Shown: positions 1 through 64,000, numbered from the stretch's first letter. The stretch: 64,000 nt of DNA from Thermodesulfobacteriota bacterium (GCA_965220925.1 OZ244851.1:1500040-1564039); one strand, 5' to 3'. The notes: generated by a model not told the origin, from the letters alone. Program-made: numbers and translations.

Positions 1-1
1 C

Positions 2-601
2 GTGCTCGCTTCGACTTCAAGCGTATACGGCAAAAACGACACTCCTTTTTACGAGGAGATGAAAACCGATTCACCGCTTTCCCCCTACGCTTCTTCCAAA
101 AAATCCGCCGAAGGGCTCTGTTCCGTTTACAACTCGCTTTATGGAATGGATATCTCCATACTCCGCTATTTTACCGTCTACGGTCCCGCGGGAAGACCCG
201 ACATGAGCGTCTTTCGGTTCATAAAATGGGTGGAGGAAGGCAGGGAAATAGTGACACTAGGCGACGGGGAGCAGAAAAGAGATTTTACCTATGTGGAGGA
301 TGTGGTGGCGGGTACGGTTGCGGCGATTAAAAATCTGGGATTTGAGATAATAAACCTCGGAAATTCCGTCGCCGTTTCTTTAAATGAAGTTATAGAGATA
401 ATTGAGCGCAAAACCGGCAAGAAGGCCGAAATTATCCGGGCTCAAGAGCACTCTTCCGATATAAGATTCACCCTCGCGCGCATAGAAAAGGCGAAGAGAG
501 TTCTTGGCTGGAAGCCTCGCTTCAGTTTGGAAGAGGGGATTGAGAAATCCGTCGAATGGTATCGCTCAAACGGCGATCTTGCGCGAAGCATAGAGGTCTA
601 A
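2..601 (+). CDS. NAD-dependent epimerase/dehydratase (SDR family), C-terminal part; the 5' end lies outside the window
   Basis: The ORF is open to the window edge. It has the SDR catalytic YxxxK (PYASSKKSAE) and an RYFTVYGPAGRPDM motif typical of UDP-sugar 4-epimerases. Confidence 0.8.
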   Translation: MLASTSSVYGKNDTPFYEEMKTDSPLSPYASSKKSAEGLCSVYNSLYGMDISILRYFTVYGPAGRPDMSVFRFIKWVEEGREIVTLGDGEQKRDFTYVEDVVAGTVAAIKNLGFEIINLGNSVAVSLNEVIEIIERKTGKKAEIIRAQEHSSDIRFTLARIEKAKRVLGWKPRFSLEEGIEKSVEWYRSNGDLARSIEV

Positions 602-714
602 TGCGCTTTTAGTCGTCCGCCGGATTTTCTCTGGAGCGTCTATGTGCCTTGACACTTTCTGGGAAATTTTTATAAGATTTAAATCGTAGTTTCAATAAAG
701 GAAAAACTATTTTC

Positions 715-2967
715 ATGGCCAAGTCTCTAGTCATAGTCGAATCTCCTTCAAAGGCGAAGACGATAAAAAAGTACCTCGGACGGGATTTTCAGGTGGAAGC
801 TTCCTCCGGGCATCTGATAGATCTTCCCACCAGTAAGCTTGGAATCGATATAGAAAATGATTTCAAACCTCAGTACACGGTAATAAAAGGCAAAAAGAAA
901 TTCCTGGACAATCTAAAAGAAGCCTCTCGCCGCGCGGAAAAAGTCTACCTGGCTTCAGACCCCGACAGAGAAGGAGAAGCCATCGCCTGGCATATCGCAG
1001 ACAGGCTGAATCTCTGGGACAAAGCGCAAAGAGTTCTTATACGCGAAATAACGGAAGCCGGCGTAAAAAAGTCGATGGACAGTCCGAGCGAGATTAACAG
1101 GGAACGTTTCGAATCTCAGCAGGCAAGAAGGATCCTGGACAGAATAGTGGGATACAAGGTCAGTCCCGTTCTCTGGAAAAAAGTCAGAAAAGGTCTGAGC
1201 GCCGGAAGAGTTCAAAGCGTCGCTTTGAGATTCGTTGTGGAGAGAGAAAGAGAAATCGAGCGGTTTAAGCCGAGAGAGTACTGGACTCTGGACGCTTATC
1301 TGAAAAAAGGCGAAGATTCCGAATCGGAAGTCTTTACCGCTTCTTTAAACTCTTTTCGCGGAAAAAAAGCTAATATCGAAAACCAGAAGCAGTCAGGGGA
1401 AATACTTGACGCCCTTCGGGGAAAAGATTTTGTCGTAACGTCGATTGAGAAAAAGGAACGGAAAAGAAAAACTTTCCCCCCTTTTATAACAAGCACTCTT
1501 CAGCAGGACGCGTCGAAGAGAATCAGATTTTCGGTAAAGAAAACGATGATGGTTGCTCAAGGGCTCTACGAAGGCGTAGAACTTGGAAGCGAAGGGCCCG
1601 TTGGACTTATAACTTACATGAGAACGGATTCGTTTAGAGCTTCCGACGAAGCCGTTTCCGAAGCCAGAGAATTTGTGTCCGCTCGGTACGGTAAAGAATA
1701 CCTTCCGAAAAACCCGAACCTGTTTAAAGCGAAAAATTCCGCGCAGGACGCTCATGAATGCATAAGACCGACGTTCCCTTCAAAACATCCCGACGAGTTT
1801 AGAAAATTTCTTACCGAAGATCAGTACAGGCTTTATTCCCTTATATGGAAAAGATTTGTCGCCTCGCAGATGTCCCAGGCTGTTTATGACCAGACGCGAG
1901 TGGACATCACGGCGGGCGAAGCTCTTTTCAGAGCTACCGGTAGCGTAATGAAGTTCCCGGGGTTTACGGCGGTGTATGAAGAAGCGGTGGAAAAAGAGGA
2001 AGGCGAAAAAGAGAAAAGCGACGTGAAAAAAGATGGAAATAAAAAACTTCCCTCGCTTTTCGAAAAAGAAGTGCTCGATCTTCTAAAACTCGATCCGAAA
2101 CAGCACTTTACCCAACCTCCCCCGAGATATACGGAAAGCTCCCTCGTAAAGGAGCTTGAAGAAAAAGGTATAGGGAGACCTTCGACCTACGCCTCCATTC
2201 TTTCAACCATACAGGATCGGGGTTACGCCGAGAGGGAGAAAGGGAAATTTTCCCCCACCCCTCTGGGATTTTCCGTAAACGATTTTCTCATGGAGGGATT
2301 CCCGAGGATAATGGACGAAGAGTTTACCGCCCGCATGGAAGACGATTTGGATAAAGTGGAAGAAGGTTCTGTGAACTGGGTTGATTTGCTGCGAGGCTTT
2401 TACGAAGGTTTTTCAAAAAGCGTATTGCGAGCGGAGGAAGAAATCGAAGAGAGAAAAATCGAAATTCCGACCGATATAGAATGTGACAAGTGCGGAACCC
2501 TTATGGTTGTGAAGGAAGGGCGTTACGGGCAATTTCTTACCTGCCCGAAATACCCCGAATGTAAAAATACGAAGGATTTCAAACGACTTGAAGATGGAAA
2601 GATCGTCTTGGACGAAAAGCCCTCCGCCGAACTTTTAAACGATATAGAATGCGATAAGTGCGGCGCTCCGATGGTTATAAAGACAGGACGATACGGGCAG
2701 TTTCTCTCCTGCTCAGCGTATCCGGACTGTAAGAATCCCAAAGAGTTTACCATGGGAGAAGACGGCAAAATCATAATAAAAGAAAAAAAAGTCCCCGAAA
2801 TTCGCCAAGATATCACGTGCGAAAAATGCGGCAAACCCATGGTTCTTCGCCAAAGCCGCCGCGGGCAATTTCTCGGCTGCAGCGGTTATCCGAAATGTAG
2901 AACCACGATGAATCTGGATAAAGACGGCAACGTAATCAAATCCGCTTCGAAAACCAAAAAAACCTGA
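715..2967 (+). CDS. topA: DNA topoisomerase I
   Basis: 750 aa. N-terminal TOPRIM (LVIVESPSKAKTI, ASDPDREGEAIAWH) and catalytic YMRTDS. The C-terminus has three tandem CxxC...CxxxxC topo-type zinc ribbons (CDKCG...GRYGQFL.C..YP.C). Confidence 0.95.
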   Translation: MAKSLVIVESPSKAKTIKKYLGRDFQVEASSGHLIDLPTSKLGIDIENDFKPQYTVIKGKKKFLDNLKEASRRAEKVYLASDPDREGEAIAWHIADRLNLWDKAQRVLIREITEAGVKKSMDSPSEINRERFESQQARRILDRIVGYKVSPVLWKKVRKGLSAGRVQSVALRFVVEREREIERFKPREYWTLDAYLKKGEDSESEVFTASLNSFRGKKANIENQKQSGEILDALRGKDFVVTSIEKKERKRKTFPPFITSTLQQDASKRIRFSVKKTMMVAQGLYEGVELGSEGPVGLITYMRTDSFRASDEAVSEAREFVSARYGKEYLPKNPNLFKAKNSAQDAHECIRPTFPSKHPDEFRKFLTEDQYRLYSLIWKRFVASQMSQAVYDQTRVDITAGEALFRATGSVMKFPGFTAVYEEAVEKEEGEKEKSDVKKDGNKKLPSLFEKEVLDLLKLDPKQHFTQPPPRYTESSLVKELEEKGIGRPSTYASILSTIQDRGYAEREKGKFSPTPLGFSVNDFLMEGFPRIMDEEFTARMEDDLDKVEEGSVNWVDLLRGFYEGFSKSVLRAEEEIEERKIEIPTDIECDKCGTLMVVKEGRYGQFLTCPKYPECKNTKDFKRLEDGKIVLDEKPSAELLNDIECDKCGAPMVIKTGRYGQFLSCSAYPDCKNPKEFTMGEDGKIIIKEKKVPEIRQDITCEKCGKPMVLRQSRRGQFLGCSGYPKCRTTMNLDKDGNVIKSASKTKKT

Positions 2968-2973
2968 CGCGTC

Positions 2974-5469
2974 ATGCCGGGCGAGCTTGAAAAAAATCTG
3001 CTTTCCTTGGAAAAACCTCTTGTTTTCGCCTCGAAAAACAATTTCTCGAATCTGAGTAAAATTGAAGAAGCTTTGGGAGAAAGCGTAAGAAGCCTTTCCA
3101 CCAAAGTCCTTAAGGATTCTCCTCCGCCGGAAATAGAGACTCTTGTGACGAATATTCGAGCTCTTTTCCTTGATTTTGAAAAAGCCCGGGATTCCGAGAA
3201 AAGAAAAAAGATATCTTCCGCTCTTGTGGTGCTTCGAGAAGTAAAAAAACTTGCCGAACTGGATTCGCCCGCGCGAAAAACCGCTCGGGAAAAATCTCGC
3301 CAACCAATTGGCTCCGTGAAACCAAGTTCCGCCGGCGACGATTTTCTCTCAATGCCAATTACGAGACTGCCCGGAGTCGGGAGAAAAGTCGTGAGTCTTC
3401 TGGAAAAAAGATCCGTGCGAACCGTATACGATCTTCTTTTTTATTCACCCAGAAAATACGACGACCGGAGGAGAAAAACTTCCATTCGCGAGGCCGTGCC
3501 GGAGGAATTCTTCACCCTGGAGGGTGAAGTAACCTCAGTCGGCGACATAAGAAACAGAAGAAGTTTTTTTCAAGTTACTCTGCATGACGGAACGGAGAGA
3601 CTGAGACTCCTCTGGTTCAATTACAACGCCCGCTACCTTAGGGGGATTTTCAAAAAAGGAAATAGGATAATCGTTCACGGAAAAGTGTCTCTTGCGCCGA
3701 ATGGGAAATCTCTTCAAATAGTTCATCCGCTTCCTCAGGATATCGAAGTGATTGAAAGCGAAGAAGAAGCGATAGACTCCCTTCAGTTTGGGAGAATCGT
3801 TCCTGTTTATCCGCTCACGGAAGGACTCACGCAAAAAAAGCTTAGAGAAACGGTAAAAGCCGCGCTTGATACTTACGCTCGGAATTTCGAAGGACTCATT
3901 CCCAAAGGAATCCAGCAGGAACACGGTCTTATAAATCTCCCCGACGCCCTTGAACAGGTGCATTTTCCCGGCGAAGATTCGTCCTTGGTCGATTTTGACG
4001 ATCCCGGCTCGGTAGCGAATTCCCCGGCGCACAGAACGGTCATTTTTTTCGAGTTTTTCATCCTTCAACTGGGTCTTCTGTCAAAGAAAAGAAAAGTGGA
4101 GCAATCAGAAGGCATATCGTTTGATTTAGACTGCCCTCTTTCGGAAAAGTTTCTGCGGTCGCTTCCTTTCAGTCTCACTCAAGGACAGAAAAAAGCTATT
4201 TCGGAAATCAGAGAAGATATGATTTCCCCTCGTCCCATGAACAGGCTTCTTCAGGGTGATGTGGGAAGCGGAAAGACTTTGGTCGCCTTGGTATCGATGC
4301 TGCGCGCGGTCGAAAGCGGGTACCAGGCCGCTTTAATGGTTCCGACGGAAATACTGGCCGAACAACATTTTCGCAACATTCGGCGGATGACCGAGGAGAC
4401 GGGGGTGGAAGTGGTTCTTTTAAAAAGCGCTCTTTCGAAAGCGGAAAAATCCCGAGTTTACGAAGACATAAAGACCGGGGATGCGAATATAGTGGTCGGA
4501 ACGCATGCTCTGATTTCAGAAGCGGTGGATTTCAAAGCCCTGGGGTTTGTGATAATAGACGAGCAGCACCGTTTCGGAGTTCTGCAAAGAGCCGGACTCG
4601 TACGCAAAGCCGCCATGCCCGACGTGCTCGTTATGACGGCTACTCCAATTCCGAGAACCTTGGCAATTACCGTGTACGGAGATCTTGAAGTTTCCGTAAT
4701 TGACGAACTTCCTCCTTCAAGAAAGAAGGTAGAGACTTTCGTTCTCAAAGATACTCGGAAAAACAGAAGATGGTTTTACGATCGCGTAAAGGAGGAAATT
4801 AACTGCGGTCGCCAGGCGTATTTCATTTACCCGTTTATAGAGGAATCCGATAGCGAGGATTTCAAGCACGTGAGGCATGTAACGAAAATGGCGGAGGAAC
4901 TTCGCGAGGAATTTTCCGAATTTTCCGTCTCGCTTCTCCACGGAAGGATGAAAAGCGAAGAGAGAGAGGCGATTATGAATGATTTTCTTCTGAAACGGTG
5001 CGATATTCTCGTGTCCACCACCGTTATAGAAGTCGGCGTGGATGTTCCAAACGCTACGATGATCGTTATAGAAAATGCCGAACGCTTCGGACTCTCGCAA
5101 CTTCACCAGATGAGAGGAAGGGTCGGTAGGGGAGAGTGTGAGTCAACCTGCTACATAGTATATTCGCCGATGGCGGGAGATGAATCCGGGGACAGACTTA
5201 AGATAATGGGCGAAACCTCGAACGGATTCAAAATTTCCGAGACTGATCTTGCCAACAGGGGCCCCGGTGAATTTATGGGCACAAAACAGTCGGGAGTTCC
5301 CGGTTTCAGTTTCGCAAGCTTGATCAGAGATTCCGCCTTGCTTAACGAGGCAAGAGATTCCGCTCGAGAGCTAACCTCCGAAGAGCGGAAACCTGTAGAA
5401 CATGAGAAGCTCTTCAGGCACGTAACCGCGAAATGGGGTGATATGCTTGAACTGGATACGAGTTTGTAA
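2974..5469 (+). CDS. recG: ATP-dependent DNA helicase RecG
   Basis: 831 aa. Walker A GDVGSGKT, DEQHRFG box and QLHQMRGRVGRG motif VI. The canonical RecG N-terminus (ITRLPGVGRKV...) starts about residue 127, so an alternative start at ATG 3352 is possible. The upstream 126 codons are open and coding-like. Confidence 0.9.
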   Translation: MPGELEKNLLSLEKPLVFASKNNFSNLSKIEEALGESVRSLSTKVLKDSPPPEIETLVTNIRALFLDFEKARDSEKRKKISSALVVLREVKKLAELDSPARKTAREKSRQPIGSVKPSSAGDDFLSMPITRLPGVGRKVVSLLEKRSVRTVYDLLFYSPRKYDDRRRKTSIREAVPEEFFTLEGEVTSVGDIRNRRSFFQVTLHDGTERLRLLWFNYNARYLRGIFKKGNRIIVHGKVSLAPNGKSLQIVHPLPQDIEVIESEEEAIDSLQFGRIVPVYPLTEGLTQKKLRETVKAALDTYARNFEGLIPKGIQQEHGLINLPDALEQVHFPGEDSSLVDFDDPGSVANSPAHRTVIFFEFFILQLGLLSKKRKVEQSEGISFDLDCPLSEKFLRSLPFSLTQGQKKAISEIREDMISPRPMNRLLQGDVGSGKTLVALVSMLRAVESGYQAALMVPTEILAEQHFRNIRRMTEETGVEVVLLKSALSKAEKSRVYEDIKTGDANIVVGTHALISEAVDFKALGFVIIDEQHRFGVLQRAGLVRKAAMPDVLVMTATPIPRTLAITVYGDLEVSVIDELPPSRKKVETFVLKDTRKNRRWFYDRVKEEINCGRQAYFIYPFIEESDSEDFKHVRHVTKMAEELREEFSEFSVSLLHGRMKSEEREAIMNDFLLKRCDILVSTTVIEVGVDVPNATMIVIENAERFGLSQLHQMRGRVGRGECESTCYIVYSPMAGDESGDRLKIMGETSNGFKISETDLANRGPGEFMGTKQSGVPGFSFASLIRDSALLNEARDSARELTSEERKPVEHEKLFRHVTAKWGDMLELDTSL

Positions 5470-5687
5470 AATATCGAGTATTCAAAGCTCCGTACGGTCG
5501 TTTTTTTTCACGTTTGTCTTTATGTGGTTTGAGAGAACCGGCAAAAATCTTCTTGATGTATAACGCGATTTTGTGCTACCATAAACCTTGAGAGGATTTG
5601 ATTGTAGAGTTCGCCGGTTGTATGCGGCGGATTTTATTGTGTCTCGAAAGATATCGGGCAGATTGCAAAAAGGAGGGTGAAAGGGAT

Positions 5688-7997
5688 ATGTATAACGGAA
5701 TAAGGTTTAATCTTAAAAAGTTTTTGCTTGCGTTTATGGTTGGAACGTTTATCGCGCTTCCGGGCGTGACCGTCTCCGCTCAAGATTCGGGCCAGTTTGG
5801 CGTTAGTGAGGTCTTGCTTGAAAAAATTACTGTTACGGCGCGAAAGCGTGAAGAACTTATTCAAAACGTACCCTTATCGGTAACGCATTTCAGTTCCGAG
5901 GAAATAGAGGCTCTCAAGGTGCGCGACCTTACCAGTTTATCGGTAAAAATGCCCAACGTCGCGCTTGACGATATCGGTACCGCGCGGGGAATCAGCAACT
6001 TTTCGATTCGCGGTCTTGGCGTCAACAGTTCCATACCGTCTGTGGACCCTACCGTTGGAGTATTTGTCGACGGTGTGTACATGGGAATGAACAGCTCCGC
6101 GCTTGTCGATACCGTCGATATTGAGAGCATTGAGGTGCTCAGAGGTCCCCAGGGAGTATTGTTCGGGCGCAACGTTACCGGCGGAGCGATTCTCATCAAT
6201 ACAAAAAAGCCCGGAGACGAATTTGAAGCTTCGGTAAGCAGTTCGATTGAAGTCGGCGGGGAAAGCCCCAATATCTATTCCACGGCTATAGTGGGAGGTC
6301 CGCTTGGCGATACCGTTGGAGTTAGGCTGGTCGCTTATACCAATCAGGACAGAGGATGGTTTGAAAACCTTCACACCGGCAAAGCTTTCGGCGAAGAGGA
6401 TACGCGTATTTTTCGACCTGTTCTGACTTGGGATCCCACGGATGATCTCAGCATGGTGTTCAGATACGAATATCAGGAAAATGACGGTGACGGTCCAGCC
6501 GCTCAGAGCCATACAAACGGATTCGGACTAACTAATCCACTGGCTGACTTTGATCGCGACAGCCACGATTTCAGTATTGACGAAGAGGGTTTCAGAAAAT
6601 CCAAGGCGCACTCTTTTACAGCGCAGATGGATTGGGACGTGAGTCTTGGAGACGGCACCATAACCAATATTTTTGGCTGGCGCAGTTTTGAACAGTCCCT
6701 ACTTTCGGATATCGATGCTTCCCCGGCAGATCTGTTCAACGGTTACGCGTGGATAGACTCCGAGCAGTGGAGCAACGAGTTGCGTTACACGGGATCGCTC
6801 ACTGAAATGTTTTACCTTACCACGGGTGTTTACTACTTAAGCAACGATATAGGCTATCATGAACGTCGCGATCTGCTCGGCGACCCCATCAACACTCTAG
6901 TGGGTCTTGGAGCTTTGCCTCCCTCGGCGCATATTATCCAGAACGGGGGCGGAGACTATGAAGTCGAAACCTTGGGACTGTTTCTGTCTCTTGACTACCA
7001 TATCACAGACGATCTAACGCTTATTGCGGGCGGAAGATACACCAAGGAAGAAAAAGAGGCCGAAATTACATCTTTAATACGTAACGCGAGTACTCCAACC
7101 GCGCCGAAGGCGCCGTGCAATATCGTGGACGGTCCCGACTGCCCGGTTGATTTCAGCGATAAGGAGAGCTGGGACAGCTGGTCGCCGAAAGTCGGATTTA
7201 TCTATTACGTAAACGACTCGGCGACTTTCTACAGTCACTGGACCCGAGGCTTCAGATCGGGGGGCTACAACCTTCGCAATTCTTCGCTCACCGAATCTCC
7301 CGGTCCGTATGGTGAGGAAAAGGTAGATAGTTTCGAAGCCGGATTTAAAATTTTTGAAGACCGAGGCCGCTTAAACACGGCGGTTTTTTATAACTTGGTT
7401 GACGATCTGCAGCGCGAGCTAAACCTTCCCGATGAAGGAGCCGGAGTAGTCCAGCTTATTCGAAATACCGCGGACATGGAAGTCTTTGGTTTTGAGGTGG
7501 ACGGTGCATTCGCTCTTACCGAAAAGTTGCTTCTAATGGGTTCGTTGGGTTACGTGGACCCTCGGTACACGGAAGTTAAATACGACTTGAATTACGACGG
7601 AAAAGTGGACGACAAGGACGAGGACCTTGAACCTCCACGCGCCGCGAAGTGGACTTACAGCGTTGGTGTAACTCACGATTCGGAAGTCGGAGGATGGGGT
7701 CGAATTACGTCTCACGTAAACTACGCCCACCGGGATAAATCATATTTTAGCGATGATAACCTCGGGTATATATCGGAGCAGAACATTCTCGACGCGGGAA
7801 TAGATTTTCGTCCCAATAACGGTGGATTCTCCATAGGTATTTACGCGAAAAACCTGCTTGACGAGGTTAGACACGGAGGAGACACGCAGCTACCGGCGCA
7901 ACTGGGTCAAGCACCGCTTGCCAGCGTTTTGGGAGGTACGTTCTCGCCGCTTGCGAAAGGTCGGATCTTCGGGTTTCAGCTAAGCTACGGGATATAA
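5688..7997 (+). CDS. TonB-dependent outer-membrane receptor
   Basis: The start is moved to ATG 5688, which is preceded by AAGGAGGG. A signal peptide ends in VSAQD. Plug-domain motifs are present (IEVLRGPQGVLFGRN) and the barrel terminates in ...FGFQLSYGI. Confidence 0.85.
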   Translation: MYNGIRFNLKKFLLAFMVGTFIALPGVTVSAQDSGQFGVSEVLLEKITVTARKREELIQNVPLSVTHFSSEEIEALKVRDLTSLSVKMPNVALDDIGTARGISNFSIRGLGVNSSIPSVDPTVGVFVDGVYMGMNSSALVDTVDIESIEVLRGPQGVLFGRNVTGGAILINTKKPGDEFEASVSSSIEVGGESPNIYSTAIVGGPLGDTVGVRLVAYTNQDRGWFENLHTGKAFGEEDTRIFRPVLTWDPTDDLSMVFRYEYQENDGDGPAAQSHTNGFGLTNPLADFDRDSHDFSIDEEGFRKSKAHSFTAQMDWDVSLGDGTITNIFGWRSFEQSLLSDIDASPADLFNGYAWIDSEQWSNELRYTGSLTEMFYLTTGVYYLSNDIGYHERRDLLGDPINTLVGLGALPPSAHIIQNGGGDYEVETLGLFLSLDYHITDDLTLIAGGRYTKEEKEAEITSLIRNASTPTAPKAPCNIVDGPDCPVDFSDKESWDSWSPKVGFIYYVNDSATFYSHWTRGFRSGGYNLRNSSLTESPGPYGEEKVDSFEAGFKIFEDRGRLNTAVFYNLVDDLQRELNLPDEGAGVVQLIRNTADMEVFGFEVDGAFALTEKLLLMGSLGYVDPRYTEVKYDLNYDGKVDDKDEDLEPPRAAKWTYSVGVTHDSEVGGWGRITSHVNYAHRDKSYFSDDNLGYISEQNILDAGIDFRPNNGGFSIGIYAKNLLDEVRHGGDTQLPAQLGQAPLASVLGGTFSPLAKGRIFGFQLSYGI

Positions 7998-8097
7998 GAT
8001 TTAAAGGTGTCGGGGACGGCGGCTCTGTAGTAGAAAAAGAGATCTTGGGGAGTTCATGTCTTAAGATGGAACTTTGCTGGGTTCACATCGTCATGAA

Positions 8098-9339
8098 CTA
8101 CCCTTCGATTAGAAGTGTTTCCGGATCTTCAATAAGTTGTTTTACCGCCACGAGGAACTGCACGGCTTCTTTTCCGTCAACTATCCTGTGATCGTAGCTC
8201 AAAGCGGTGTACATCATCGGTCTTATGACAATGTCTCCGTTAATCACTACCGGTCTTTCTTCTATCTTGTGAAGACCAAGTATCGCTACCTGTGGCGGAT
8301 TAAGTATAGGAGTGCTCATTAGGGAACCGTACACGCCGCCGTTTGTTATGGTGAAAGTACCGCCGAATATCTCATCAAGCGAAAGAGTGTTATCGTTTGC
8401 TTTCGCAGCCAGGTCTTTAACCTCTTTTTCTATCTGAGCGAAGGTTTTTCTGTCCGCTTCGCGTATAACGGGGACGACAAGTCCTCCTTCCGCTCCGACC
8501 GCTATTCCTATATCGTAGTGATCTTTGTAAATTATGTGGTCGTCTTGGATCTCGGCGTTTATGTCCGGAAACATCTTAAGCGCTCCGATAGAAGCTTTTA
8601 CGAAAAAGGACGAAAAGCCCAGATTCACGCCGTACTTCTCTCTGAAAAGCTCTTTTTTTCTCGACCGCAGTTCAATTACGCTCGACATGTCAATTTCGTT
8701 GAAAGTGGAGAGTATTGCCGCCGTCTGCTGGGCTTCCACAAGACGTTTTGCTATGGTTCTGCGACGCCTTGACATTTTCACCTTTTTTTCTCTTTTCTCG
8801 GTAAGCTGAGAAAGTGAGGGAAAAAGTTCGGATGAGAGAGAACTGGGAGAAATTTCTTCTTCCGCAGGAGTGCTTCTGGGAATTTCTTCTTCGGTTTCCT
8901 CCGATTCAAGGTGTTTTTGCACGTCGTCTTTAGTGATTCTGTTGCCCGAGTGCGTAACTTGCGAGAGGTCAACTTCATTTTGTTCGGCTATGTTTCTCGC
9001 AACGGGAGTTACTCGGGGTTCCGGTTGTTCCTGCCGCTTGTCTTCCTCTTGTTTTTCCTCAGTTTGCGGTTCGATTGTTTTTTCTTTCTCTTCGCTTTTC
9101 GCCGCCGCTTCTATAGTTCCTAGAATATCTCCCACCTCGACGTCTTCATCGGCTTTTTTCGCTATGGATTTTAACACTCCGGAAGTTTCCGCCGCGACTT
9201 CGAAGTTAGCCTTTTCGGTTTCAAGCTCGACTACGGTCTCGCCGAGTTTTACCGTATCTCCCTCCTGTTTGGTCCACTTTATGATTGTCGCTTCTATCAC
9301 GGAATCTCCCAAGTGGGGAACGACGATGTTCTTAGCCAT
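8098..9339 (-). CDS. sucB: Dihydrolipoamide succinyltransferase, E2 of 2-oxoglutarate dehydrogenase
   Basis: 413 aa. It has an N-terminal lipoyl domain (ELETEKA), an E/P/K-rich linker and the catalytic DHRIVDG motif. It lies immediately downstream of sucA. Confidence 0.9.
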
Positions 9340-9361
9340 TTTTTCCTCTCGTGTTTGCTTC

Positions 9362-12223
9362 TCAGATATCCCTGTGCCAGGTTATGCCGCTTTGTTCGTT
9401 TCCTTCCACGACCTTGTCTATACTGAAGGCCTGCTGTATGAGCAAGTCTTGGTTGTATTTGTGCATGGAGAAAAGTCCTTCCGACGGGCTTGAGTTGCGT
9501 TTTCTTCCTATGTAGCTTAGCGGAAAGCGTTTTTTGATGATCTTTCTTCTGAGAAAAGGCAGCATATATTTCCAAGCTCCGGCGTTTTGCGGTTCTTCCT
9601 GTACCCAAACTATCTCTTCAAGTTTAACATACCTTTCGATAATCGCGGCTACTTCTTCTTTGGGTCTCGGATAAAGCTGCTCAACTCTGGCTATCGCCAC
9701 ATCGGGAGATTTCCCCCTGAGTTCGCTTGAAATCAGATCAACGTATACCTTGCCGCTGCAAAGAATCAGTCTTCTCACCTTTTTAGCCTGTCTTGCGCTC
9801 ATGGGGTCGTCGATTACCGGAATCCATTTTCCGTTGGAAAGATCGTTAAGAGACGAGTTGATCATCGGATTTCTCAATAACCCCTTCGGGGTCATTACGA
9901 TTAACGGCAAAGGATCTTTTTCGAGCAGGAGAGCTTGTCGGCGCAACACGTGAAAAAACTGCGCGGATGTCGTACAGTTCACTATCCTCATGTTGTATTC
10001 CGCGGCCGACATAAGAAACCTCTCAAGCCTACCGCTTGAGTGATCCGGACCTTGTCCCTCGTAACCGTGTGGGAGCAGCAGAACCAAAGACGGAGTCTGT
10101 CCCCATTTCGCCCTCGCCGATACCAAATATTCGTCCACTATGGTCTGAGCTCCGTTTATGAAATCTCCGTACTGCGCTTCCCATATCACAAGACAGTTTC
10201 TTTTCTGGATGCTGTAACCGTACTCGAAGCCAAGACACGCGTTTTCGCTGAGCGGGCTGTTTTTTACTTCAAAAGGCGCCTTTGCATGAGGGATTTCCTG
10301 AATAGGAACGTGCGTTTTACCGGTTTCCGAATCGTGAAGTACTGAGTGACGATGGCTGAAAGTACCTCTTTCGCAATCCTGACCGGTCAGTCTTATGGGA
10401 ATTCCTTCCGCGACTATGGACGCGTAAGCGAGTTCCTCGGCCGCCGCCCAGTCAATTGTTCTTTCCTTAGGATCGTCAAGGATATTTTTTCTTCTGTCGC
10501 GTATCCTTGCGATTTTGGAATTCACGGAAAATCCTTTGGGAACCGAAAGAAGAGAGTCGTTTAATTCGCGAATAATTTTCGCCTGTACTTTCGTTATCAT
10601 TTTTTTCGCCGCCTGAGGCTCCGGCGAAGGAGCGGTCGATTCTTCGGGAGGTTCGTCTGGAGAAATTGATTCAAATTCATCCATCATCTTCCGCATATAC
10701 TTTTCTTCAAGCTTCTCCGTCTCTTCCCGCGTGACGGCTTTTTTCCCGACAAGCTTCTCCGCCCAGATTTTTCTTACCGTCGGATGACTGCCTATCTTTT
10801 TGTAAATCATGGGCTGAGTGAAGCTCGGTTCGTCGGCTTCGTTGTGACCGTATCTTCTGTAGCCGACAAGATCTATTAAAAAATGCTTTTTGAATTCTTG
10901 CGTGTAACCGAAGGCAAGCCTTATTGACTCTATGCAGGCGACGGGATCGTCCGCGTTCACGTGCACAATAGGTATCTCGAATCCTTTGGCGAGGTCGCTT
11001 GCGTAAAGAGTGCTCCTGCTGTCTTCGGCAAGCGTCGTGTAGCCTAGCTGGTTGTTTGTGATTATGTGTATCGTCCCTCCGGTAAAATAAGCCGGGAGTC
11101 CCGAGAGATTAAGCGTTTCGGCGTTTATTCCCTGCCCCATAAACGCGGAGTCTCCGTGTATCTGCACGGGAATCGCTATGGATGGGTCAAATTCCGGCAG
11201 TCCCGCGCCGTTGTTTTTCATCCCGCAGGCTCTAGCCATTCCCTGCACAACCGGATTTACGGATTCCAAGTGACTGGGGTTGGGAACCATGGTTATCCGC
11301 ATGCTGCGGTCTAGTTGCTTGCCGCTTGGAATTTCCCTGCTCGCCGCTTCGTGGTATTTTACGTCGCCCGTCCATCCCATGTCGTCGGCGAAGTCTCTTT
11401 TTAAAACAGGGTCTTTGAACTTAAGCAGAGTGTACTTATAGGTTTTGTCCATAACGTGGTGCATAACGTTCAGTCTTCCCCGATGAGCCATTCCGAGGAT
11501 TATCTGGTGCATATCGACGTTTACCGCAAGATGTATAAGCTCGTTTAACATGGGCACCAGCATATCCACGCCTTCTATGGAAAACCGAAACTTTCCGGGA
11601 AATATTCTGTGGAGAAAATTTTCGAACACTTCGACTTTAGTGAGAGTTTCAAGAACCTCGACTTCGTCTACGGGACTTTTCGGAGGACGGTAGATGCCCG
11701 ATTCTATGGCTTCCCGCATCCACCTTCTTTCTTCGGCTTCGTATATGTGATCGTAGTTGTATCCCGTGGTGGAGGAGTAGATCTTTTTAAGCTTCCTTAT
11801 TCCGTCAAGCGCGTCGGAAGAATGCTCGGAAAGAGGCCAGCCTATAAGTGTCGATGGAAAGCGTTTGAAATCGTCTTCATTGAGTCCGAAAGTTTCGGCA
11901 TGCAAGGTAAGATCTCCATGAAGAGGTCCTCCGAGGGGGTCTATTTTGCTTTCCAAATGACCGTGCCGTCTAATTGCCTGCGCCATGTTGGCTATCGCGA
12001 CGGCGGTATCCACATCGTCTGTGGACGATCTTCTTTCGAGACCGTTTTTCCCGATTTCCGGTTCTATTTCAACTTTAACGTGAGGGTAGCCGTTATCGGG
12101 CTTCCATTCGTCGAACATCGCCTTGGTCGCGGGGTCTACCGACGAACTGTCTTTTACGTAACGTTCGTAAAGATCCATTACGTAACCGGAGTTAAATCCG
12201 TGAAAATTTTTCCAGATATTCAT
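9362..12223 (-). CDS. sucA: 2-oxoglutarate dehydrogenase E1 component
   Basis: 953 aa with length and motifs typical of OGDH E1 ([35 protein letters not shown]). Confidence 0.93.
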
Positions 12224-12630
12224 GCACCTTCCGCCTGTTTCTTAAGCGCAACCGCTTAGAATCATAGCACAAAAAAACATAAAGCAAACAGAAAAATTAT
12301 CCGGCTCAAACTTCCGAACCCGGTTTCGAAGCGTACCATTTAATAGAGAGGAATAGAGCGTATTTTTGGTTGCCATACCTAGCTATACAATCCTTATTAA
12401 AGTTATTATGGAAAAACCCGATAGAGAACTATCTAGAAGCGATCTGTTTTACGCGAGAAAACATTCTTGGTCATTTTGTTTCGAACCTGTAAAAGATATC
12501 CATAAATAATCATTTTTTTACGGATAAATGAAAAAGTTCCGCAAATTACCCGTTTTATTTCAAAGATACGGTCTTTGCGTAGACACCAAATGCGCACGCG
12601 CGACTTCACGCGGCATATTATCATTTGGTT

Positions 12631-13065
12631 TTAGTGCAATTGCGTTTTGTGTTTCTGAGAAATTTTTTCTACCCTACGGTAAATTACTTCGATCGGAATT
12701 CTGGTAATTAGAGAGTTTTCCAGATGCACGTCAAACCAATAAACACCCTGTTGCTTAATCGTAAAGTCTTCTACCGATACCTTAATGTGAACTCTGTGGT
12801 TAAAGGGCTTTTTAAACTCCACCTGTTCAGAAATTAGCGTATATTCTTCTTTTGAAGGAGAGACGGGTTTAACGGACACCTGCGCTTTCCCCGTATATTC
12901 TCCGGCTATAAGCCCTATAAACAGAGTTAAATTTAATGGGAATGAGGGCATTGTTTCCGCATCTCCTTCCACGTTAAGTTTGCCAGGTAAATTATGTACA
13001 TCCATTTTCCCGTCTTCCGGCATTGACGGACAAGCAAAGGCGATAAACAAGTAAGGTCCTTTCAT
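12631..13065 (-). CDS. Hypothetical protein, 144 aa, no family recognised
   Basis: A clean ORF preceded by GGAGG on the minus strand (complement of cctcc at 13077-13081). It is predicted to be beta-rich and has no recognisable catalytic motif. Confidence 0.5.
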   Translation of the reverse strand: MKGPYLFIAFACPSMPEDGKMDVHNLPGKLNVEGDAETMPSFPLNLTLFIGLIAGEYTGKAQVSVKPVSPSKEEYTLISEQVEFKKPFNHRVHIKVSVEDFTIKQQGVYWFDVHLENSLITRIPIEVIYRRVEKISQKHKTQLH

Positions 13066-13253
13066 TATTAATTAACCTCCCGCAATATAAATACTACCTT
13101 ATGTTTTGTCCGCTTAGAATTAAAGGAAGATGATTCCAGAAAGTCCGAGAAAGACTCGGCAATCGGAAGTGGAAGAGTAATAAGTTCAAACTACGTTTTC
13201 AAAGAAGACTCAACGGAAATCAAACCGTAAACTGATGCGCCTACCCGTGATGC

Positions 13254-15050
13254 TTAACCTTGTGGTTTTTCTCCCATTATGCTTATTCCGGCTTCAAGAA
13301 GTTGTTCCGGATCGACTTCCGACGGAGCTCCGGTAAGAGGGCATGAGCCTTTCTGGGTTTTCGGGAAAGCTATTACGTCTCTTATTGATTCTTCACGGGC
13401 GAGAAGCATAAGCAACCTGTCCAGACCAAGAGCTATACCTCCGTGGGGAGGCGCTCCGAATTCAAGCGCTTCCAGAAGAAAACCGAATTTTTCCCGCGCT
13501 TCTTCCTCTCCTATCCCTATTACTTCAAAAACTTTTTGCTGTATGTCCTTTCTGTGAATTCTCACGCTTCCCCCGCCTATTTCCACTCCGTTTAGAACTA
13601 TGTCGTAGGATTTCGAATTGACGTTTTTCGGGGAATTTTCGATTTTCTCCACATCCTCATCTTTGGGAGCCGTGAAGGGATGATGAACGGCGGTGTATCT
13701 TTTCTCATTGGCGCTGTACTTGAAAAGCGGAAAATCAACTACCCAGAGAAACGCAAACTCTTCTTGATCGATGAGACTTAACGTTTTTCCAAGACTCAGT
13801 CTTACGTTTGACATTACCTGGTTTACCGTTTCGATTGAGTCAGCTCCGAAAAACACAATATCCCCTTCTTCCATCTCCAAGGTTTCCGATAGAAGCTCTC
13901 GTTCTCGCTCGCTTAGGAATTTAACTATGGGCGACTGCCATTGTTCGCCACCGACCCTGATCCACGCAAGCCCCTTCGCCCCTAGAGAAATCGCGTATTC
14001 GGTAAGATCGTCTATTTCTTTTCTGGTGAGGTTTTCGGCTTTACCCTTGACGTTAAGAGCTTTTACAGCTCCGCCTTTGTCGACGGCCGAGCGAAACACT
14101 TTAAATTCCGAATCTTTGAATATCGAGGATATGTCTTTTAGCTCAAGACCGAACCTTGTGTCGGGGCAATCTGTTCCGTATTTCTCCATAGCTTCTTCAT
14201 ACGACATTCTCGGTATTGGAGAGGAGATATCGATTCCTTTGGTCTTTTTAACGATCGTCCGTATCATGTCCTCCACTATAGAAATTACGTCTTCTTCGGA
14301 GACAAAAGACATCTCCATGTCTATCTGGGTAAATTCCGGTTGACGATCGGCTCTTAAGTCCTCATCCCGGAAGCACTTAACTATCTGGTAGTATCTGTCG
14401 AATCCCGAAATCATTAAGGTCTGCTTCAATATCTGCGGCGACTGGGGAAGTGCGTAGAACTGTCCTTGATTAAGTCTGCTTGGAACGAGAAAATCCCTTG
14501 CTCCTTCGGGAGTCGATTTCGTAAAGTACGGGGTTTCGATTTCGAGAAACCCGTTTTCATCAAGGTAGTTTCTTACCGCCGAGGAAACTTTGTGGCGAAA
14601 AATGATATTATCCAGCATCGGCGGTCTTCTAAGATCGATATAGCGATACTTAAGCCTCAGAAGTTCGTCGGCGTTAACTTCGTTCTCTATAAGAAACGGT
14701 ATTACTTTAGAGGTGTTTAGAACCTTTATTTGCTCCGCCACCACTTCGATGCTGCCGGTTTTAAGATTCGGATTTACGGTTTCTTCCGTTCTCGGCGCGA
14801 CTTTTCCCCTTACCGCTATTACCCATTCGTCGCGAAGGTGTTCCGCGGTCTCGTGAATTTTTACGTCATGCTCCGGATTAAAAACTATCTGACAGAGTCC
14901 TTCCCTGTCTCTGATATCCACGAAAATCACCCCGCCGTGATCTCTTCTTGACTGCACCCACCCCATCAGAGTCACCGTGCGGTCAATATCGTCTTCGCCT
15001 AGACTTCCGCAAAGATCCGACCTTCTCCATTCTCCCATAAGTTCAAGCAT
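13254..15050 (-). CDS. aspS: Aspartyl-tRNA synthetase
   Basis: 598 aa class II aaRS. Motifs: GWV..RRDHGG.IF.D.RD (OB anticodon domain), FRDEDLRADRQPEFTQID, GGGSVRIH, GLDRL. Confidence 0.95.
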   Translation of the reverse strand: MLELMGEWRRSDLCGSLGEDDIDRTVTLMGWVQSRRDHGGVIFVDIRDREGLCQIVFNPEHDVKIHETAEHLRDEWVIAVRGKVAPRTEETVNPNLKTGSIEVVAEQIKVLNTSKVIPFLIENEVNADELLRLKYRYIDLRRPPMLDNIIFRHKVSSAVRNYLDENGFLEIETPYFTKSTPEGARDFLVPSRLNQGQFYALPQSPQILKQTLMISGFDRYYQIVKCFRDEDLRADRQPEFTQIDMEMSFVSEEDVISIVEDMIRTIVKKTKGIDISSPIPRMSYEEAMEKYGTDCPDTRFGLELKDISSIFKDSEFKVFRSAVDKGGAVKALNVKGKAENLTRKEIDDLTEYAISLGAKGLAWIRVGGEQWQSPIVKFLSERERELLSETLEMEEGDIVFFGADSIETVNQVMSNVRLSLGKTLSLIDQEEFAFLWVVDFPLFKYSANEKRYTAVHHPFTAPKDEDVEKIENSPKNVNSKSYDIVLNGVEIGGGSVRIHRKDIQQKVFEVIGIGEEEAREKFGFLLEALEFGAPPHGGIALGLDRLLMLLAREESIRDVIAFPKTQKGSCPLTGAPSEVDPEQLLEAGISIMGEKPQG

Positions 15051-15289
15051 GTAAACGGATATTCTTCCCAGGTAAAGAATTGGCTAAGGATACTAAATTG
15101 ATTCGCATTGGCAAGCTTGAAAGGAAGTTCCAAACGTTGGTTTTTTCTCTTATTCCATAATTGCGAAACGGTGCGATAGGAGGGGTATTTCGGTTTTTCC
15201 TCGCGGCTTGTTTTTTCGTCTTTTTTCAATAGAATTTAACCCGTAAAATCAAAATTTGTTCGGGTACTGAGAACAAGGAGCTCCGCTAA

Positions 15290-16063
15290 ATGAAAAAGGA
15301 AATTTTAAATAAAAGGAATCTGTTTTTTGCCGTTTCGCTCTGTCTGATTTTTCTCGTGGGCAGTTGCGCCGCGACTAGGACTCTGATAGAGAAAAGAAAA
15401 CTAAACGTTGAGACAAAAATGTCGGAAACGATTTTTCTTGAGCCGCTAGCTCCCGAGAAAAGAATAGTCTATGTCGATATAAAGAATACTACGGACAAAG
15501 AACTCCCCGACATCGAGAACACTATTAAAGGCAACATAGTCTCAAACGGTTTCAGGATTACCGAGGATCCGGGCGAAGCAAGTTACATTCTCCAGGCAAA
15601 TATTTTAAAAGTTGGGAGGACAGATATTGAGGAAGCGAATTATATGCTTGCGGAGGGTTATCAGGGAGTAGTCGAAGGCGCGGTTCTGGGAGGGGTTATA
15701 GGTGGCGCCTTGGGAGGAGATGTGGATGAAATTAACGAGGGTACGGTTATCGGAGCTATCGCGGGCGGAGTAGGGGGTTTCCTTTTCGACTCGCTTGTCA
15801 CCGACGTTCTTTTCACAATGGTTACCGATATTCAGGTTAGAGAGCGCGTTCAGGCGGGAGAGCTTGTTTCTCAAAGTCAGGACACCGACGCGTCTCAAGG
15901 TTCCTCAACTAAGATTAGGCAAAGTTCAAGCGTCAGCGACGTTAAATGGAAGATATACAGAACTAGAATTATAAGTGTTGCAAACAAGGCAAATTTGGAT
16001 TTCGAAGAAGCGAAGCCGCATCTTCAAGCTGGTCTTACCAGGTCGATAGGCGGGATTTTCTGA
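15290..16063 (+). CDS. traT: TraT-like outer-membrane lipoprotein (surface exclusion / complement resistance family)
   Basis: 257 aa with a lipobox (LVGSC). Long colinear matches to F-plasmid TraT as I remember it: KRKLNVETKMSETIFLEP; YILQANILK; MVTDIQVRER; YRTRIISVANKANLDFEEAKP.L...L..SI..I. Confidence 0.8.
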   Translation: MKKEILNKRNLFFAVSLCLIFLVGSCAATRTLIEKRKLNVETKMSETIFLEPLAPEKRIVYVDIKNTTDKELPDIENTIKGNIVSNGFRITEDPGEASYILQANILKVGRTDIEEANYMLAEGYQGVVEGAVLGGVIGGALGGDVDEINEGTVIGAIAGGVGGFLFDSLVTDVLFTMVTDIQVRERVQAGELVSQSQDTDASQGSSTKIRQSSSVSDVKWKIYRTRIISVANKANLDFEEAKPHLQAGLTRSIGGIF

Positions 16064-16064
16064 A

Positions 16065-16086
16065 CTTGTTTACGAAGACAAACAAG
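16065..16086 (+). terminator. Weak hairpin downstream of the traT-like gene
   Basis: A 7-bp stem (cttgttt / aaacaag) with an 8-nt loop, directly after the stop codon. The trailing U-tract is poor (cattgatt). Confidence 0.3.
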
Positions 16087-16197
16087 CATTGATTAAAATG
16101 GGAGTAAAATTCAAAAATGGATCATTTCTATTAATCTAATTCTCTAGCTTTCTGACAGTGTGGATGCAACAAAACCCGCTGGTACTGAAACTATCGC

Positions 16198-16232
16198 GTT
16201 GTGAATAGCGGGCAATTTTCAGTCAGTTAAAT
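16198..16232 (+). CRISPR. Solitary CRISPR repeat, same orientation as the array, 4,236 bp upstream of array repeat 1
   Basis: GTTGTGAATAGCGGGCAATTTTCAGTCAGTTAAAT. It is identical to the 36-nt consensus except that one A is missing from the terminal A-run. No further repeat was found upstream. Confidence 0.88.
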
Positions 16233-16235
16233 TTG

Positions 16236-16247
16236 GTGGCATGCCAC
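16236..16247. promoter_or_regulatory. Perfect 12-bp palindrome (candidate operator) centred on the ATG of the first cassette ORF
   Basis: GTGGCATGCCAC is its own reverse complement. It begins 4 nt after the solitary repeat and overlaps the start codon at 16241. Confidence 0.35.
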
Positions 16248-16450
16248 GTCTGTTGAGCAGAAAGGTATTTCGGACGACGGTCATGCTGAAGAGATTACAG
16301 CATAAACGAATTCTGGAAATGACTGTAGCAAACGACGCACCGATAGTATGGTTGCTACGCCACGCTTTCAACTTTTACTTGGAGAACCAGGGCGAACCGC
16401 CTCAAGGTTCGGACGTGAAGACCTGCCCATATTCCGGCAGTGATGTGTAA
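16241..16450 (+). CDS. Small protein (69 aa), possibly a ribbon-helix-helix (CopG/Arc-like) regulator
   Basis: The pattern is beta strand RTTVMLK, helix LQHKRILEMTVAND, then helix IVWLLRHAFNFYLENQ. It has no SD and lies 12 nt upstream of the SIR2 gene. Coding status is not certain. Confidence 0.4.
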   Translation: MPRLLSRKVFRTTVMLKRLQHKRILEMTVANDAPIVWLLRHAFNFYLENQGEPPQGSDVKTCPYSGSDV

Positions 16451-16462
16451 AGAAAGGCAGTT

Positions 16463-17884
16463 ATGACCGAGCAATCCAAATACCAGCTTCTTTCTCCTGT
16501 GTCCGCTGGGGAAAGCGAAGATTTGCTGGCAGGGAAACCTCCCGAAGATGCACTACGACGTATTCAGGCGCTCCTCGCTGATTGGTTCCGAATGGAAAAC
16601 GTCATTGTCTTGACGGCTGCCGGGTGCTCAGTCGGTGCCGGTGGTCGATTGATGGCCGGCCCTAAGACGAACAATCTCGAATGTCTTGTTATCGATGCAG
16701 TCGAGAAATGCAAGCTTCCTCAGAAGGCGGTGTCAATCATGCGCCATAGGAAGGAAACTTGGCCGACAGAAGAGGATGGTGGGCCCTTCGGGTTTGAAGA
16801 TTGGCTCAGCTACCTGTTCAATGCGTCAGGCCTGACGAACCCGGATAGCTCGCCGATCAAGGCGGTGATCTGGAAAGATGGCGTGCCAACGGACAGGAAA
16901 TCTTCTCTGATTCTCGCCGACAGTGATTTAGCTGAACTACATAAACTGCTCGAGAAGGCCATCTTCGCTGAATGCGCCCTCCAGATTGATCGTGGCGAGC
17001 TCTCAGGTACGAGCGACGGTCAGCCATCTGGCCATATTCCCTTTCTAGCGAAACTGATTGCCCGCGACACGAATCTCGGGCGGACCCATCTCTTCACACT
17101 TAACTACGACACCCTGTTTGAGCAGGCGATGGAAGAGCTGGGCATCCAATACTTTGACGGATTTTCTGGCGGAGCTAGCTCTCGCTTTGATCCAGCTGTT
17201 TATGGGCTTGATATTTATTACCCTGGCGATGTTTCCGAGGGGCGGGTTCGCCGCTTCGACAGATTTCTGCAATACTACAAGCTTCACGGTTCCCTGCATT
17301 GGTATATCGAAGATGACGGAATTTATCGCGCTCGCCACCGCGACCTGTCGTTTGCCAGCGACTACAGGAAACTCCCTGCTGAAGATAAGGCGGCAAAGCT
17401 ACAGTCGGAAGAATTCTCCAGAATCAGTTCCTTTGGCATCCTGCCAACCTCGCAGAAGTTCACTCAGACGTTTGACATGCCTTATGCGCATCTGTTCCGA
17501 CTCTTTCATGCACGCCTGAACCAACCGCAGACGTTCTTGCTTGTAATCGGATACGGTTTTGGCGACGACCATGTGACGCGGATCATCGAAACGGCCCTCA
17601 TGAATCCGTCTCTAGTAATGCTAGTTGTGGAGCCCAATCCAAAAGGCGCAATCGTGGAGAAAGTCCATCGCTATCAGAGCTTGGGTCAGAGGGCTTTTGT
17701 CCTGACTGAACGACTTGGTAAGGATGAAAACTGTTCATACAAAATCGCGACGTTCGCTGATTTCGCGCAGAACATCATGCCGGATGTAAAGTGGCTCGAT
17801 GACTACAGGTGCCTTCGTTCTTTTGAAGAGCAGCTTAGGAAGACAGAAGACAGGAAGTCGGGTGCCTCGGAGAGTGCCACCTAA
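16463..17884 (+). CDS. SIR2-family (SIR2_2-like) NAD+-utilising protein, effector of a SIR2-HerA defence system
   Basis: 473 aa. Rossmann start VLTAAGCSVGAGG, TLNYDTLFEQA (the NYD motif), catalytic-His motif YKLHGSLHW, and IGYGFGDDHV. Its stop overlaps the HerA start (TAATG). Confidence 0.85.
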   Translation: MTEQSKYQLLSPVSAGESEDLLAGKPPEDALRRIQALLADWFRMENVIVLTAAGCSVGAGGRLMAGPKTNNLECLVIDAVEKCKLPQKAVSIMRHRKETWPTEEDGGPFGFEDWLSYLFNASGLTNPDSSPIKAVIWKDGVPTDRKSSLILADSDLAELHKLLEKAIFAECALQIDRGELSGTSDGQPSGHIPFLAKLIARDTNLGRTHLFTLNYDTLFEQAMEELGIQYFDGFSGGASSRFDPAVYGLDIYYPGDVSEGRVRRFDRFLQYYKLHGSLHWYIEDDGIYRARHRDLSFASDYRKLPAEDKAAKLQSEEFSRISSFGILPTSQKFTQTFDMPYAHLFRLFHARLNQPQTFLLVIGYGFGDDHVTRIIETALMNPSLVMLVVEPNPKGAIVEKVHRYQSLGQRAFVLTERLGKDENCSYKIATFADFAQNIMPDVKWLDDYRCLRSFEEQLRKTEDRKSGASESAT

Positions 17885-19977
17885 TGGAACAGCCTCGCAT
17901 CATAGGGCATGTAGTTGCTGTCAATGGCTTCAGGCTGAAAGTGGAACTTTCCCCTGACGCAAGGTCATCGTCTCGGGCCACGCCGGATGGGGTGCAGCGC
18001 GCAGTCGCCATTAACTCCTTCCTGACATTTGACGTGGGGGCTGGCACACATGCAATCGGGCTGCTCAGCGATCTTGAAGCTCGGGAGAGCTACGACCCGA
18101 CCCGTGACGAAGAGCTTTCTCTGGAACTGACGAAGCCACGGCGGATCGCGTCAGTACAATTGCTTGGAACGGTGAAGCAGACTGGTAAATCCAGATGGAA
18201 ATTTGATCCAGGCATAACGGTCCTGCCGACTCTTGATACGCCAGCTGAGGTCGCAAATCCCGCTGTTCTGTCAGGTATCTTCGGTCATCCGCCCAAGCGG
18301 AACAAACCGCGCTGTTGGTCAGATGGGAGTTACGACTTTCCACTGGAACTTGGCCATCAAACAGGTGACGAGAATGTGCGAGTGAAAGCATCCTTCAATG
18401 ACCTTTTCGCCCGGCCGATTGCAGTTGTAGGCAACACCGGGTCTGGAAAGTCGTACACTGTTGCGAGCTTAATTCGAGGCATAATAGATGATAAGAAGTT
18501 CACGATCACTTCCAAGGCGGGACCCCATATCTTCATCTTGGATATAAATGGCGAATATGCAGGTGCCTTTCCTGATAATTCTCAGTCGTCCTATGTGAGG
18601 GACCCGAACAAGATTTACCTAAACGGACAGGAATTCTGTCTACCTGCGTGGCTCATGAATGGGGAGGAGGTTTGCGACTGGCTTCAGGCGTCCGAAGCAA
18701 CACAGGAGCCCGTTCTCAAGGACTGGTGGTCGATTGCCAAGGCCAATCGAGGCGGCGCGGCATCATATGATCCTTTACAAGTCGCCATAAGAAAGATTGA
18801 TTCTGCGTTATCTTGGCTTGATGATCCGAAACAGCCGGCCGTGGGCACCTTCGACGTGTATATCAGTCACGCCCAGCAATATGCGTCTGATATTGACTGG
18901 ACTGAATTTAGTAGCATTCCATGCTGGAAGCCGAATGAGACGGATCAGTGGCGAAAGGTCGATAACGATAGGAAGGTTAGGGATAAGCTCAGCGAAATTC
19001 GATCAGGGTTGCTGGACAGGATTTCGGCGCATCAGAATGAGGGTGTGAACTTTGCCAAAACCGCCGATGCGCCTCGGTTCATCGCGGTGCGCGAGTTTTG
19101 CGATCCCAATCTGGTCGATAGATCGACTGACCAGGAAGGTAGCAAACGGATTGATCAGTATCTACTCACGTTGAAACTACGGCTTCGGACACGCCTTGAT
19201 GACAGACGCTGGCAGTCGTTTTTCAGCTATGAGGAACAGGGTATCCAGAGCTACCAGGACTGGATGCGAAAGCTCGGGTTCGGGCAAGATTCCAGTTCAA
19301 GGGTTTCCGTTGTCGACTTCTCAATGTTGTCTTCGGAGGTTCTGCCCTTCGCATGTGCGGTCCTCGGTAGGCTTCTCCTTGAAACTAGAGAAATGCTGCG
19401 TCCCGATGTGCGCAGTCGATACCCTTGGGTGCTGGTTTTAGAGGAAGCCCACAACTATGCGAGACCGTCAGGTTATGTAGAAGACCGAGGACAAAACCTG
19501 TCTAGGCGCGCATTCGAGCGCGTCGCCAAGGAGGGGCGTAAATTTGGATTGTCACTCATTGTGGCCAGCCAGCGCCCCAGTGAGATAAGTCCTACGATTA
19601 TTAGCCAGTGCGCCAACTTCTTCTCCCACCGGCTCCAAAACCCAGATGATATCGACCATTTCCGACGCATCATTCCTAAACAGGCCCAGCGACTTCTTGA
19701 TCAGGTGACTGTGCTTGCAGCGGGCGAAGCGATTGTATTTGGCAGCTCCGTCCACGTTCCTACACGTGTTCAAATCAAGCTGCCGATCCAAGAGCCATGG
19801 AGTTCGACTGCCGCACCCTTTGTAGAGTGGAGCGGGGAAAAGGCGTTTCCGCTTAAGGATGTCATCGAGAACTGGGGTCTCGACAAAGAAATTCCTGAAG
19901 CCGAAGCTGTATCACCTGCTGAACATCCTGATGCAACAAGTTCGGCTTGTGAACTCGATGATGAAATTCCATTTTGA
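17884..19977 (+). CDS. herA: HerA/DUF87-type ATPase, partner of the SIR2 protein
   Basis: 697 aa. N-terminal HAS-barrel-like IGHVVAVNGFRLKVEL, Walker A VVGNTGSGKS, ILDINGEY, Walker B WVLVLEEAHNY, and GRKFGLSLIVASQRPSEISPTIISQCANFFSHRL. Confidence 0.88.
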   Translation: MEQPRIIGHVVAVNGFRLKVELSPDARSSSRATPDGVQRAVAINSFLTFDVGAGTHAIGLLSDLEARESYDPTRDEELSLELTKPRRIASVQLLGTVKQTGKSRWKFDPGITVLPTLDTPAEVANPAVLSGIFGHPPKRNKPRCWSDGSYDFPLELGHQTGDENVRVKASFNDLFARPIAVVGNTGSGKSYTVASLIRGIIDDKKFTITSKAGPHIFILDINGEYAGAFPDNSQSSYVRDPNKIYLNGQEFCLPAWLMNGEEVCDWLQASEATQEPVLKDWWSIAKANRGGAASYDPLQVAIRKIDSALSWLDDPKQPAVGTFDVYISHAQQYASDIDWTEFSSIPCWKPNETDQWRKVDNDRKVRDKLSEIRSGLLDRISAHQNEGVNFAKTADAPRFIAVREFCDPNLVDRSTDQEGSKRIDQYLLTLKLRLRTRLDDRRWQSFFSYEEQGIQSYQDWMRKLGFGQDSSSRVSVVDFSMLSSEVLPFACAVLGRLLLETREMLRPDVRSRYPWVLVLEEAHNYARPSGYVEDRGQNLSRRAFERVAKEGRKFGLSLIVASQRPSEISPTIISQCANFFSHRLQNPDDIDHFRRIIPKQAQRLLDQVTVLAAGEAIVFGSSVHVPTRVQIKLPIQEPWSSTAAPFVEWSGEKAFPLKDVIENWGLDKEIPEAEAVSPAEHPDATSSACELDDEIPF

Positions 19978-20468
19978 GATTTGTCGGTTTCAGGCGGGAT
20001 GCTGACGAAAGTTCAGGTCTGCTACTGGAATTCGTGATGGTATGGAGGTCGTCTCCGAAATTTCGATACCTCATCCGCGCCGCAGAGTCTTGTTGCTACC
20101 AGGCTAGTCAACGGTCGCTGTGCCAAGCCAGTTACCCAAGCACCGAACTTGGGGAGTAGTTCACGCCCGAACTGTCTGATTTTCGATTACCGTTGATTGC
20201 TACAGCCGGGAACATAGCACCTTCGCTACAGTTTTTTAATCAAGCGAGCCTAGTTGCCTACCTTCCTGACTGTGGGCCCTAGAACCGCTTGCGCCAATCC
20301 AGACGGTGGTCGGCGCTCTGGAGAGAGGGGCTGCCGACGTTCCCGACCATTGGCACGACGGAGAATTCAAGATGCAGACTACCAAAGCTCTCAAGGGCGG
20401 TGCCTGGACCTGACTTGTTCACAACTTCGGCCACGACTGTTGACTCATGTGTACCGCTTCGCTAGGCG

Positions 20469-22084
20469 GTTGTGAATAGCGGGCAATTTTCAGTCAGTTA
20501 AAATTAACGTCACGGTCTCCGCCTCGGATCCCTAGTTGTGAATAGCGGGCAATTTTCAGTCAGTTAAAATGTCGCGCACGGGCAGCCGGTTAACGCTTTG
20601 TTGTGAATAGCGGGCAATTTTCAGTCAGTTAAAATAATGGCGAGTTAACGAATTGTCTTTTGTCAGTTGTGAATAGCGGGCAATTTTCAGTCAGTTAAAA
20701 TAATGGCGAGTTAACGAATTGTCTTTTGTCAGTTGTGAATAGCGGGCAATTTTCAGTCAGTTAAAATTTGCCCCCTGCGGCTGACACCGCACTAGCGTTG
20801 TGAATAGCGGGCAATTTTCAGTCAGTTAAAATAGATCGTCGCGTGCTTGCCAAAATGGAAATGTTGTGAATAGCGGGCAATTTTCAGTCAGTTAAAATGT
20901 CTAATTATTTGAGGTGGGAATCTTCTCTGTTGTGAATAGCGGGCAATTTTCAGTCAGTTAAAATCTTAACGGAATCTCTTTTAACGCTTCCAAGGTTGTG
21001 AATAGCGGGCAATTTTCAGTCAGTTAAAATGATTTTGGGAAAAACAATCAAACTCGTATTGTTGTGAATAGCGGGCAATTTTCAGTCAGTTAAAATGGAA
21101 CTGTGACAAGTTCTAAAACCGTACAAGTTGTGAATAGCGGGCAATTTTCAGTCAGTTAAAATGGGCGCACCATTGAGAAGGTATTGGCATCAGTTGTGAA
21201 TAGCGGGCAATTTTCAGTCAGTTAAAATCGAATTCGGCGGGAATAGAAACGTTACCGAGTTGTGAATAGCGGGCAATTTTCAGTCAGTTAAAATAATGAA
21301 TCGGGTGGCGATGGAAATCCTCGAGTTGTGAATAGCGGGCAATTTTCAGTCAGTTAAAATCGCCGTGTCGTCGGCCGTTATGGTTATGTTGTTGTGAATA
21401 GCGGGCAATTTTCAGTCAGTTAAAATTATAAAATTTCTTCCAATACCACGCCAAATGTTGTGAATAGCGGGCAATTTTCAGTCAGTTAAAATCGAAAACG
21501 GCGCTTGCCGAAAGTGTTTTAGTTGTGAATAGCGGGCAATTTTCAGTCAGTTAAAATCGAAGGGAACAGGGAGCAGCTTGAGCGCTTGTTGTGAATAGCG
21601 GGCAATTTTCAGTCAGTTAAAATTCTTCGTTCGTGTCGTTAAACGCGACGTTGTTGTGAATAGCGGGCAATTTTCAGTCAGTTAAAATGAATACGCCCGC
21701 GACCCTAACCAGTTCCCGGTTGTGAATAGCGGGCAATTTTCAGTCAGTTAAAATATGACGACGAGGGTCTATCGCCCAGTTCTTGTTGTGAATAGCGGGC
21801 AATTTTCAGTCAGTTAAAATGGAAGCTGGTTTGACACTATCGACATTTCAGTTGTGAATAGCGGGCAATTTTCAGTCAGTTAAAATTTTAGGGAATGGTG
21901 CTTGCTTAAAGGCTTGGTTGTGAATAGCGGGCAATTTTCAGTCAGTTAAAATGCTGGAGCGTAGAGGACCGCGACTTGGCCAGTTGTGAATAGCGGGCAA
22001 TTTTCAGTCAGTTAAAATCCTCTCCGCCGAGCTCCGCGAGTCTGTCCTGTTGTGAATAGCGGGCAATTTTCAGTCAGTTAAAAT
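20469..22084 (+). CRISPR. CRISPR array with 25 identical 36-bp repeats and 24 spacers; crRNA sense is the + strand
   Basis: Repeat: GTTGTGAATAGCGGGCAATTTTCAGTCAGTTAAAAT. Repeat starts: 20469, 20535, 20600, 20666, 20732, 20797, 20863, 20929, 20995, 21061, 21127, 21193, 21259, 21325, 21391, 21457, 21522, 21588, 21653, 21719, 21785, 21851, 21917, 21983, 22049. Twenty spacers are 30 bp and four are 29 bp. Strand is assigned from tracrRNA complementarity. Confidence 0.97.
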
Positions 22085-22134
22085 ACATCTCGCTATAATG
22101 CCGTGAGGATCGGTTATCTGGGCTTCCAAACAAG

Positions 22135-22464
22135 TTAAAAAAGGGAAATTTGTTTGGGAGCCCTTTCTGTTTTCTTTCGTTTTTTTCCATAAAAAACTTG
22201 CATTTTTTCAAACTGCTTGTCTGTGACATTAATAACCCTGACTTCTCCTTTTGGTGGTAAAGCATTTCGAACCCTACCAGAATGTATGTAGGCGTTTTCA
22301 TCGCTGGAACAATGTCTGATATAAACAGAAAACTGAAGCATGGAAAAACCATCCTGAAGAAGAGACTTGCGGAATAATGCATAGGAACGTCTGTCTGCTT
22401 TAGTATCTGTGGGCAGATCAAACATTACTATGACCCACAAAGTTTTATATCCCCCGAAAATCAT
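22135..22464 (-). CDS. cas2: CRISPR-associated endoribonuclease Cas2
   Basis: 109 aa with the typical N-terminal strand WVIVMFDLPTD. It lies directly downstream of cas1 and adjacent to the array. Confidence 0.9.
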   Translation of the reverse strand: MIFGGYKTLWVIVMFDLPTDTKADRRSYALFRKSLLQDGFSMLQFSVYIRHCSSDENAYIHSGRVRNALPPKGEVRVINVTDKQFEKMQVFYGKKRKKTERAPKQISLF

Positions 22465-22466
22465 TT

Positions 22467-23378
22467 TTATATCAAAAGCATTTCTTGTTGTTTCTTGATC
22501 ATTAGACTTGGTATTTCCAAAGATTCCGGTCCATCTGTTAAAGCCTTCTTTAAACTTGCCGCAGTATGTTGTAAAGCTACCATGAATGGAAGTTTCTTAC
22601 CTCTGAATATTAAAGGTTCAGACAAAGAAGACAGTAAAAAGGATTTTGTTTTTTTGTTGATATCGGACATCTTCTTCTCCCATAGTTTGTAGACTTTTCT
22701 ATCAACAATAGGTCTGAATGGTTCCATGAGATCATCTGCTAAGCACATCGGGTTATATTGATTATGATGGTGGATACCTAAGGCAGGATGCAACCCTGTG
22801 CCACAAAGAGCACGGGCTACAGACGCTCTCAGCAAAGCATATCCATAATTTAAAAGAAAGTTTACACCTTCAGCCTTCTGATCTCTTCTAAAGTTTTTAC
22901 CAAACATAATAGGCCAGTAGACTCTCGAAGCTTGAGATTCAACATTGTCTGGATCTCCGCTTTTTACGCGTGACTTCATTGACTCTAGAGTGGAAGAATT
23001 CTTATCGAAAGTAACCAATGCTTTTATTTGAGATTCTATTTTGGCAATGACTATTTTTTGCCAGAGTCGTTTCTTTAAGGGTTTTCTCACACTAGTTTGT
23101 ATGTTTAGGATTTTGCTATGCAGGGAATTGCCGGATAATGGCAGTAGAACCGATATTGGGAGGTGTTTATGGTCGCAAAAAATAATTATGCAGTTGTTCT
23201 GCTGACAGGATGCTATTAGATTTGAAGAAATTGTTACTGAAGGACTTGATACTATTAGCACTCCCATATCTTCAATGGGGATTCTTTCAACTTCTCTTTT
23301 CTGCTGCTCAATAATAGCCTGGAGGTTTCTCGCGTGAAGATAAGATGGGGTGCTGATATCAACAATACGTTTGATCAT
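22467..23378 (-). CDS. cas1: CRISPR-associated integrase Cas1 (type II)
   Basis: 303 aa. The C-terminal catalytic region is GLHPALGIHHHNQYNPMCLADDLMEPFRPIVD. Confidence 0.92.
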   Translation of the reverse strand: MIKRIVDISTPSYLHARNLQAIIEQQKREVERIPIEDMGVLIVSSPSVTISSNLIASCQQNNCIIIFCDHKHLPISVLLPLSGNSLHSKILNIQTSVRKPLKKRLWQKIVIAKIESQIKALVTFDKNSSTLESMKSRVKSGDPDNVESQASRVYWPIMFGKNFRRDQKAEGVNFLLNYGYALLRASVARALCGTGLHPALGIHHHNQYNPMCLADDLMEPFRPIVDRKVYKLWEKKMSDINKKTKSFLLSSLSEPLIFRGKKLPFMVALQHTAASLKKALTDGPESLEIPSLMIKKQQEMLLI

Positions 23379-23389
23379 TTGTTTGATCG

Positions 23390-26300
23390 CTACCGGCAGT
23401 TAGACAGATACCCAAGTACATCTATCGATTCTTTTCGCATAGAAAAGTTTTCCATTAGTACCCTGATTCTTTTCCGCCTTTTCTGATTGTTATTTAATAA
23501 AGTTGCCGCACTATGGAGTCTCAAGATCAATCTTTTTCCATCTGGGTCGAGTGTTTGTACTCGATAAAATTCTCTCTTTCCATTTTCTTCTATGCTTACT
23601 GTATCATTAATACACAGATAGGTTATATATTCACGATCTTCCCCATGCTCAATTTTTATAATAGGTTCATTCAATGTTCTTGCCCTTTTTGCGGCTTCCA
23701 TAGTCGTTACAAACTTGGTTTCATATTTTCCGTCTTTATGATTTCTGGTTATCTCCACATGGTGATTATTTCCGTATGGCAGAATGCGCAAGATTTTATC
23801 TTTATTCCACGAAGCGGTATGTTTCCAGTAGGAATCTAATTTTAGTGTTTTTGATGCCCAGACCCGTACCCGCCGGATTTCATCCCCAGTTTTTGGGTGC
23901 AGTAAGGGCTTTTCTGGCAATTTTTTCATTGCGTTTTTTATGTTTCCACCTTGTTCCCAAACATACAATTCAATCGCTTCTTTAATTATTGGGCAAATAA
24001 TATTTTTTTTATCTCTATCAGTCATATCCGCAAGCATTTTGCGGACCACGACACCATCTTTTCCATCGGGCCCCTTTCTTATTCCATAAGCTGTTTCCTC
24101 GTGAAAAGCCCCAGTTAATTTTCTGTTTGTCGCATGCGACACTATCATCGTCTCCAGTCGCTCAGAAAGATTATCTCGAAGTTCTGGAATCTGCGGAGGT
24201 ATCTCCATTCCGTGCTCGGGTGATATGAAATCATTTTCAGACTCAGAAGCTAAATGAACGATTTTTTTATAAAGGCTACGGTTTGTGAGGGCTATTACGG
24301 TCGCGTCAATAGCGTGATGTCTGTGGTCTTCTCTATTTTTCTCGGCGGTATCTCCCAAAAGACTGTTGAGTCCCCACTGATGACGCAACCAACTCGTTGC
24401 ACCTCCTTTCGTATAAGAAATGTCGCAACCAAGGCTTTTTAAGTATTTCCCCGTCTCTCTTGATATATATCTCGTGTCATTTAGTTGGTTATTTATAAAA
24501 TTTTCGGTCCCATCAAGTTTTTTCATAAAAAATCTTTCTCTCTTCGGCAGTGGAAAATCTTTTGAAGTTGCTACAATCGCATCCCATTTGTCCGTCTCCC
24601 CAAATGCTTCCCAAGGAGTTCTGTCTCCTTTTTCTCTGTTCTCTTGGGAAAAACAGAGAACTTTATTCATGTAGGAATTGTCGAGAGTTCTTTTATAAGG
24701 CAGTATGTGGTCGATTTCTGTTTCATCAGTAAAAAGAGCGGTTTGGCTTATCATTTTCCCACTATAAGCACATTTCCTTCCGCTTTCCTCCCAGAGACGG
24801 TATTTCAGCTTGTCTTGATAACTTATGTTTTTTCGAAGATTAAGATGAGGGTTTTTATCTCTGATTATGCCGTATTGTTCTTCCGCTCTTTCGTTTGCTT
24901 TAGTATTTTCGTTCTGTCTCGCTAGAGTTTCTTTGTATCTTTTCGTATTCATTTCAAGATCTCTAGCCATTTCTATTCTTATTGCTTTCGGTTTCCCGTG
25001 TCTCTTTATAATCGCGTTAACAACGCGCCGAATTTCGTATAGAGCTTTCTGAACTATCGGATTAGGTATCCAAGGTGGAGAACGAAGCAAGTCATAATTT
25101 TCACTTTCAGTTTGATTGATTTTGTATCCGGCAGCTTCCACAGCATCGGGATATTTTTTCCCTTCTTCGAGATGAGGCAAAATTTTTCTTAGTGCTTTTA
25201 GAGATAAGTTCGCATGTTCTTCTTCTAGTTCTAAAACTGCCAACCTAGTCGCTTCTTCCTCAGAGAATCTCCAGCGATTTAAAAGACGCTTTCTTAGTCC
25301 TTTTTTAGAAGTGTATGAAACAATATCTTCAACAAGCAATAATCGGTCGTTTTCGTTAAGCGAGTCCCATTTGCTTCCAATGGTTTCTCTTATATCAAAT
25401 GCCGTAAGATTTCCTTTTAATCCGTTTTTCTTCCCTTGAACTTTTTGAAGGTTGAACTTGGTTTTCTTTTTGAGTTTTAGAAGCGTGATAAGTTTTGACC
25501 ACGTAATACGATTTGTTCTCTCAAGTTCCTCAGCAAGGGTTTTTTTCTGCCCATAGGATAACTCTATTTCAGTCTCTCCTGTCTCGGGATCTTCATAAGA
25601 GAGATTGTTTATATCCTGCCAGTAACGAAAACGCTGAAATTCAATACGGGCATGCCTACTTCTCTGAAGCTTAGGTTCCAGAGAACAGCGTCCTACCCTG
25701 TCCGGTTTTAACTTCAGAGGTCTCTGGGAGAATATGATTTTTTCAAGTTTTTCTCCTATATCTTCCGTGTAAAGCCTTGGATTGGATTCAGATTGCTTTT
25801 TCCATATTGCGTCAAACTCATCTAGATACATCGCTCGATCGGTATGACGGTCATGGAATGAACCCCTGTTTCGCTTGCGCGCAAGTCCGGCCAGATATTC
25901 TCCCAAGGTCCTGGCTCCGTGCTTGTATATCTCTTCTCTGAGTTTTTTTATTTCTCCTTTCAGTTTCCCCTCGTCTTTATCTTTCTCTCGAGCATTTTCA
26001 TCTTCTTTTTCAAGTATGGCGCGAGCGTTTCTATCGTCTTTTAAATCCCCGAACGAGGTTTTACGATTACTGAGAAACCCCCTTCGCGCACCCAAATGCA
26101 GTATGGCTCGTCCGAACTCATAAGGAGTTAGTTCTTCATCTAAAGCTTTTTTTCTTAATAGGTAAGGGTCTCCTAGACTATTAAGCTCTTCTTCTGGTGT
26201 GGGGTTGTTTTTCAGTATTTCCGGAAGAAAGCCTTTTAGGATGAGATAATTCTTGAGACGGGTTTTACGTCTGCTACGGCGTTGTATCTGTCTTCTTTGA

Positions 26301-26491
26301 AGGCGAGATTCCCTTCGTTTCCTGTTTTTAGGAGTTGGAGATTTGTCTTCAACCGAGCGGATGAATATACGACTTCCACAGTCAATAAATTCAATTGGTT
26401 GTCCATCCTGTTCCCTTATTATGCTCCAGCCAATTGAGTTGGTTCCTACATCTAATCCTATTGCGTATTCGGACAATTTTAGTCGATTCAT
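23390..26491 (-). CDS. cas9: Cas9, compact type II-C-like (1033 aa)
   Basis: RuvC-I YAIGLDVGTNSIGWSI, Arg-rich bridge helix RRESRLQRRQIQRRSRRKTRL, HNH EIDHILPYKRTLDNSYMNKVLC...ENREKGDRTP, and RuvC-III HHAIDATVIA. No csn2 or cas4 is present in the locus. Confidence 0.95.
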   Translation of the reverse strand: MNRLKLSEYAIGLDVGTNSIGWSIIREQDGQPIEFIDCGSRIFIRSVEDKSPTPKNRKRRESRLQRRQIQRRSRRKTRLKNYLILKGFLPEILKNNPTPEEELNSLGDPYLLRKKALDEELTPYEFGRAILHLGARRGFLSNRKTSFGDLKDDRNARAILEKEDENAREKDKDEGKLKGEIKKLREEIYKHGARTLGEYLAGLARKRNRGSFHDRHTDRAMYLDEFDAIWKKQSESNPRLYTEDIGEKLEKIIFSQRPLKLKPDRVGRCSLEPKLQRSRHARIEFQRFRYWQDINNLSYEDPETGETEIELSYGQKKTLAEELERTNRITWSKLITLLKLKKKTKFNLQKVQGKKNGLKGNLTAFDIRETIGSKWDSLNENDRLLLVEDIVSYTSKKGLRKRLLNRWRFSEEEATRLAVLELEEEHANLSLKALRKILPHLEEGKKYPDAVEAAGYKINQTESENYDLLRSPPWIPNPIVQKALYEIRRVVNAIIKRHGKPKAIRIEMARDLEMNTKRYKETLARQNENTKANERAEEQYGIIRDKNPHLNLRKNISYQDKLKYRLWEESGRKCAYSGKMISQTALFTDETEIDHILPYKRTLDNSYMNKVLCFSQENREKGDRTPWEAFGETDKWDAIVATSKDFPLPKRERFFMKKLDGTENFINNQLNDTRYISRETGKYLKSLGCDISYTKGGATSWLRHQWGLNSLLGDTAEKNREDHRHHAIDATVIALTNRSLYKKIVHLASESENDFISPEHGMEIPPQIPELRDNLSERLETMIVSHATNRKLTGAFHEETAYGIRKGPDGKDGVVVRKMLADMTDRDKKNIICPIIKEAIELYVWEQGGNIKNAMKKLPEKPLLHPKTGDEIRRVRVWASKTLKLDSYWKHTASWNKDKILRILPYGNNHHVEITRNHKDGKYETKFVTTMEAAKRARTLNEPIIKIEHGEDREYITYLCINDTVSIEENGKREFYRVQTLDPDGKRLILRLHSAATLLNNNQKRRKRIRVLMENFSMRKESIDVLGYLSNCR

Positions 26492-26543
26492 TATTCGGAC
26501 AGTTAGTTAATTAAATTGCTTTTGTAAAACGTATAATGTAAAC

Positions 26544-26672
26544 TTTAGTTTTGAAAAGTCTATAACTGACTGAAAACTGCCATAAAATTTGCTATTCATA
26601 ACAAGAAGCAAATGTTTCGCAGGTAATCTCTAAGGAGAACCAGGGCCCTCGCATTCGGGGGCCTTTTTTTTT
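26544..26672 (+). ncRNA. tracrRNA (5' end approximate)
   Basis: It is divergent from cas9. A TATAAT lies at 26532-26537. The anti-repeat spans 26563-26602: TAACTGACTGAAAACTGCC pairs with the repeat 3' half, there is a 9-nt bulge ATAAAATTT, and GCTATTCATAAC pairs with the repeat 5' end GTTGTGAATAGC with one G-U. A 3' tail ends in a strong terminator. Confidence 0.75.
26644..26672 (+). terminator. Intrinsic terminator of the tracrRNA
   Basis: Stem GGCCCUC / GGGGGCC (7 bp including one G-U), loop GCAUUC, followed by nine T residues. Confidence 0.8.
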
Positions 26673-26715
26673 GCCTTCACGCTAGCTTTACGGATTCAAA
26701 AGGATATTTTGGATT

Positions 26716-28158
26716 TTATTTGAACTTCAATTGGTTAAATAGCATCAGCGCCCTGTCTCTGGCTATCTGATGTTCCACTAGCGGAGAAGGGTAGTGTGTT
26801 TCCGTGAAGAAGCCACCGCTTTCTTCAGCTTTCCAAGGTTCATGAATATATTCATTTGATAAATCGTTAAGTTCAGGAACCCATCTGCGCACGTAAGAAC
26901 CCTCCGGGTCAAACTTCTTTCCCTGAAGAATTGGATTAAAAATGCGGAAATAAGGAGCGGCATCTACCCCACACCCCGAAACCCACTGCCAACTCACGGA
27001 ATTATTCGCAAGATCCGCATCCAAAAGAGTATCCCAAAACCATTCGGCGCCTTTTTGCCATGGTATAAGAAGATGTTTCACTAGAAACGAAGCAGCAACC
27101 ATGCGCACGCGATTGTGCATCCAGCCGGTAGCCCACAGTTCACGCATTCCCGCGTCAACTATCGGGTAACCGGTAAGTCCTCGTTGCCATCTGCGAAGCG
27201 ACTCGCTATCGCTACCCCACGGGAAATTCAAAAACTCTTCTCTAAACGGTTCCTCCGGAAATGTCGGCCAATGATAAAGCAGGTGATTGGAAAACTCCCG
27301 CCAAATAATCTGACGAAAAAAGGAACCGAACCCGTTTTTCGCATAAGGGTTTGTATTGTCTAGAATTTGATCCCAGCACATCCTTGGAGATACCTCGCCG
27401 AAATGAAGATGAGGCGAAAGCTTGGAAGTTCCTTCAATGTCCGGGCGGTCTCGGTGGCTTGAATATTCTCTTGCGAAGTCGTCCAAAAACGAGTCAAGAC
27501 GCTTAAAAGCTCCGAACTCTCCGGGAGTCCACATTTGAAGCCATCCGGCACTCCAGTCCGGATTTGTCGGAACTAGTTTCCATTTCCCAAGAGAATCACT
27601 TTTCACTCGGTTTTCCAGGCGTGGCAGCTTACTTGGAACCGGAAGCGGCGAAGATAGAGGAAACTCCTGCATGCAGGCTTTGTAAAAAGGAGTGAAAACT
27701 TTAAACGGTTCCCCTTTTTTTGTGGTTATACGTTCGGGTGGAAAAAGCAGGTTGCCGTCAAATACTCGAAACTTGACTCCCATACTCGCCAGAATTTCGT
27801 TTGCCGCCGCGTCGGTTTTTATCGCGTGCGGTTCTGTAAGTCGCGTAACGTAAACAGCTTCGGCTCCGGTCTCAATCGCAATGTCTTTAAGGATTTCAAG
27901 CGGGTTTCCCGAACGTAAAATCAGACGGTTGCCTCGGGATTTTAAGGATTCGTCAAGTCTTAAAAGACTGTGATGAAGCCACCACTTGCTTGCGCCTCCG
28001 GGTGCCCAAGGATCCGAATTACCGTCTTCGTGTATGTAGAGAGCCACGATGGGATTGCCCGATTTCGCCGCTTCCGAAAGCGCGGGGTTATCCGCGAGTC
28101 TTAAATCTTTTCTGAACCAATGAATAATCGGACGTGATTTTTCTTTTACACGAGTCAC
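26716..28158 (-). CDS. phrB: Deoxyribodipyrimidine photolyase (cryptochrome/photolyase family)
   Basis: 480 aa. N-terminal IHWFRKDLRL.DN.AL, FAD-binding region TGYPIVDAGMREL..TGWMHNR.RM..ASFL, and SVSWQWVSG.G.DAAPYFRIFNP. Confidence 0.9.
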   Translation of the reverse strand: MTRVKEKSRPIIHWFRKDLRLADNPALSEAAKSGNPIVALYIHEDGNSDPWAPGGASKWWLHHSLLRLDESLKSRGNRLILRSGNPLEILKDIAIETGAEAVYVTRLTEPHAIKTDAAANEILASMGVKFRVFDGNLLFPPERITTKKGEPFKVFTPFYKACMQEFPLSSPLPVPSKLPRLENRVKSDSLGKWKLVPTNPDWSAGWLQMWTPGEFGAFKRLDSFLDDFAREYSSHRDRPDIEGTSKLSPHLHFGEVSPRMCWDQILDNTNPYAKNGFGSFFRQIIWREFSNHLLYHWPTFPEEPFREEFLNFPWGSDSESLRRWQRGLTGYPIVDAGMRELWATGWMHNRVRMVAASFLVKHLLIPWQKGAEWFWDTLLDADLANNSVSWQWVSGCGVDAAPYFRIFNPILQGKKFDPEGSYVRRWVPELNDLSNEYIHEPWKAEESGGFFTETHYPSPLVEHQIARDRALMLFNQLKFK

Positions 28159-28292
28159 TTTTGAGTTCTATTTGCTCTTTTCAGTTTTTTTGTTCCAACT
28201 TCGTCTTTTGCGTTAGCAATTACGGTAAACTATATTGAATAAGAATCGAGGAAATTTCTATTCGATAGACCGCTTTATTAATATCCATCTCC

Positions 28293-29198
28293 ATGTCCAA
28301 CAAAAGCACAGTAGAAGCTTTCAGGTCCGGATTTATTTCCGTAATAGGAAGACCGAACGTAGGGAAGTCCACTCTTGTAAACTCCGTTATCGGAAAAAAA
28401 GTATCTGCCGTTTCGGATAAACCGAGCACTACGAGAAACAGAATTCTCGGCGTAAGAACTTTTGACGACTGCCAAATGGTTTTTCTTGATACTCCGGGAG
28501 TGTACAGGGAGAAAACCAGACTGGGAAAATCGATGGTGCGAGCGGTAAGTGGAGCTCTTTCCGACGCGGATTTGGTGGCGTTTGTTACGGATGTGGAAAA
28601 GCCTTTCGGACCTGCGGACGAATCGATATTGAAAACCCTTGGGAAGCCGTCCGTATTCGTCGTAAACAAAATCGACAAGATAAAAAAATCAAAACTTTTG
28701 TCCGTAATCTCCGCGGCGGAAAAGTTTTCCGACAAGTTTTTGGAAATCGTCCCAATTTCGGCACTTCAAAACGACGGAGTCTCGCAATTTACCGAAATTC
28801 TTAAAAAATACCTTCCCGAAGGGCCCAGATATTTTCCCGAGGATGTTTTCACCGATCAGCCGGAAGTTTTTTACATAAGCGAGCTCATAAGGGAAAAAAT
28901 ATTCAATCTCACCAGAAAGGAAATTCCCTATAAAGTCGCGGTCGCGGTCTCCGGGTTTAGCGAAGATACGGAGAAAAATCTGCTAAGCGTAAATGCCGAA
29001 ATATACGTGGAGAGAAAAAGCCACAAGGGGATTATCATAGGCAGGGGAGGAGCGATGCTAAAACGCGTGGGTTCCGAAGCGAGAGCCGAGATTGAAGAGG
29101 TACTTGGAGTGAGGCTTTTTTTGGATCTTTACGTGAAAGTGAAAGAGAACTGGACCCAGAATGATTTTCTGATAAAAGAATTCGGTTACGGAGACTGA
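28293..29198 (+). CDS. era: GTPase Era
   Basis: 301 aa. G1 GRPNVGKSTL, G3 DTPG, G4 NKID, and a C-terminal KH domain (IIGRGGAMLKRVG). Confidence 0.93.
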   Translation: MSNKSTVEAFRSGFISVIGRPNVGKSTLVNSVIGKKVSAVSDKPSTTRNRILGVRTFDDCQMVFLDTPGVYREKTRLGKSMVRAVSGALSDADLVAFVTDVEKPFGPADESILKTLGKPSVFVVNKIDKIKKSKLLSVISAAEKFSDKFLEIVPISALQNDGVSQFTEILKKYLPEGPRYFPEDVFTDQPEVFYISELIREKIFNLTRKEIPYKVAVAVSGFSEDTEKNLLSVNAEIYVERKSHKGIIIGRGGAMLKRVGSEARAEIEEVLGVRLFLDLYVKVKENWTQNDFLIKEFGYGD

Positions 29199-29356
29199 TT
29201 TAAATTTCCTGATCGACTTTAAAAATAAGTCTTTTTTAGTGTTTATAGAAAGTTATAACAATTTCGCAGGTGACTGAAAGAAAGCATTTTGATCAGGGGA
29301 TAAATCGTGTCGAGATTCTTGGCTGCCAAATCGCTTCACTAGCCTTATTTTACCGG

Positions 29357-30391
29357 TTATCGATCCGATATTTTTACTACCTTGGCTCCTTTTCCTCCGC
29401 CTTTTTTTATTTCTACAAGGGCTTTATTGGTTTCCGGGAGCGTGTATTCGGTGACTTCGGCTTCTATTTCAAAGTCGCGGGCAACTGAAAGAAATCCGGA
29501 CACGTCTTCTCTTGTGACGTTAGCCACGCTTTTTATCTCTTTTTCTAGCCACAAATGCGACTGGTAATCAAGATCAAGAAGTGAATCGATATCCGAATTT
29601 TCCTTGCTTATAGCGTTTATTATAAGTTTTCCGCCGCGATCTAGATTCTCAAGCGAACTGATTATCGGTCTCCATGCGGGAGTAGTGTCGATAATGGCGG
29701 CAAGCTTTCTTGGCGCGCGTTCTTTAATCCCTCCGCTCCAACTCGCGCCAAGTTCCGTCGCGAAATCTCTTTCCTTTCTTTCTCTCGCAAACACAAACAC
29801 TTCGCTTCTTGGATACAGGAGTCGAAGAAGTTTCATTACGAGATGCGCAGACGCGCCGAATCCAATAAGTCCCATGGAGTCTCCGTTTTTTATTCCCGAA
29901 AGTTTGACGCAGCGATAACCTATCGCTCCGGCGCATAGAAGAGGGGCGGTTCTAACCGGATTCATTTCCTCGGATATCGGGTAGACGAAACGCGAATCAG
30001 CAGCCATGAATTCGGCAAATCCTCCGTCTCTGTCTTTTCCCGTGGCGATAAACTTCGCGCAAAGGTTCTCCCGATCGGTTTCGCAGTAGCCGCATTTCCC
30101 GCAGGCTCCCCCTATCCAAGCCACTCCTACCGTAGTCCCCGTTTTTAAATCGCTTGCGCCGCTTCCGAGTTTTTCAACCACTCCAACTACCTGATGTCCG
30201 GGAATGACCGGAAAGCGTGAAGGCGCGACTCTTCCTTCCACCTCGTCCAAATCGGTACGGCACACTCCGCAGGCCAAAACGCGTATCAGTACTTCTTTTT
30301 CGGATGGTTTCGGAACGTGAAGTTCGACCAAATCAAGCGGCGTTTCATTTTCTAGCGGATCGCACGGCGCTTTTAGAATCATGGCTTTCAT
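29357..30391 (-). CDS. Zinc-dependent alcohol dehydrogenase family oxidoreductase
   Basis: 344 aa. Catalytic Zn GVCRTDLD, GHQVVG, structural Zn cluster CGKCGYCETDRENLC, and a Rossmann fold GLIGFGASAH. Confidence 0.85.
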   Translation of the reverse strand: MKAMILKAPCDPLENETPLDLVELHVPKPSEKEVLIRVLACGVCRTDLDEVEGRVAPSRFPVIPGHQVVGVVEKLGSGASDLKTGTTVGVAWIGGACGKCGYCETDRENLCAKFIATGKDRDGGFAEFMAADSRFVYPISEEMNPVRTAPLLCAGAIGYRCVKLSGIKNGDSMGLIGFGASAHLVMKLLRLLYPRSEVFVFARERKERDFATELGASWSGGIKERAPRKLAAIIDTTPAWRPIISSLENLDRGGKLIINAISKENSDIDSLLDLDYQSHLWLEKEIKSVANVTREDVSGFLSVARDFEIEAEVTEYTLPETNKALVEIKKGGGKGAKVVKISDR

Positions 30392-30463
30392 CGCAATGAA
30401 AATATAACATCTACGTACCGCGAATGCCGTTTGGACGGATAAAAATTGAGCGTTTTCGTAAGG

Positions 30464-31417
30464 TTATGAAATCAGCCGGGAGAAACTCGATTCTTTCATA
30501 ATGCGTATAGACTTGCCTTTTTGGATCAAATCTTCCGCCTTTTTATGTTTCGAGCTTTTCTTTAGATTTTTTCTTTTTTCGCCGACAATGAGAATTGATG
30601 TTCTTTCGGTCACGTTTTCCTCGACTTTGTATCCGACGACGGTGGCCAAAGCCGCGGCTTCCCGCCTCGGGATCGAAAGCGTGCCCGTGAAAACAATCAC
30701 TTCTCCAATATCCGACTTTTTGTTGGCTTCTTTTCCGGAAAGGGGTTTCGCTGGATTCGGATATTCATAGGTCTTCATTCTAGACTGGGATCTTGCGGGT
30801 TTTGTACCGTCTCTCGCGCTTTGCAACTGATTTATCGCAAGTCCCGTGGATTCGCACGCGCGAAGTATGATCTCGGCGGCTGCTCTAGCGTCTTCCCCCG
30901 CGTCATGATGCCTAAAAGCAATTCCCAGATCACCGGCGATGTTTCCAAGACTGTAACCTCTTTCGGCGTATTTTTCGGGCCAGGCGCGTCGCGCTACCTG
31001 AGCGCTGTCAATCCAGGTTCGGTAGCGAAGAGATTTTCCTTGCGCTTCGTATGCTTTCTGAATCGCCCTGCGGTCAAAAAGCGTGTGGCTTACCACTATG
31101 TCTTTTAAGTATCGCGCGATTTTGCCGTGTAGGTCTTTAAACCTTGGGGAACTCCTTACCGTGAATTGATCTATGCCGTGAACGGCGATGTTGTAGGGAT
31201 CGAAAAAATCTTCCGGGTCGATAAGTTGAGTCCATACGTCTTCGATTTTCGCGGACCTGACAACCGCCACACCTATCTGACAGATGCTCGATACATCGGA
31301 ATTCGCGGTTTCCACGTCAACCGCCACGAAGTCCATATTTTTAATCTTCGCCGCGTTGTTTTTTCCGTTTCGCGCGTAAGACGTTTTTATTTTTCTTCCT
31401 GTCTTCGACTGCGCCAT
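30464..31417 (-). CDS. DEDD-type 3'-5' exonuclease (DnaQ/epsilon-like) with a C-terminal BRCT-like domain
   Basis: 317 aa. ExoI FVAVDVETAN, ExoII HTLFDRRAI, ExoIII FRHHDAGEDARAAAEI. The C-terminal region VIVFTGTL...REAAA.....G.KV resembles BRCT. Confidence 0.75.
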   Translation of the reverse strand: MAQSKTGRKIKTSYARNGKNNAAKIKNMDFVAVDVETANSDVSSICQIGVAVVRSAKIEDVWTQLIDPEDFFDPYNIAVHGIDQFTVRSSPRFKDLHGKIARYLKDIVVSHTLFDRRAIQKAYEAQGKSLRYRTWIDSAQVARRAWPEKYAERGYSLGNIAGDLGIAFRHHDAGEDARAAAEIILRACESTGLAINQLQSARDGTKPARSQSRMKTYEYPNPAKPLSGKEANKKSDIGEVIVFTGTLSIPRREAAALATVVGYKVEENVTERTSILIVGEKRKNLKKSSKHKKAEDLIQKGKSIRIMKESSFSRLIS

Positions 31418-31559
31418 TATCCCTATCTTCCATCCGTAATTATCGTAAGGGAAAAGGCGCTTTTTTCAATTTCGTTTATGGGGTTGAGAAGCCTTCGGGT
31501 TTTAAACTGAGATTATATTGTTTATACTTTCATCGATTAAAAAGAATCGGAGGCGCAAA

Positions 31560-32063
31560 TTGCCATTATACGAGTATGAATGCGATAGCTGTATGGAGAG
31601 TTACAACACCGATATAGATAGCTTGGTGGATAAGCTCACGAAGAAGAACGCGACTGAGATTTTCAAAAAAAATAGTAATTTTTGCTATATTGAGGTTACC
31701 AGAGACAAAGACGGGAAACGCATTTTCGAGCTTGGAGAAAAGGGCGTAAGCGGCGCCAGAAGATTTCGCTACAAGCTTCAAACCGGCAAAGTTCTCTACC
31801 TTGAACTCAAAAACTTCCGCTTCAATCACTTGGTTTACGGAGACGACGACCGGGAAGAAATTAAATGTCCTCTTTGCGACGATACCAAAACCGTGAGGAG
31901 AGTTTTTTCCACTTTCAAGGCCATATTCGACGACAAAAGCAAAAGAGCTCCGGGGCCGGGAGACGAGCTTAGGTGGCATCTTGAGTACAAGCAGCAAAAA
32001 GACGAAGAGATAGCCAGCGACTGGGTAGGCCAGGATCATCTAGGTCAGTACTTCAACAGATAG
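31560..32063 (+). CDS. FmdB-like split zinc-ribbon protein, paralog A
   Basis: The start is moved to TTG 31560, 6 nt after GGAGG. The N-terminus is PLYEYECDSC and the second knuckle (IKCPLCDD) lies about 100 aa downstream. It is homologous to the next ORF. Confidence 0.6.
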   Translation: MPLYEYECDSCMESYNTDIDSLVDKLTKKNATEIFKKNSNFCYIEVTRDKDGKRIFELGEKGVSGARRFRYKLQTGKVLYLELKNFRFNHLVYGDDDREEIKCPLCDDTKTVRRVFSTFKAIFDDKSKRAPGPGDELRWHLEYKQQKDEEIASDWVGQDHLGQYFNR

Positions 32064-32077
32064 GAGATAATAACGCG

Positions 32078-32560
32078 ATGCCTCTTTACGAATTCGAGTG
32101 CTTAAAGTGCAGAAACAACGTCGAGAAATCCCTGAAGGTTCTTGAAAAAAAACGGGACAAGGAAACCGTGAAAGACCTTGTGGAAAAATACGAAAATATC
32201 TACGCCATAGAAATTGTCGATCTTGAAGGCGAAAAAATTGTCGCCAAGCACGGAAGAAAAGGAAAAGATTCGGTGTTTGGAGATTTTTATATCAAAGACG
32301 GATCCGTACTCGTTCTTTTCAACATGCAGAACTACAGATTCTCCGAACTTATATACGAGGAAGGAGACGAAAAAAACGTAAAATGCCCTTGCGGAGAGAA
32401 AAAAAAGGTGGAAAAAGTAATCTCGAGTTTCGCCTTTACCAAGGATCTCTCAACGAATATGCCGAAGCCCGATCTTTCCAATCTTCCGCCTTCGGTAAGA
32501 AACAGAACTCACATAGGTGAGTACATAGAGGAAAAAGACAGGCCCAAAAAGAACAGATGA
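32078..32560 (+). CDS. FmdB-like split zinc-ribbon protein, paralog B
   Basis: 160 aa. MPLYEFECLKC ... NYRFSELIY ... VKCPCGEKK. It is colinear with paralog A. Confidence 0.65.
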   Translation: MPLYEFECLKCRNNVEKSLKVLEKKRDKETVKDLVEKYENIYAIEIVDLEGEKIVAKHGRKGKDSVFGDFYIKDGSVLVLFNMQNYRFSELIYEEGDEKNVKCPCGEKKKVEKVISSFAFTKDLSTNMPKPDLSNLPPSVRNRTHIGEYIEEKDRPKKNR

Positions 32561-32602
32561 TTTCACTTCGCTCTTTTTGAGGTTCCTAAACCCGGGGGTC
32601 GT

Positions 32603-33256
32603 TTACTTATTTTCCGCGTAATCCTCTTTTCGCTTTCCGAACCTTCGCTCAAGTTCTTTCGATATTTCCTGAGGCTTAAGGTTTTCTTTGGAAAGCAGTA
32701 CCATTGAGTGGAACCAGAGATCGGCAAGTTCGTAGATAAGTTCGTTTTTATCGCTGTTTTTCGCGGCTATCACGGCTTCGCCCGCTTCTTCGGTGATTTT
32801 TTTAAGTATCCTGTCGAGTCCGCCTTCCATAAGACCGCTTACGTAGGAGCCGTCTTTGGGACTGAGCTTCCGGCTCTCTATTACCTCAAACACTTTCCCT
32901 ATGTAGCCGAGTTCGAATTCCGGAGCCAATTTTTCCTCAAAATCGCTCGACCTGTAAAAACAACTCGCCGCTCCCGTGTGACACGCCGCTCCCGTCTGCG
33001 TTACCGTTACAAGCACCGTATCGCAGTCGCAGTCGACAAAAATTTCCTTTACGTCTTGAAAATGGCCGGATTCTTCTCCTTTGTTCCAGAGTTTTTTCCT
33101 CGACCTGCTCCAGAAATGGGTTCTTCCAGTCTCGACGGTTTTCTTTAAAGCCTCCATATTAGCGTAGGCGAGCATAAGCACGCGTCCGCTTGAACTGTCC
33201 TGCACTATAACCGGAACGAGTCCTTGTTTGTCGAACTTTATTTTTTCAAAATCCAT
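32603..33256 (-). CDS. hisIE: Bifunctional phosphoribosyl-AMP cyclohydrolase / phosphoribosyl-ATP pyrophosphatase
   Basis: 217 aa. The HisI part has [31 protein letters not shown] and DCD.D. The HisE part has KK..EEA.E..IAAK and ELADL.FH. Confidence 0.9.
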
Positions 33257-33436
33257 GGGGATTCCGCCTTGCCGAAAGCAAGCGAAAATAGTAATTGTAA
33301 AGCGTTCTTTGTCAAAAACTTAAAAGAGCGAAATATACGGGTGACGAGTCCCGGTGTCCAAAACTTTTCTTGAATTAAGCGCGGCTTTGTGTTTGTATCT
33401 TAGAGTCAAATGCACTTCGGTTAGAGATCCGGTTCC

Positions 33437-35194
33437 ATGCATCCTCGAAAATATTTTATTCACGCGATTTCCACTCTGTTTCTCATTGCCGCGCTGGCTG
33501 TTTTGGGTTTTACGTCGTGCGGCGAAAACGAGGACGTAAGCTTCGAATACGGAGTCGCAAGCGGGGATCCTCTTTCCGACGGAGTTATTCTCTGGACCAG
33601 GGCGACTCCTCTTGAGTCGCAGAAAACCATAGACGTCACAGTCGAGGTCGCCTCCGACCACAAGTTTACGGATGTTGTGCACAGTTCGGTTGTAACTACC
33701 TCCGCAGATGCCGATTACACGGTAAAAATCGACGTTAATCAACTGCAAGCCGGGACTTTTTACTACTACCGTTTCAAAGCGGGAGGGGCCACCTCCGCAA
33801 CCGGCCGTACTAAAACTCTTCCCGCGGGTGACGTAAGTTCCGTAAAACTGGCCGTGTTTTCATGCTCAAGCTACCCCTCCGGACACTTTAACGTTTACGA
33901 TCATGCGGCGGGAATTGCGGATATAGACGCCGTCGTTCACTTGGGCGACTACATATACGATTATGGCATGGGAGGTTTCGGCACTGAAAATTCGGAGGAG
34001 ATAGGCAGATTTCTACCCGAAGATCGAAACACCGAGACCATAACGCTTGAGGACTATCGAAAACGTTACGCGCTTTACCGCTCCGACTCCAGACTTAGAA
34101 AACTCCACGCGCTGCATCCTTTTATCACCGTTTGGGATGATCACGAAGTCGCAAACGACGCCTATTCCGAAGGAGCCGAAAACCACAACCAGGGAGAAGG
34201 AGATTTCTCGGCGCGCAAAATGGCCGCCATCCAGGCTTACTACGAATGGATGCCGATTCGCGCGGTGAACGATCAAGATCCCGAAATCATCTATCGCAGT
34301 TTTTCTTTTGGAACCTTGCTTGATTTGCACGTGCTCGATACCCGGCTGGTGGCTCGGGAAAAGCAGCTTGACTATAACGATTATTTCGACCCGCAAACGG
34401 CGGCGTTTGACGCGGCGCGATTCCAAAGCGATCTTACGGCAAGTTCGCTTCTGGGTGAAGGTCAGCTGGCTTGGCTTCAAGGGAAGCTTACAGAGTCCAC
34501 CGCCACTTGGCAGACTTTGGGTCAGCAGGTGCTTATGGGAAGGATGGAAATTCCGGTCGAACTGCTTCTTTTAGTAAACGAGTTGCAGCTTCGACTTTCG
34601 CTGGGAGCCGATCAAAGCGTGATCGATCAGATTGCGGAACGGATTCAGATCACTCTTGGCGAACTGGTTCAAATTAAAGGGCGAATATTGCAGGGAGATC
34701 CTTCCGTAACCGCCGAGGAGAGAGGTCGTCTCGAGCCCAAACTAGCGTATAATCTTGACGCGTGGGACGGTTACCCGGTTGATCGGGAAAGTGTGTTCGG
34801 AGCCGCGTACGCGGCGAATAAAAACCTCGTCGTGCTCTCCGGAGATACGCACAACGGATGGGCCAACAATCTAAAAGATAGAAACGGTAACGAAGTGGGC
34901 GTTGAATTCGCCCTGCCTTCCGTTACCGCTCCCGGTATCGAATATCAACTGTCTTTAGACGCGCAGCAGGCGGAAAGTTTCGCCCAGGCTGTGGGTGTGC
35001 TGATTCAAGATCTTGTCTATGCGAATCTTTACGAAAGAGGGTATATGGTTGTTACCTTCACTGCGGACAAGGCCGAATCAGAATGGATATACGTCGATTC
35101 CGTGGACCGGTCGGAATATGAGATAAACGCGGCGAAATCTAAAAAGCTAAGCGTTCTTCCCGGCGCGGGTAATCGTACTCTTATAAGCGAATGA
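33437..35194 (+). CDS. phoD: PhoD-family alkaline phosphatase / phosphodiesterase (lipoprotein-type signal)
   Basis: 585 aa. GVASGDPLSDGVILWTR, VHLGDYIYDYG, WDDHEVANDA and SGDTHNGWA. The signal peptide ends in FTSC. Confidence 0.85.
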   Translation: MHPRKYFIHAISTLFLIAALAVLGFTSCGENEDVSFEYGVASGDPLSDGVILWTRATPLESQKTIDVTVEVASDHKFTDVVHSSVVTTSADADYTVKIDVNQLQAGTFYYYRFKAGGATSATGRTKTLPAGDVSSVKLAVFSCSSYPSGHFNVYDHAAGIADIDAVVHLGDYIYDYGMGGFGTENSEEIGRFLPEDRNTETITLEDYRKRYALYRSDSRLRKLHALHPFITVWDDHEVANDAYSEGAENHNQGEGDFSARKMAAIQAYYEWMPIRAVNDQDPEIIYRSFSFGTLLDLHVLDTRLVAREKQLDYNDYFDPQTAAFDAARFQSDLTASSLLGEGQLAWLQGKLTESTATWQTLGQQVLMGRMEIPVELLLLVNELQLRLSLGADQSVIDQIAERIQITLGELVQIKGRILQGDPSVTAEERGRLEPKLAYNLDAWDGYPVDRESVFGAAYAANKNLVVLSGDTHNGWANNLKDRNGNEVGVEFALPSVTAPGIEYQLSLDAQQAESFAQAVGVLIQDLVYANLYERGYMVVTFTADKAESEWIYVDSVDRSEYEINAAKSKKLSVLPGAGNRTLISE

Positions 35195-35370
35195 GTATGT
35201 TGCGTGGAGTAGAGAGGTTAGAAAAAATAAAAAGAAAACTGGAAGCGGATTTGATTGACATATCTGAAAAAAGTCGAATTATATACCGTAAGTTACGTTT
35301 CGCGACTAACTGTCGGCTGAATTCGGAAGACGAATTCAGTCTTTAAATTCTAGGGGGAGAGTAAGAAATT

Positions 35371-35583
35371 ATGGCTAGAATCACGATTGAAGACTGCTTG
35401 GAGAAAGTTCCCAACAAGTTTGCTCTTTCCATCGCCGCTATGAAAAGAGCGCGTCAGATAGCCAAAGGCGCGACCGTGGTGGCGTCTGAGAACGACGACA
35501 ACAAACATGTCGTCTCGGCGCTAAGAGAAATAGCCGAAGGCAAAGTAAACGTGGAATATCCCAAAGACAGGGATAACTACTGA
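35371..35583 (+). CDS. rpoZ: DNA-directed RNA polymerase subunit omega
   Basis: 70 aa. MARITIEDCLEKVPNKFAL...AMKRARQI is the canonical omega N-terminus. Confidence 0.85.
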   Translation: MARITIEDCLEKVPNKFALSIAAMKRARQIAKGATVVASENDDNKHVVSALREIAEGKVNVEYPKDRDNY

Positions 35584-35650
35584 TAAGACTTCTTAAGCGC
35601 CGTTTCGCGCGAGATTTCGCTTGGCGCGTAATCTAGGCGGGGATCTTTCT

Positions 35651-37600
35651 ATGCTTTCGGTAGGAATAGACGCCGGAGGGACTTTTACCGATTTTGTTTT
35701 CTTCGACGGAAAAGAAATATCGATAAATAAGGTTCCCTCGACTCCCGAAGACCCCTCGATGGCGGTGCTCTCGGGTCTTGCGGAGTGCCCCGCGAAATCT
35801 TCCCCGATATCCGAAATTATTCACGGAACCACCGTAGCCACAAACGCCCTTTTGGAGCGCAAGGGCGCGAAAACCTGCCTTCTTACGACGAAGGGTTTTG
35901 AAGACGTAATTGAAATAGGAAGACAGAACAGAGAAAAACTGTACGATCTGTTCTGGAGCCGCGACCCCGCGTTCGTTGCGCCTGAGCTTCGCTTCGGTAT
36001 TTGCGAAAGAACCGATTACCGCGGAAAAGTTCTCGCGCGTCCAAGTGAGCTAGAAATAAATGAAGTAATGGAGAAAATGTCCTCCTTGGGCGTTGAGGCC
36101 GTGGCGATTTGCTTTCTTCATTCTTACGCGAATCCGGAAAACGAACGCACAGTCGGCGCCGCGCTGTCTCGGCTGGGTATCCCCATTACGCTTTCTTCTG
36201 AACTGATTGCGGAATTTCGGGAATATGAAAGAACTTCAACCACGGTAGTAAACTCTTACCTGATTCCGAAAGTAAGCGAATACATGCGTTCGCTTTCCCG
36301 TAGTCTTTCCGGGAAATCTCTTTTCATAATGCAGTCAAACGGCGGCGTGATATCTGCGGAGCAGGCGGCCGGCGAGCCCGCGAAAATAGTTCTCTCGGGC
36401 CCAGCCGGGGGAGTGGTCGGAGCGTTTGAAATATGCTCGCTTCTCAAAAGAGACAAAATCATTACTTACGACATGGGGGGAACTTCGACCGATATATCGC
36501 TTTGCGACGGCAAGATAAGTTTTACGGGAGAAAGTGCCCTAGGCGGCGTAGCTCTCAAAGTGCCGATGATAGATATCTCGACAATAGGAGCGGGAGGCGG
36601 TTCTATCGCCTACGTTTCGGAGGGCGGGATTCTTAAAGTCGGCCCTAAAAGCGCCAGCGCCGACCCGGGTCCCGCTTGTTACGGAAAAGGAAATTTGCCT
36701 ACGGTAACCGACGCCAACGTGGTTCTCGGAAGGCTTGATGCCGACCGGTTTCTGGGAGGCGAGATGAAGATATATCCCGAGAGATCTTTTGAAGCGCTTC
36801 GTACGCTTTTTTCCGGTCACTCCGTTTATGAAATCGCCGAGTCGGTAATAAAGATCTCCAATTCGAACATGGAAAAAGCCCTTCGATTAATATCGGTTGG
36901 AAAAGGCTATGACCCGAGGGAGTTTTCCCTCGTTTCATTCGGAGGCGCGGGGGGTCTTCACGCCTGCGCTCTTGCCCGCTCTCTTGGAATTAGAGAGGTG
37001 GTGTTTCCCAAAAACCCGGGAGCGCTATCCGCTTACGGAATGCTGCTTGCCGACTCTTTTAAAGACTACGGAATTACTTTTTTTTCTTCTACTGGAGAGC
37101 GGGAGCGAAAAAACGCCGACCGGAAATTCGAGGAGCTTAAGAAAAACGCGCGTCTAGATCTGGGAAGAGAGGATTTGAGATTCGAAAAATACGTTGACGC
37201 TAGATACAGAAGACAGTCCCATGAACTCACCATTCCCTACGGCGTTTCCGTGGCGAGCGATTTTCACCAAGCTCACCTGAAAGCCTACGGTTATATGAAG
37301 GAATCTTCGGCGGTCGAGATCGTAACGCTTAGACTCAGAGCGTATATGCCGACTCGCAAAGTCGAAATACTTCCCGTTTCCCACGAAGGTTCAAAACCCG
37401 ACTGTTTTATTCAGGACGTGATATTCGAAGGGGAAGAAATAAAGACGAGCTGTTACGAAAGGCGGCAGTTGGGACCGGGCTTTCGATTCGAAGGTCCCGC
37501 TATTTTGTTCGAAAGGACCGCGACCGCTTTTATGCCTCCCGAAGTTTTGTGCGAAGTGGACGAATATGGAAACGTTATAGCCGCGGTGGATTCGAAATAG
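35651..37600 (+). CDS. Hydantoinase/oxoprolinase (HyuA-like) family protein
   Basis: The start is taken at ATG 35651 (MLSVGIDAGGTFTD); an in-frame TTG at 35621 is also possible. A second ATPase motif is DMGGTSTD. No hyuB partner is adjacent. Confidence 0.8.
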   Translation: MLSVGIDAGGTFTDFVFFDGKEISINKVPSTPEDPSMAVLSGLAECPAKSSPISEIIHGTTVATNALLERKGAKTCLLTTKGFEDVIEIGRQNREKLYDLFWSRDPAFVAPELRFGICERTDYRGKVLARPSELEINEVMEKMSSLGVEAVAICFLHSYANPENERTVGAALSRLGIPITLSSELIAEFREYERTSTTVVNSYLIPKVSEYMRSLSRSLSGKSLFIMQSNGGVISAEQAAGEPAKIVLSGPAGGVVGAFEICSLLKRDKIITYDMGGTSTDISLCDGKISFTGESALGGVALKVPMIDISTIGAGGGSIAYVSEGGILKVGPKSASADPGPACYGKGNLPTVTDANVVLGRLDADRFLGGEMKIYPERSFEALRTLFSGHSVYEIAESVIKISNSNMEKALRLISVGKGYDPREFSLVSFGGAGGLHACALARSLGIREVVFPKNPGALSAYGMLLADSFKDYGITFFSSTGERERKNADRKFEELKKNARLDLGREDLRFEKYVDARYRRQSHELTIPYGVSVASDFHQAHLKAYGYMKESSAVEIVTLRLRAYMPTRKVEILPVSHEGSKPDCFIQDVIFEGEEIKTSCYERRQLGPGFRFEGPAILFERTATAFMPPEVLCEVDEYGNVIAAVDSK

Positions 37601-37621
37601 CGGCGTTTGTAAGTAAACGAG

Positions 37622-38203
37622 ATGAACTTAAGAGATAAAATAAAAAAAGCGCTTGACTCTCCCGGCACTTCCCCTGACCCTGGCGAAGAACTTATCCGTT
37701 CCGCGGTGATGGTTATGCTTTGCGAACGCGCGGGAAGTTGCGGAATATGGTTTATAAGAAGGACCGAATACGAAGGCGACGCCTTTTCGGGGCACGTGGC
37801 CTTTCCCGGAGGAAAGAAAAAGCGAAGCGATGCGAATCTTCTAGAAACGGCTTTGAGGGAAGTAACCGAAGAGCTTGGTTTTCAAGTTCTTGATAAGGGA
37901 GAGGTTCTCGGGGAGATGGATTTCGTTCGCGCTCTTACTCCCTCGGTAAGAAATTACGCGGTTAAACCGTTTGTGGCGATTATAGACGCCGAGGCGGAAT
38001 TTTCTCCCAATTACGAAGTCTCCGAATTTTTCGAAGTCCCGGTTTCTCATTTGCTCGACGGAAAAAACAGATGCGTGAGAAAAAGGATGCGCGACGGTCT
38101 GCTAATAGATGATTGCGTGTTCTCTTACGAAAATCACATAATATGGGGACTTACGGGGAGAATACTGAACGAGTTTTTCAAAAAAACTTCCGGGTTTTTC
38201 TAA
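37622..38203 (+). CDS. NUDIX hydrolase (CoA pyrophosphatase-like)
   Basis: 193 aa with the Nudix box GGKKKRSDANLLETALREVTEELG. Confidence 0.8.
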   Translation: MNLRDKIKKALDSPGTSPDPGEELIRSAVMVMLCERAGSCGIWFIRRTEYEGDAFSGHVAFPGGKKKRSDANLLETALREVTEELGFQVLDKGEVLGEMDFVRALTPSVRNYAVKPFVAIIDAEAEFSPNYEVSEFFEVPVSHLLDGKNRCVRKRMRDGLLIDDCVFSYENHIIWGLTGRILNEFFKKTSGFF

Positions 38204-38370
38204 CCCGTATTCCTCCCAAAAGAGGTAGAAACCCGGGTTAAACCTTGCTTAATCCGATTTTGTTTTAGCGAAGCGGATGCTCTCGGGTACTTTTCCCCGA
38301 GCTGTGTTTAAATATATCGATTGATCGTGTAATTTACTTAAATATCTGAAAAAGGCGGTGGTAAAGACCA

Positions 38371-38799
38371 ATGGCATCGGTAAACAAGGCTATAATACTC
38401 GGCAGGCTTGGTAAAGATCCCGAAGTTAGGTACACGGCGAACGGGACGGCGGTAACGAATTTTTCGGTTGCCACTACGGATAGATACAAAGACAAAGACG
38501 GAAATTCCGAGGAGCGCACCGAGTGGCACAGGATAGTGGTCTGGGACAGACTTGCGGAAATATGCGGCGAGTATCTTGCCAAGGGGAGAAGCGTCTACGT
38601 CGAAGGAAGCCTCAGAACCCGCTCGTGGGAAGACAAAGAGGGTAACAAAAGATATACGACTGAAATAGTGGGTAGAACCGTGCAGTTTCTCACGCCTCGA
38701 GGAGAGAGTGCAAGACAAGGGGGTACGCCCGAACCGACCGATGATGATTACGAGGGGTATGAGGGCGGCGGTATGACGGATGACGATGTTCCGTTCTGA
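38371..38799 (+). CDS. ssb: Single-stranded DNA-binding protein
   Basis: 142 aa. The OB fold starts [22 protein letters not shown] and includes TEWHRIVVW. There is an acidic C-terminal tip DDDVPF. Confidence 0.93.
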
Positions 38800-38839
38800 T
38801 TCTTTTTGTTTTCGCTAATCACAAATAAATGCTCAAGTT

Positions 38840-40225
38840 ATGTCTCTAGCCGTTATAATCCTCGCTGCTGGCAGGGGAGTTCGGATGAATTCCGAATTTC
38901 CCAAAGCGTTGCACCCGATTTTAAAAACCCCCATGCTGCGCTATGTTCTAAACGCCGCCCGCCAACTAGATCCCGAAAAAACCGTTTTGGTGCTCGGACA
39001 CGAGTTTGAGTCCGTGGCGGCGGCCATTTCGGAATATTCCGTCGAAATCGTAAGGCAAAATCGGCAGCTTGGCACTGGTCACGCGGTTTTATGCTGCGAG
39101 CGGGTTTTTGAGAGTTTCAAAGGAGACGTTCTTATACTGAGCGGAGACGTTCCCGCCTTCAACTCGTCTACTCTTTGTGAATTTTTCGATTCTCACAGGC
39201 GAAACGAGGCGGAGGTGTCCTTCATCTCTGCGTTTGCGGAAAACCCGGACGGATACGGAAGGGTGGTTAGAGATTCAAAGGGAAACGTTTCGCACATAGT
39301 GGAGCACGGAGATTCAACGGAAGCGGAAAAAGAAATAAAGGAAATAAACTCGGGAATCTACTGCGCGCGTTCCGCTTTTCTTTGGGAAAATTTAAAGAAA
39401 CTTAACGCCAAGAACAGTCAGAAAGAGTACTATTTACCTGGAATAGTCGACCTTTGCGTTTCTATGAAACGAAAGCTTTCCGTTTTTACCGCGACGGACT
39501 ACAAGGAGGTGATCGGAGTGAACACGAGAGAGGAACTTTCCAACGCGGAAAAAGCCCTGAGACTTAAAATAAACCGCCGTCACATGGAAAACGGCATTAC
39601 TATACAGGACCCCGAAACCGTCTACATCTCAGATTCCGTAAGCATAGGAAAAGACACGACGATATACTCTAACACGCACATTTACGGAGAGACCTCGATA
39701 GGGTCCGGTTGCGAGATAGGACCCTCTGTATACATTGAAGATTCCGGGATAGGAAACAACGTGGAAATAAGATTTTCTTCGTATCTTAATGGATGCGAAG
39801 TGGAAGACGGCGTGATAATGGGTCCCTTTTGCCATTTGAGACCCGAAGCCAAGATAAAAAAAGGAGCCAAGATCGGAAATTTTGTCGAGATAAAGAAATC
39901 GGAAGTGGGAATAGGTTCCAAGGTACCTCATCTTTCCTACGTGGGTGACGCGAACGTTGGAAACGGGGTGAATATCGGGGCGGGAACCATAACCTGCAAT
40001 TACGACGGTGTGAACAAAAACAGAACCGTTATAGAGGACGGGGCGTTTATAGGAAGCGCCACTATGTTGGTTGCCCCCGTAAAAGTTGGAAAAGGCGCCG
40101 TGACCGCGGCCGGTTCGGCTATAAGCAAAGACGTCTCTGCCGACGCTTTGGCAATAGAGCGTTCCGAGCAGAGAGAAGTGTCCGGGTGGGCCAAAAGAAA
40201 AAAACCTAAGAAGGAAAAATCCTGA
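38840..40225 (+). CDS. glmU: Bifunctional GlcNAc-1-P uridyltransferase / GlcN-1-P acetyltransferase
   Basis: 461 aa. N-terminal ILAAGRGVRM, followed by C-terminal left-handed beta-helix hexapeptide repeats. Confidence 0.93.
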   Translation: MSLAVIILAAGRGVRMNSEFPKALHPILKTPMLRYVLNAARQLDPEKTVLVLGHEFESVAAAISEYSVEIVRQNRQLGTGHAVLCCERVFESFKGDVLILSGDVPAFNSSTLCEFFDSHRRNEAEVSFISAFAENPDGYGRVVRDSKGNVSHIVEHGDSTEAEKEIKEINSGIYCARSAFLWENLKKLNAKNSQKEYYLPGIVDLCVSMKRKLSVFTATDYKEVIGVNTREELSNAEKALRLKINRRHMENGITIQDPETVYISDSVSIGKDTTIYSNTHIYGETSIGSGCEIGPSVYIEDSGIGNNVEIRFSSYLNGCEVEDGVIMGPFCHLRPEAKIKKGAKIGNFVEIKKSEVGIGSKVPHLSYVGDANVGNGVNIGAGTITCNYDGVNKNRTVIEDGAFIGSATMLVAPVKVGKGAVTAAGSAISKDVSADALAIERSEQREVSGWAKRKKPKKEKS

Positions 40226-40226
40226 G

Positions 40227-42056
40227 ATGTGCGGAATAGTCGGATACATCGGTCTGCCCGAAAAGACTCAAAGCGTTCTCTGCGACAGCTTGGTAAGACT
40301 TGAATACAGAGGTTACGATTCTGCCGGAGTATGTTTTTTGGAAGGTGAGAAATTCCGGGTGGTAAAAAGCCGCGGGAAACTTTCCAACCTGCTTTCAAAA
40401 CTTGAAAATCGCCATATTCCTTCAACTGTCGGCATAGCGCACACCAGGTGGGCTACTCACGGAGAACCGTCGGAGCGAAACGCGCATCCGCAAATATCGG
40501 GACCGATAAGCGTGGTTCATAACGGCATAGTGGAAAATTACCCGCAGCTAAAAGAGGAGCTTGCTTGCGCGGGCTACGAATTTGTTTCTGAAACCGATAC
40601 CGAAGTAATCGCTCATCTAATAAACTTCTTTTCGAAAGACGGAAAATCCCTGGTTGAGGCTTCAAGAGAAGCGTTTGCGAAAATCCAAGGTTCTTACGCC
40701 GTGGCGATTATGTCGGAAAAAGAGCCTGGAAAGATAGTCGCTACCAGGCGTTTTTCTCCCCTCGTAATAGCGCGAAACGGAGCCGAATGTTTTCTGGCTT
40801 CGGATATTCCCGCTATTTTGCCTTACACGAAGGAAGTAGTTTTTCTTGAAGATAACGATTTCGCCGTTTTGGACGAAAACGGAATCTCGATAACTGAATC
40901 TTCGGGCAAAAAAGTGTCAAAAGAGTTTAAAACGATCGATTGGGATCCGGTAGCGGCGGAAAAATCGGGTTATCGTCACTATATGCTTAAGGAAATTTTC
41001 GAGCAGCCAAAGGCGATTTTCGACACATTAAGAGGAAAATTTACGGCGGACATGGGGGAAGTGATTCTCGATGGAGTGGACTCCTCTCTTGCCCAAAAAG
41101 TCCGAAGAATCATTGTTATTGCCTGCGGCACTTCCTATCACGCTTCCCTTATAGGGAAATACATGATTGAGGAAATAGCTCGCGTTAACACTCAGGTGGA
41201 ACTGGCTTCTGAATTTCGCTATAGAAACCCCGTTACGACTCCCGACACTCTTGCGATAGTCGTTTCGCAATCTGGCGAGACGGCCGATACGGCCGAAGCT
41301 TTGGCGAAGGCAAAGGAACTCGGGATGGTTTCCTTGGGAATAACCAACGTTGAACTGAGCAGAATTTCCAGGGAATCGGACTGCGTAATAAATACGAAGG
41401 CAGGACCCGAAATTGGCGTCGCTTCCACAAAATCGTTTACTTCCCAGGTAATGGCTTTCTATCTTCTTTCCATATACATGGGGATTTCAAGAGGCGTTAT
41501 AGATTCCGCCGCAGCGAAGCGACTCGTGGGAGACGCGGTTTCGGTATCTAAGTTGCAGCAACGCGCTCTTGAACTTAATGAGCGGATAAAAGACATCTCA
41601 AAAGATTTTTACAGATACGGAAACTTCATTTACCTCGGCAGGGGAATCAATTACCCCGTAGCTCTTGAAGGCGCTTTGAAACTCAAGGAAGTATCCTATA
41701 TCCACGCCGAGGGGTATGCGGCCGGGGAGATAAAGCATGGCCCGCTGGCACTAATAGACAGAAATATGCCCGTAGTGTTCATCGCTCCCGAGGAAGACCT
41801 TTACTATAAAAAACTCCTTGGAAATTTCCAAGAGGTAAAAGCCAGAGGAGGGCGTATTATCTTCATAACCAGCGATGAAGCGCTTAAACTTCCGGACGAT
41901 GTCGATAGAAAGATAATTATCCCCAAAAGCCCGTACCTCGTGAGTCCCATGATATCCATTATTCCCGCTCAGTTTCTCGCATATCACATCGCAAACATTC
42001 TCGGTACCGATGTGGATCAGCCGAGAAACCTGGCGAAAGTGGTGACGGTGGAGTGA
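40227..42056 (+). CDS. glmS: Glutamine-fructose-6-phosphate aminotransferase
   Basis: 609 aa. MCGIVGY Ntn nucleophile, two SIS domains, and a C-terminal ...LAKVVTVE. Confidence 0.96.
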   Translation: MCGIVGYIGLPEKTQSVLCDSLVRLEYRGYDSAGVCFLEGEKFRVVKSRGKLSNLLSKLENRHIPSTVGIAHTRWATHGEPSERNAHPQISGPISVVHNGIVENYPQLKEELACAGYEFVSETDTEVIAHLINFFSKDGKSLVEASREAFAKIQGSYAVAIMSEKEPGKIVATRRFSPLVIARNGAECFLASDIPAILPYTKEVVFLEDNDFAVLDENGISITESSGKKVSKEFKTIDWDPVAAEKSGYRHYMLKEIFEQPKAIFDTLRGKFTADMGEVILDGVDSSLAQKVRRIIVIACGTSYHASLIGKYMIEEIARVNTQVELASEFRYRNPVTTPDTLAIVVSQSGETADTAEALAKAKELGMVSLGITNVELSRISRESDCVINTKAGPEIGVASTKSFTSQVMAFYLLSIYMGISRGVIDSAAAKRLVGDAVSVSKLQQRALELNERIKDISKDFYRYGNFIYLGRGINYPVALEGALKLKEVSYIHAEGYAAGEIKHGPLALIDRNMPVVFIAPEEDLYYKKLLGNFQEVKARGGRIIFITSDEALKLPDDVDRKIIIPKSPYLVSPMISIIPAQFLAYHIANILGTDVDQPRNLAKVVTVE

Positions 42057-42146
42057 AGTCGGTCCGGATGATTTTGAAGAAGTTGAAATAAAGGAAAAAA
42101 GAGCGAACCACAAAAACTGGACAGTAAGTTATTTGAACAAATCAGT

Positions 42147-43022
42147 CTAAAACGCGTAGCGAAGAGACATTTGCAGTCCGTGACTTTTAAGATCCGCTTG
42201 CGTTTTAAACAGTGGAAGAGGGCAGACCACGCAACTTCCGTCGTCTTTTCGAATAACTTTTCCATCTCCCTCGCCGGTTTTCACGGTGCCATGATCCACG
42301 TAGCGCCATGCTATATCCAGCGTAACTCGATCTCCAAGAGGAATCGCGGTCCCGGCAGTCAGCGTCCAAGCCAGGCTGATTTCTTTTCCTCCGGGTACGA
42401 TAGTTTTTCTGTTCGGAAAATCAATTTCCGTTTCCCCGATACTAATTCGGGAAAAACCGAATCCGCCTCCAACAAACGGACTTAAGGGAGCGGACCACGT
42501 TAATCCCAGTTCGCTAAGATCTAGATAGGATACAAACAATCCGGACCAAGACGAAAGTTCCGCTGAGACTGACTGTGGGTAATCAAGGTCGGAAATCGTA
42601 TAATTCGCAAAACCGTCGAAAGAAAAATCCGGATGTCTGTAAAAAAGGGCTTCAAGCCGCAAAGCGGGTATAGCGGCGTAGCCGACACCTAACTCGAAAC
42701 CTTCCATAATTCCGAAATCCCCAAGAGAGCGAAGCCGGTTGCCGTCCTTGCTCGGGGCCGCGCAACCGTAAAGATGCTTGTCGGAACAGTCGTTGTCGGT
42801 AAACTGAGCTTCATCCGACCAGTCGAAAACTACTCCGGCGCGAATATAGAAATCATTTGAAGACGATTTCTCACCGCCTTCGGTTACGTTTGTCGGAGGG
42901 TTGATTTTCGGAGTATCGTTTTTTTGTCCAAACGCGGTAGCTGTCGAAAACGCAATCGCAAGGACTGTAAATAAGGACTTTCGCAATAATTCGTTAAAAT
43001 TCATGTTGAATCTCTTTTTCAA
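42147..43022 (-). CDS. Outer-membrane beta-barrel protein (porin-like), function unknown
   Basis: 291 aa. Signal peptide ...ATAFGQ, alternating amphipathic strands, and a C-terminal aromatic signature ...LRYAF. Confidence 0.6.
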   Translation of the reverse strand: MKKRFNMNFNELLRKSLFTVLAIAFSTATAFGQKNDTPKINPPTNVTEGGEKSSSNDFYIRAGVVFDWSDEAQFTDNDCSDKHLYGCAAPSKDGNRLRSLGDFGIMEGFELGVGYAAIPALRLEALFYRHPDFSFDGFANYTISDLDYPQSVSAELSSWSGLFVSYLDLSELGLTWSAPLSPFVGGGFGFSRISIGETEIDFPNRKTIVPGGKEISLAWTLTAGTAIPLGDRVTLDIAWRYVDHGTVKTGEGDGKVIRKDDGSCVVCPLPLFKTQADLKSHGLQMSLRYAF

Positions 43023-43253
43023 TTGTTTTTGTGCCTTATAATAAATTCAGAAGATGGCAACTACGGGAATAACACCTGATTACTGGATAGTTTACAAGCC
43101 GGAAGTCCTTTGTTCCGTTGTCGCGCTTAAAACACAAATAGAGACAAGACGCCGTCGGTTATCGTAGGTCGGGCGGTTTAAACGATAAAATCCGCGTTTT
43201 ACAAAAAAGAAAGACTTTCGACCGGAAACGAACCCGGCATAATGCTATAGAAC

Positions 43254-44945
43254 ATGCATGATATTATCGGTGAAATTTTACTTCTTCTTGCCGCTACCGT
43301 ACTCGTCGTAGCGCTGTTTCGACGTCTCCATTTACCACCTATCTTGGGCTATCTCTTTACGGGCGCGATTTTGGGGCCGCACGCGTTGGGATTGCTTGAG
43401 GACGGAGAAGTAGCGCGCTTTTTGGGAGAAATAGGAATAGCTTTTCTTCTGTTCATTATAGGTCTTGAATTCTCCGTTCCTCAATTCTGGCGTATGCGCC
43501 GTATTTTGCTTGGTCTCGGAGGCGCGCAAGTTTTCATAGTTACGGTCGTAGGATCTCTTTTCGCTTGGTACCTGGGTATTTCGTGGCCTGTTGTTTTGAT
43601 TGTCGGCGGCGCTTTGGCGATGTCTTCCACCGCTATTGTTATGAAGCAGCTTACCGAACAGGGCGAATTGCACAGTCCTCACGGGAGATTGGCCGTTGGG
43701 ATTTTACTGTTTCAGGATCTTGCGGCGGTTGGTTTCTTAGCCGTAATTCCTATTTTGGCCGCGGAAGGACAAAGTTCCAACTTGGACTTTCTTTATGCTT
43801 TGCTTCGGGCGGTTTTCGCGCTTGGAGTCGTTTTAGCCGTCGGTCGCTGGTTGCTGAAACCGCTTTTTCAGGAAGTCGCCCGATCGCACTCAGAAGAGCT
43901 GTTCACACTGACCGTGTTGTTGGTTTCTTTGCTTGCCGCCTGGTTTACGCAGCAAATGGGTCTCTCTCTTGTGCTCGGGGCGTTTCTTGCGGGAATGATG
44001 CTTAGCGAAACTGAATATCGGCATCAGATAGAGACGGAGTTAAGACCTTTTCGGGATATTTTGCTGGGCTTGTTTTTTATCACCGTGGGTATGCAGTTGA
44101 ATCTGACGTTTTTCCCCGCTCTATGGCCTTGGGTGGTCGTATTGCTGATAGGGCTTGTGGTGGGCAAAGGAGCTTTGATCGCGCTGCTTGCGACTTTCGG
44201 CAAGGCCGATAAAACAACCGCCTTATGCACCGGTTTGGTACTGGCTCATGGAGGAGAATTTGGTTTCGCGCTTTTGGCCTTGGCTATTGGCAAGGGTTTG
44301 CTGCTTCCCGAGCACAGTCAGGAAATATTGGTAGCTATAGTGGTGTCGATGCTTCTGGCTCCGGTGTTTATTCGTTACTGCGCTTCTATAAGCGGATATT
44401 TATTCCCCGGAAGGTCGAACGAAGCCAGGCAGGTTGCCGAAATAGCGGCCGTCTTGGAAGAATCGAAGCCGCAAAATCATATTATTCTCTGCGGTTACGG
44501 TCGAGTGGGACAGATGATCGCCTCCGTATTGCGGCTTGAAGGTATTCCTTTCGTCGCGCTTGATAAAGCTCCCGACCGAATAAAAGAGGGTTGGGAAGAC
44601 GGGGACAACGTATTTTACGGGGACGCGAGTCGCGTGGGGATTCTTCACGCCGCCGGCATTTCGCGCGCGCAAGCCGTCGTGGTGACTTTCAACGATACGA
44701 AAAGTGCCGTGAAAATCGTCGCCAATACGCGCCGCCATAACAAATCGATTCCGATTCTGGTGCGCGCCAAAGACAAAGCGAATTTACAGTTGCTGCTTTC
44801 AGCCGGGGCTACCGAAGTGATTCCGGAAGCCGTGGAAGCCGGTTTAGCGCTGGTAAAGCAATTACTTCTGGCACTGGAGTTGTCCGAGGAAGAAGCCTCA
44901 AAACATATACTTGCGCTTAGAAAAGAAAATTATAAGTTATTTTGA
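43254..44945 (+). CDS. CPA2-family monovalent cation:proton antiporter with a C-terminal TrkA-N/KTN domain (KefB/KefC-like)
   Basis: 563 aa with about 12 TM segments, followed by the Rossmann motif IILCGYGRVGQ. Confidence 0.85.
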   Translation: MHDIIGEILLLLAATVLVVALFRRLHLPPILGYLFTGAILGPHALGLLEDGEVARFLGEIGIAFLLFIIGLEFSVPQFWRMRRILLGLGGAQVFIVTVVGSLFAWYLGISWPVVLIVGGALAMSSTAIVMKQLTEQGELHSPHGRLAVGILLFQDLAAVGFLAVIPILAAEGQSSNLDFLYALLRAVFALGVVLAVGRWLLKPLFQEVARSHSEELFTLTVLLVSLLAAWFTQQMGLSLVLGAFLAGMMLSETEYRHQIETELRPFRDILLGLFFITVGMQLNLTFFPALWPWVVVLLIGLVVGKGALIALLATFGKADKTTALCTGLVLAHGGEFGFALLALAIGKGLLLPEHSQEILVAIVVSMLLAPVFIRYCASISGYLFPGRSNEARQVAEIAAVLEESKPQNHIILCGYGRVGQMIASVLRLEGIPFVALDKAPDRIKEGWEDGDNVFYGDASRVGILHAAGISRAQAVVVTFNDTKSAVKIVANTRRHNKSIPILVRAKDKANLQLLLSAGATEVIPEAVEAGLALVKQLLLALELSEEEASKHILALRKENYKLF

Positions 44946-45045
44946 AAAATAAAGAGCCGGTCGGTAACGTCGAAGACTGCCGAAGCGTTAAGGTAGGAAG
45001 ATTCCCGTCGGCGTTTTTTAAATCTGATTTTATAAGAGGTTTTAA

Positions 45046-46320
45046 ATGAAAGTACTTGTCGTGGGAGGAGGCGGAAGGGAGCATTCTCTTTGCTGGAAGA
45101 TAAGCCAGAGCGCTTTGGTGGAGAAAGTTTTCTGCGCCCCGGGAAACGCGGGTGTAAGCCGCCATGCCGAGTGTGTGAATATTCAAGTGACCGATTTCGA
45201 TTCTCTGGTTGACTTCGCGAAAAAAGAGTCGGTGGACCTTACCGTGGTCGGCCCCGAGCTGCCTTTATGCGAAGGGATAGTGGATGTTTTTCAAAAAGAA
45301 GGCCTTTTGATTTTCGGTCCGACAAAAGCCGCGGCGAAGCTTGAGGAGAGCAAGGCTTTCTCCAAAGATCTGATGAAAAAATACGGTATTCCGACCGGAG
45401 AATACTTCGTTTTTACCGATTTTAAAAAAGCGTTGGCGAAAATAAAAGAAATAGGACCTCCTTTTGTGATAAAGGCCGACGGCCTTGCGGCCGGCAAAGG
45501 AGTCATCATATGCCATTCAGTCGAGGAAGGAAAAACGGCGCTGAGTTCCATAATGGAGCGTAAGGTTTTCGGAAGCGCAGGATACAAGGTGATTATAGAG
45601 GAATTCTTGGAAGGCGAGGAGGCCTCTTTTTTCGTTTTCACCGATGGAGAGAACATAATCCCTCTTGAACCTTCTCAAGATCACAAACCTCTTCTAGACG
45701 GCGATAAAGGTCCGAACACGGGTGGTATGGGCGCGTACACTCCGGCTCCCGTGGTGGACAAGCGATTGAGCCGGAAGATAATTGACGAAGTTATGGTTCC
45801 GACTATTCAAGCGATGAAGACCGAAGGAAGAACTTACAGGGGAATACTTTACGCGGGACTTATGATTCGTGGCGAGACTCTGAAAGTGCTTGAATTTAAC
45901 TGCCGTTTCGGAGATCCCGAAGCGCAACCGCTTCTAATGAGAATGAAATCCGATATAGTGCCTATCTTCCATTCCGTGGCGTCGGGAAGGATGGTGACCG
46001 ATCCGATAGAGTGGAAAGACGGATTCAGCGTCTGCGTCGTGATGGCTTCCAGGGGTTATCCCGGTGATTACCGAAAAGGAGTAAAACTTCGGAAACTGAA
46101 GGATTTTCAAGATAGCGACGACGCTATGATTTTTCACGCCGGAACGAGATTTGAAGGAGACGATATTGTTACAAACGGGGGCAGAGTTCTCGGAGTTACC
46201 TCTTTTGGCGATACCGTGCGCGGCGCCATAGCCAGAGCGTATGAAGTGGTTGACTTCATATCGCAACAAGATCTGGTCTACAGAAGAGATATAGGTGAAA
46301 AAGCCCTTTTAAGGATTTAA
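45046..46320 (+). CDS. purD: Phosphoribosylamine-glycine ligase
   Basis: 424 aa. MKVLVVGGGGREH and the ATP-grasp motifs VIKADGLAAGKGV and EFNCRFGDPE. Confidence 0.95.
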   Translation: MKVLVVGGGGREHSLCWKISQSALVEKVFCAPGNAGVSRHAECVNIQVTDFDSLVDFAKKESVDLTVVGPELPLCEGIVDVFQKEGLLIFGPTKAAAKLEESKAFSKDLMKKYGIPTGEYFVFTDFKKALAKIKEIGPPFVIKADGLAAGKGVIICHSVEEGKTALSSIMERKVFGSAGYKVIIEEFLEGEEASFFVFTDGENIIPLEPSQDHKPLLDGDKGPNTGGMGAYTPAPVVDKRLSRKIIDEVMVPTIQAMKTEGRTYRGILYAGLMIRGETLKVLEFNCRFGDPEAQPLLMRMKSDIVPIFHSVASGRMVTDPIEWKDGFSVCVVMASRGYPGDYRKGVKLRKLKDFQDSDDAMIFHAGTRFEGDDIVTNGGRVLGVTSFGDTVRGAIARAYEVVDFISQQDLVYRRDIGEKALLRI

Positions 46321-46483
46321 AGCGACGCTACCGCGGCGCTTTTCGCGCGTTTTTCGGGGATAAAATTCAAAGACGACGGAGTTTTTTTCCAACTGCGTTT
46401 TTATTGTATTGAAAACCTGTTTTCTTTCTGTAGTATATCCGTTTCCCGATTACGGGATATATAAGTTTTTTTGCGCTGATTTA

Positions 46484-46513
46484 TTGACATGAATTCATTT
46501 CTGAGATTATAAT
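46484..46513 (+). promoter_or_regulatory. Candidate sigma-70 promoter of the str operon
   Basis: TTGACA (46484-46489), an 18-bp spacer, then TATAAT (46508-46513), about 36 nt upstream of the rpsL ATG. Confidence 0.5.
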
Positions 46514-46549
46514 GCTCCGATTACCCAAAATTTGGGAAGGGATATTTTT

Positions 46550-46921
46550 ATGCCTACGATAAGTCAATTGTTAAGCAAGGGAAGAGAGACGGTCAAGAAA
46601 AAAAGCAAGGCCAGAGCTCTTCAGAGATGTCCTCAGAGAAGAGGAGTCTGCGTCAGGGTTTACACAACCACTCCGAAAAAACCGAACTCCGCTCTCAGGA
46701 AAGTCGCGAGGGTAAGACTTACAAACGGTATAGAAGTGACGGGGTACATCCCCGGCGAAGGCCATACCTTGCAGGAGCACTCCGTTGTTCTCGTAAGAGG
46801 AGGCAGGGTGAAGGATCTGCCAGGGGTGAGATATCATATAGTTAGGGGAACTCTTGATTCCACGGGAGTCGAAAACAGAAGAAATGGACGATCGAAGTAC
46901 GGAGCTAAAAAGCCCAAATAG
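46550..46921 (+). CDS. rpsL: 30S ribosomal protein S12
   Basis: The start is taken at ATG 46550 (MPTISQLL...). It carries the conserved [10 protein letters not shown] motif. Confidence 0.96.
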
Positions 46922-46938
46922 TTTGTCGGGAAAAGAAA

Positions 46939-47409
46939 ATGTCGAGAAAAGGTAGAGCGTCGAGAAGAAAAATCACACCGGATTGCAAAACCGGAGATTT
47001 AATAGTGGCCAAGTTCATAAATAATCTCATGTACAACGGCAAGAAGAGCAAGGCGGAGAAAATCTTCTACGCCTCCCTTGAGAAAATAGCGGAAAAGACC
47101 GGAAAAGATCCGGTTGAAGTTTTTCACGAAGCTCTCGATAGGGTTAAACCTTCGGTCGAAGTGAGATCAAGACGCGTGGGAGGAGCCAATTATCAAGTCC
47201 CCATGGAAGTGAGTTCGTTTAGAAAACAGTCTCTCGGGATCAGATGGCTTATAAATTCTTCCCGCTCCAGATCCGAAAAATCCATGATAGAAAAACTCTC
47301 CTCCGAAATAATCGACGCCTACAACAACAAAGGCAACGCGGTAAAGAAAAAAGAGGATGTTCACAGAATGGCCGAGGCCAATAGAGCCTTCGCCCATTAC
47401 AGGTGGTAA
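46939..47409 (+). CDS. rpsG: 30S ribosomal protein S7
   Basis: 156 aa ending ...[10 protein letters not shown], in str operon order. Confidence 0.95.
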
Positions 47410-47426
47410 CCGCGCGGAGCACTAAG

Positions 47427-49511
47427 ATGTCGGAACAAGTATTCCCCATAGACAGAGTAAGAAACATTGGAATAGTGGCCCACATAGACGCGGGCAAAAC
47501 CACCACTACCGAAAGAATACTGTTCTATACCGGTATAACATACAAAATAGGTGAAGTGCACGAAGGCGCGGCTACCATGGACTGGATGGAGCAGGAGCGC
47601 GAAAGAGGAATTACCATAACTTCCGCCACGACCACCTGTTTCTGGAAGGATTGCAGAATAAATATTATAGATACCCCGGGTCACGTCGATTTCACAATAG
47701 AGGTTGAAAGATCACTTAAGGTTCTAGACGGCGCCGTGGTGGTGTTTGACTGCGTTGGAGGAGTCGAACCTCAGACGGAAACCGTCTGGGGGCAAGCCGA
47801 CCGTTACTCCGTGCCCAGAATGTGTTTCGTGAATAAAATGGACAGGGTGGGAGCCGATTTCTATAGAGTCGTCGAACAGGTAAAAGATAGACTTGGCGCA
47901 AACCCCGTGTGTCTTCAGATTCCATGGTTCGACGGTGATGAATTTACCGGAATAGTCGATCTGATAACCATGAAAATGGCGATATGGGACGGGGAAAGTC
48001 TGGGAGCGAAGTTTGAATTTATGGATATTCCCGAAGATCTCAAACAACGCGCCGAAGAGTACAGAGAGAAGTTGCTTGAATCTCTTTCGGACAACGACGA
48101 AGAGATAATGGAACTTTACTTGGGCGGGGAAGAGGTTCCCGAGGAAATGATTCATAAAGCGGTAAGACGGCAGACTATCGACGCGGCGATAATACCGGTA
48201 ATGCTCGGATCGGCGTTTAAAAACAAAGGAATACAGCTTCTGCTCGACGCCGTGGTTCGATATATGCCCGCCCCGGTGGACTTGCCTCCCGTAAATGGAA
48301 TACATCCCAAAACAGAGGAAGAAACACCTAGAAAGCCGGATAAAGACGAGCCGTTTTCCGCGCTTGCTTTTAAGATTATGACCGATCCTTTCGTCGGGCA
48401 GCTTACCTATCTTAGGGTTTATTCCGGAAAGCTCAGCTCGGGTACCACGGTTTTTAATTCATCCAATCTTAAAAACGAGAAAATCGGAAGGCTTCTGCGC
48501 ATGCACGCGGAAAAGCGTGAAGACATAAAGGAAGTCGAAGCGGGAGGAATAGCGGCCGCGGTCGGACTTAAAAACACCCTTACGGGCGATACTTTGTGCT
48601 CAAGTTCTAACCCGGTGATTCTCGAGAGTCTTCATATATCCGACCCGGTTATTTCAATAGCAATAGAGCCCAAGTCAAACGCCGATCAGGAAAAACTGGG
48701 ACTCTCTCTAAACAAGCTGGCGATGGAAGACCCTTCCTTCAAAGTCAAAGCCGACGAAGAGACTGGCCAGACGGTAATCTCAGGCATGGGAGAACTGCAC
48801 CTGGAAATAATAGTAGACAGGCTTAGAAGGGAGTTCAACGTCGACGCGAATGTCGGAAAGCCCCAGGTGGCCTACAGAGAAACTATAACGACAAGCGCGC
48901 AGACCGAAGGAAAATACATAAGACAGACCGGCGGTCGCGGACAGTACGGCCATGTGAAGATAAAAGTGGAGCCTCTTGAGAGAGGCGAAGGATTTCAATT
49001 CAACGATAGTATAAAAGGAGGGGTGATTCCCAAGGAATTTATCCCGGCGGTGGAAAAAGGAATAGTCGAGGCCATGGAAACCGGAGTCGTTTCCGGATAC
49101 CCGGTGGTTGACGTGGCGATTACTCTCTACGACGGTTCTTTCCATGATGTGGATTCTTCCGAAATAGCCTTTAAAATAGCCGGCTCCATGGCGTTTAAAG
49201 AGGCGGTTCAGAAATCTTCCCCGGTAATTCTGGAACCCGTAATGAAGGTGGAAGTAGTGGTTCCAGAAACTCATATGGGAACCGTAATAGGAGATTTGAG
49301 CTCGAGAAGGGGAAGGGTGAGCAGCACCGAGATGAGAGGCGCGCTGCAGGCCGTAAAAGCCGAAGTTCCGCTTGGAGAGATGTTTGGATACGCGACCAGC
49401 CTAAGGTCCATGACCGAAGGACGCGGGTCGTTCACTATGGAATTTTCTCATTACTTCGCTCTGCCCGCCAATATCGCGGAGGAATTAAAACAAATAGCGA
49501 ATGTAAGTTGA
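47427..49511 (+). CDS. fusA: Elongation factor G
   Basis: The start is taken at ATG 47427, which follows GGAG. Motifs: [34 protein letters not shown]. Confidence 0.96.
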
Positions 49512-49549
49512 TGTTTCATGTTTTTTATTTAAAAGGAGGATAGAAGGAG

Positions 49550-50733
<1,184 letters not shown>

Positions 50734-50734
<1 letters not shown>

Positions 50735-51054
50735 TGAGCAAAGCTTCTAAAATAAGAATAAAGCTTAAGTCTTTTGACTATAGGCTCCTTGATAATTCCG
50801 CGGAGGAAATAGTCGATACGGCTAAGAGGACGGGAGCGAGAATAGCGGGTCCCGTACCGCTTCCGACTAGCGTGAACAGGTACTGCGTTTTGCGCGGACC
50901 TCACGTGAATAAAAACTCAAGAGAGCATTTTGAGATAAGGACCCACAAAAGGCTTGTGGACATACTTGAACCCACGCAGCAGACGATAGACGAATTGATG
51001 AAGCTGAATCTTGCTTCCGGCGTGGAAGTGGAAATAAAACTTACCGGTTCGTAG
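50734..51054 (+). CDS. rpsJ: 30S ribosomal protein S10
   Basis: 106 aa with [10 protein letters not shown]. The ATG overlaps the tuf stop (TAATG). Confidence 0.95.
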
Positions 51055-51059
51055 AAAAG

Positions 51060-51698
51060 ATGATACAGGGACTTATAGGAAAAAAACGAGGAATGACCGA
51101 GTTTTTCAACGAAGATATGGTGAAAGTGGTTACCACAGTCGTTGAAGCCGGTCCTTGCGTCGTGGTCTCGAAAAAAAGCAAGGATAAAAACGGTTACGAC
51201 GCCGTTCAGCTTGGCTTCGAAGACGCGAAACCTCAAAGGCTTTCGCGACCGATGAAAGAGTATTTCGCTAAAGCCGGAGTGAGTCCCAAAAAACTACTCA
51301 AGGAATTTATCGCCAATACGGACGATTACAACGTGGGAGATATGGTGAAAGTGGACGTTTTTAAGGTGGGAGACGTTTTAGACGTTACCGCCAAGAGTAA
51401 AGGTAAGGGATTCGCCGGCACTATAAAACGTCATAATTTCTCAAGACAGCCAATGTCCCACGGAGGTATGGCTCACAGAAGGCCCGGATCCATAGGACAG
51501 GCCTCTTATCCCGCCAAAGTATGGAAAGGTTTGAAAATGCCCGGGCGTATGGGCGGAAAGAAAGTCACCGTGCAGGGAGTGCAGGTGGTGGATATAGATG
51601 TGGAGAAAAATCTTATTTTCGTGAAAGGTTCGGTTCCGGGTCCTGTGGGAGGAACCGTTCTGCTTAAACGCACATCGAAGGGGACGACCGATGCTTGA
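51060..51698 (+). CDS. rplC: 50S ribosomal protein L3
   Basis: 212 aa, [11 protein letters not shown] and KGKGFAG.IKRH.F, in S10 operon order. Confidence 0.95.
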
Positions 51699-52311
51699 GG
51701 TTGATGTTTACGATATTTCCAAAAAGAAAGTTGGAACCATCGAGCTTCGCTCGGAGATTTTCGAGGTTGAGGTGAAAAAACACATACTTCACGAAGTCGC
51801 TAACTGGCAACTTGCCAAAAGAAGGGCGGGGACTGCCTCCACCAAGACCAGGGCGGAGGTGCGAGGTGGCGGCGCGAAGCCTTGGAAGCAAAAGCATACG
51901 GGCCGCGCGAGGGCAGGCTCCAGACGCTCTCCGATCTGGCGTAAGGGAGGGGTGGTTTTCGGACCGAAACCTAAAGACTGGTCGTATTCAATTCCCAAAA
52001 AAGTAAGGAAAGCGGCGCTTATCTACGCTCTTTCGAGCCGCTTTGAAGAAGGCGCGATATTGGTGCTCGACAATTTCGATCTTCCCGAAATAAAAACCAG
52101 ACGGGTGGCGGAGTTTATGAAGCAATTTGAACTTTCTCAAGCCCTTTTGGTTATCGGTTCCGACAATGAAAATCTCAAAAAATCCGCGAGGAACATACCA
52201 GACGTTAAGGTGCTAAACGACGAAGGGCTTAACGTTTACGATCTGCTTAGGCACAAGAATATAGTTCTGGTAAAAGATTCGGTCGAGAAAATCCAGGAGA
52301 GACTGTCTTGA
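51691..52311 (+). CDS. rplD: 50S ribosomal protein L4
   Basis: 206 aa with KPW.QK.TGRAR.GS...P.W..GG..FGP. Confidence 0.94.
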   Translation: MLEVDVYDISKKKVGTIELRSEIFEVEVKKHILHEVANWQLAKRRAGTASTKTRAEVRGGGAKPWKQKHTGRARAGSRRSPIWRKGGVVFGPKPKDWSYSIPKKVRKAALIYALSSRFEEGAILVLDNFDLPEIKTRRVAEFMKQFELSQALLVIGSDNENLKKSARNIPDVKVLNDEGLNVYDLLRHKNIVLVKDSVEKIQERLS

Positions 52312-52595
52312 AAGATCCGCGCTCTGTAATAAAGCTTCCCATAGTCACCGAGAAAAGCACCGAAGCCGGCGAACAGGGGTGGTATGTTTTCTCTGTCGAC
52401 AGAAAATCGAATAAGAAGCAAATACAGGATTCGATCGAGAAAATCTTCGGAGTCAAGGTGGACAAAGTAAGAACGCTCGTTCTTCCTGGAAAGAGAGTGA
52501 AAAGACTCGGCAGAGTCGTGGGAAAAAGATCCGCGGTAAAAAAAGCTTACGTAAAGCTTAGGGAAGGAGAAATTAAATTGTTTGAGGGAGTCTGA
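52308..52595 (+). CDS. rplW: 50S ribosomal protein L23
   Basis: 95 aa. The TTG start overlaps the rplD stop. It has the P.VTEKS motif. Confidence 0.9.
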
Positions 52596-52597
52596 TT

Positions 52598-53440
52598 ATG
52601 GGAGTGAAAAAATACAATCCAACATCTCCCGGAAGAAGGTTTATGTCCGGCTTTGATTTTGAAGAGATAAGCTCTAAAAAACCCCACAAGTCGCTTACCG
52701 CTTCAATCAAAAAGAACTCCGGACGCAACTCGAACGGAAGAATCACAAGCTTCAGAAAAGGCGGAGGCCACAAAAAGCGGTACAGAATAATAGATTTCAA
52801 AAGGGAAAAGTACGGAGTGCCCGCCAGGGTCGTATCGTTGGAATACGATCCGTACCGCTCGGCGAGAATAGCTCTTCTGGCTTACGCAGACGGCGAGAAA
52901 AGATATATAATAGCCCCGGCGGGTCTCAAAGTGGGCGATAAACTCCAATCCGGCCCCGACGCGGAAGTTTCAAGCGGAAACGCTCTTCCGATAGATAATA
53001 TCCCGGTAGGTACGGTTATTCACAACATAGAAATGAAGCCGGGAGGAGGCGGGAAACTCGTTCGTTCCGCGGGTTCTGCGGCTCAGATAGTGGCAAAGGA
53101 CGGAAACTACGCGCAGATAAAACTCGCCTCCGGCGAAATAAGGCTGATTCACCTTCGGTGCATGGCTACTGTGGGAAGAATCGGAAACGTCGAAAACGAA
53201 CTAATAGTCTGGGGCAAGGCGGGCAGATCTCGGCATAAGGGAAAAAGGCCCACCGTTCGCGGAGTGGCTATGAATCCCATCGATCATCCTCACGGAGGAG
53301 GGGAAGGCAAAGCGACCAAGGGAAATCCCCATCCGGTTTCTCCTTGGGGATGGATTACCATAGGAAAGAAAACGAGAAACAATAAAAGAATGGATAAATA
53401 CATAGTGAAACCGAGAAGAGTCGGCTACGGAATGGATTAA
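52598..53440 (+). CDS. rplB: 50S ribosomal protein L2
   Basis: 280 aa with TSPGRR and [15 protein letters not shown]. Confidence 0.96.
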
Positions 53441-53454
53441 AGCGGGAATCTCAT

Positions 53455-53733
53455 ATGGCAAGATCAAGTAAAAAAGGACAGTACGTACACGAAAAACTTA
53501 TGAAGAAAGTTGGACGGGCGCAAAGTTCCGGCAGCGAGAAAATTATCAAGACGTGGTCAAGGGCGTCTATGATAACTCCGGAGATGATAGGAATGACTTT
53601 CGCCGTGCATAACGGAAAAAGATTTGTTCCCGTTTACGTATCGGAGCAGATGATCGGACATAGGTTGGGAGAGTTTTCGCCCACGAGAACGTACCACGGT
53701 CACGCGGGTGACAGAAAAGCGAAAAAGAGATAA
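53455..53733 (+). CDS. rpsS: 30S ribosomal protein S19
   Basis: 92 aa with [14 protein letters not shown].....M.GH.LGEF.PTR. Confidence 0.95.
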
Positions 53734-53747
53734 CGAAGAGATATAAG

Positions 53748-54086
53748 ATGGTTTCTAAAGCAGTACATAAATACGCGAGAGTATCGCCGAAGAAAGCGAG
53801 GGTGGTCCTTGACCTCATAAGAGGTAGAAGCGTGGAGGAAGCTTCCTCGATTCTTTTCTCCGTGCGCAAAAGGGTTTCGCCGCTTGTTTCCAACTTGCTG
53901 AAATCCGCCGTCGCAAACGCCTCGGAAAAAGGATACGGCGATGTCGACTCTCTATACGTAAAGGAAGTTTACGCTACGCAAGGGCCAACGCTTAAACGCT
54001 TCAGAGCTAGAGCCATGGGTAGGGCGTTTGCGCGTAAAAGCCGAATGAGTCACATAACGATAGTACTTGAACAGAGAGGATTTTGA
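53748..54086 (+). CDS. rplV: 50S ribosomal protein L22
   Basis: 112 aa with R.SP.KAR.V.DLIRG in operon order. Confidence 0.93.
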
Positions 54087-54087
54087 A

Positions 54088-54780
54088 TTGGGACAGAAAG
54101 TTAATCCTATAGGATTTCGCATCGGAATAGTTAAGTCTTGGGATTCCAAATGGTTTGCCGAGAAACAGCGTTACAGAGACTTGCTCAAAGAAGACGTGGA
54201 AGTGCGCAACTACATAAAAAAGACTTTTTATCAAGCCGCGATATCTAATATAGAAATTGAAAGAACCGCGGCCGACAAGGTCAGAATTTTGGTGTACGCT
54301 GCAAGGCCGGGAATTCTCATAGGGAGAAAAGGTCAGGAAATAGAGCAACTTAAGAAAAAACTTCAGACTATGACCAAAAAAGGGATATTTCTCGATATAA
54401 GAGAGGTGAAAAGGCCGGAAACCGACGCGCAACTCGTTGCGGAAAACCTGGCGCTTCAACTTGAGAGAAGAGTCGCGTACAGAAGGGCGATGAAAAGAGT
54501 GCTTTCATCTTCGCTTCGCTCCGGGGTTTTGGGAATAAAGGTTATGGTCGCCGGTCGCTTGGGCGGCGCGGAAATCGCCAGAAGAGAGTGGTACAGAGAA
54601 GGCAGAGTTCCGCTTGGAACTCTGAGGGCGGATCTTGACTATGGAGTTGCCGAGGCGTCCACCACGTACGGAATTATAGGGGTGAAAGCCTGGATATTCA
54701 AAGGCGAAATAATACGGAAAAAGTCAAAAGAAGAACTAAGTCAGGATACAGAGAAAGAGAATACGGATGCTTCAGCCTAA
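54088..54780 (+). CDS. rpsC: 30S ribosomal protein S3
   Basis: The start is moved to TTG 54088, giving (M)[12 protein letters not shown], with AGAGAGGA 7 nt upstream. It has a KH domain and [10 protein letters not shown]. Confidence 0.93.
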
Positions 54781-55189
54781 AAAAACGAAATACAGAAAGC
54801 AGTTTAAGGGAAGAAACAGAGGGGCCGCCACCAGGGGAACTAAATTCGCCTTTGGCGATTTGGCTCTTCAGACCGTTGAAAACGGCGTGATTACCTCAAG
54901 GCAGATAGAGGCCGCGCGTATAGCTATCACCAGGCATGTGAGAAGAGGGGCGAATCTTTGGATAAGAATATTTCCTTATAAGCCGATTACCAAAAAACCC
55001 GCGGAAACCAGGATGGGCAAAGGCAAGGGAGATGTGGACAGTTACGTGGTTCCGGTGAAAAGAGGACAATTCCTCTATGAAATATCGGGAGTGGGAGAGG
55101 ATCTGGCGCGTTCTGCACTGAGACTCGCTTCATACAAGCTGCCTTTAAAAACCAAAGTGGTCTCAAGAAGCGAGGAGGAATTGATCTGA
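54767..55189 (+). CDS. rplP: 50S ribosomal protein L16
   Basis: 140 aa with [15 protein letters not shown] and RMGKGKG. Confidence 0.95.
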
Positions 55190-55398
55190 TGGGAAATCCT
55201 AGCGCCGAAGAACTAAGGAATCTCACCGCGGAAGAATTGCGCAAGCGCGAGCGCGATATGAACGAAGAACTTTTCAACGTAAGAATGCAGGTCTCTACCG
55301 GGCAAAATCCCAACAACGCAAGGGTAAAGCAGTTAAGAAGAGAAATCGCGCGAATACTTACAATAAAAAAGCAACGAAATATCGCTTCGGGGAGCTAG
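55189..55398 (+). CDS. rpmC: 50S ribosomal protein L29
   Basis: 69 aa with the L29 pattern (EL..L..ELFNVRMQ) in operon position. Confidence 0.88.
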   Translation: MGNPSAEELRNLTAEELRKRERDMNEELFNVRMQVSTGQNPNNARVKQLRREIARILTIKKQRNIASGS

Positions 55399-55402
55399 TT
55401 TT

Positions 55403-55663
55403 ATGCAAAGAGGCAAATTAAAAACCAGAACGGGAATAGTGGTTGGGAACAAAATGGATAAAACCGCGGTTGTAAAAGTGGAGCGCATAAAAAGTCACGG
55501 GCGCTACAAAAGGCAGATAAGGCTCAGCACCCGGTTTAAAGCCCACGACGAACGCAACCAGTGCGATATAGGCGACAAGGTGGTAATTATAGAGTCCCGG
55601 CCGCACAGCAAAACCAAGAGATGGAGAGTAAGCAAGATTATAGGTCGCGAAGCGGGCGTTTAA
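55403..55663 (+). CDS. rpsQ: 30S ribosomal protein S17
   Basis: 86 aa with G.VV..KMDKT.VV.VER...H..Y. Confidence 0.92.
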   Translation: MQRGKLKTRTGIVVGNKMDKTAVVKVERIKSHGRYKRQIRLSTRFKAHDERNQCDIGDKVVIIESRPHSKTKRWRVSKIIGREAGV

Positions 55664-55702
55664 AACGCGTCTCGTCGTTACTCGCGCAAAGAGAGAGACG
55701 AT

Positions 55703-56071
55703 ATGATTCAGTCAAGCACATATCTGGATTCGGCGGACAACACCGGGGCTAAAAGTCTTTTCTGCATAAAAGTTCTCGGAGGATCGGGTAGAAAATACGC
55801 GCGACTTGGAGACGTGGTGGTCGTTTCGGTAAAACAGGCCATTCCCAAGTCCAAGGTGGAGAAAGGTTCGGTATACAAAGCGGTGATAGTCAGAGTGAAA
55901 AAGGAACAGAGAAGGCCCGACGGCACATATGTGCGTTTTGACGACAACGCCGCGGTCATAATAGACAAGGAAAACGAGCCCATAGGAACCAGGGTGTTCG
56001 GTCCGATCGCTCGCGAACTCAGACTAAAAGGTTTTATGAAAATTATCTCCCTCGCTCCGGAGGTCGTTTGA
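55703..56071 (+). CDS. rplN: 50S ribosomal protein L14
   Basis: 122 aa, from [17 protein letters not shown] to ISLAPEVV. Confidence 0.96.
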
Positions 56072-56073
56072 GA

Positions 56074-56403
56074 ATGCCGGTTGGAAAAAGAAAATTTCAT
56101 ATAAAGGCCGGAGACACCGTTCGGGTAATTGCGGGCAAGGAAAAGGGCAAGACGGGCAAGGTGCTGAGAATCGACAAAACCTCGGAAAAAGTCTTTGTGG
56201 AGAAGCTCAACATTATAAAAAGACACAGTCGCCCTACGCAGAAAAACCCCGGCGGCGGCATTGTCGAAAAAGAAGCCGGGATACATGTCTCGAATCTGAT
56301 GATTTACGATTCCGAAAACGCGGTTTCGGTGAAAGTCGGATACAAAATCGCCGAGGACGGGAAGAAAATTAGATATAACAAGAAAACTGGGAAGGAAATC
56401 TGA
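56074..56403 (+). CDS. rplX: 50S ribosomal protein L24
   Basis: The start is taken at ATG 56074. It has the KOW motif [20 protein letters not shown]. Confidence 0.92.
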
Positions 56404-56407
56404 AAAA

Positions 56408-56962
56408 ATGATTCCTAGAATAAAAACTCTTTACATGAAAGAAGCCGTTCCTGCGTTGATGGAAAAATTTTCTTACAAAAATTCCATGCAGGTGCCGAAG
56501 CTTGAAAAAATCGTTGTGAACATGGGGCTTGGAAGATTGAGCGAGGCGGGAAGGCATACGCAGGTGATAGATCAAGCAGTTTCGGAACTGTCGGAAATCG
56601 CGGGACAGAAACCCGTTGTTACCAAAGCTCGTAAATCCATCGCGGGCTTCAAATTAAGGGAAGGTCAGCCCTTGGGTTGTATGGTTACTTTGCGTGGAGA
56701 GAGAATGTACGAATTTTTCGACCGCCTGGTGAATCTGGCTCTTCCGAGAGTAAGAGATTTCAAGGGGCTTTCGGCTCGCGCTTTTGACGGTTCGGGCAAT
56801 TACACCCTGGGAATAAAAGAGCATCTGGTTTTTCCCGAAGTGGATTACAGCAAAATTCAGCACAACAAAGGAATGAATGTGAGTCTTGTTACAACTTCCG
56901 AAACGGACGAGGAAGCGCTTGAGCTTCTCTCCCTCCTAGGGGTTCCGTTTGCGAAAAGTTAA
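56408..56962 (+). CDS. rplE: 50S ribosomal protein L5
   Basis: 184 aa with [11 protein letters not shown] and GNY.LGI.E...FPE. Confidence 0.95.
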
Positions 56963-56976
56963 TAAAGAGAGGGATT

Positions 56977-57162
56977 ATGACGAGAAAAGCGTTACTTGAA
57001 AAATCGAAGAGAAAGCCAAAATTTCGCGTGCGTGGAGTCAATCGGTGCGGGTTTTGCGGAAGACCGAGAGGTTTTATGAGAAAATTCGGTATCTGCAGGG
57101 TCTGTTTCAGATCTTTGGCCAGCAGGGGACTTCTTCCGGGCGTGAGAAAGGCGAGTTTTTAA
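56977..57162 (+). CDS. rpsN: 30S ribosomal protein S14, type Z (zinc-binding)
   Basis: 61 aa with CxxC...CxxC ([22 protein letters not shown]). Confidence 0.93.
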
Positions 57163-57180
57163 GATAAGGATTGAAGAAAA

Positions 57181-57573
57181 ATGACAGATCCGATTGCAGA
57201 TATGCTAAGTAGGGTAAGAAACGCCTTGATGGCGGGTCACACTCATGTGGAAATTCCGGGTTCGAGTATAAAAAGCGAGATTGCCAGGGTTCTAGCGGAA
57301 GAAGGCTATGTGGAGAATTACAGGGTTACAGAGGAAGGGGTAAAGAAAACCATCACCATACGGCTGAAGTACGATCCCGAAGGAAAGTCGGCCATAGAGG
57401 AGATAAAAAGAATAAGCAAGCCCTCAAGAAGGGTTTATGTTGGAGAGAAGGATATTCCTAGAGTCAGGGGTGGAATGGGAATATCGATACTTTCAACCTC
57501 AAGCGGGATAATGACCGGGGTTGCGGCGAGAAGAAAGAAAATCGGTGGAGAGATTCTCTGCACCGTGATCTGA
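57181..57573 (+). CDS. rpsH: 30S ribosomal protein S8
   Basis: 130 aa, from MTDPIADMLSRVRNA to GGEILC.V. Confidence 0.95.
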   Translation: MTDPIADMLSRVRNALMAGHTHVEIPGSSIKSEIARVLAEEGYVENYRVTEEGVKKTITIRLKYDPEGKSAIEEIKRISKPSRRVYVGEKDIPRVRGGMGISILSTSSGIMTGVAARRKKIGGEILCTVI

Positions 57574-57583
57574 GGATAAGCAG

Positions 57584-58135
57584 ATGTCGAGAATAGGAGC
57601 AAAACCGGTAGTTATTCCCGAAGGAGTAAGTGCTGAGTTAAAAAACGGATCGGTTGAAGTGAGCGGGCCCAAAGGCAATCTTCAGGTTTCCGTGCCTGGG
57701 GGAATAGAAGTTGCGATCGAGGATGGAAGAGTGGTTGTTTCGAGGGAAAGCGAGGAGAAAAAAGTAAAGTCTTTTCATGGTCTTACGCGCAGCTTGATTA
57801 ATAACTGCGTTATAGGAGTGAGTCAGGGATTTACCAAGGTGCTTCGCATAACGGGTACGGGCTACAAAGCGGATCTTGCGGGAAAAACGGCACTTAAACT
57901 CACTCTGGGTTACTCTCATCCGGTGGATTTTCCGCTTCCGCAAGGCATAGAGGCGACTGTGGAGGAACGAGGCACATTGCTTTCAATTCATGGAATCGAC
58001 AAGCAGCTTGTGGGAGAGACCGCGGCGCGCATAAGGAAGGTGAGACCACCTGATTCCTATAAGGGGAAAGGCGTTCGTTACGATGGAGAGAGATTAAAAC
58101 TGAAACCAGGAAAATCCGGAGCGGCGGCAAAATAA
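57584..58135 (+). CDS. rplF: 50S ribosomal protein L6
   Basis: 183 aa with MSRIGAKPV.IP.GV and PDSYKGKGVRY. Confidence 0.95.
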   Translation: MSRIGAKPVVIPEGVSAELKNGSVEVSGPKGNLQVSVPGGIEVAIEDGRVVVSRESEEKKVKSFHGLTRSLINNCVIGVSQGFTKVLRITGTGYKADLAGKTALKLTLGYSHPVDFPLPQGIEATVEERGTLLSIHGIDKQLVGETAARIRKVRPPDSYKGKGVRYDGERLKLKPGKSGAAAK

Positions 58136-58509
58136 TGGCAAATAGAAACAGTAGAGATCTGGCTCGAAAAAGAAGACATCTGGCCGTAAGGAAAAAAATA
58201 AGCGGTACCGCGCAAGTTCCGAGAGTTTCGGTTTTTCGTTCGGCAAAACACATATACGCCCAGATTATAGACGATGTGGCGGAAGTTACGCTTCTTCAGG
58301 CGTCCACAATGTCTTCTGAAACCAAAAAGAGACTCTCGCAAGAGGGTATGAAGAAATCGGAAGTGGCCAAGGAAGTAGGCAAACATCTCGGGGAGATGGC
58401 TGTTGAAAAAGGCATAAAAAAAGTACGTTTCGACAGAGGCGGATACGCTTATCACGGAAGGGTGAAATCGCTTGCGGAGGGAATTCGGGAATCCGGAGTC
58501 GAGTTTTAA
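58135..58509 (+). CDS. rplR: 50S ribosomal protein L18
   Basis: 124 aa with RVSVFRS.KHIYAQIIDD and FDRGGY.YHGRVK.LA.G.RE.G..F. Confidence 0.94.
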   Translation: MANRNSRDLARKRRHLAVRKKISGTAQVPRVSVFRSAKHIYAQIIDDVAEVTLLQASTMSSETKKRLSQEGMKKSEVAKEVGKHLGEMAVEKGIKKVRFDRGGYAYHGRVKSLAEGIRESGVEF

Positions 58510-58534
58510 GGTAAAACCAAGGAGGTCTTTAATA

Positions 58535-59065
58535 TTGGCTGAGAACAGAGTAGATCCAGCGGAGCTTGAATTACAGGAAAAAGTCGTTCACATAAGGAGA
58601 GTCGCGAAAGTGACCAAAGGCGGTAAGAGATTTCATTTTACCGTTCTTGCCGTGGTGGGAAATTCCGATGGAATAGTGGGAGCCGGTTTAGGCAAGTCGA
58701 ACGAAGTTCCCGACGCTGTGAGAAAAGCTGTTGAAAAGGCCAAGAAAAGCCTTATCGAGGTGCCGCGAAACGGGGCTACCATACCTCACGGAATTCGCAC
58801 TGAATACGTGTCGAGCAGAATTATGCTTTTGCCCGCCGCGCCGGGAACCGGAGTTATAGCCGGGGGAGCCGTGCGAGCGGTGGTTGAACTTGCCGGGATA
58901 CACGACGTTCTTTCCAAAGTCGTCGGCTCGAGAAACCCGCTTAATGTTGTTATGGCGGTTATGAAAGGACTTTCGGAACTTCGAGTTCCTGAGGAAGTGG
59001 CTAGAATCAGAAGCAAGGAAATAAAGGATTTGGATCTTTCAAGTTATTACGATACTAATCGGTAG
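58535..59065 (+). CDS. rpsE: 30S ribosomal protein S5
   Basis: The start is moved to TTG 58535, which follows AAGGAGG. Motifs: RV.KVTKGGKRF.F and G.GKS.EVP.A..KA. Confidence 0.92.
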   Translation: MAENRVDPAELELQEKVVHIRRVAKVTKGGKRFHFTVLAVVGNSDGIVGAGLGKSNEVPDAVRKAVEKAKKSLIEVPRNGATIPHGIRTEYVSSRIMLLPAAPGTGVIAGGAVRAVVELAGIHDVLSKVVGSRNPLNVVMAVMKGLSELRVPEEVARIRSKEIKDLDLSSYYDTNR

Positions 59066-59091
59066 AGAGAAAAAGGAAGCGGAGTAAGCGA

Positions 59092-59523
59092 ATGCTAAGT
59101 GAACTTTCACCTGTAAAAGGAGCTAAGGCGGAGAGAAAAAGAGTCGGAAGAGGTGCCGGTTCGCAGGGGAAAACCAGCGGAAGAGGACATAAGGGCCAAG
59201 GTTCCCGTTCGGGCAAAAAAGTGCCGCGTTGGTTTGAGGGCGGTCAGACTCCGCTTAAGATGAGAAGTCCTAAAAGAGGATTCACCAACATATTCAAGAA
59301 AAGCTACGAAATAGTGAACATAAAAGATCTGGGACGTCTCGCAGACGCCCAGGAGGTGACAATCGAGACGCTTTCCGAAGCGGGGATAATAAGCGGCAAA
59401 AAACCCGTCAAGCTTCTTGCCATGGGCGACATAGAGTCGGCTCTGTCGGTAAAGGTTAACGCCTGCAGTGAAGCCGCGGCGCGCAAGATAGCCGATGCGG
59501 GAGGCAAAGTGGAAATAGTATGA
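59092..59523 (+). CDS. rplO: 50S ribosomal protein L15
   Basis: 143 aa with RVGRG.GS..GKTSGRGHKGQ.SRSG. It follows rpsE after a 26-bp gap, so there is no rpmD. Confidence 0.94.
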   Translation: MLSELSPVKGAKAERKRVGRGAGSQGKTSGRGHKGQGSRSGKKVPRWFEGGQTPLKMRSPKRGFTNIFKKSYEIVNIKDLGRLADAQEVTIETLSEAGIISGKKPVKLLAMGDIESALSVKVNACSEAAARKIADAGGKVEIV

Positions 59524-60848
59524 GTTCCAATGTCTCCTCACTTCCGAGAATTCCCGAGCTTAACAGGAAACTTCTTTTCACCGCGGCTATGCTCATCGTC
59601 TACAGAGCCGGAGTTTTCGTTCCGGTTCCTGGGATCGACCCTGATCAGATTTCCAAAATGTTTGAGCAGACTCGCGGCACGATTTTCGACATACTCAACA
59701 TGTTCTCGGGAGGAGCGCTTGAGCAGGCGTCGATTTTCGCACTCGGCGTAATGCCTTATATCACCGCGTCGATCATAATGTCGCTTTTGGTAAAAGCCTT
59801 CCCTTCTCTTGAAGCCATGCAGAAAGAGGGAGACGCGGGAAGGAGGAGAATAAATCAGTACACAAGGTACGGCACGGTTCTTATATGCTTGATTCAGGGA
59901 CTTATGCTCGCCGTTACACTTGAGCGCGGAGGAGTGGGGGCTCAGACGGTCGCAAGCGCGGTTACCGACCCGGGTTTGATGTTCAAGATAACCGCCGTGT
60001 TCACTCTTACCGCCGGCGCGCTTTTCGTAATGTGGCTCGGGGAACAGATAACGGAAAACGGGATTGGAAACGGCGTGTCTCTTATTATCGCCGCTTCCAT
60101 AATCGCCAGTATTCCCGGAGCCTTCTGGAATCTCTCAAGACTTGTCGGTACGGGCGAAATTACCGTTTTGGGAGTTCTGCTCATTTTCGTTTTTCTGGGA
60201 GTTCTGATGGGTCTTATAGTTTACTTCGAGCGTTCCTACAGAAAAATACCGGTTCAATATCCTAGAAGAGTGGTGGGGAGAAAAGTTATGGGAGGGCAAA
60301 GTTCGCACCTTCCGCTCAAAACCAATCCTTCCGGTGTTATACCGCCGATTTTCGCTTCCTCGCTCCTTATTTTTCCGGCCACTATATTAACTTTCGCCGA
60401 TTTCCCGGCTCTGCGGAACTTCTCCGATTTAATGTTCCAAAACATATTCGTATATAACTTTATTTTCGCCGCGCTGATAATATTCTTCGCCTTTTTCTAT
60501 ACCTCCATCATATACGACCCGAACGATCTTTCGGACAATCTGAGAAAAAACGGAGGGAACATCCCGGGGATAAGGCCCGGGAGGAAGACGGCCGAATACA
60601 TAGGAAACGTACTGGGCAAAATTACTTGCATAGGGGCGATATACGTAGCTGCGGTATGCGTACTGCCGGCGTTTCTTGAAAGGGAGCCTTTCAATCTGCC
60701 TTTTTACTTCGGAGGCGTCTCGCTTCTTATCGTAATAGGAGTGACGCTTGATTTCATGCAGCAGATTGAATCTTTTCTGATAACCCACAGCTACGAAGGA
60801 TTTATAAAGAAAAAAGGAATGAAAGAACCTCAAAGATACAGGTTCTAA
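59520..60848 (+). CDS. secY: Preprotein translocase subunit SecY
   Basis: 442 aa with 10 TM segments. Motifs: FALGVMPYITASII and GIRPG..T..Y. Confidence 0.96.
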   Translation: MSSNVSSLPRIPELNRKLLFTAAMLIVYRAGVFVPVPGIDPDQISKMFEQTRGTIFDILNMFSGGALEQASIFALGVMPYITASIIMSLLVKAFPSLEAMQKEGDAGRRRINQYTRYGTVLICLIQGLMLAVTLERGGVGAQTVASAVTDPGLMFKITAVFTLTAGALFVMWLGEQITENGIGNGVSLIIAASIIASIPGAFWNLSRLVGTGEITVLGVLLIFVFLGVLMGLIVYFERSYRKIPVQYPRRVVGRKVMGGQSSHLPLKTNPSGVIPPIFASSLLIFPATILTFADFPALRNFSDLMFQNIFVYNFIFAALIIFFAFFYTSIIYDPNDLSDNLRKNGGNIPGIRPGRKTAEYIGNVLGKITCIGAIYVAAVCVLPAFLEREPFNLPFYFGGVSLLIVIGVTLDFMQQIESFLITHSYEGFIKKKGMKEPQRYRF

Positions 60849-60873
60849 TCGAAAAGGAGCGAGTCGTAGACCG

Positions 60874-61440
60874 ATGAGACTGATACTGTTCGGACCGCCG
60901 GGGGCGGGAAAAGGCACTCAAGCCGACTTCATAAAGGAAAAATACGGAGTCGAACACATATCCACCGGAGATGTTTTGCGGGAAGCAATAAAGAACAAAA
61001 CCGAAATCGGTATTTACGCCAAATCGTTTATGGATAAGGGAGAGCTTGTGCCCGACGAAGTCGTAACGGAGATAATAAGACAGAAAATTTCAAACCTTGG
61101 CGACGCGGGCTTTATGCTTGACGGATTTCCAAGGACCGTGGAACAAGCCAAGTTTCTTGAAGATATTCTGCGCGAAGCCGGGATTGGAATAGACGCGGTG
61201 ATCTTTCTTGAAGTCTCCGACGAGGAAGTGGTGCGGCGCATAATGGGTCGACAGAAAAAAGAAGGTCGGTTGGACGACTCCGAAGACGTTATAAAAAACA
61301 GACTCAAGGTATATAAAGACCAGACTTCGCCCCTTCGCGATTTCTACGATAAAGCGGGAGTCCTGCGCCCGATTAAGGGAGTCGGCCAAATATCGGATAT
61401 AGCTTTGAAAATAGACGAAGTGCTGGAGCGTATTCAATAA
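60874..61440 (+). CDS. adk: Adenylate kinase (short-LID form)
   Basis: 188 aa. The P-loop is GPPGAGKGTQ. It has the LDGFPRT motif and no Cys4 zinc LID. Confidence 0.94.
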   Translation: MRLILFGPPGAGKGTQADFIKEKYGVEHISTGDVLREAIKNKTEIGIYAKSFMDKGELVPDEVVTEIIRQKISNLGDAGFMLDGFPRTVEQAKFLEDILREAGIGIDAVIFLEVSDEEVVRRIMGRQKKEGRLDDSEDVIKNRLKVYKDQTSPLRDFYDKAGVLRPIKGVGQISDIALKIDEVLERIQ

Positions 61441-61442
61441 CA

Positions 61443-62207
61443 ATGATTCGTTTGAAGAACAAAGACGAGCTCAAGCGCATGAGAGCCGCGGGCCAAGTCG
61501 TTTCCGAGATACTGATGAGGCTTGAGGAAAAGGCGAAGGAAGGAGTGACGACTTGGGAATTAAACGAAATGGCGGAGATGATATGCGCCGAGAAGAATGT
61601 CAAGGCGGCTTTTAAAGGTTACGCGAATTATCCGGCCTCTGTGTGCTTTGCCGTTAACGACGAGGTGATTCACGGTATTCCTTCGAAAAGTAAAGTCCTT
61701 AAAAACGGCGATATAGTGGGAATAGACTTCGGTGTTCTGCTTGAAGGCTATTACGCCGATTCCGCGATAACGGTGGCCGTCGGCGAAATATGCCCCGTTG
61801 CGGAAAAATTGCTTAGAGTTACGAGAAATTCCCTCTACAAAGGGATAGACAAGGCCACGGTTTCAAACAGGGTTATGGATATATCTAAAGAGATACAGAG
61901 TTATGTTGAGAGCGAAGGTTTTTCGGTAGTGAGGGATTTCGTGGGTCATGGAATAGGAAAAGAGCTTCACGAAGAACCCCAGGTACCCAATTTCGTTCCG
62001 CATGCGGGGACGGCGGGAGGAGTAAGACTTCGTTCGGGAATGACGATAGCGATGGAGCCCATGGTGAACGAAGGATCGGAGAAAGTCAAAATACTTGAAG
62101 ATGGGTGGACGGCAGTTACTTATGATGGTAAACTTTCCGCTCATTTTGAGCATACGGTGGCTCTTACGGATAACGGCCCGGAAGTTCTAACTGAAAGGAT
62201 TCACTAG
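61443..62207 (+). CDS. map: Type I methionine aminopeptidase
   Basis: 254 aa with metal ligands in the usual context (GIDFG, YYADSA, GHGIG, AMEPM, FEHT). Confidence 0.95.
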   Translation: MIRLKNKDELKRMRAAGQVVSEILMRLEEKAKEGVTTWELNEMAEMICAEKNVKAAFKGYANYPASVCFAVNDEVIHGIPSKSKVLKNGDIVGIDFGVLLEGYYADSAITVAVGEICPVAEKLLRVTRNSLYKGIDKATVSNRVMDISKEIQSYVESEGFSVVRDFVGHGIGKELHEEPQVPNFVPHAGTAGGVRLRSGMTIAMEPMVNEGSEKVKILEDGWTAVTYDGKLSAHFEHTVALTDNGPEVLTERIH

Positions 62208-62216
62208 GATCGGTAT

Positions 62217-62438
62217 ATGGAGAAAGAAGAAAAAATAGAGTTTGAAGGAACGATAACGAAAGCTTTGCCCAATGCGATGTTCAGAGTCGAAATTGACAAC
62301 AATCACGAAGTTCTGGCCTACGTATCCGGCAAGATGAGAACGAGGTTTATAAGAATATTGCCTGGAGACAGAGTGAAGCTTGAGATATCGCCTTACGATC
62401 TTACAAAGGGGAGAATAACCTACAGGCTTAAGAAGTGA
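62217..62438 (+). CDS. infA: Translation initiation factor IF-1
   Basis: 73 aa with G.I...[19 protein letters not shown]...IRILPGD.V..E.SPYDL.KGRI.YR. Confidence 0.95.
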
Positions 62439-62464
62439 GAATGTAGGGTGACGGCGGAAGCGAA

Positions 62465-62578
62465 ATGAAAATCAGAGCCTCGGTTAAGAGAATATGCGAT
62501 AAATGCAAAATCATCCGAAGAAGAGGGGTGGTGCGGGTGATATGCGTAAATAAAAGACACAAGCAGAGGCAAGGATAG
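62465..62578 (+). CDS. rpmJ: 50S ribosomal protein L36
   Basis: This gene is not in the supplied ORF track. My own translation gives [37 protein letters not shown] (37 aa, ATG 62465, TAG 62576-62578). Confidence 0.93.
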
Positions 62579-62605
62579 CTCGAGTCGGAGGAGAAACTAT
62601 TTCAT

Positions 62606-62986
62606 ATGCCAAGAATAGCAGGAGTCGACATACCGCTGAATAAAAGAGTGGAGGTAGGTCTTACTTATATCTACGGTATAGGGAAGGCGACCTCGAATCT
62701 CATACTTGACAAAGCGGGCATAGACTTAAACAAAAAATCCAAAGATCTTGACGATCAGGAAGTAACGAAACTTCGAACGATAATTGAAGGCGAGCATACC
62801 GTCGAAGGAGATTTGAGAAAAGAAATTCAACTTAACATCAAGCGGCTGATAGAAATAGGGTGTTACAGAGGGATTAGGCACAGGACGGGACTTCCGGTCA
62901 GAGGGCAGAAAACTAAATCGAACGCCAGAACGAGAAAAGGACGAAGAGGCACGGCGATAGCCAAGAAGAAAAAAGCCGGTAAATAA
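62606..62986 (+). CDS. rpsM: 30S ribosomal protein S13
   Basis: 126 aa with [13 protein letters not shown]...LTYIYGIG and YRG.RH..GLPVRGQ.T..NART. Confidence 0.95.
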
Positions 62987-63003
62987 ATAAGGGTTTTGAA
63001 ATA

Positions 63004-63390
63004 ATGAGCAAGAAATTCACCAAGAAGAAGAAAACTAAAAAGTTCGTTGAGCAAGGAGTGGTAAACATACAAGCCACTTTTAACAATACGATAGTTACCG
63101 TTAGCGACTTGAAGGGAAACGTTATCGCTTGGTCAAGCGGTGGAAACAGAGGGTTTAAAGGCACTAGAAAGGGAACGCCGTTTGCCGCCCAGGTGGCGGC
63201 CGACGACGCGTCGAAAAAAGCCAAGACTTTGGGTCTTAAGTCGGCCAACGTCTACGTAAGCGGTCCGGGGCCCGGAAGGGAGCCTGCCATAAGGGCCGTT
63301 CAGGCAGCCGGAGTGAAAGTACTGTCTATAAAAGACGTGACGCCGATTCCACATAATGGGTGCAGACCTCCCGGCAGAAGGAGAGTGTGA
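63004..63390 (+). CDS. rpsK: 30S ribosomal protein S11
   Basis: 128 aa with [31 protein letters not shown] and PHNGCRP...RRV. Confidence 0.95.
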
Positions 63391-63439
63391 ATTATGGCTT
63401 TAGAGGGTTATAAGTTGCGTATGAGGAGGAACAGGGTAA

Positions 63440-64000
63440 TTGGCTAGGTATAGAGGACCTTCCTGCAAGCTTTGCAGAAGAGAAGGAGAACAGCTTTTTC
63501 TTAAAGGCGCCAGGTGCTACACATCGAAGTGCGCTATACAAAAAAGACCCAACCGAGGTCCCGGGGTTCACGGAAGCGCGATAGGCCGCTCCAAGTTCTC
63601 CGATTACGGTATAAGGTTAAGGGAAAAACAGAAGGTAAAGCGCATTTACGGACTTACCGAAAAACAATTCAGCCGTTATTTTGCGGAAGCGGCGAGAAGA
63701 AGCGGCGTGACCGGTTCTATGCTCATACTGCTTCTTGAGAGAAGGCTTGACAACGTGGTTTATCGACTGGGGTTCGCAAGTTCGCGTAACGAGGCCCGAC
63801 ATCTGGTCTGGCTCGGACATATTCTCGTTGACGGCAAAAGAGTCGATATCCCCTCCTTCAGCGTAAACGAAGGAAACAAAATAGAAATTAAAACGAAAAC
63901 CAGAACTAACGCGCACGTGAATCAATCCCTTGAAGGTCTTGAGAGAAGAGGTTTTCCTCAATGGCTTGAGCTTGACAGGGATAATTACAGCGGCGTTGTG
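63440..64000 (+). CDS. rpsD: 30S ribosomal protein S4 (3' end beyond the window)
   Basis: My own translation starts at TTG 63440, which follows GAGGAGGA: (M)ARYRGPSCKLCRREGEQLFLKG.RC.......SDYGIRLREKQKVKRIYGL.EKQF. The frame is open to the window edge. Confidence 0.9.
   Translation, partial: MARYRGPSCKLCRREGEQLFLKGARCYTSKCAIQKRPNRGPGVHGSAIGRSKFSDYGIRLREKQKVKRIYGLTEKQFSRYFAEAARRSGVTGSMLILLLERRLDNVVYRLGFASSRNEARHLVWLGHILVDGKRVDIPSFSVNEGNKIEIKTKTRTNAHVNQSLEGLERRGFPQWLELDRDNYSGVV

Follow-up and report, generated by a model that had tools for sequence, protein, structure and literature searches.

How did a complete defence operon come to lie between two repeats of a CRISPR array, and does such an arrangement represent a dedicated kind of mobile cassette? 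The question is raised by a stretch of 64,000 nucleotides (the window), in which a SIR2-HerA operon separates a solitary repeat, R0, from the remaining repeats of a type II-C array. The features involved are the following (position in the window, strand, content):

15290-16063, +: traT (Pfam TraT, 230 bits), conserved host gene at the trailer-side limit of the variable interval
16064-16197, +: AT-rich flank of 134 bp between traT and R0, with no homologue in relatives
16198-16233, +: solitary repeat R0, matching at 35/36 positions, sole mismatch A35T (...GTTAAATT)
16234-16236, +: TGG, the 3 nt between R0 and the start of donor homology
16237-20096, +: donor-homologous segment (69-aa ORF, SIR2, HerA and 119 nt downstream), its DNA 88% identical to a conjugative-element cargo module
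16241-16450, +: 69-aa ORF, its ATG 7 nt past R0
16463-17884, +: SIR2, NADase effector family, 473 aa (Pfam SIR2_2; PADLOC SIR2, 707 bits, full length)
17884-19977, +: HerA ATPase, 697 aa (Pfam DUF87/HerA; PADLOC HerA, 1029 bits over residues 1-667)
20097-20468, +: orphan tail, 372 nt, 55.6% GC, without ORF
20469-22084, +: type II-C CRISPR array, 25 perfect 36-nt repeats and 24 spacers
22085-22190, +: cas2-proximal flank shared by all relatives (CGCTAAA motif followed by a hairpin and a T-run terminator that overlaps the 3' end of cas2)
22135-22464, -: cas2 (Pfam, PADLOC)
22467-23378, -: cas1 (Pfam, PADLOC)
23390-26491, -: cas9 (Pfam, PADLOC)
26543-26672 (5' end approximate), +: tracrRNA, with a bulged anti-repeat (about 26563-26601) followed by a GC hairpin and a T9 terminator

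Polarity of the array and the solitary repeat

The repeat search of the window returned 26 copies, where none is expected by chance. Combined with ORF calls, it located the 69-aa ORF, SIR2 and HerA between two direct copies of the repeat, as stated in the preliminary description; only its limits had to be moved by one nucleotide, R0 ending at 16233 instead of 16232 and the insert between R0 and array repeat 1 (16234-20468) measuring 4,235 instead of 4,236 bp. In the 25-repeat array, spacers are 29-30 nt long throughout, the third and fourth being identical. The only cas genes are cas9, cas1 and cas2, with neither csn2 nor cas4; these, along with the 36-nt repeats and the anti-repeat of the tracrRNA, assign the locus to type II-C. 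An equivalent anti-repeat match is present upstream of cas9 in every relative. The terminator of the tracrRNA determines which strand yields the crRNA, and the array is read on the + strand, towards cas2.

Across the window and 7 relatives, 8 loci in all, the flank on the cas2 side is conserved; at the cas-distal end, the flanks of these loci are mutually unrelated. Arrays of type II-C are reported to gain spacers at the last, cas2-proximal repeat, and the oldest repeat of such arrays to be the first one, which carries mutations in 60% of systems and has to remain a promoter (PMC12080349). The cas2-side flank is, accordingly, the acquisition or 'leader' side. R0 can be identified as the array's own oldest ('extra') repeat, because the flank that is conserved adjoins cas2 and relatives (L005, L009, L014) have a degenerate terminal repeat at the cas-distal end. 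R0 also bears the strain-specific variable repeat core GGGCAATTTT, which matches this array only and was found in no relative compared; L006 and L010 have one variable core in common. Array polarity and the strain's own core thus bear out the earlier suggestion of a trailer-end repeat. Like the 'extra repeat' described for II-C arrays (PMC12080349), R0 is cas-distal, is the sole mutated repeat of its array and keeps a -10-like box at its 3' end; unlike it, R0 precedes a 4.2-kb operon rather than the oldest 30-nt spacer.

The operon, its source and its expression

Pfam and PADLOC searches place the two larger proteins in the SIR2 and HerA families, as had been proposed from their motifs. SIR2 matches the solved SIR2-HerA complex 8j4u/8su9 of the PDB (E=9e-30), and its catalytic motifs, LNYD/TNYD (NYD) and KLHGSL, are kept in the 8j4u alignment. 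In HerA, Walker A (GNTGSGKS) and Walker B (VLVLEEAH) are read straight from the sequence, and the protein matches HerA chains of SIR2-HerA and related complexes in the PDB. The two genes are adjacent and co-oriented, the SIR2 stop and the HerA start overlapping as TAATG at 17881-17885. The locus thus resembles known SIR2-HerA systems in its two-gene operon with stop/start overlap, its full-length model matches and its motifs; it differs from them by the upstream 69-aa ORF, also found in the conjugative-element variant, by the loss of the native promoter and by its location within a CRISPR array. If expressed, the system would be expected to act as its family does, the SIR2 NADase, scaffolded by HerA, depleting NAD+ upon infection.

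The 88% identity to conjugative-element cargo marks the insert as foreign, in line with the first reading of the locus. The donor-like module belongs to alphaproteobacterial conjugative elements (loci L016-L023), such as that of Constrictibacter sp. MBR-5 (GCA_040549485.1). Its three genes agree with those of the insert in length (69/473/697 aa) and in spacing, and the 88% DNA identity extends over 3.86 kb. In the elements, the module has a YAcAr gene on one side and a 237-aa ORF on the other, lies amid transfer genes and has its own upstream region; here, in contrast, it breaks off 4 nt ahead of the first ATG, 3 nt past R0, and at the other end 119 nt after HerA. Nothing repeat-like is found at the homology boundary in the closest donor-like elements. 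Substitutions between these and the insert are AT-biased (296 vs 101), and third codon positions account for 98 of the 149 differences in SIR2 and for 146 of the 240 in HerA: the insert would therefore be a long resident under selection. The 69-aa ORF, 66% identical to a conjugative-element orthologue that has a weak RHH_1 match, looks to be under relaxed constraint. The Cas9 of the window is closest to named Candidatus Dadabacteria Cas9s, and the relatives of this genome are MAGs deposited under Thermodesulfobacteriota; the locus documents the inter-phylum passage of a defence module, from a donor of the alphaproteobacterial conjugative-element type to this genome.

GC content is 52.5% in the insert and 55.6% in its orphan tail, against 47.1% in the whole window and 38-40% in the cas genes. 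The contrast noted before is real, but smaller than a single 100-nt sample (55%) had suggested. The 491-bp stretch after HerA (19978-20468) features no long ORF in any of six frames, and homologue searches with its last 372 nt (20097-20468) detected no relatives. The final ~27 nt of this tail may be the remainder of the disrupted oldest spacer, and the TGG at the other end is possibly a leftover of the old spacer.

Since donor homology starts 4 nt before the ATG, the operon has lost its native promoter. The 3' end of R0, TAAATT (16228-16233), forms a -10-like box, 7 nt before the ATG; over the repeat variants of relatives, T1, A2 and T6 of this hexamer are kept and only position 5 varies. Promoters within repeats have been described in Neisseria and Campylobacter (PMC5965381). 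The repeat does not contain a full extended -10, AGT being found in place of TGn, and a simple sigma-70 scan called no promoter in any repeat. The operon is probably transcribed from the R0 box, by read-through from traT, or by both. If R0 drives it, a CRISPR repeat promoter would have been naturally reused for a second, unrelated immune system, and the old end of II-C arrays would offer a safe harbour for gene capture.

The interval between trailer and traT

The traT-aspS-sucA synteny is kept in relatives. In five related genomes, the interval from the trailer to traT contains other defence or toxin-antitoxin cargo, co-oriented with the array and always outside it: HEC-01 in L014, E1/E2/JAB-multiubiquitin in L009, HepT-MNT in L004, a methyltransferase fragment in L013. 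Judged by its content in these genomes, the interval is a defence-gene hotspot abutting the CRISPR trailer. The MNT gene adjoining traT in relatives is absent from this locus, indicating that more than one rearrangement took place.

A second interrupted array, in relative L005, was considered as another case of the same arrangement and rejected: its insert, which has a terminal inverted repeat of 26 nt, is accompanied by a duplicated CTATTG and contains a DDE-like ORF, is an ordinary IS insertion in a spacer. SIR2-HerA within an array is represented by one occurrence in one strain, and searches for homologues and relatives revealed neither an empty site nor a sibling strain; the locus is thus an anecdote rather than a mechanism. 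The 'CRISPR-repeat-flanked defence cassette' of the preliminary description does not hold as a system, being a single case, with L005 explained as an IS.

Origin of the insert

Among the origins proposed at first, insertion into the terminal spacer is the one that best fits the data. The arrangement is probably an illegitimate insertion into the oldest spacer slot, tolerated at the edge of a hotspot, and not a new kind of mobile cassette. The mechanism that we infer is the following. About 4.2 kb of foreign DNA would have entered the oldest spacer slot by illegitimate recombination, involving neither transposase nor integrase, and would have consisted of the complete 69-aa-ORF-SIR2-HerA module plus 372 nt of unmatched sequence. 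The repeat-insert-repeat layout would then be a by-product of breakpoint position, rather than the sign of a dedicated cassette mechanism. The insertion may have been tolerated because new spacers join at the other (cas2) end in II-C arrays, each repeat is thought to have its own promoter, and only the oldest spacer would have been lost. Against illegitimate insertion speak the failure to find an empty site, the unmatched 372-nt tail, the absent MNT gene, and the exact full-length repeats on both sides with only 3 unexplained nt on the left, which also fit integrase-type chemistry.

The preliminary description knew of no protein-coding defence operon between repeats of an active-looking Cas9 array. 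Genes inside arrays have already been reported: ermT within a II-A array of Dolosigranulum pigrum (10.1101/2021.04.16.440249), Tn7-like transposons that insert into spacers, and the phage PhiAP1.1, which integrates into repeats (PMC11837452). With these, and with IS, the locus shares the presence of protein-coding DNA between repeats of an otherwise intact array, and the tolerance of insertions close to the old end; it differs in that transposase, integrase, inverted ends and target duplication are all missing, and in its cargo, a complete defence operon apparently taken up as a bare fragment.

Such precedents, the genuine IS that interrupts a spacer in the L005 array, a member of the same family, and the unaccounted-for 372-nt tail lend some weight to delivery by an array-targeting mobile element (Tn7-like, PhiAP1.1-like with the repeat as attB, or an IS composite), which later lost its mobility genes and left the tail as a remnant of the vehicle. 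This origin is rather unlikely. The insert, examined for signs of mobility, revealed no terminal inverted repeats, target-site duplication, transposase or other recombinase ORF, and six-frame translation of the tail gave no transposase or integrase remnant. Donor homology, beginning 3 nt from R0, leaves no room for a transposon end at the left, and the donor-like elements contain no repeat-like site of the PhiAP1.1 type.

A different role for R0 is conceivable, if doubtful: the oldest repeat may offer a landing pad with a promoter already in place. Slots at the trailer end would then express captured promoter-less defence genes, and related strains could drop the cassette, take it up again or swap it through recombination between repeats.

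Had a circular element bearing a solitary repeat or mini-array recombined homologously with an array repeat, the repeats would be hybrid, and the topology does fit a single crossover; the sole variant base of R0, at position 35, does lie on the insert-proximal side, and phages and plasmids with solitary repeats exist (Racr, PMC10651486). This explanation is nevertheless improbable: R0 is chromosomal, adjoins traT and has the strain's own variable core, the closest conjugative elements feature no repeat-like sequence at the boundary, the repeat family is unmatched in viral contigs and JGI metagenomes, and the insert contains no replication or transfer genes. The mobile element with a solitary repeat, put forward at the outset, is not supported on these grounds.

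It is very improbable that Cas1-Cas2 aberrantly integrated a fragment of kilobase size, a giant 'spacer', and duplicated the repeat; we know of no precedent for it, and it would amount to a more extreme, much less likely version of the landing-pad reading. Full-length repeats on both sides, the native type of R0 and the mere 3 nt unaccounted for on the left agree with it. The insert, however, is on the trailer side: 24 spacers separate it from the end of acquisition, which is marked both by conservation of the cas2-side flank and by the cas2-proximal acquisition known from the literature (PMC12080349). Its 4,235 bp compare with strictly 29-30-nt spacers in this array.

Mis-assembly is for practical purposes excluded, because the independent contig ERZ25072670, from another sample (10,833 bp, '2x'), spans traT into cas9 over both junctions, with 99.99% identity to the window and one indel. 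A chimeric joining of two organisms at the repeats, which the metagenomic source of the assembly (7.5x coverage) and the GC shifts at the junctions might suggest, is hardly credible, since the 'true' genome of the cassette would need this 36-nt repeat on both sides and the AT-biased divergence from donors is suggestive of amelioration in a host of lower GC. Contigs of 808 kb and 1.56 Mb also contain the same HerA and Cas9.

The interrupted array and its operon

The repeat search detected 26 copies of the 36-nt repeat GTTGTGAATAGCGGGCAATTTTCAGTCAGTTAAAAT on the plus strand of the window, where none is expected by chance. All but one are perfect, and span positions 20469-22084; the other, a solitary repeat at 16198-16233, carries one substitution (A35T) and is separated from the array by a 4,235-bp insert (16234-20468). 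The repeat-insert-repeat structure reported in the preliminary description is thereby borne out. A chimeric assembly at the repeats, against which that description had advised a check, is very unlikely: another sample yielded a separate contig of 10,833 bp (ERZ25072670, labelled 2x) that extends from the host gene traT into cas9, spans both junctions, and is 99.99% identical to the window, with one indel. The same Cas9 and HerA are encoded on an 808-kb metagenomic contig (ERZ26695579) and on a 1.56-Mb contig; since the spacers are identical, all three contigs represent the same strain.

Annotated features of the window (position, strand, feature, basis)
16241-16450, plus: 69-aa ORF (ORF call)
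16463-17884, plus: SIR2, 473 aa (Pfam, PADLOC, PDB)
17884-19977, plus: HerA, 697 aa (Pfam, PADLOC, PDB)
22135-22464, minus: cas2 (gene calls, Pfam, PADLOC)
22467-23378, minus: cas1 (gene calls, Pfam, PADLOC)
23390-26491, minus: cas9 (gene calls, Pfam, PADLOC)
about 26543-26672, plus: tracrRNA, upstream of and divergent from cas9

The three ORFs of the insert are co-oriented, and the 491-nt stretch following HerA contains no long ORF in any frame. The proposed placement of the two larger proteins in the SIR2 and HerA families is agreed upon by Pfam (SIR2_2 and DUF87/HerA), PADLOC (full-length matches, 707 bits for SIR2 and 1029 bits for HerA) and structure alignment: in alignment with the solved SIR2-HerA complex (8j4u/8su9), SIR2 scores E=9e-30 and keeps its NYD and KLHGSL motifs, while HerA matches HerA chains in the same family of solved complexes in the PDB. 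Walker A and Walker B motifs, as read from the sequence, are GNTGSGKS and VLVLEEAH. By every sequence criterion the pair belongs to the SIR2-HerA systems.

The insert is, as had been noticed, richer in GC (52.5%; 55.6% in its last 372 nt) than both the cas genes (38-40%) and the flanking housekeeping genes (45-48%), the whole window being at 47.1%. The CRISPR-Cas locus is itself compositionally atypical of its genome, GC3 being 0.33-0.35 in the cas operon (22135-26491) and 0.46-0.54 in the flanking housekeeping genes.

Relationship to conjugative elements

The nearest HerA, 89% identical, is found on many contigs, including one of Constrictibacter sp. MBR-5, in a conjugative-element setting, where its neighbours are an AAA_34 helicase, Toprim, YAcAr, DUF736, HTH_17, a TraF-type S26 peptidase, SLT and DUF3363. 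The whole three-gene module (69, 473 and 697 aa), with identical spacing, is also present in these elements. Remoter SIR2-HerA pairs lack the 69-aa gene and are placed after type III restriction genes; the window copy therefore derives from the conjugative-element type of variant. DNA homology to the conjugative elements (88%) is limited to positions 16237-20096: it starts 3 nt (TGG) past the solitary repeat, 4 nt before the first ATG, and ends 119 nt past the HerA stop. Nothing repeat-like is found in these elements at the homology boundary.

Of the 453 substitutions separating the window from the conjugative element, 296 are from G/C to A/T in the window and 101 are the reverse. Third codon positions account for 98 of the 149 differences in SIR2 and for 146 of the 240 in HerA; this bias, together with the AT-ward drift, indicates that both genes have been under purifying selection while drifting to the lower GC of the host. 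The product of the 69-aa ORF, a small putative regulator, is only 66% identical to its orthologue, versus 89% for SIR2 and HerA, with differences even across codon positions, which suggests that constraint was relaxed once the native promoter and operator had been lost.

The rest of the insert is a 372-nt tail (20097-20468), which has no match in relatives, conjugative elements, plasmids or the window itself, and contains no Rfam family, tRNA or ORF. If TGG were the start of the old spacer, its remainder could be the ~27 nt that close the tail, and that spacer would have ended in ...CGCTTCGCTAGGCG beside repeat 1, the first of the array. The last 22 nt, tried as a remnant spacer, matched no viral and no JGI metagenome contig exactly.

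Array polarity and the trailer-traT interval

The cas9-cas1-cas2 arrangement, with neither csn2 nor cas4 in the locus, is the type II-C layout. The tracrRNA features an anti-repeat (about 26563-26601) with a 9-nt bulge, followed by a GC hairpin (GGGCCC...GGGGGCC) and T9; being on the plus strand, it fixes crRNA transcription on the plus strand, toward cas2. Comparison was made with 7 relative loci, from Thermodesulfobacteriota-labelled NCBI MAGs and ENA contigs, whose Cas9 identities, where recorded, are 68-76%; among named Cas9s, those of Candidatus Dadabacteria and Candidatus Mycalebacterium come closest (57% identity). An equivalent anti-repeat is found upstream of cas9 in all relatives. 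The cas2-proximal flank is conserved in all 7: a semi-conserved CGCTAAA, a candidate acquisition-side "leader", comes right after the last repeat, and is followed by a hairpin and T-run terminator (22120-22190, crRNA strand), which overlaps the cas2 3' end and is 83-87% identical in all relatives. Cas-distal flanks are mutually unrelated across loci, and the cas-distal terminal repeat has 5 mismatches in each of L005, L009 and L014.

This polarity matches the published II-C pattern (PMC12080349, PMC5965381): new spacers are added at the last repeat, the downstream one; the first, termed "extra", is the oldest, bears mutations in 60% of systems and must stay a promoter for the first spacer (PMC12080349); each repeat bears a promoter (PMC12080349; PMC5965381). 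The solitary repeat has the strain's own variable core, GGGCAATTTT, absent from all relatives, two of which (L006 and L010) share another core. With the array polarity, this indicates that it is the array's own oldest repeat, and that the insert therefore lies in the oldest spacer slot.

Two duplications were observed at opposite array ends. Near the old end of the window array, spacers 3 and 4 (20636-20665 and 20702-20731) are identical (AATGGCGAGTTAACGAATTGTCTTTTGTCA), a tandem spacer-repeat duplication. At the cas2-proximal end of the L013 array (14398-14428), the repeat 3' half and adjoining flank are partly duplicated (CAGAAATTCAGTCAGTTAAAATACTCTGCGCC, twice), which may be the scar of a faulty spacer integration at the acquisition end.

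Synteny is conserved as era-(photolyase)-cas9-cas1-cas2-array-[variable]-traT-aspS-sucA, and the interval from array trailer to traT is a hotspot of defence and toxin-antitoxin cargo.

Cargo of the trailer-traT interval in relatives
L004: HepT-MNT toxin-antitoxin
L006: second CRISPR array with adaptation module (Cas4-Cas1, Cas2)
L009: JAB-ThiF E1 and multiubiquitin-E2 pair, two MNT genes
L013: truncated Dam-type methyltransferase and MNT
L014: HEC-01 (AAA ATPase and DUF4276) and MNT

In all five the cargo lies beyond the terminal repeat, co-oriented with traT and array; in the window, the breakpoint is one repeat further in, and the MNT gene is missing. L013 was rejected as a further interrupted array, since the putative degenerate repeat past its methyltransferase fragment is not credible (repeat HMM, E=5), and the 119-nt "long spacer" of L014 reflects a 100-N scaffold gap. 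The aspS-sucA spacer of L014 contains a degenerate repeat-like sequence standing alone, GTTGTCAATAGCGAAGGTCGGGGCTTTCAGTCAGTTAAAGT (21141-21180, plus strand; repeat HMM, E=3e-5), which precedes the sucA start by about 30 nt and is oriented like sucA, against the array; the window showed no counterpart. In L005 (same genome as L007, OZ219878.1), what looked like a second captured cassette is an ordinary IS (15209-17962, 2,754 bp) that splits the array into 12 and 11 repeats. It lies precisely on the boundary between a repeat and a spacer, has inverted ends of 26 nt, a CTATTG target duplication and an intact adjoining 30-nt spacer, and contains a 219-aa ORF and a DDE-like 603-aa ORF with weak MULE/ISL3/DUF6431 matches.

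Probable capture and possible expression of the operon

Unlike the L005 element, the window insert has no terminal inverted repeats, target-site duplication or recombinase; its ends are not duplicated spacers. The likeliest explanation is an illegitimate recombination event that brought a bare foreign fragment, with the entire SIR2-HerA module on it, into the oldest spacer, on the margin of the defence hotspot. Insertion into the terminal spacer, one of three origins previously considered, is thus the favoured one, the solitary repeat being native by its core and polarity being given by the conserved cas2-side flank. A decayed array-targeting mobile element is possible, at a rather low probability: the orphan tail would fit it, but no ends or gene remnants are left. 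The second proposed origin, recombination with a mobile element carrying the repeat, is improbable and found no support, since the solitary repeat is native, the donor-like conjugative elements are repeat-free, and viral and JGI collections gave no hit to the repeat family. Aberrant Cas1-Cas2 integration, the third, is even harder to credit for a 4.2-kb fragment about 140 times the spacer length, at the wrong end of the array. Spacer-guided recombination, or Cas9 targeting of the donor, was discarded: the spacers have no match in the cassette, elsewhere in the window or in the conjugative elements.

No GTDB representative genome contains the exact repeat, whose family pattern retrieves diverged relatives only; identical copies of TraT, Cas9 and HerA were limited to contigs of this one strain. 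None of these searches revealed an empty site or a sibling strain. A single event, in one strain and with no empty site, supports no general mechanism. Genes inside arrays are known: ermT within a II-A array (10.1101/2021.04.16.440249), Tn7-like transposons in spacers and phage PhiAP1.1 in repeats (PMC11837452), besides the IS described here. No description was found of a complete, recombinase-free defence operon placed in a spacer slot, 7 nt behind a II-C extra repeat.

Capture in the oldest spacer would be harmless to II-C CRISPR function, because new spacers enter at the opposite end and every downstream repeat probably carries a promoter. The operon, in turn, lacks its native promoter, since only 4 nt of the fragment precede its first ATG, and the point of interest is whether a repeat promoter drives a second immune system. 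The solitary repeat ends in TAAATT (16228-16233), 7 nt ahead of the first start codon (ATG, 16241). In the repeats of the relatives, T1, A2 and T6 of this hexamer are retained and position 5 is the sole variable one. It corresponds to TAAAAT, the box in which the Campylobacter jejuni repeat ends on its 3' side. By this analogy, the box may drive transcription of the operon, whose mRNA would then have little or no leader; for SIR2, a Shine-Dalgarno sequence of its own is present. The repeat has no full TGn extension and a simple scan calls no canonical sigma-70 promoter in any repeat, so that the idea draws on analogy and on the conservation pattern. Alternatively, the operon might be expressed by read-through from traT. 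No terminator-like site is present between HerA and repeat 1, and operon transcripts may therefore run into the array.
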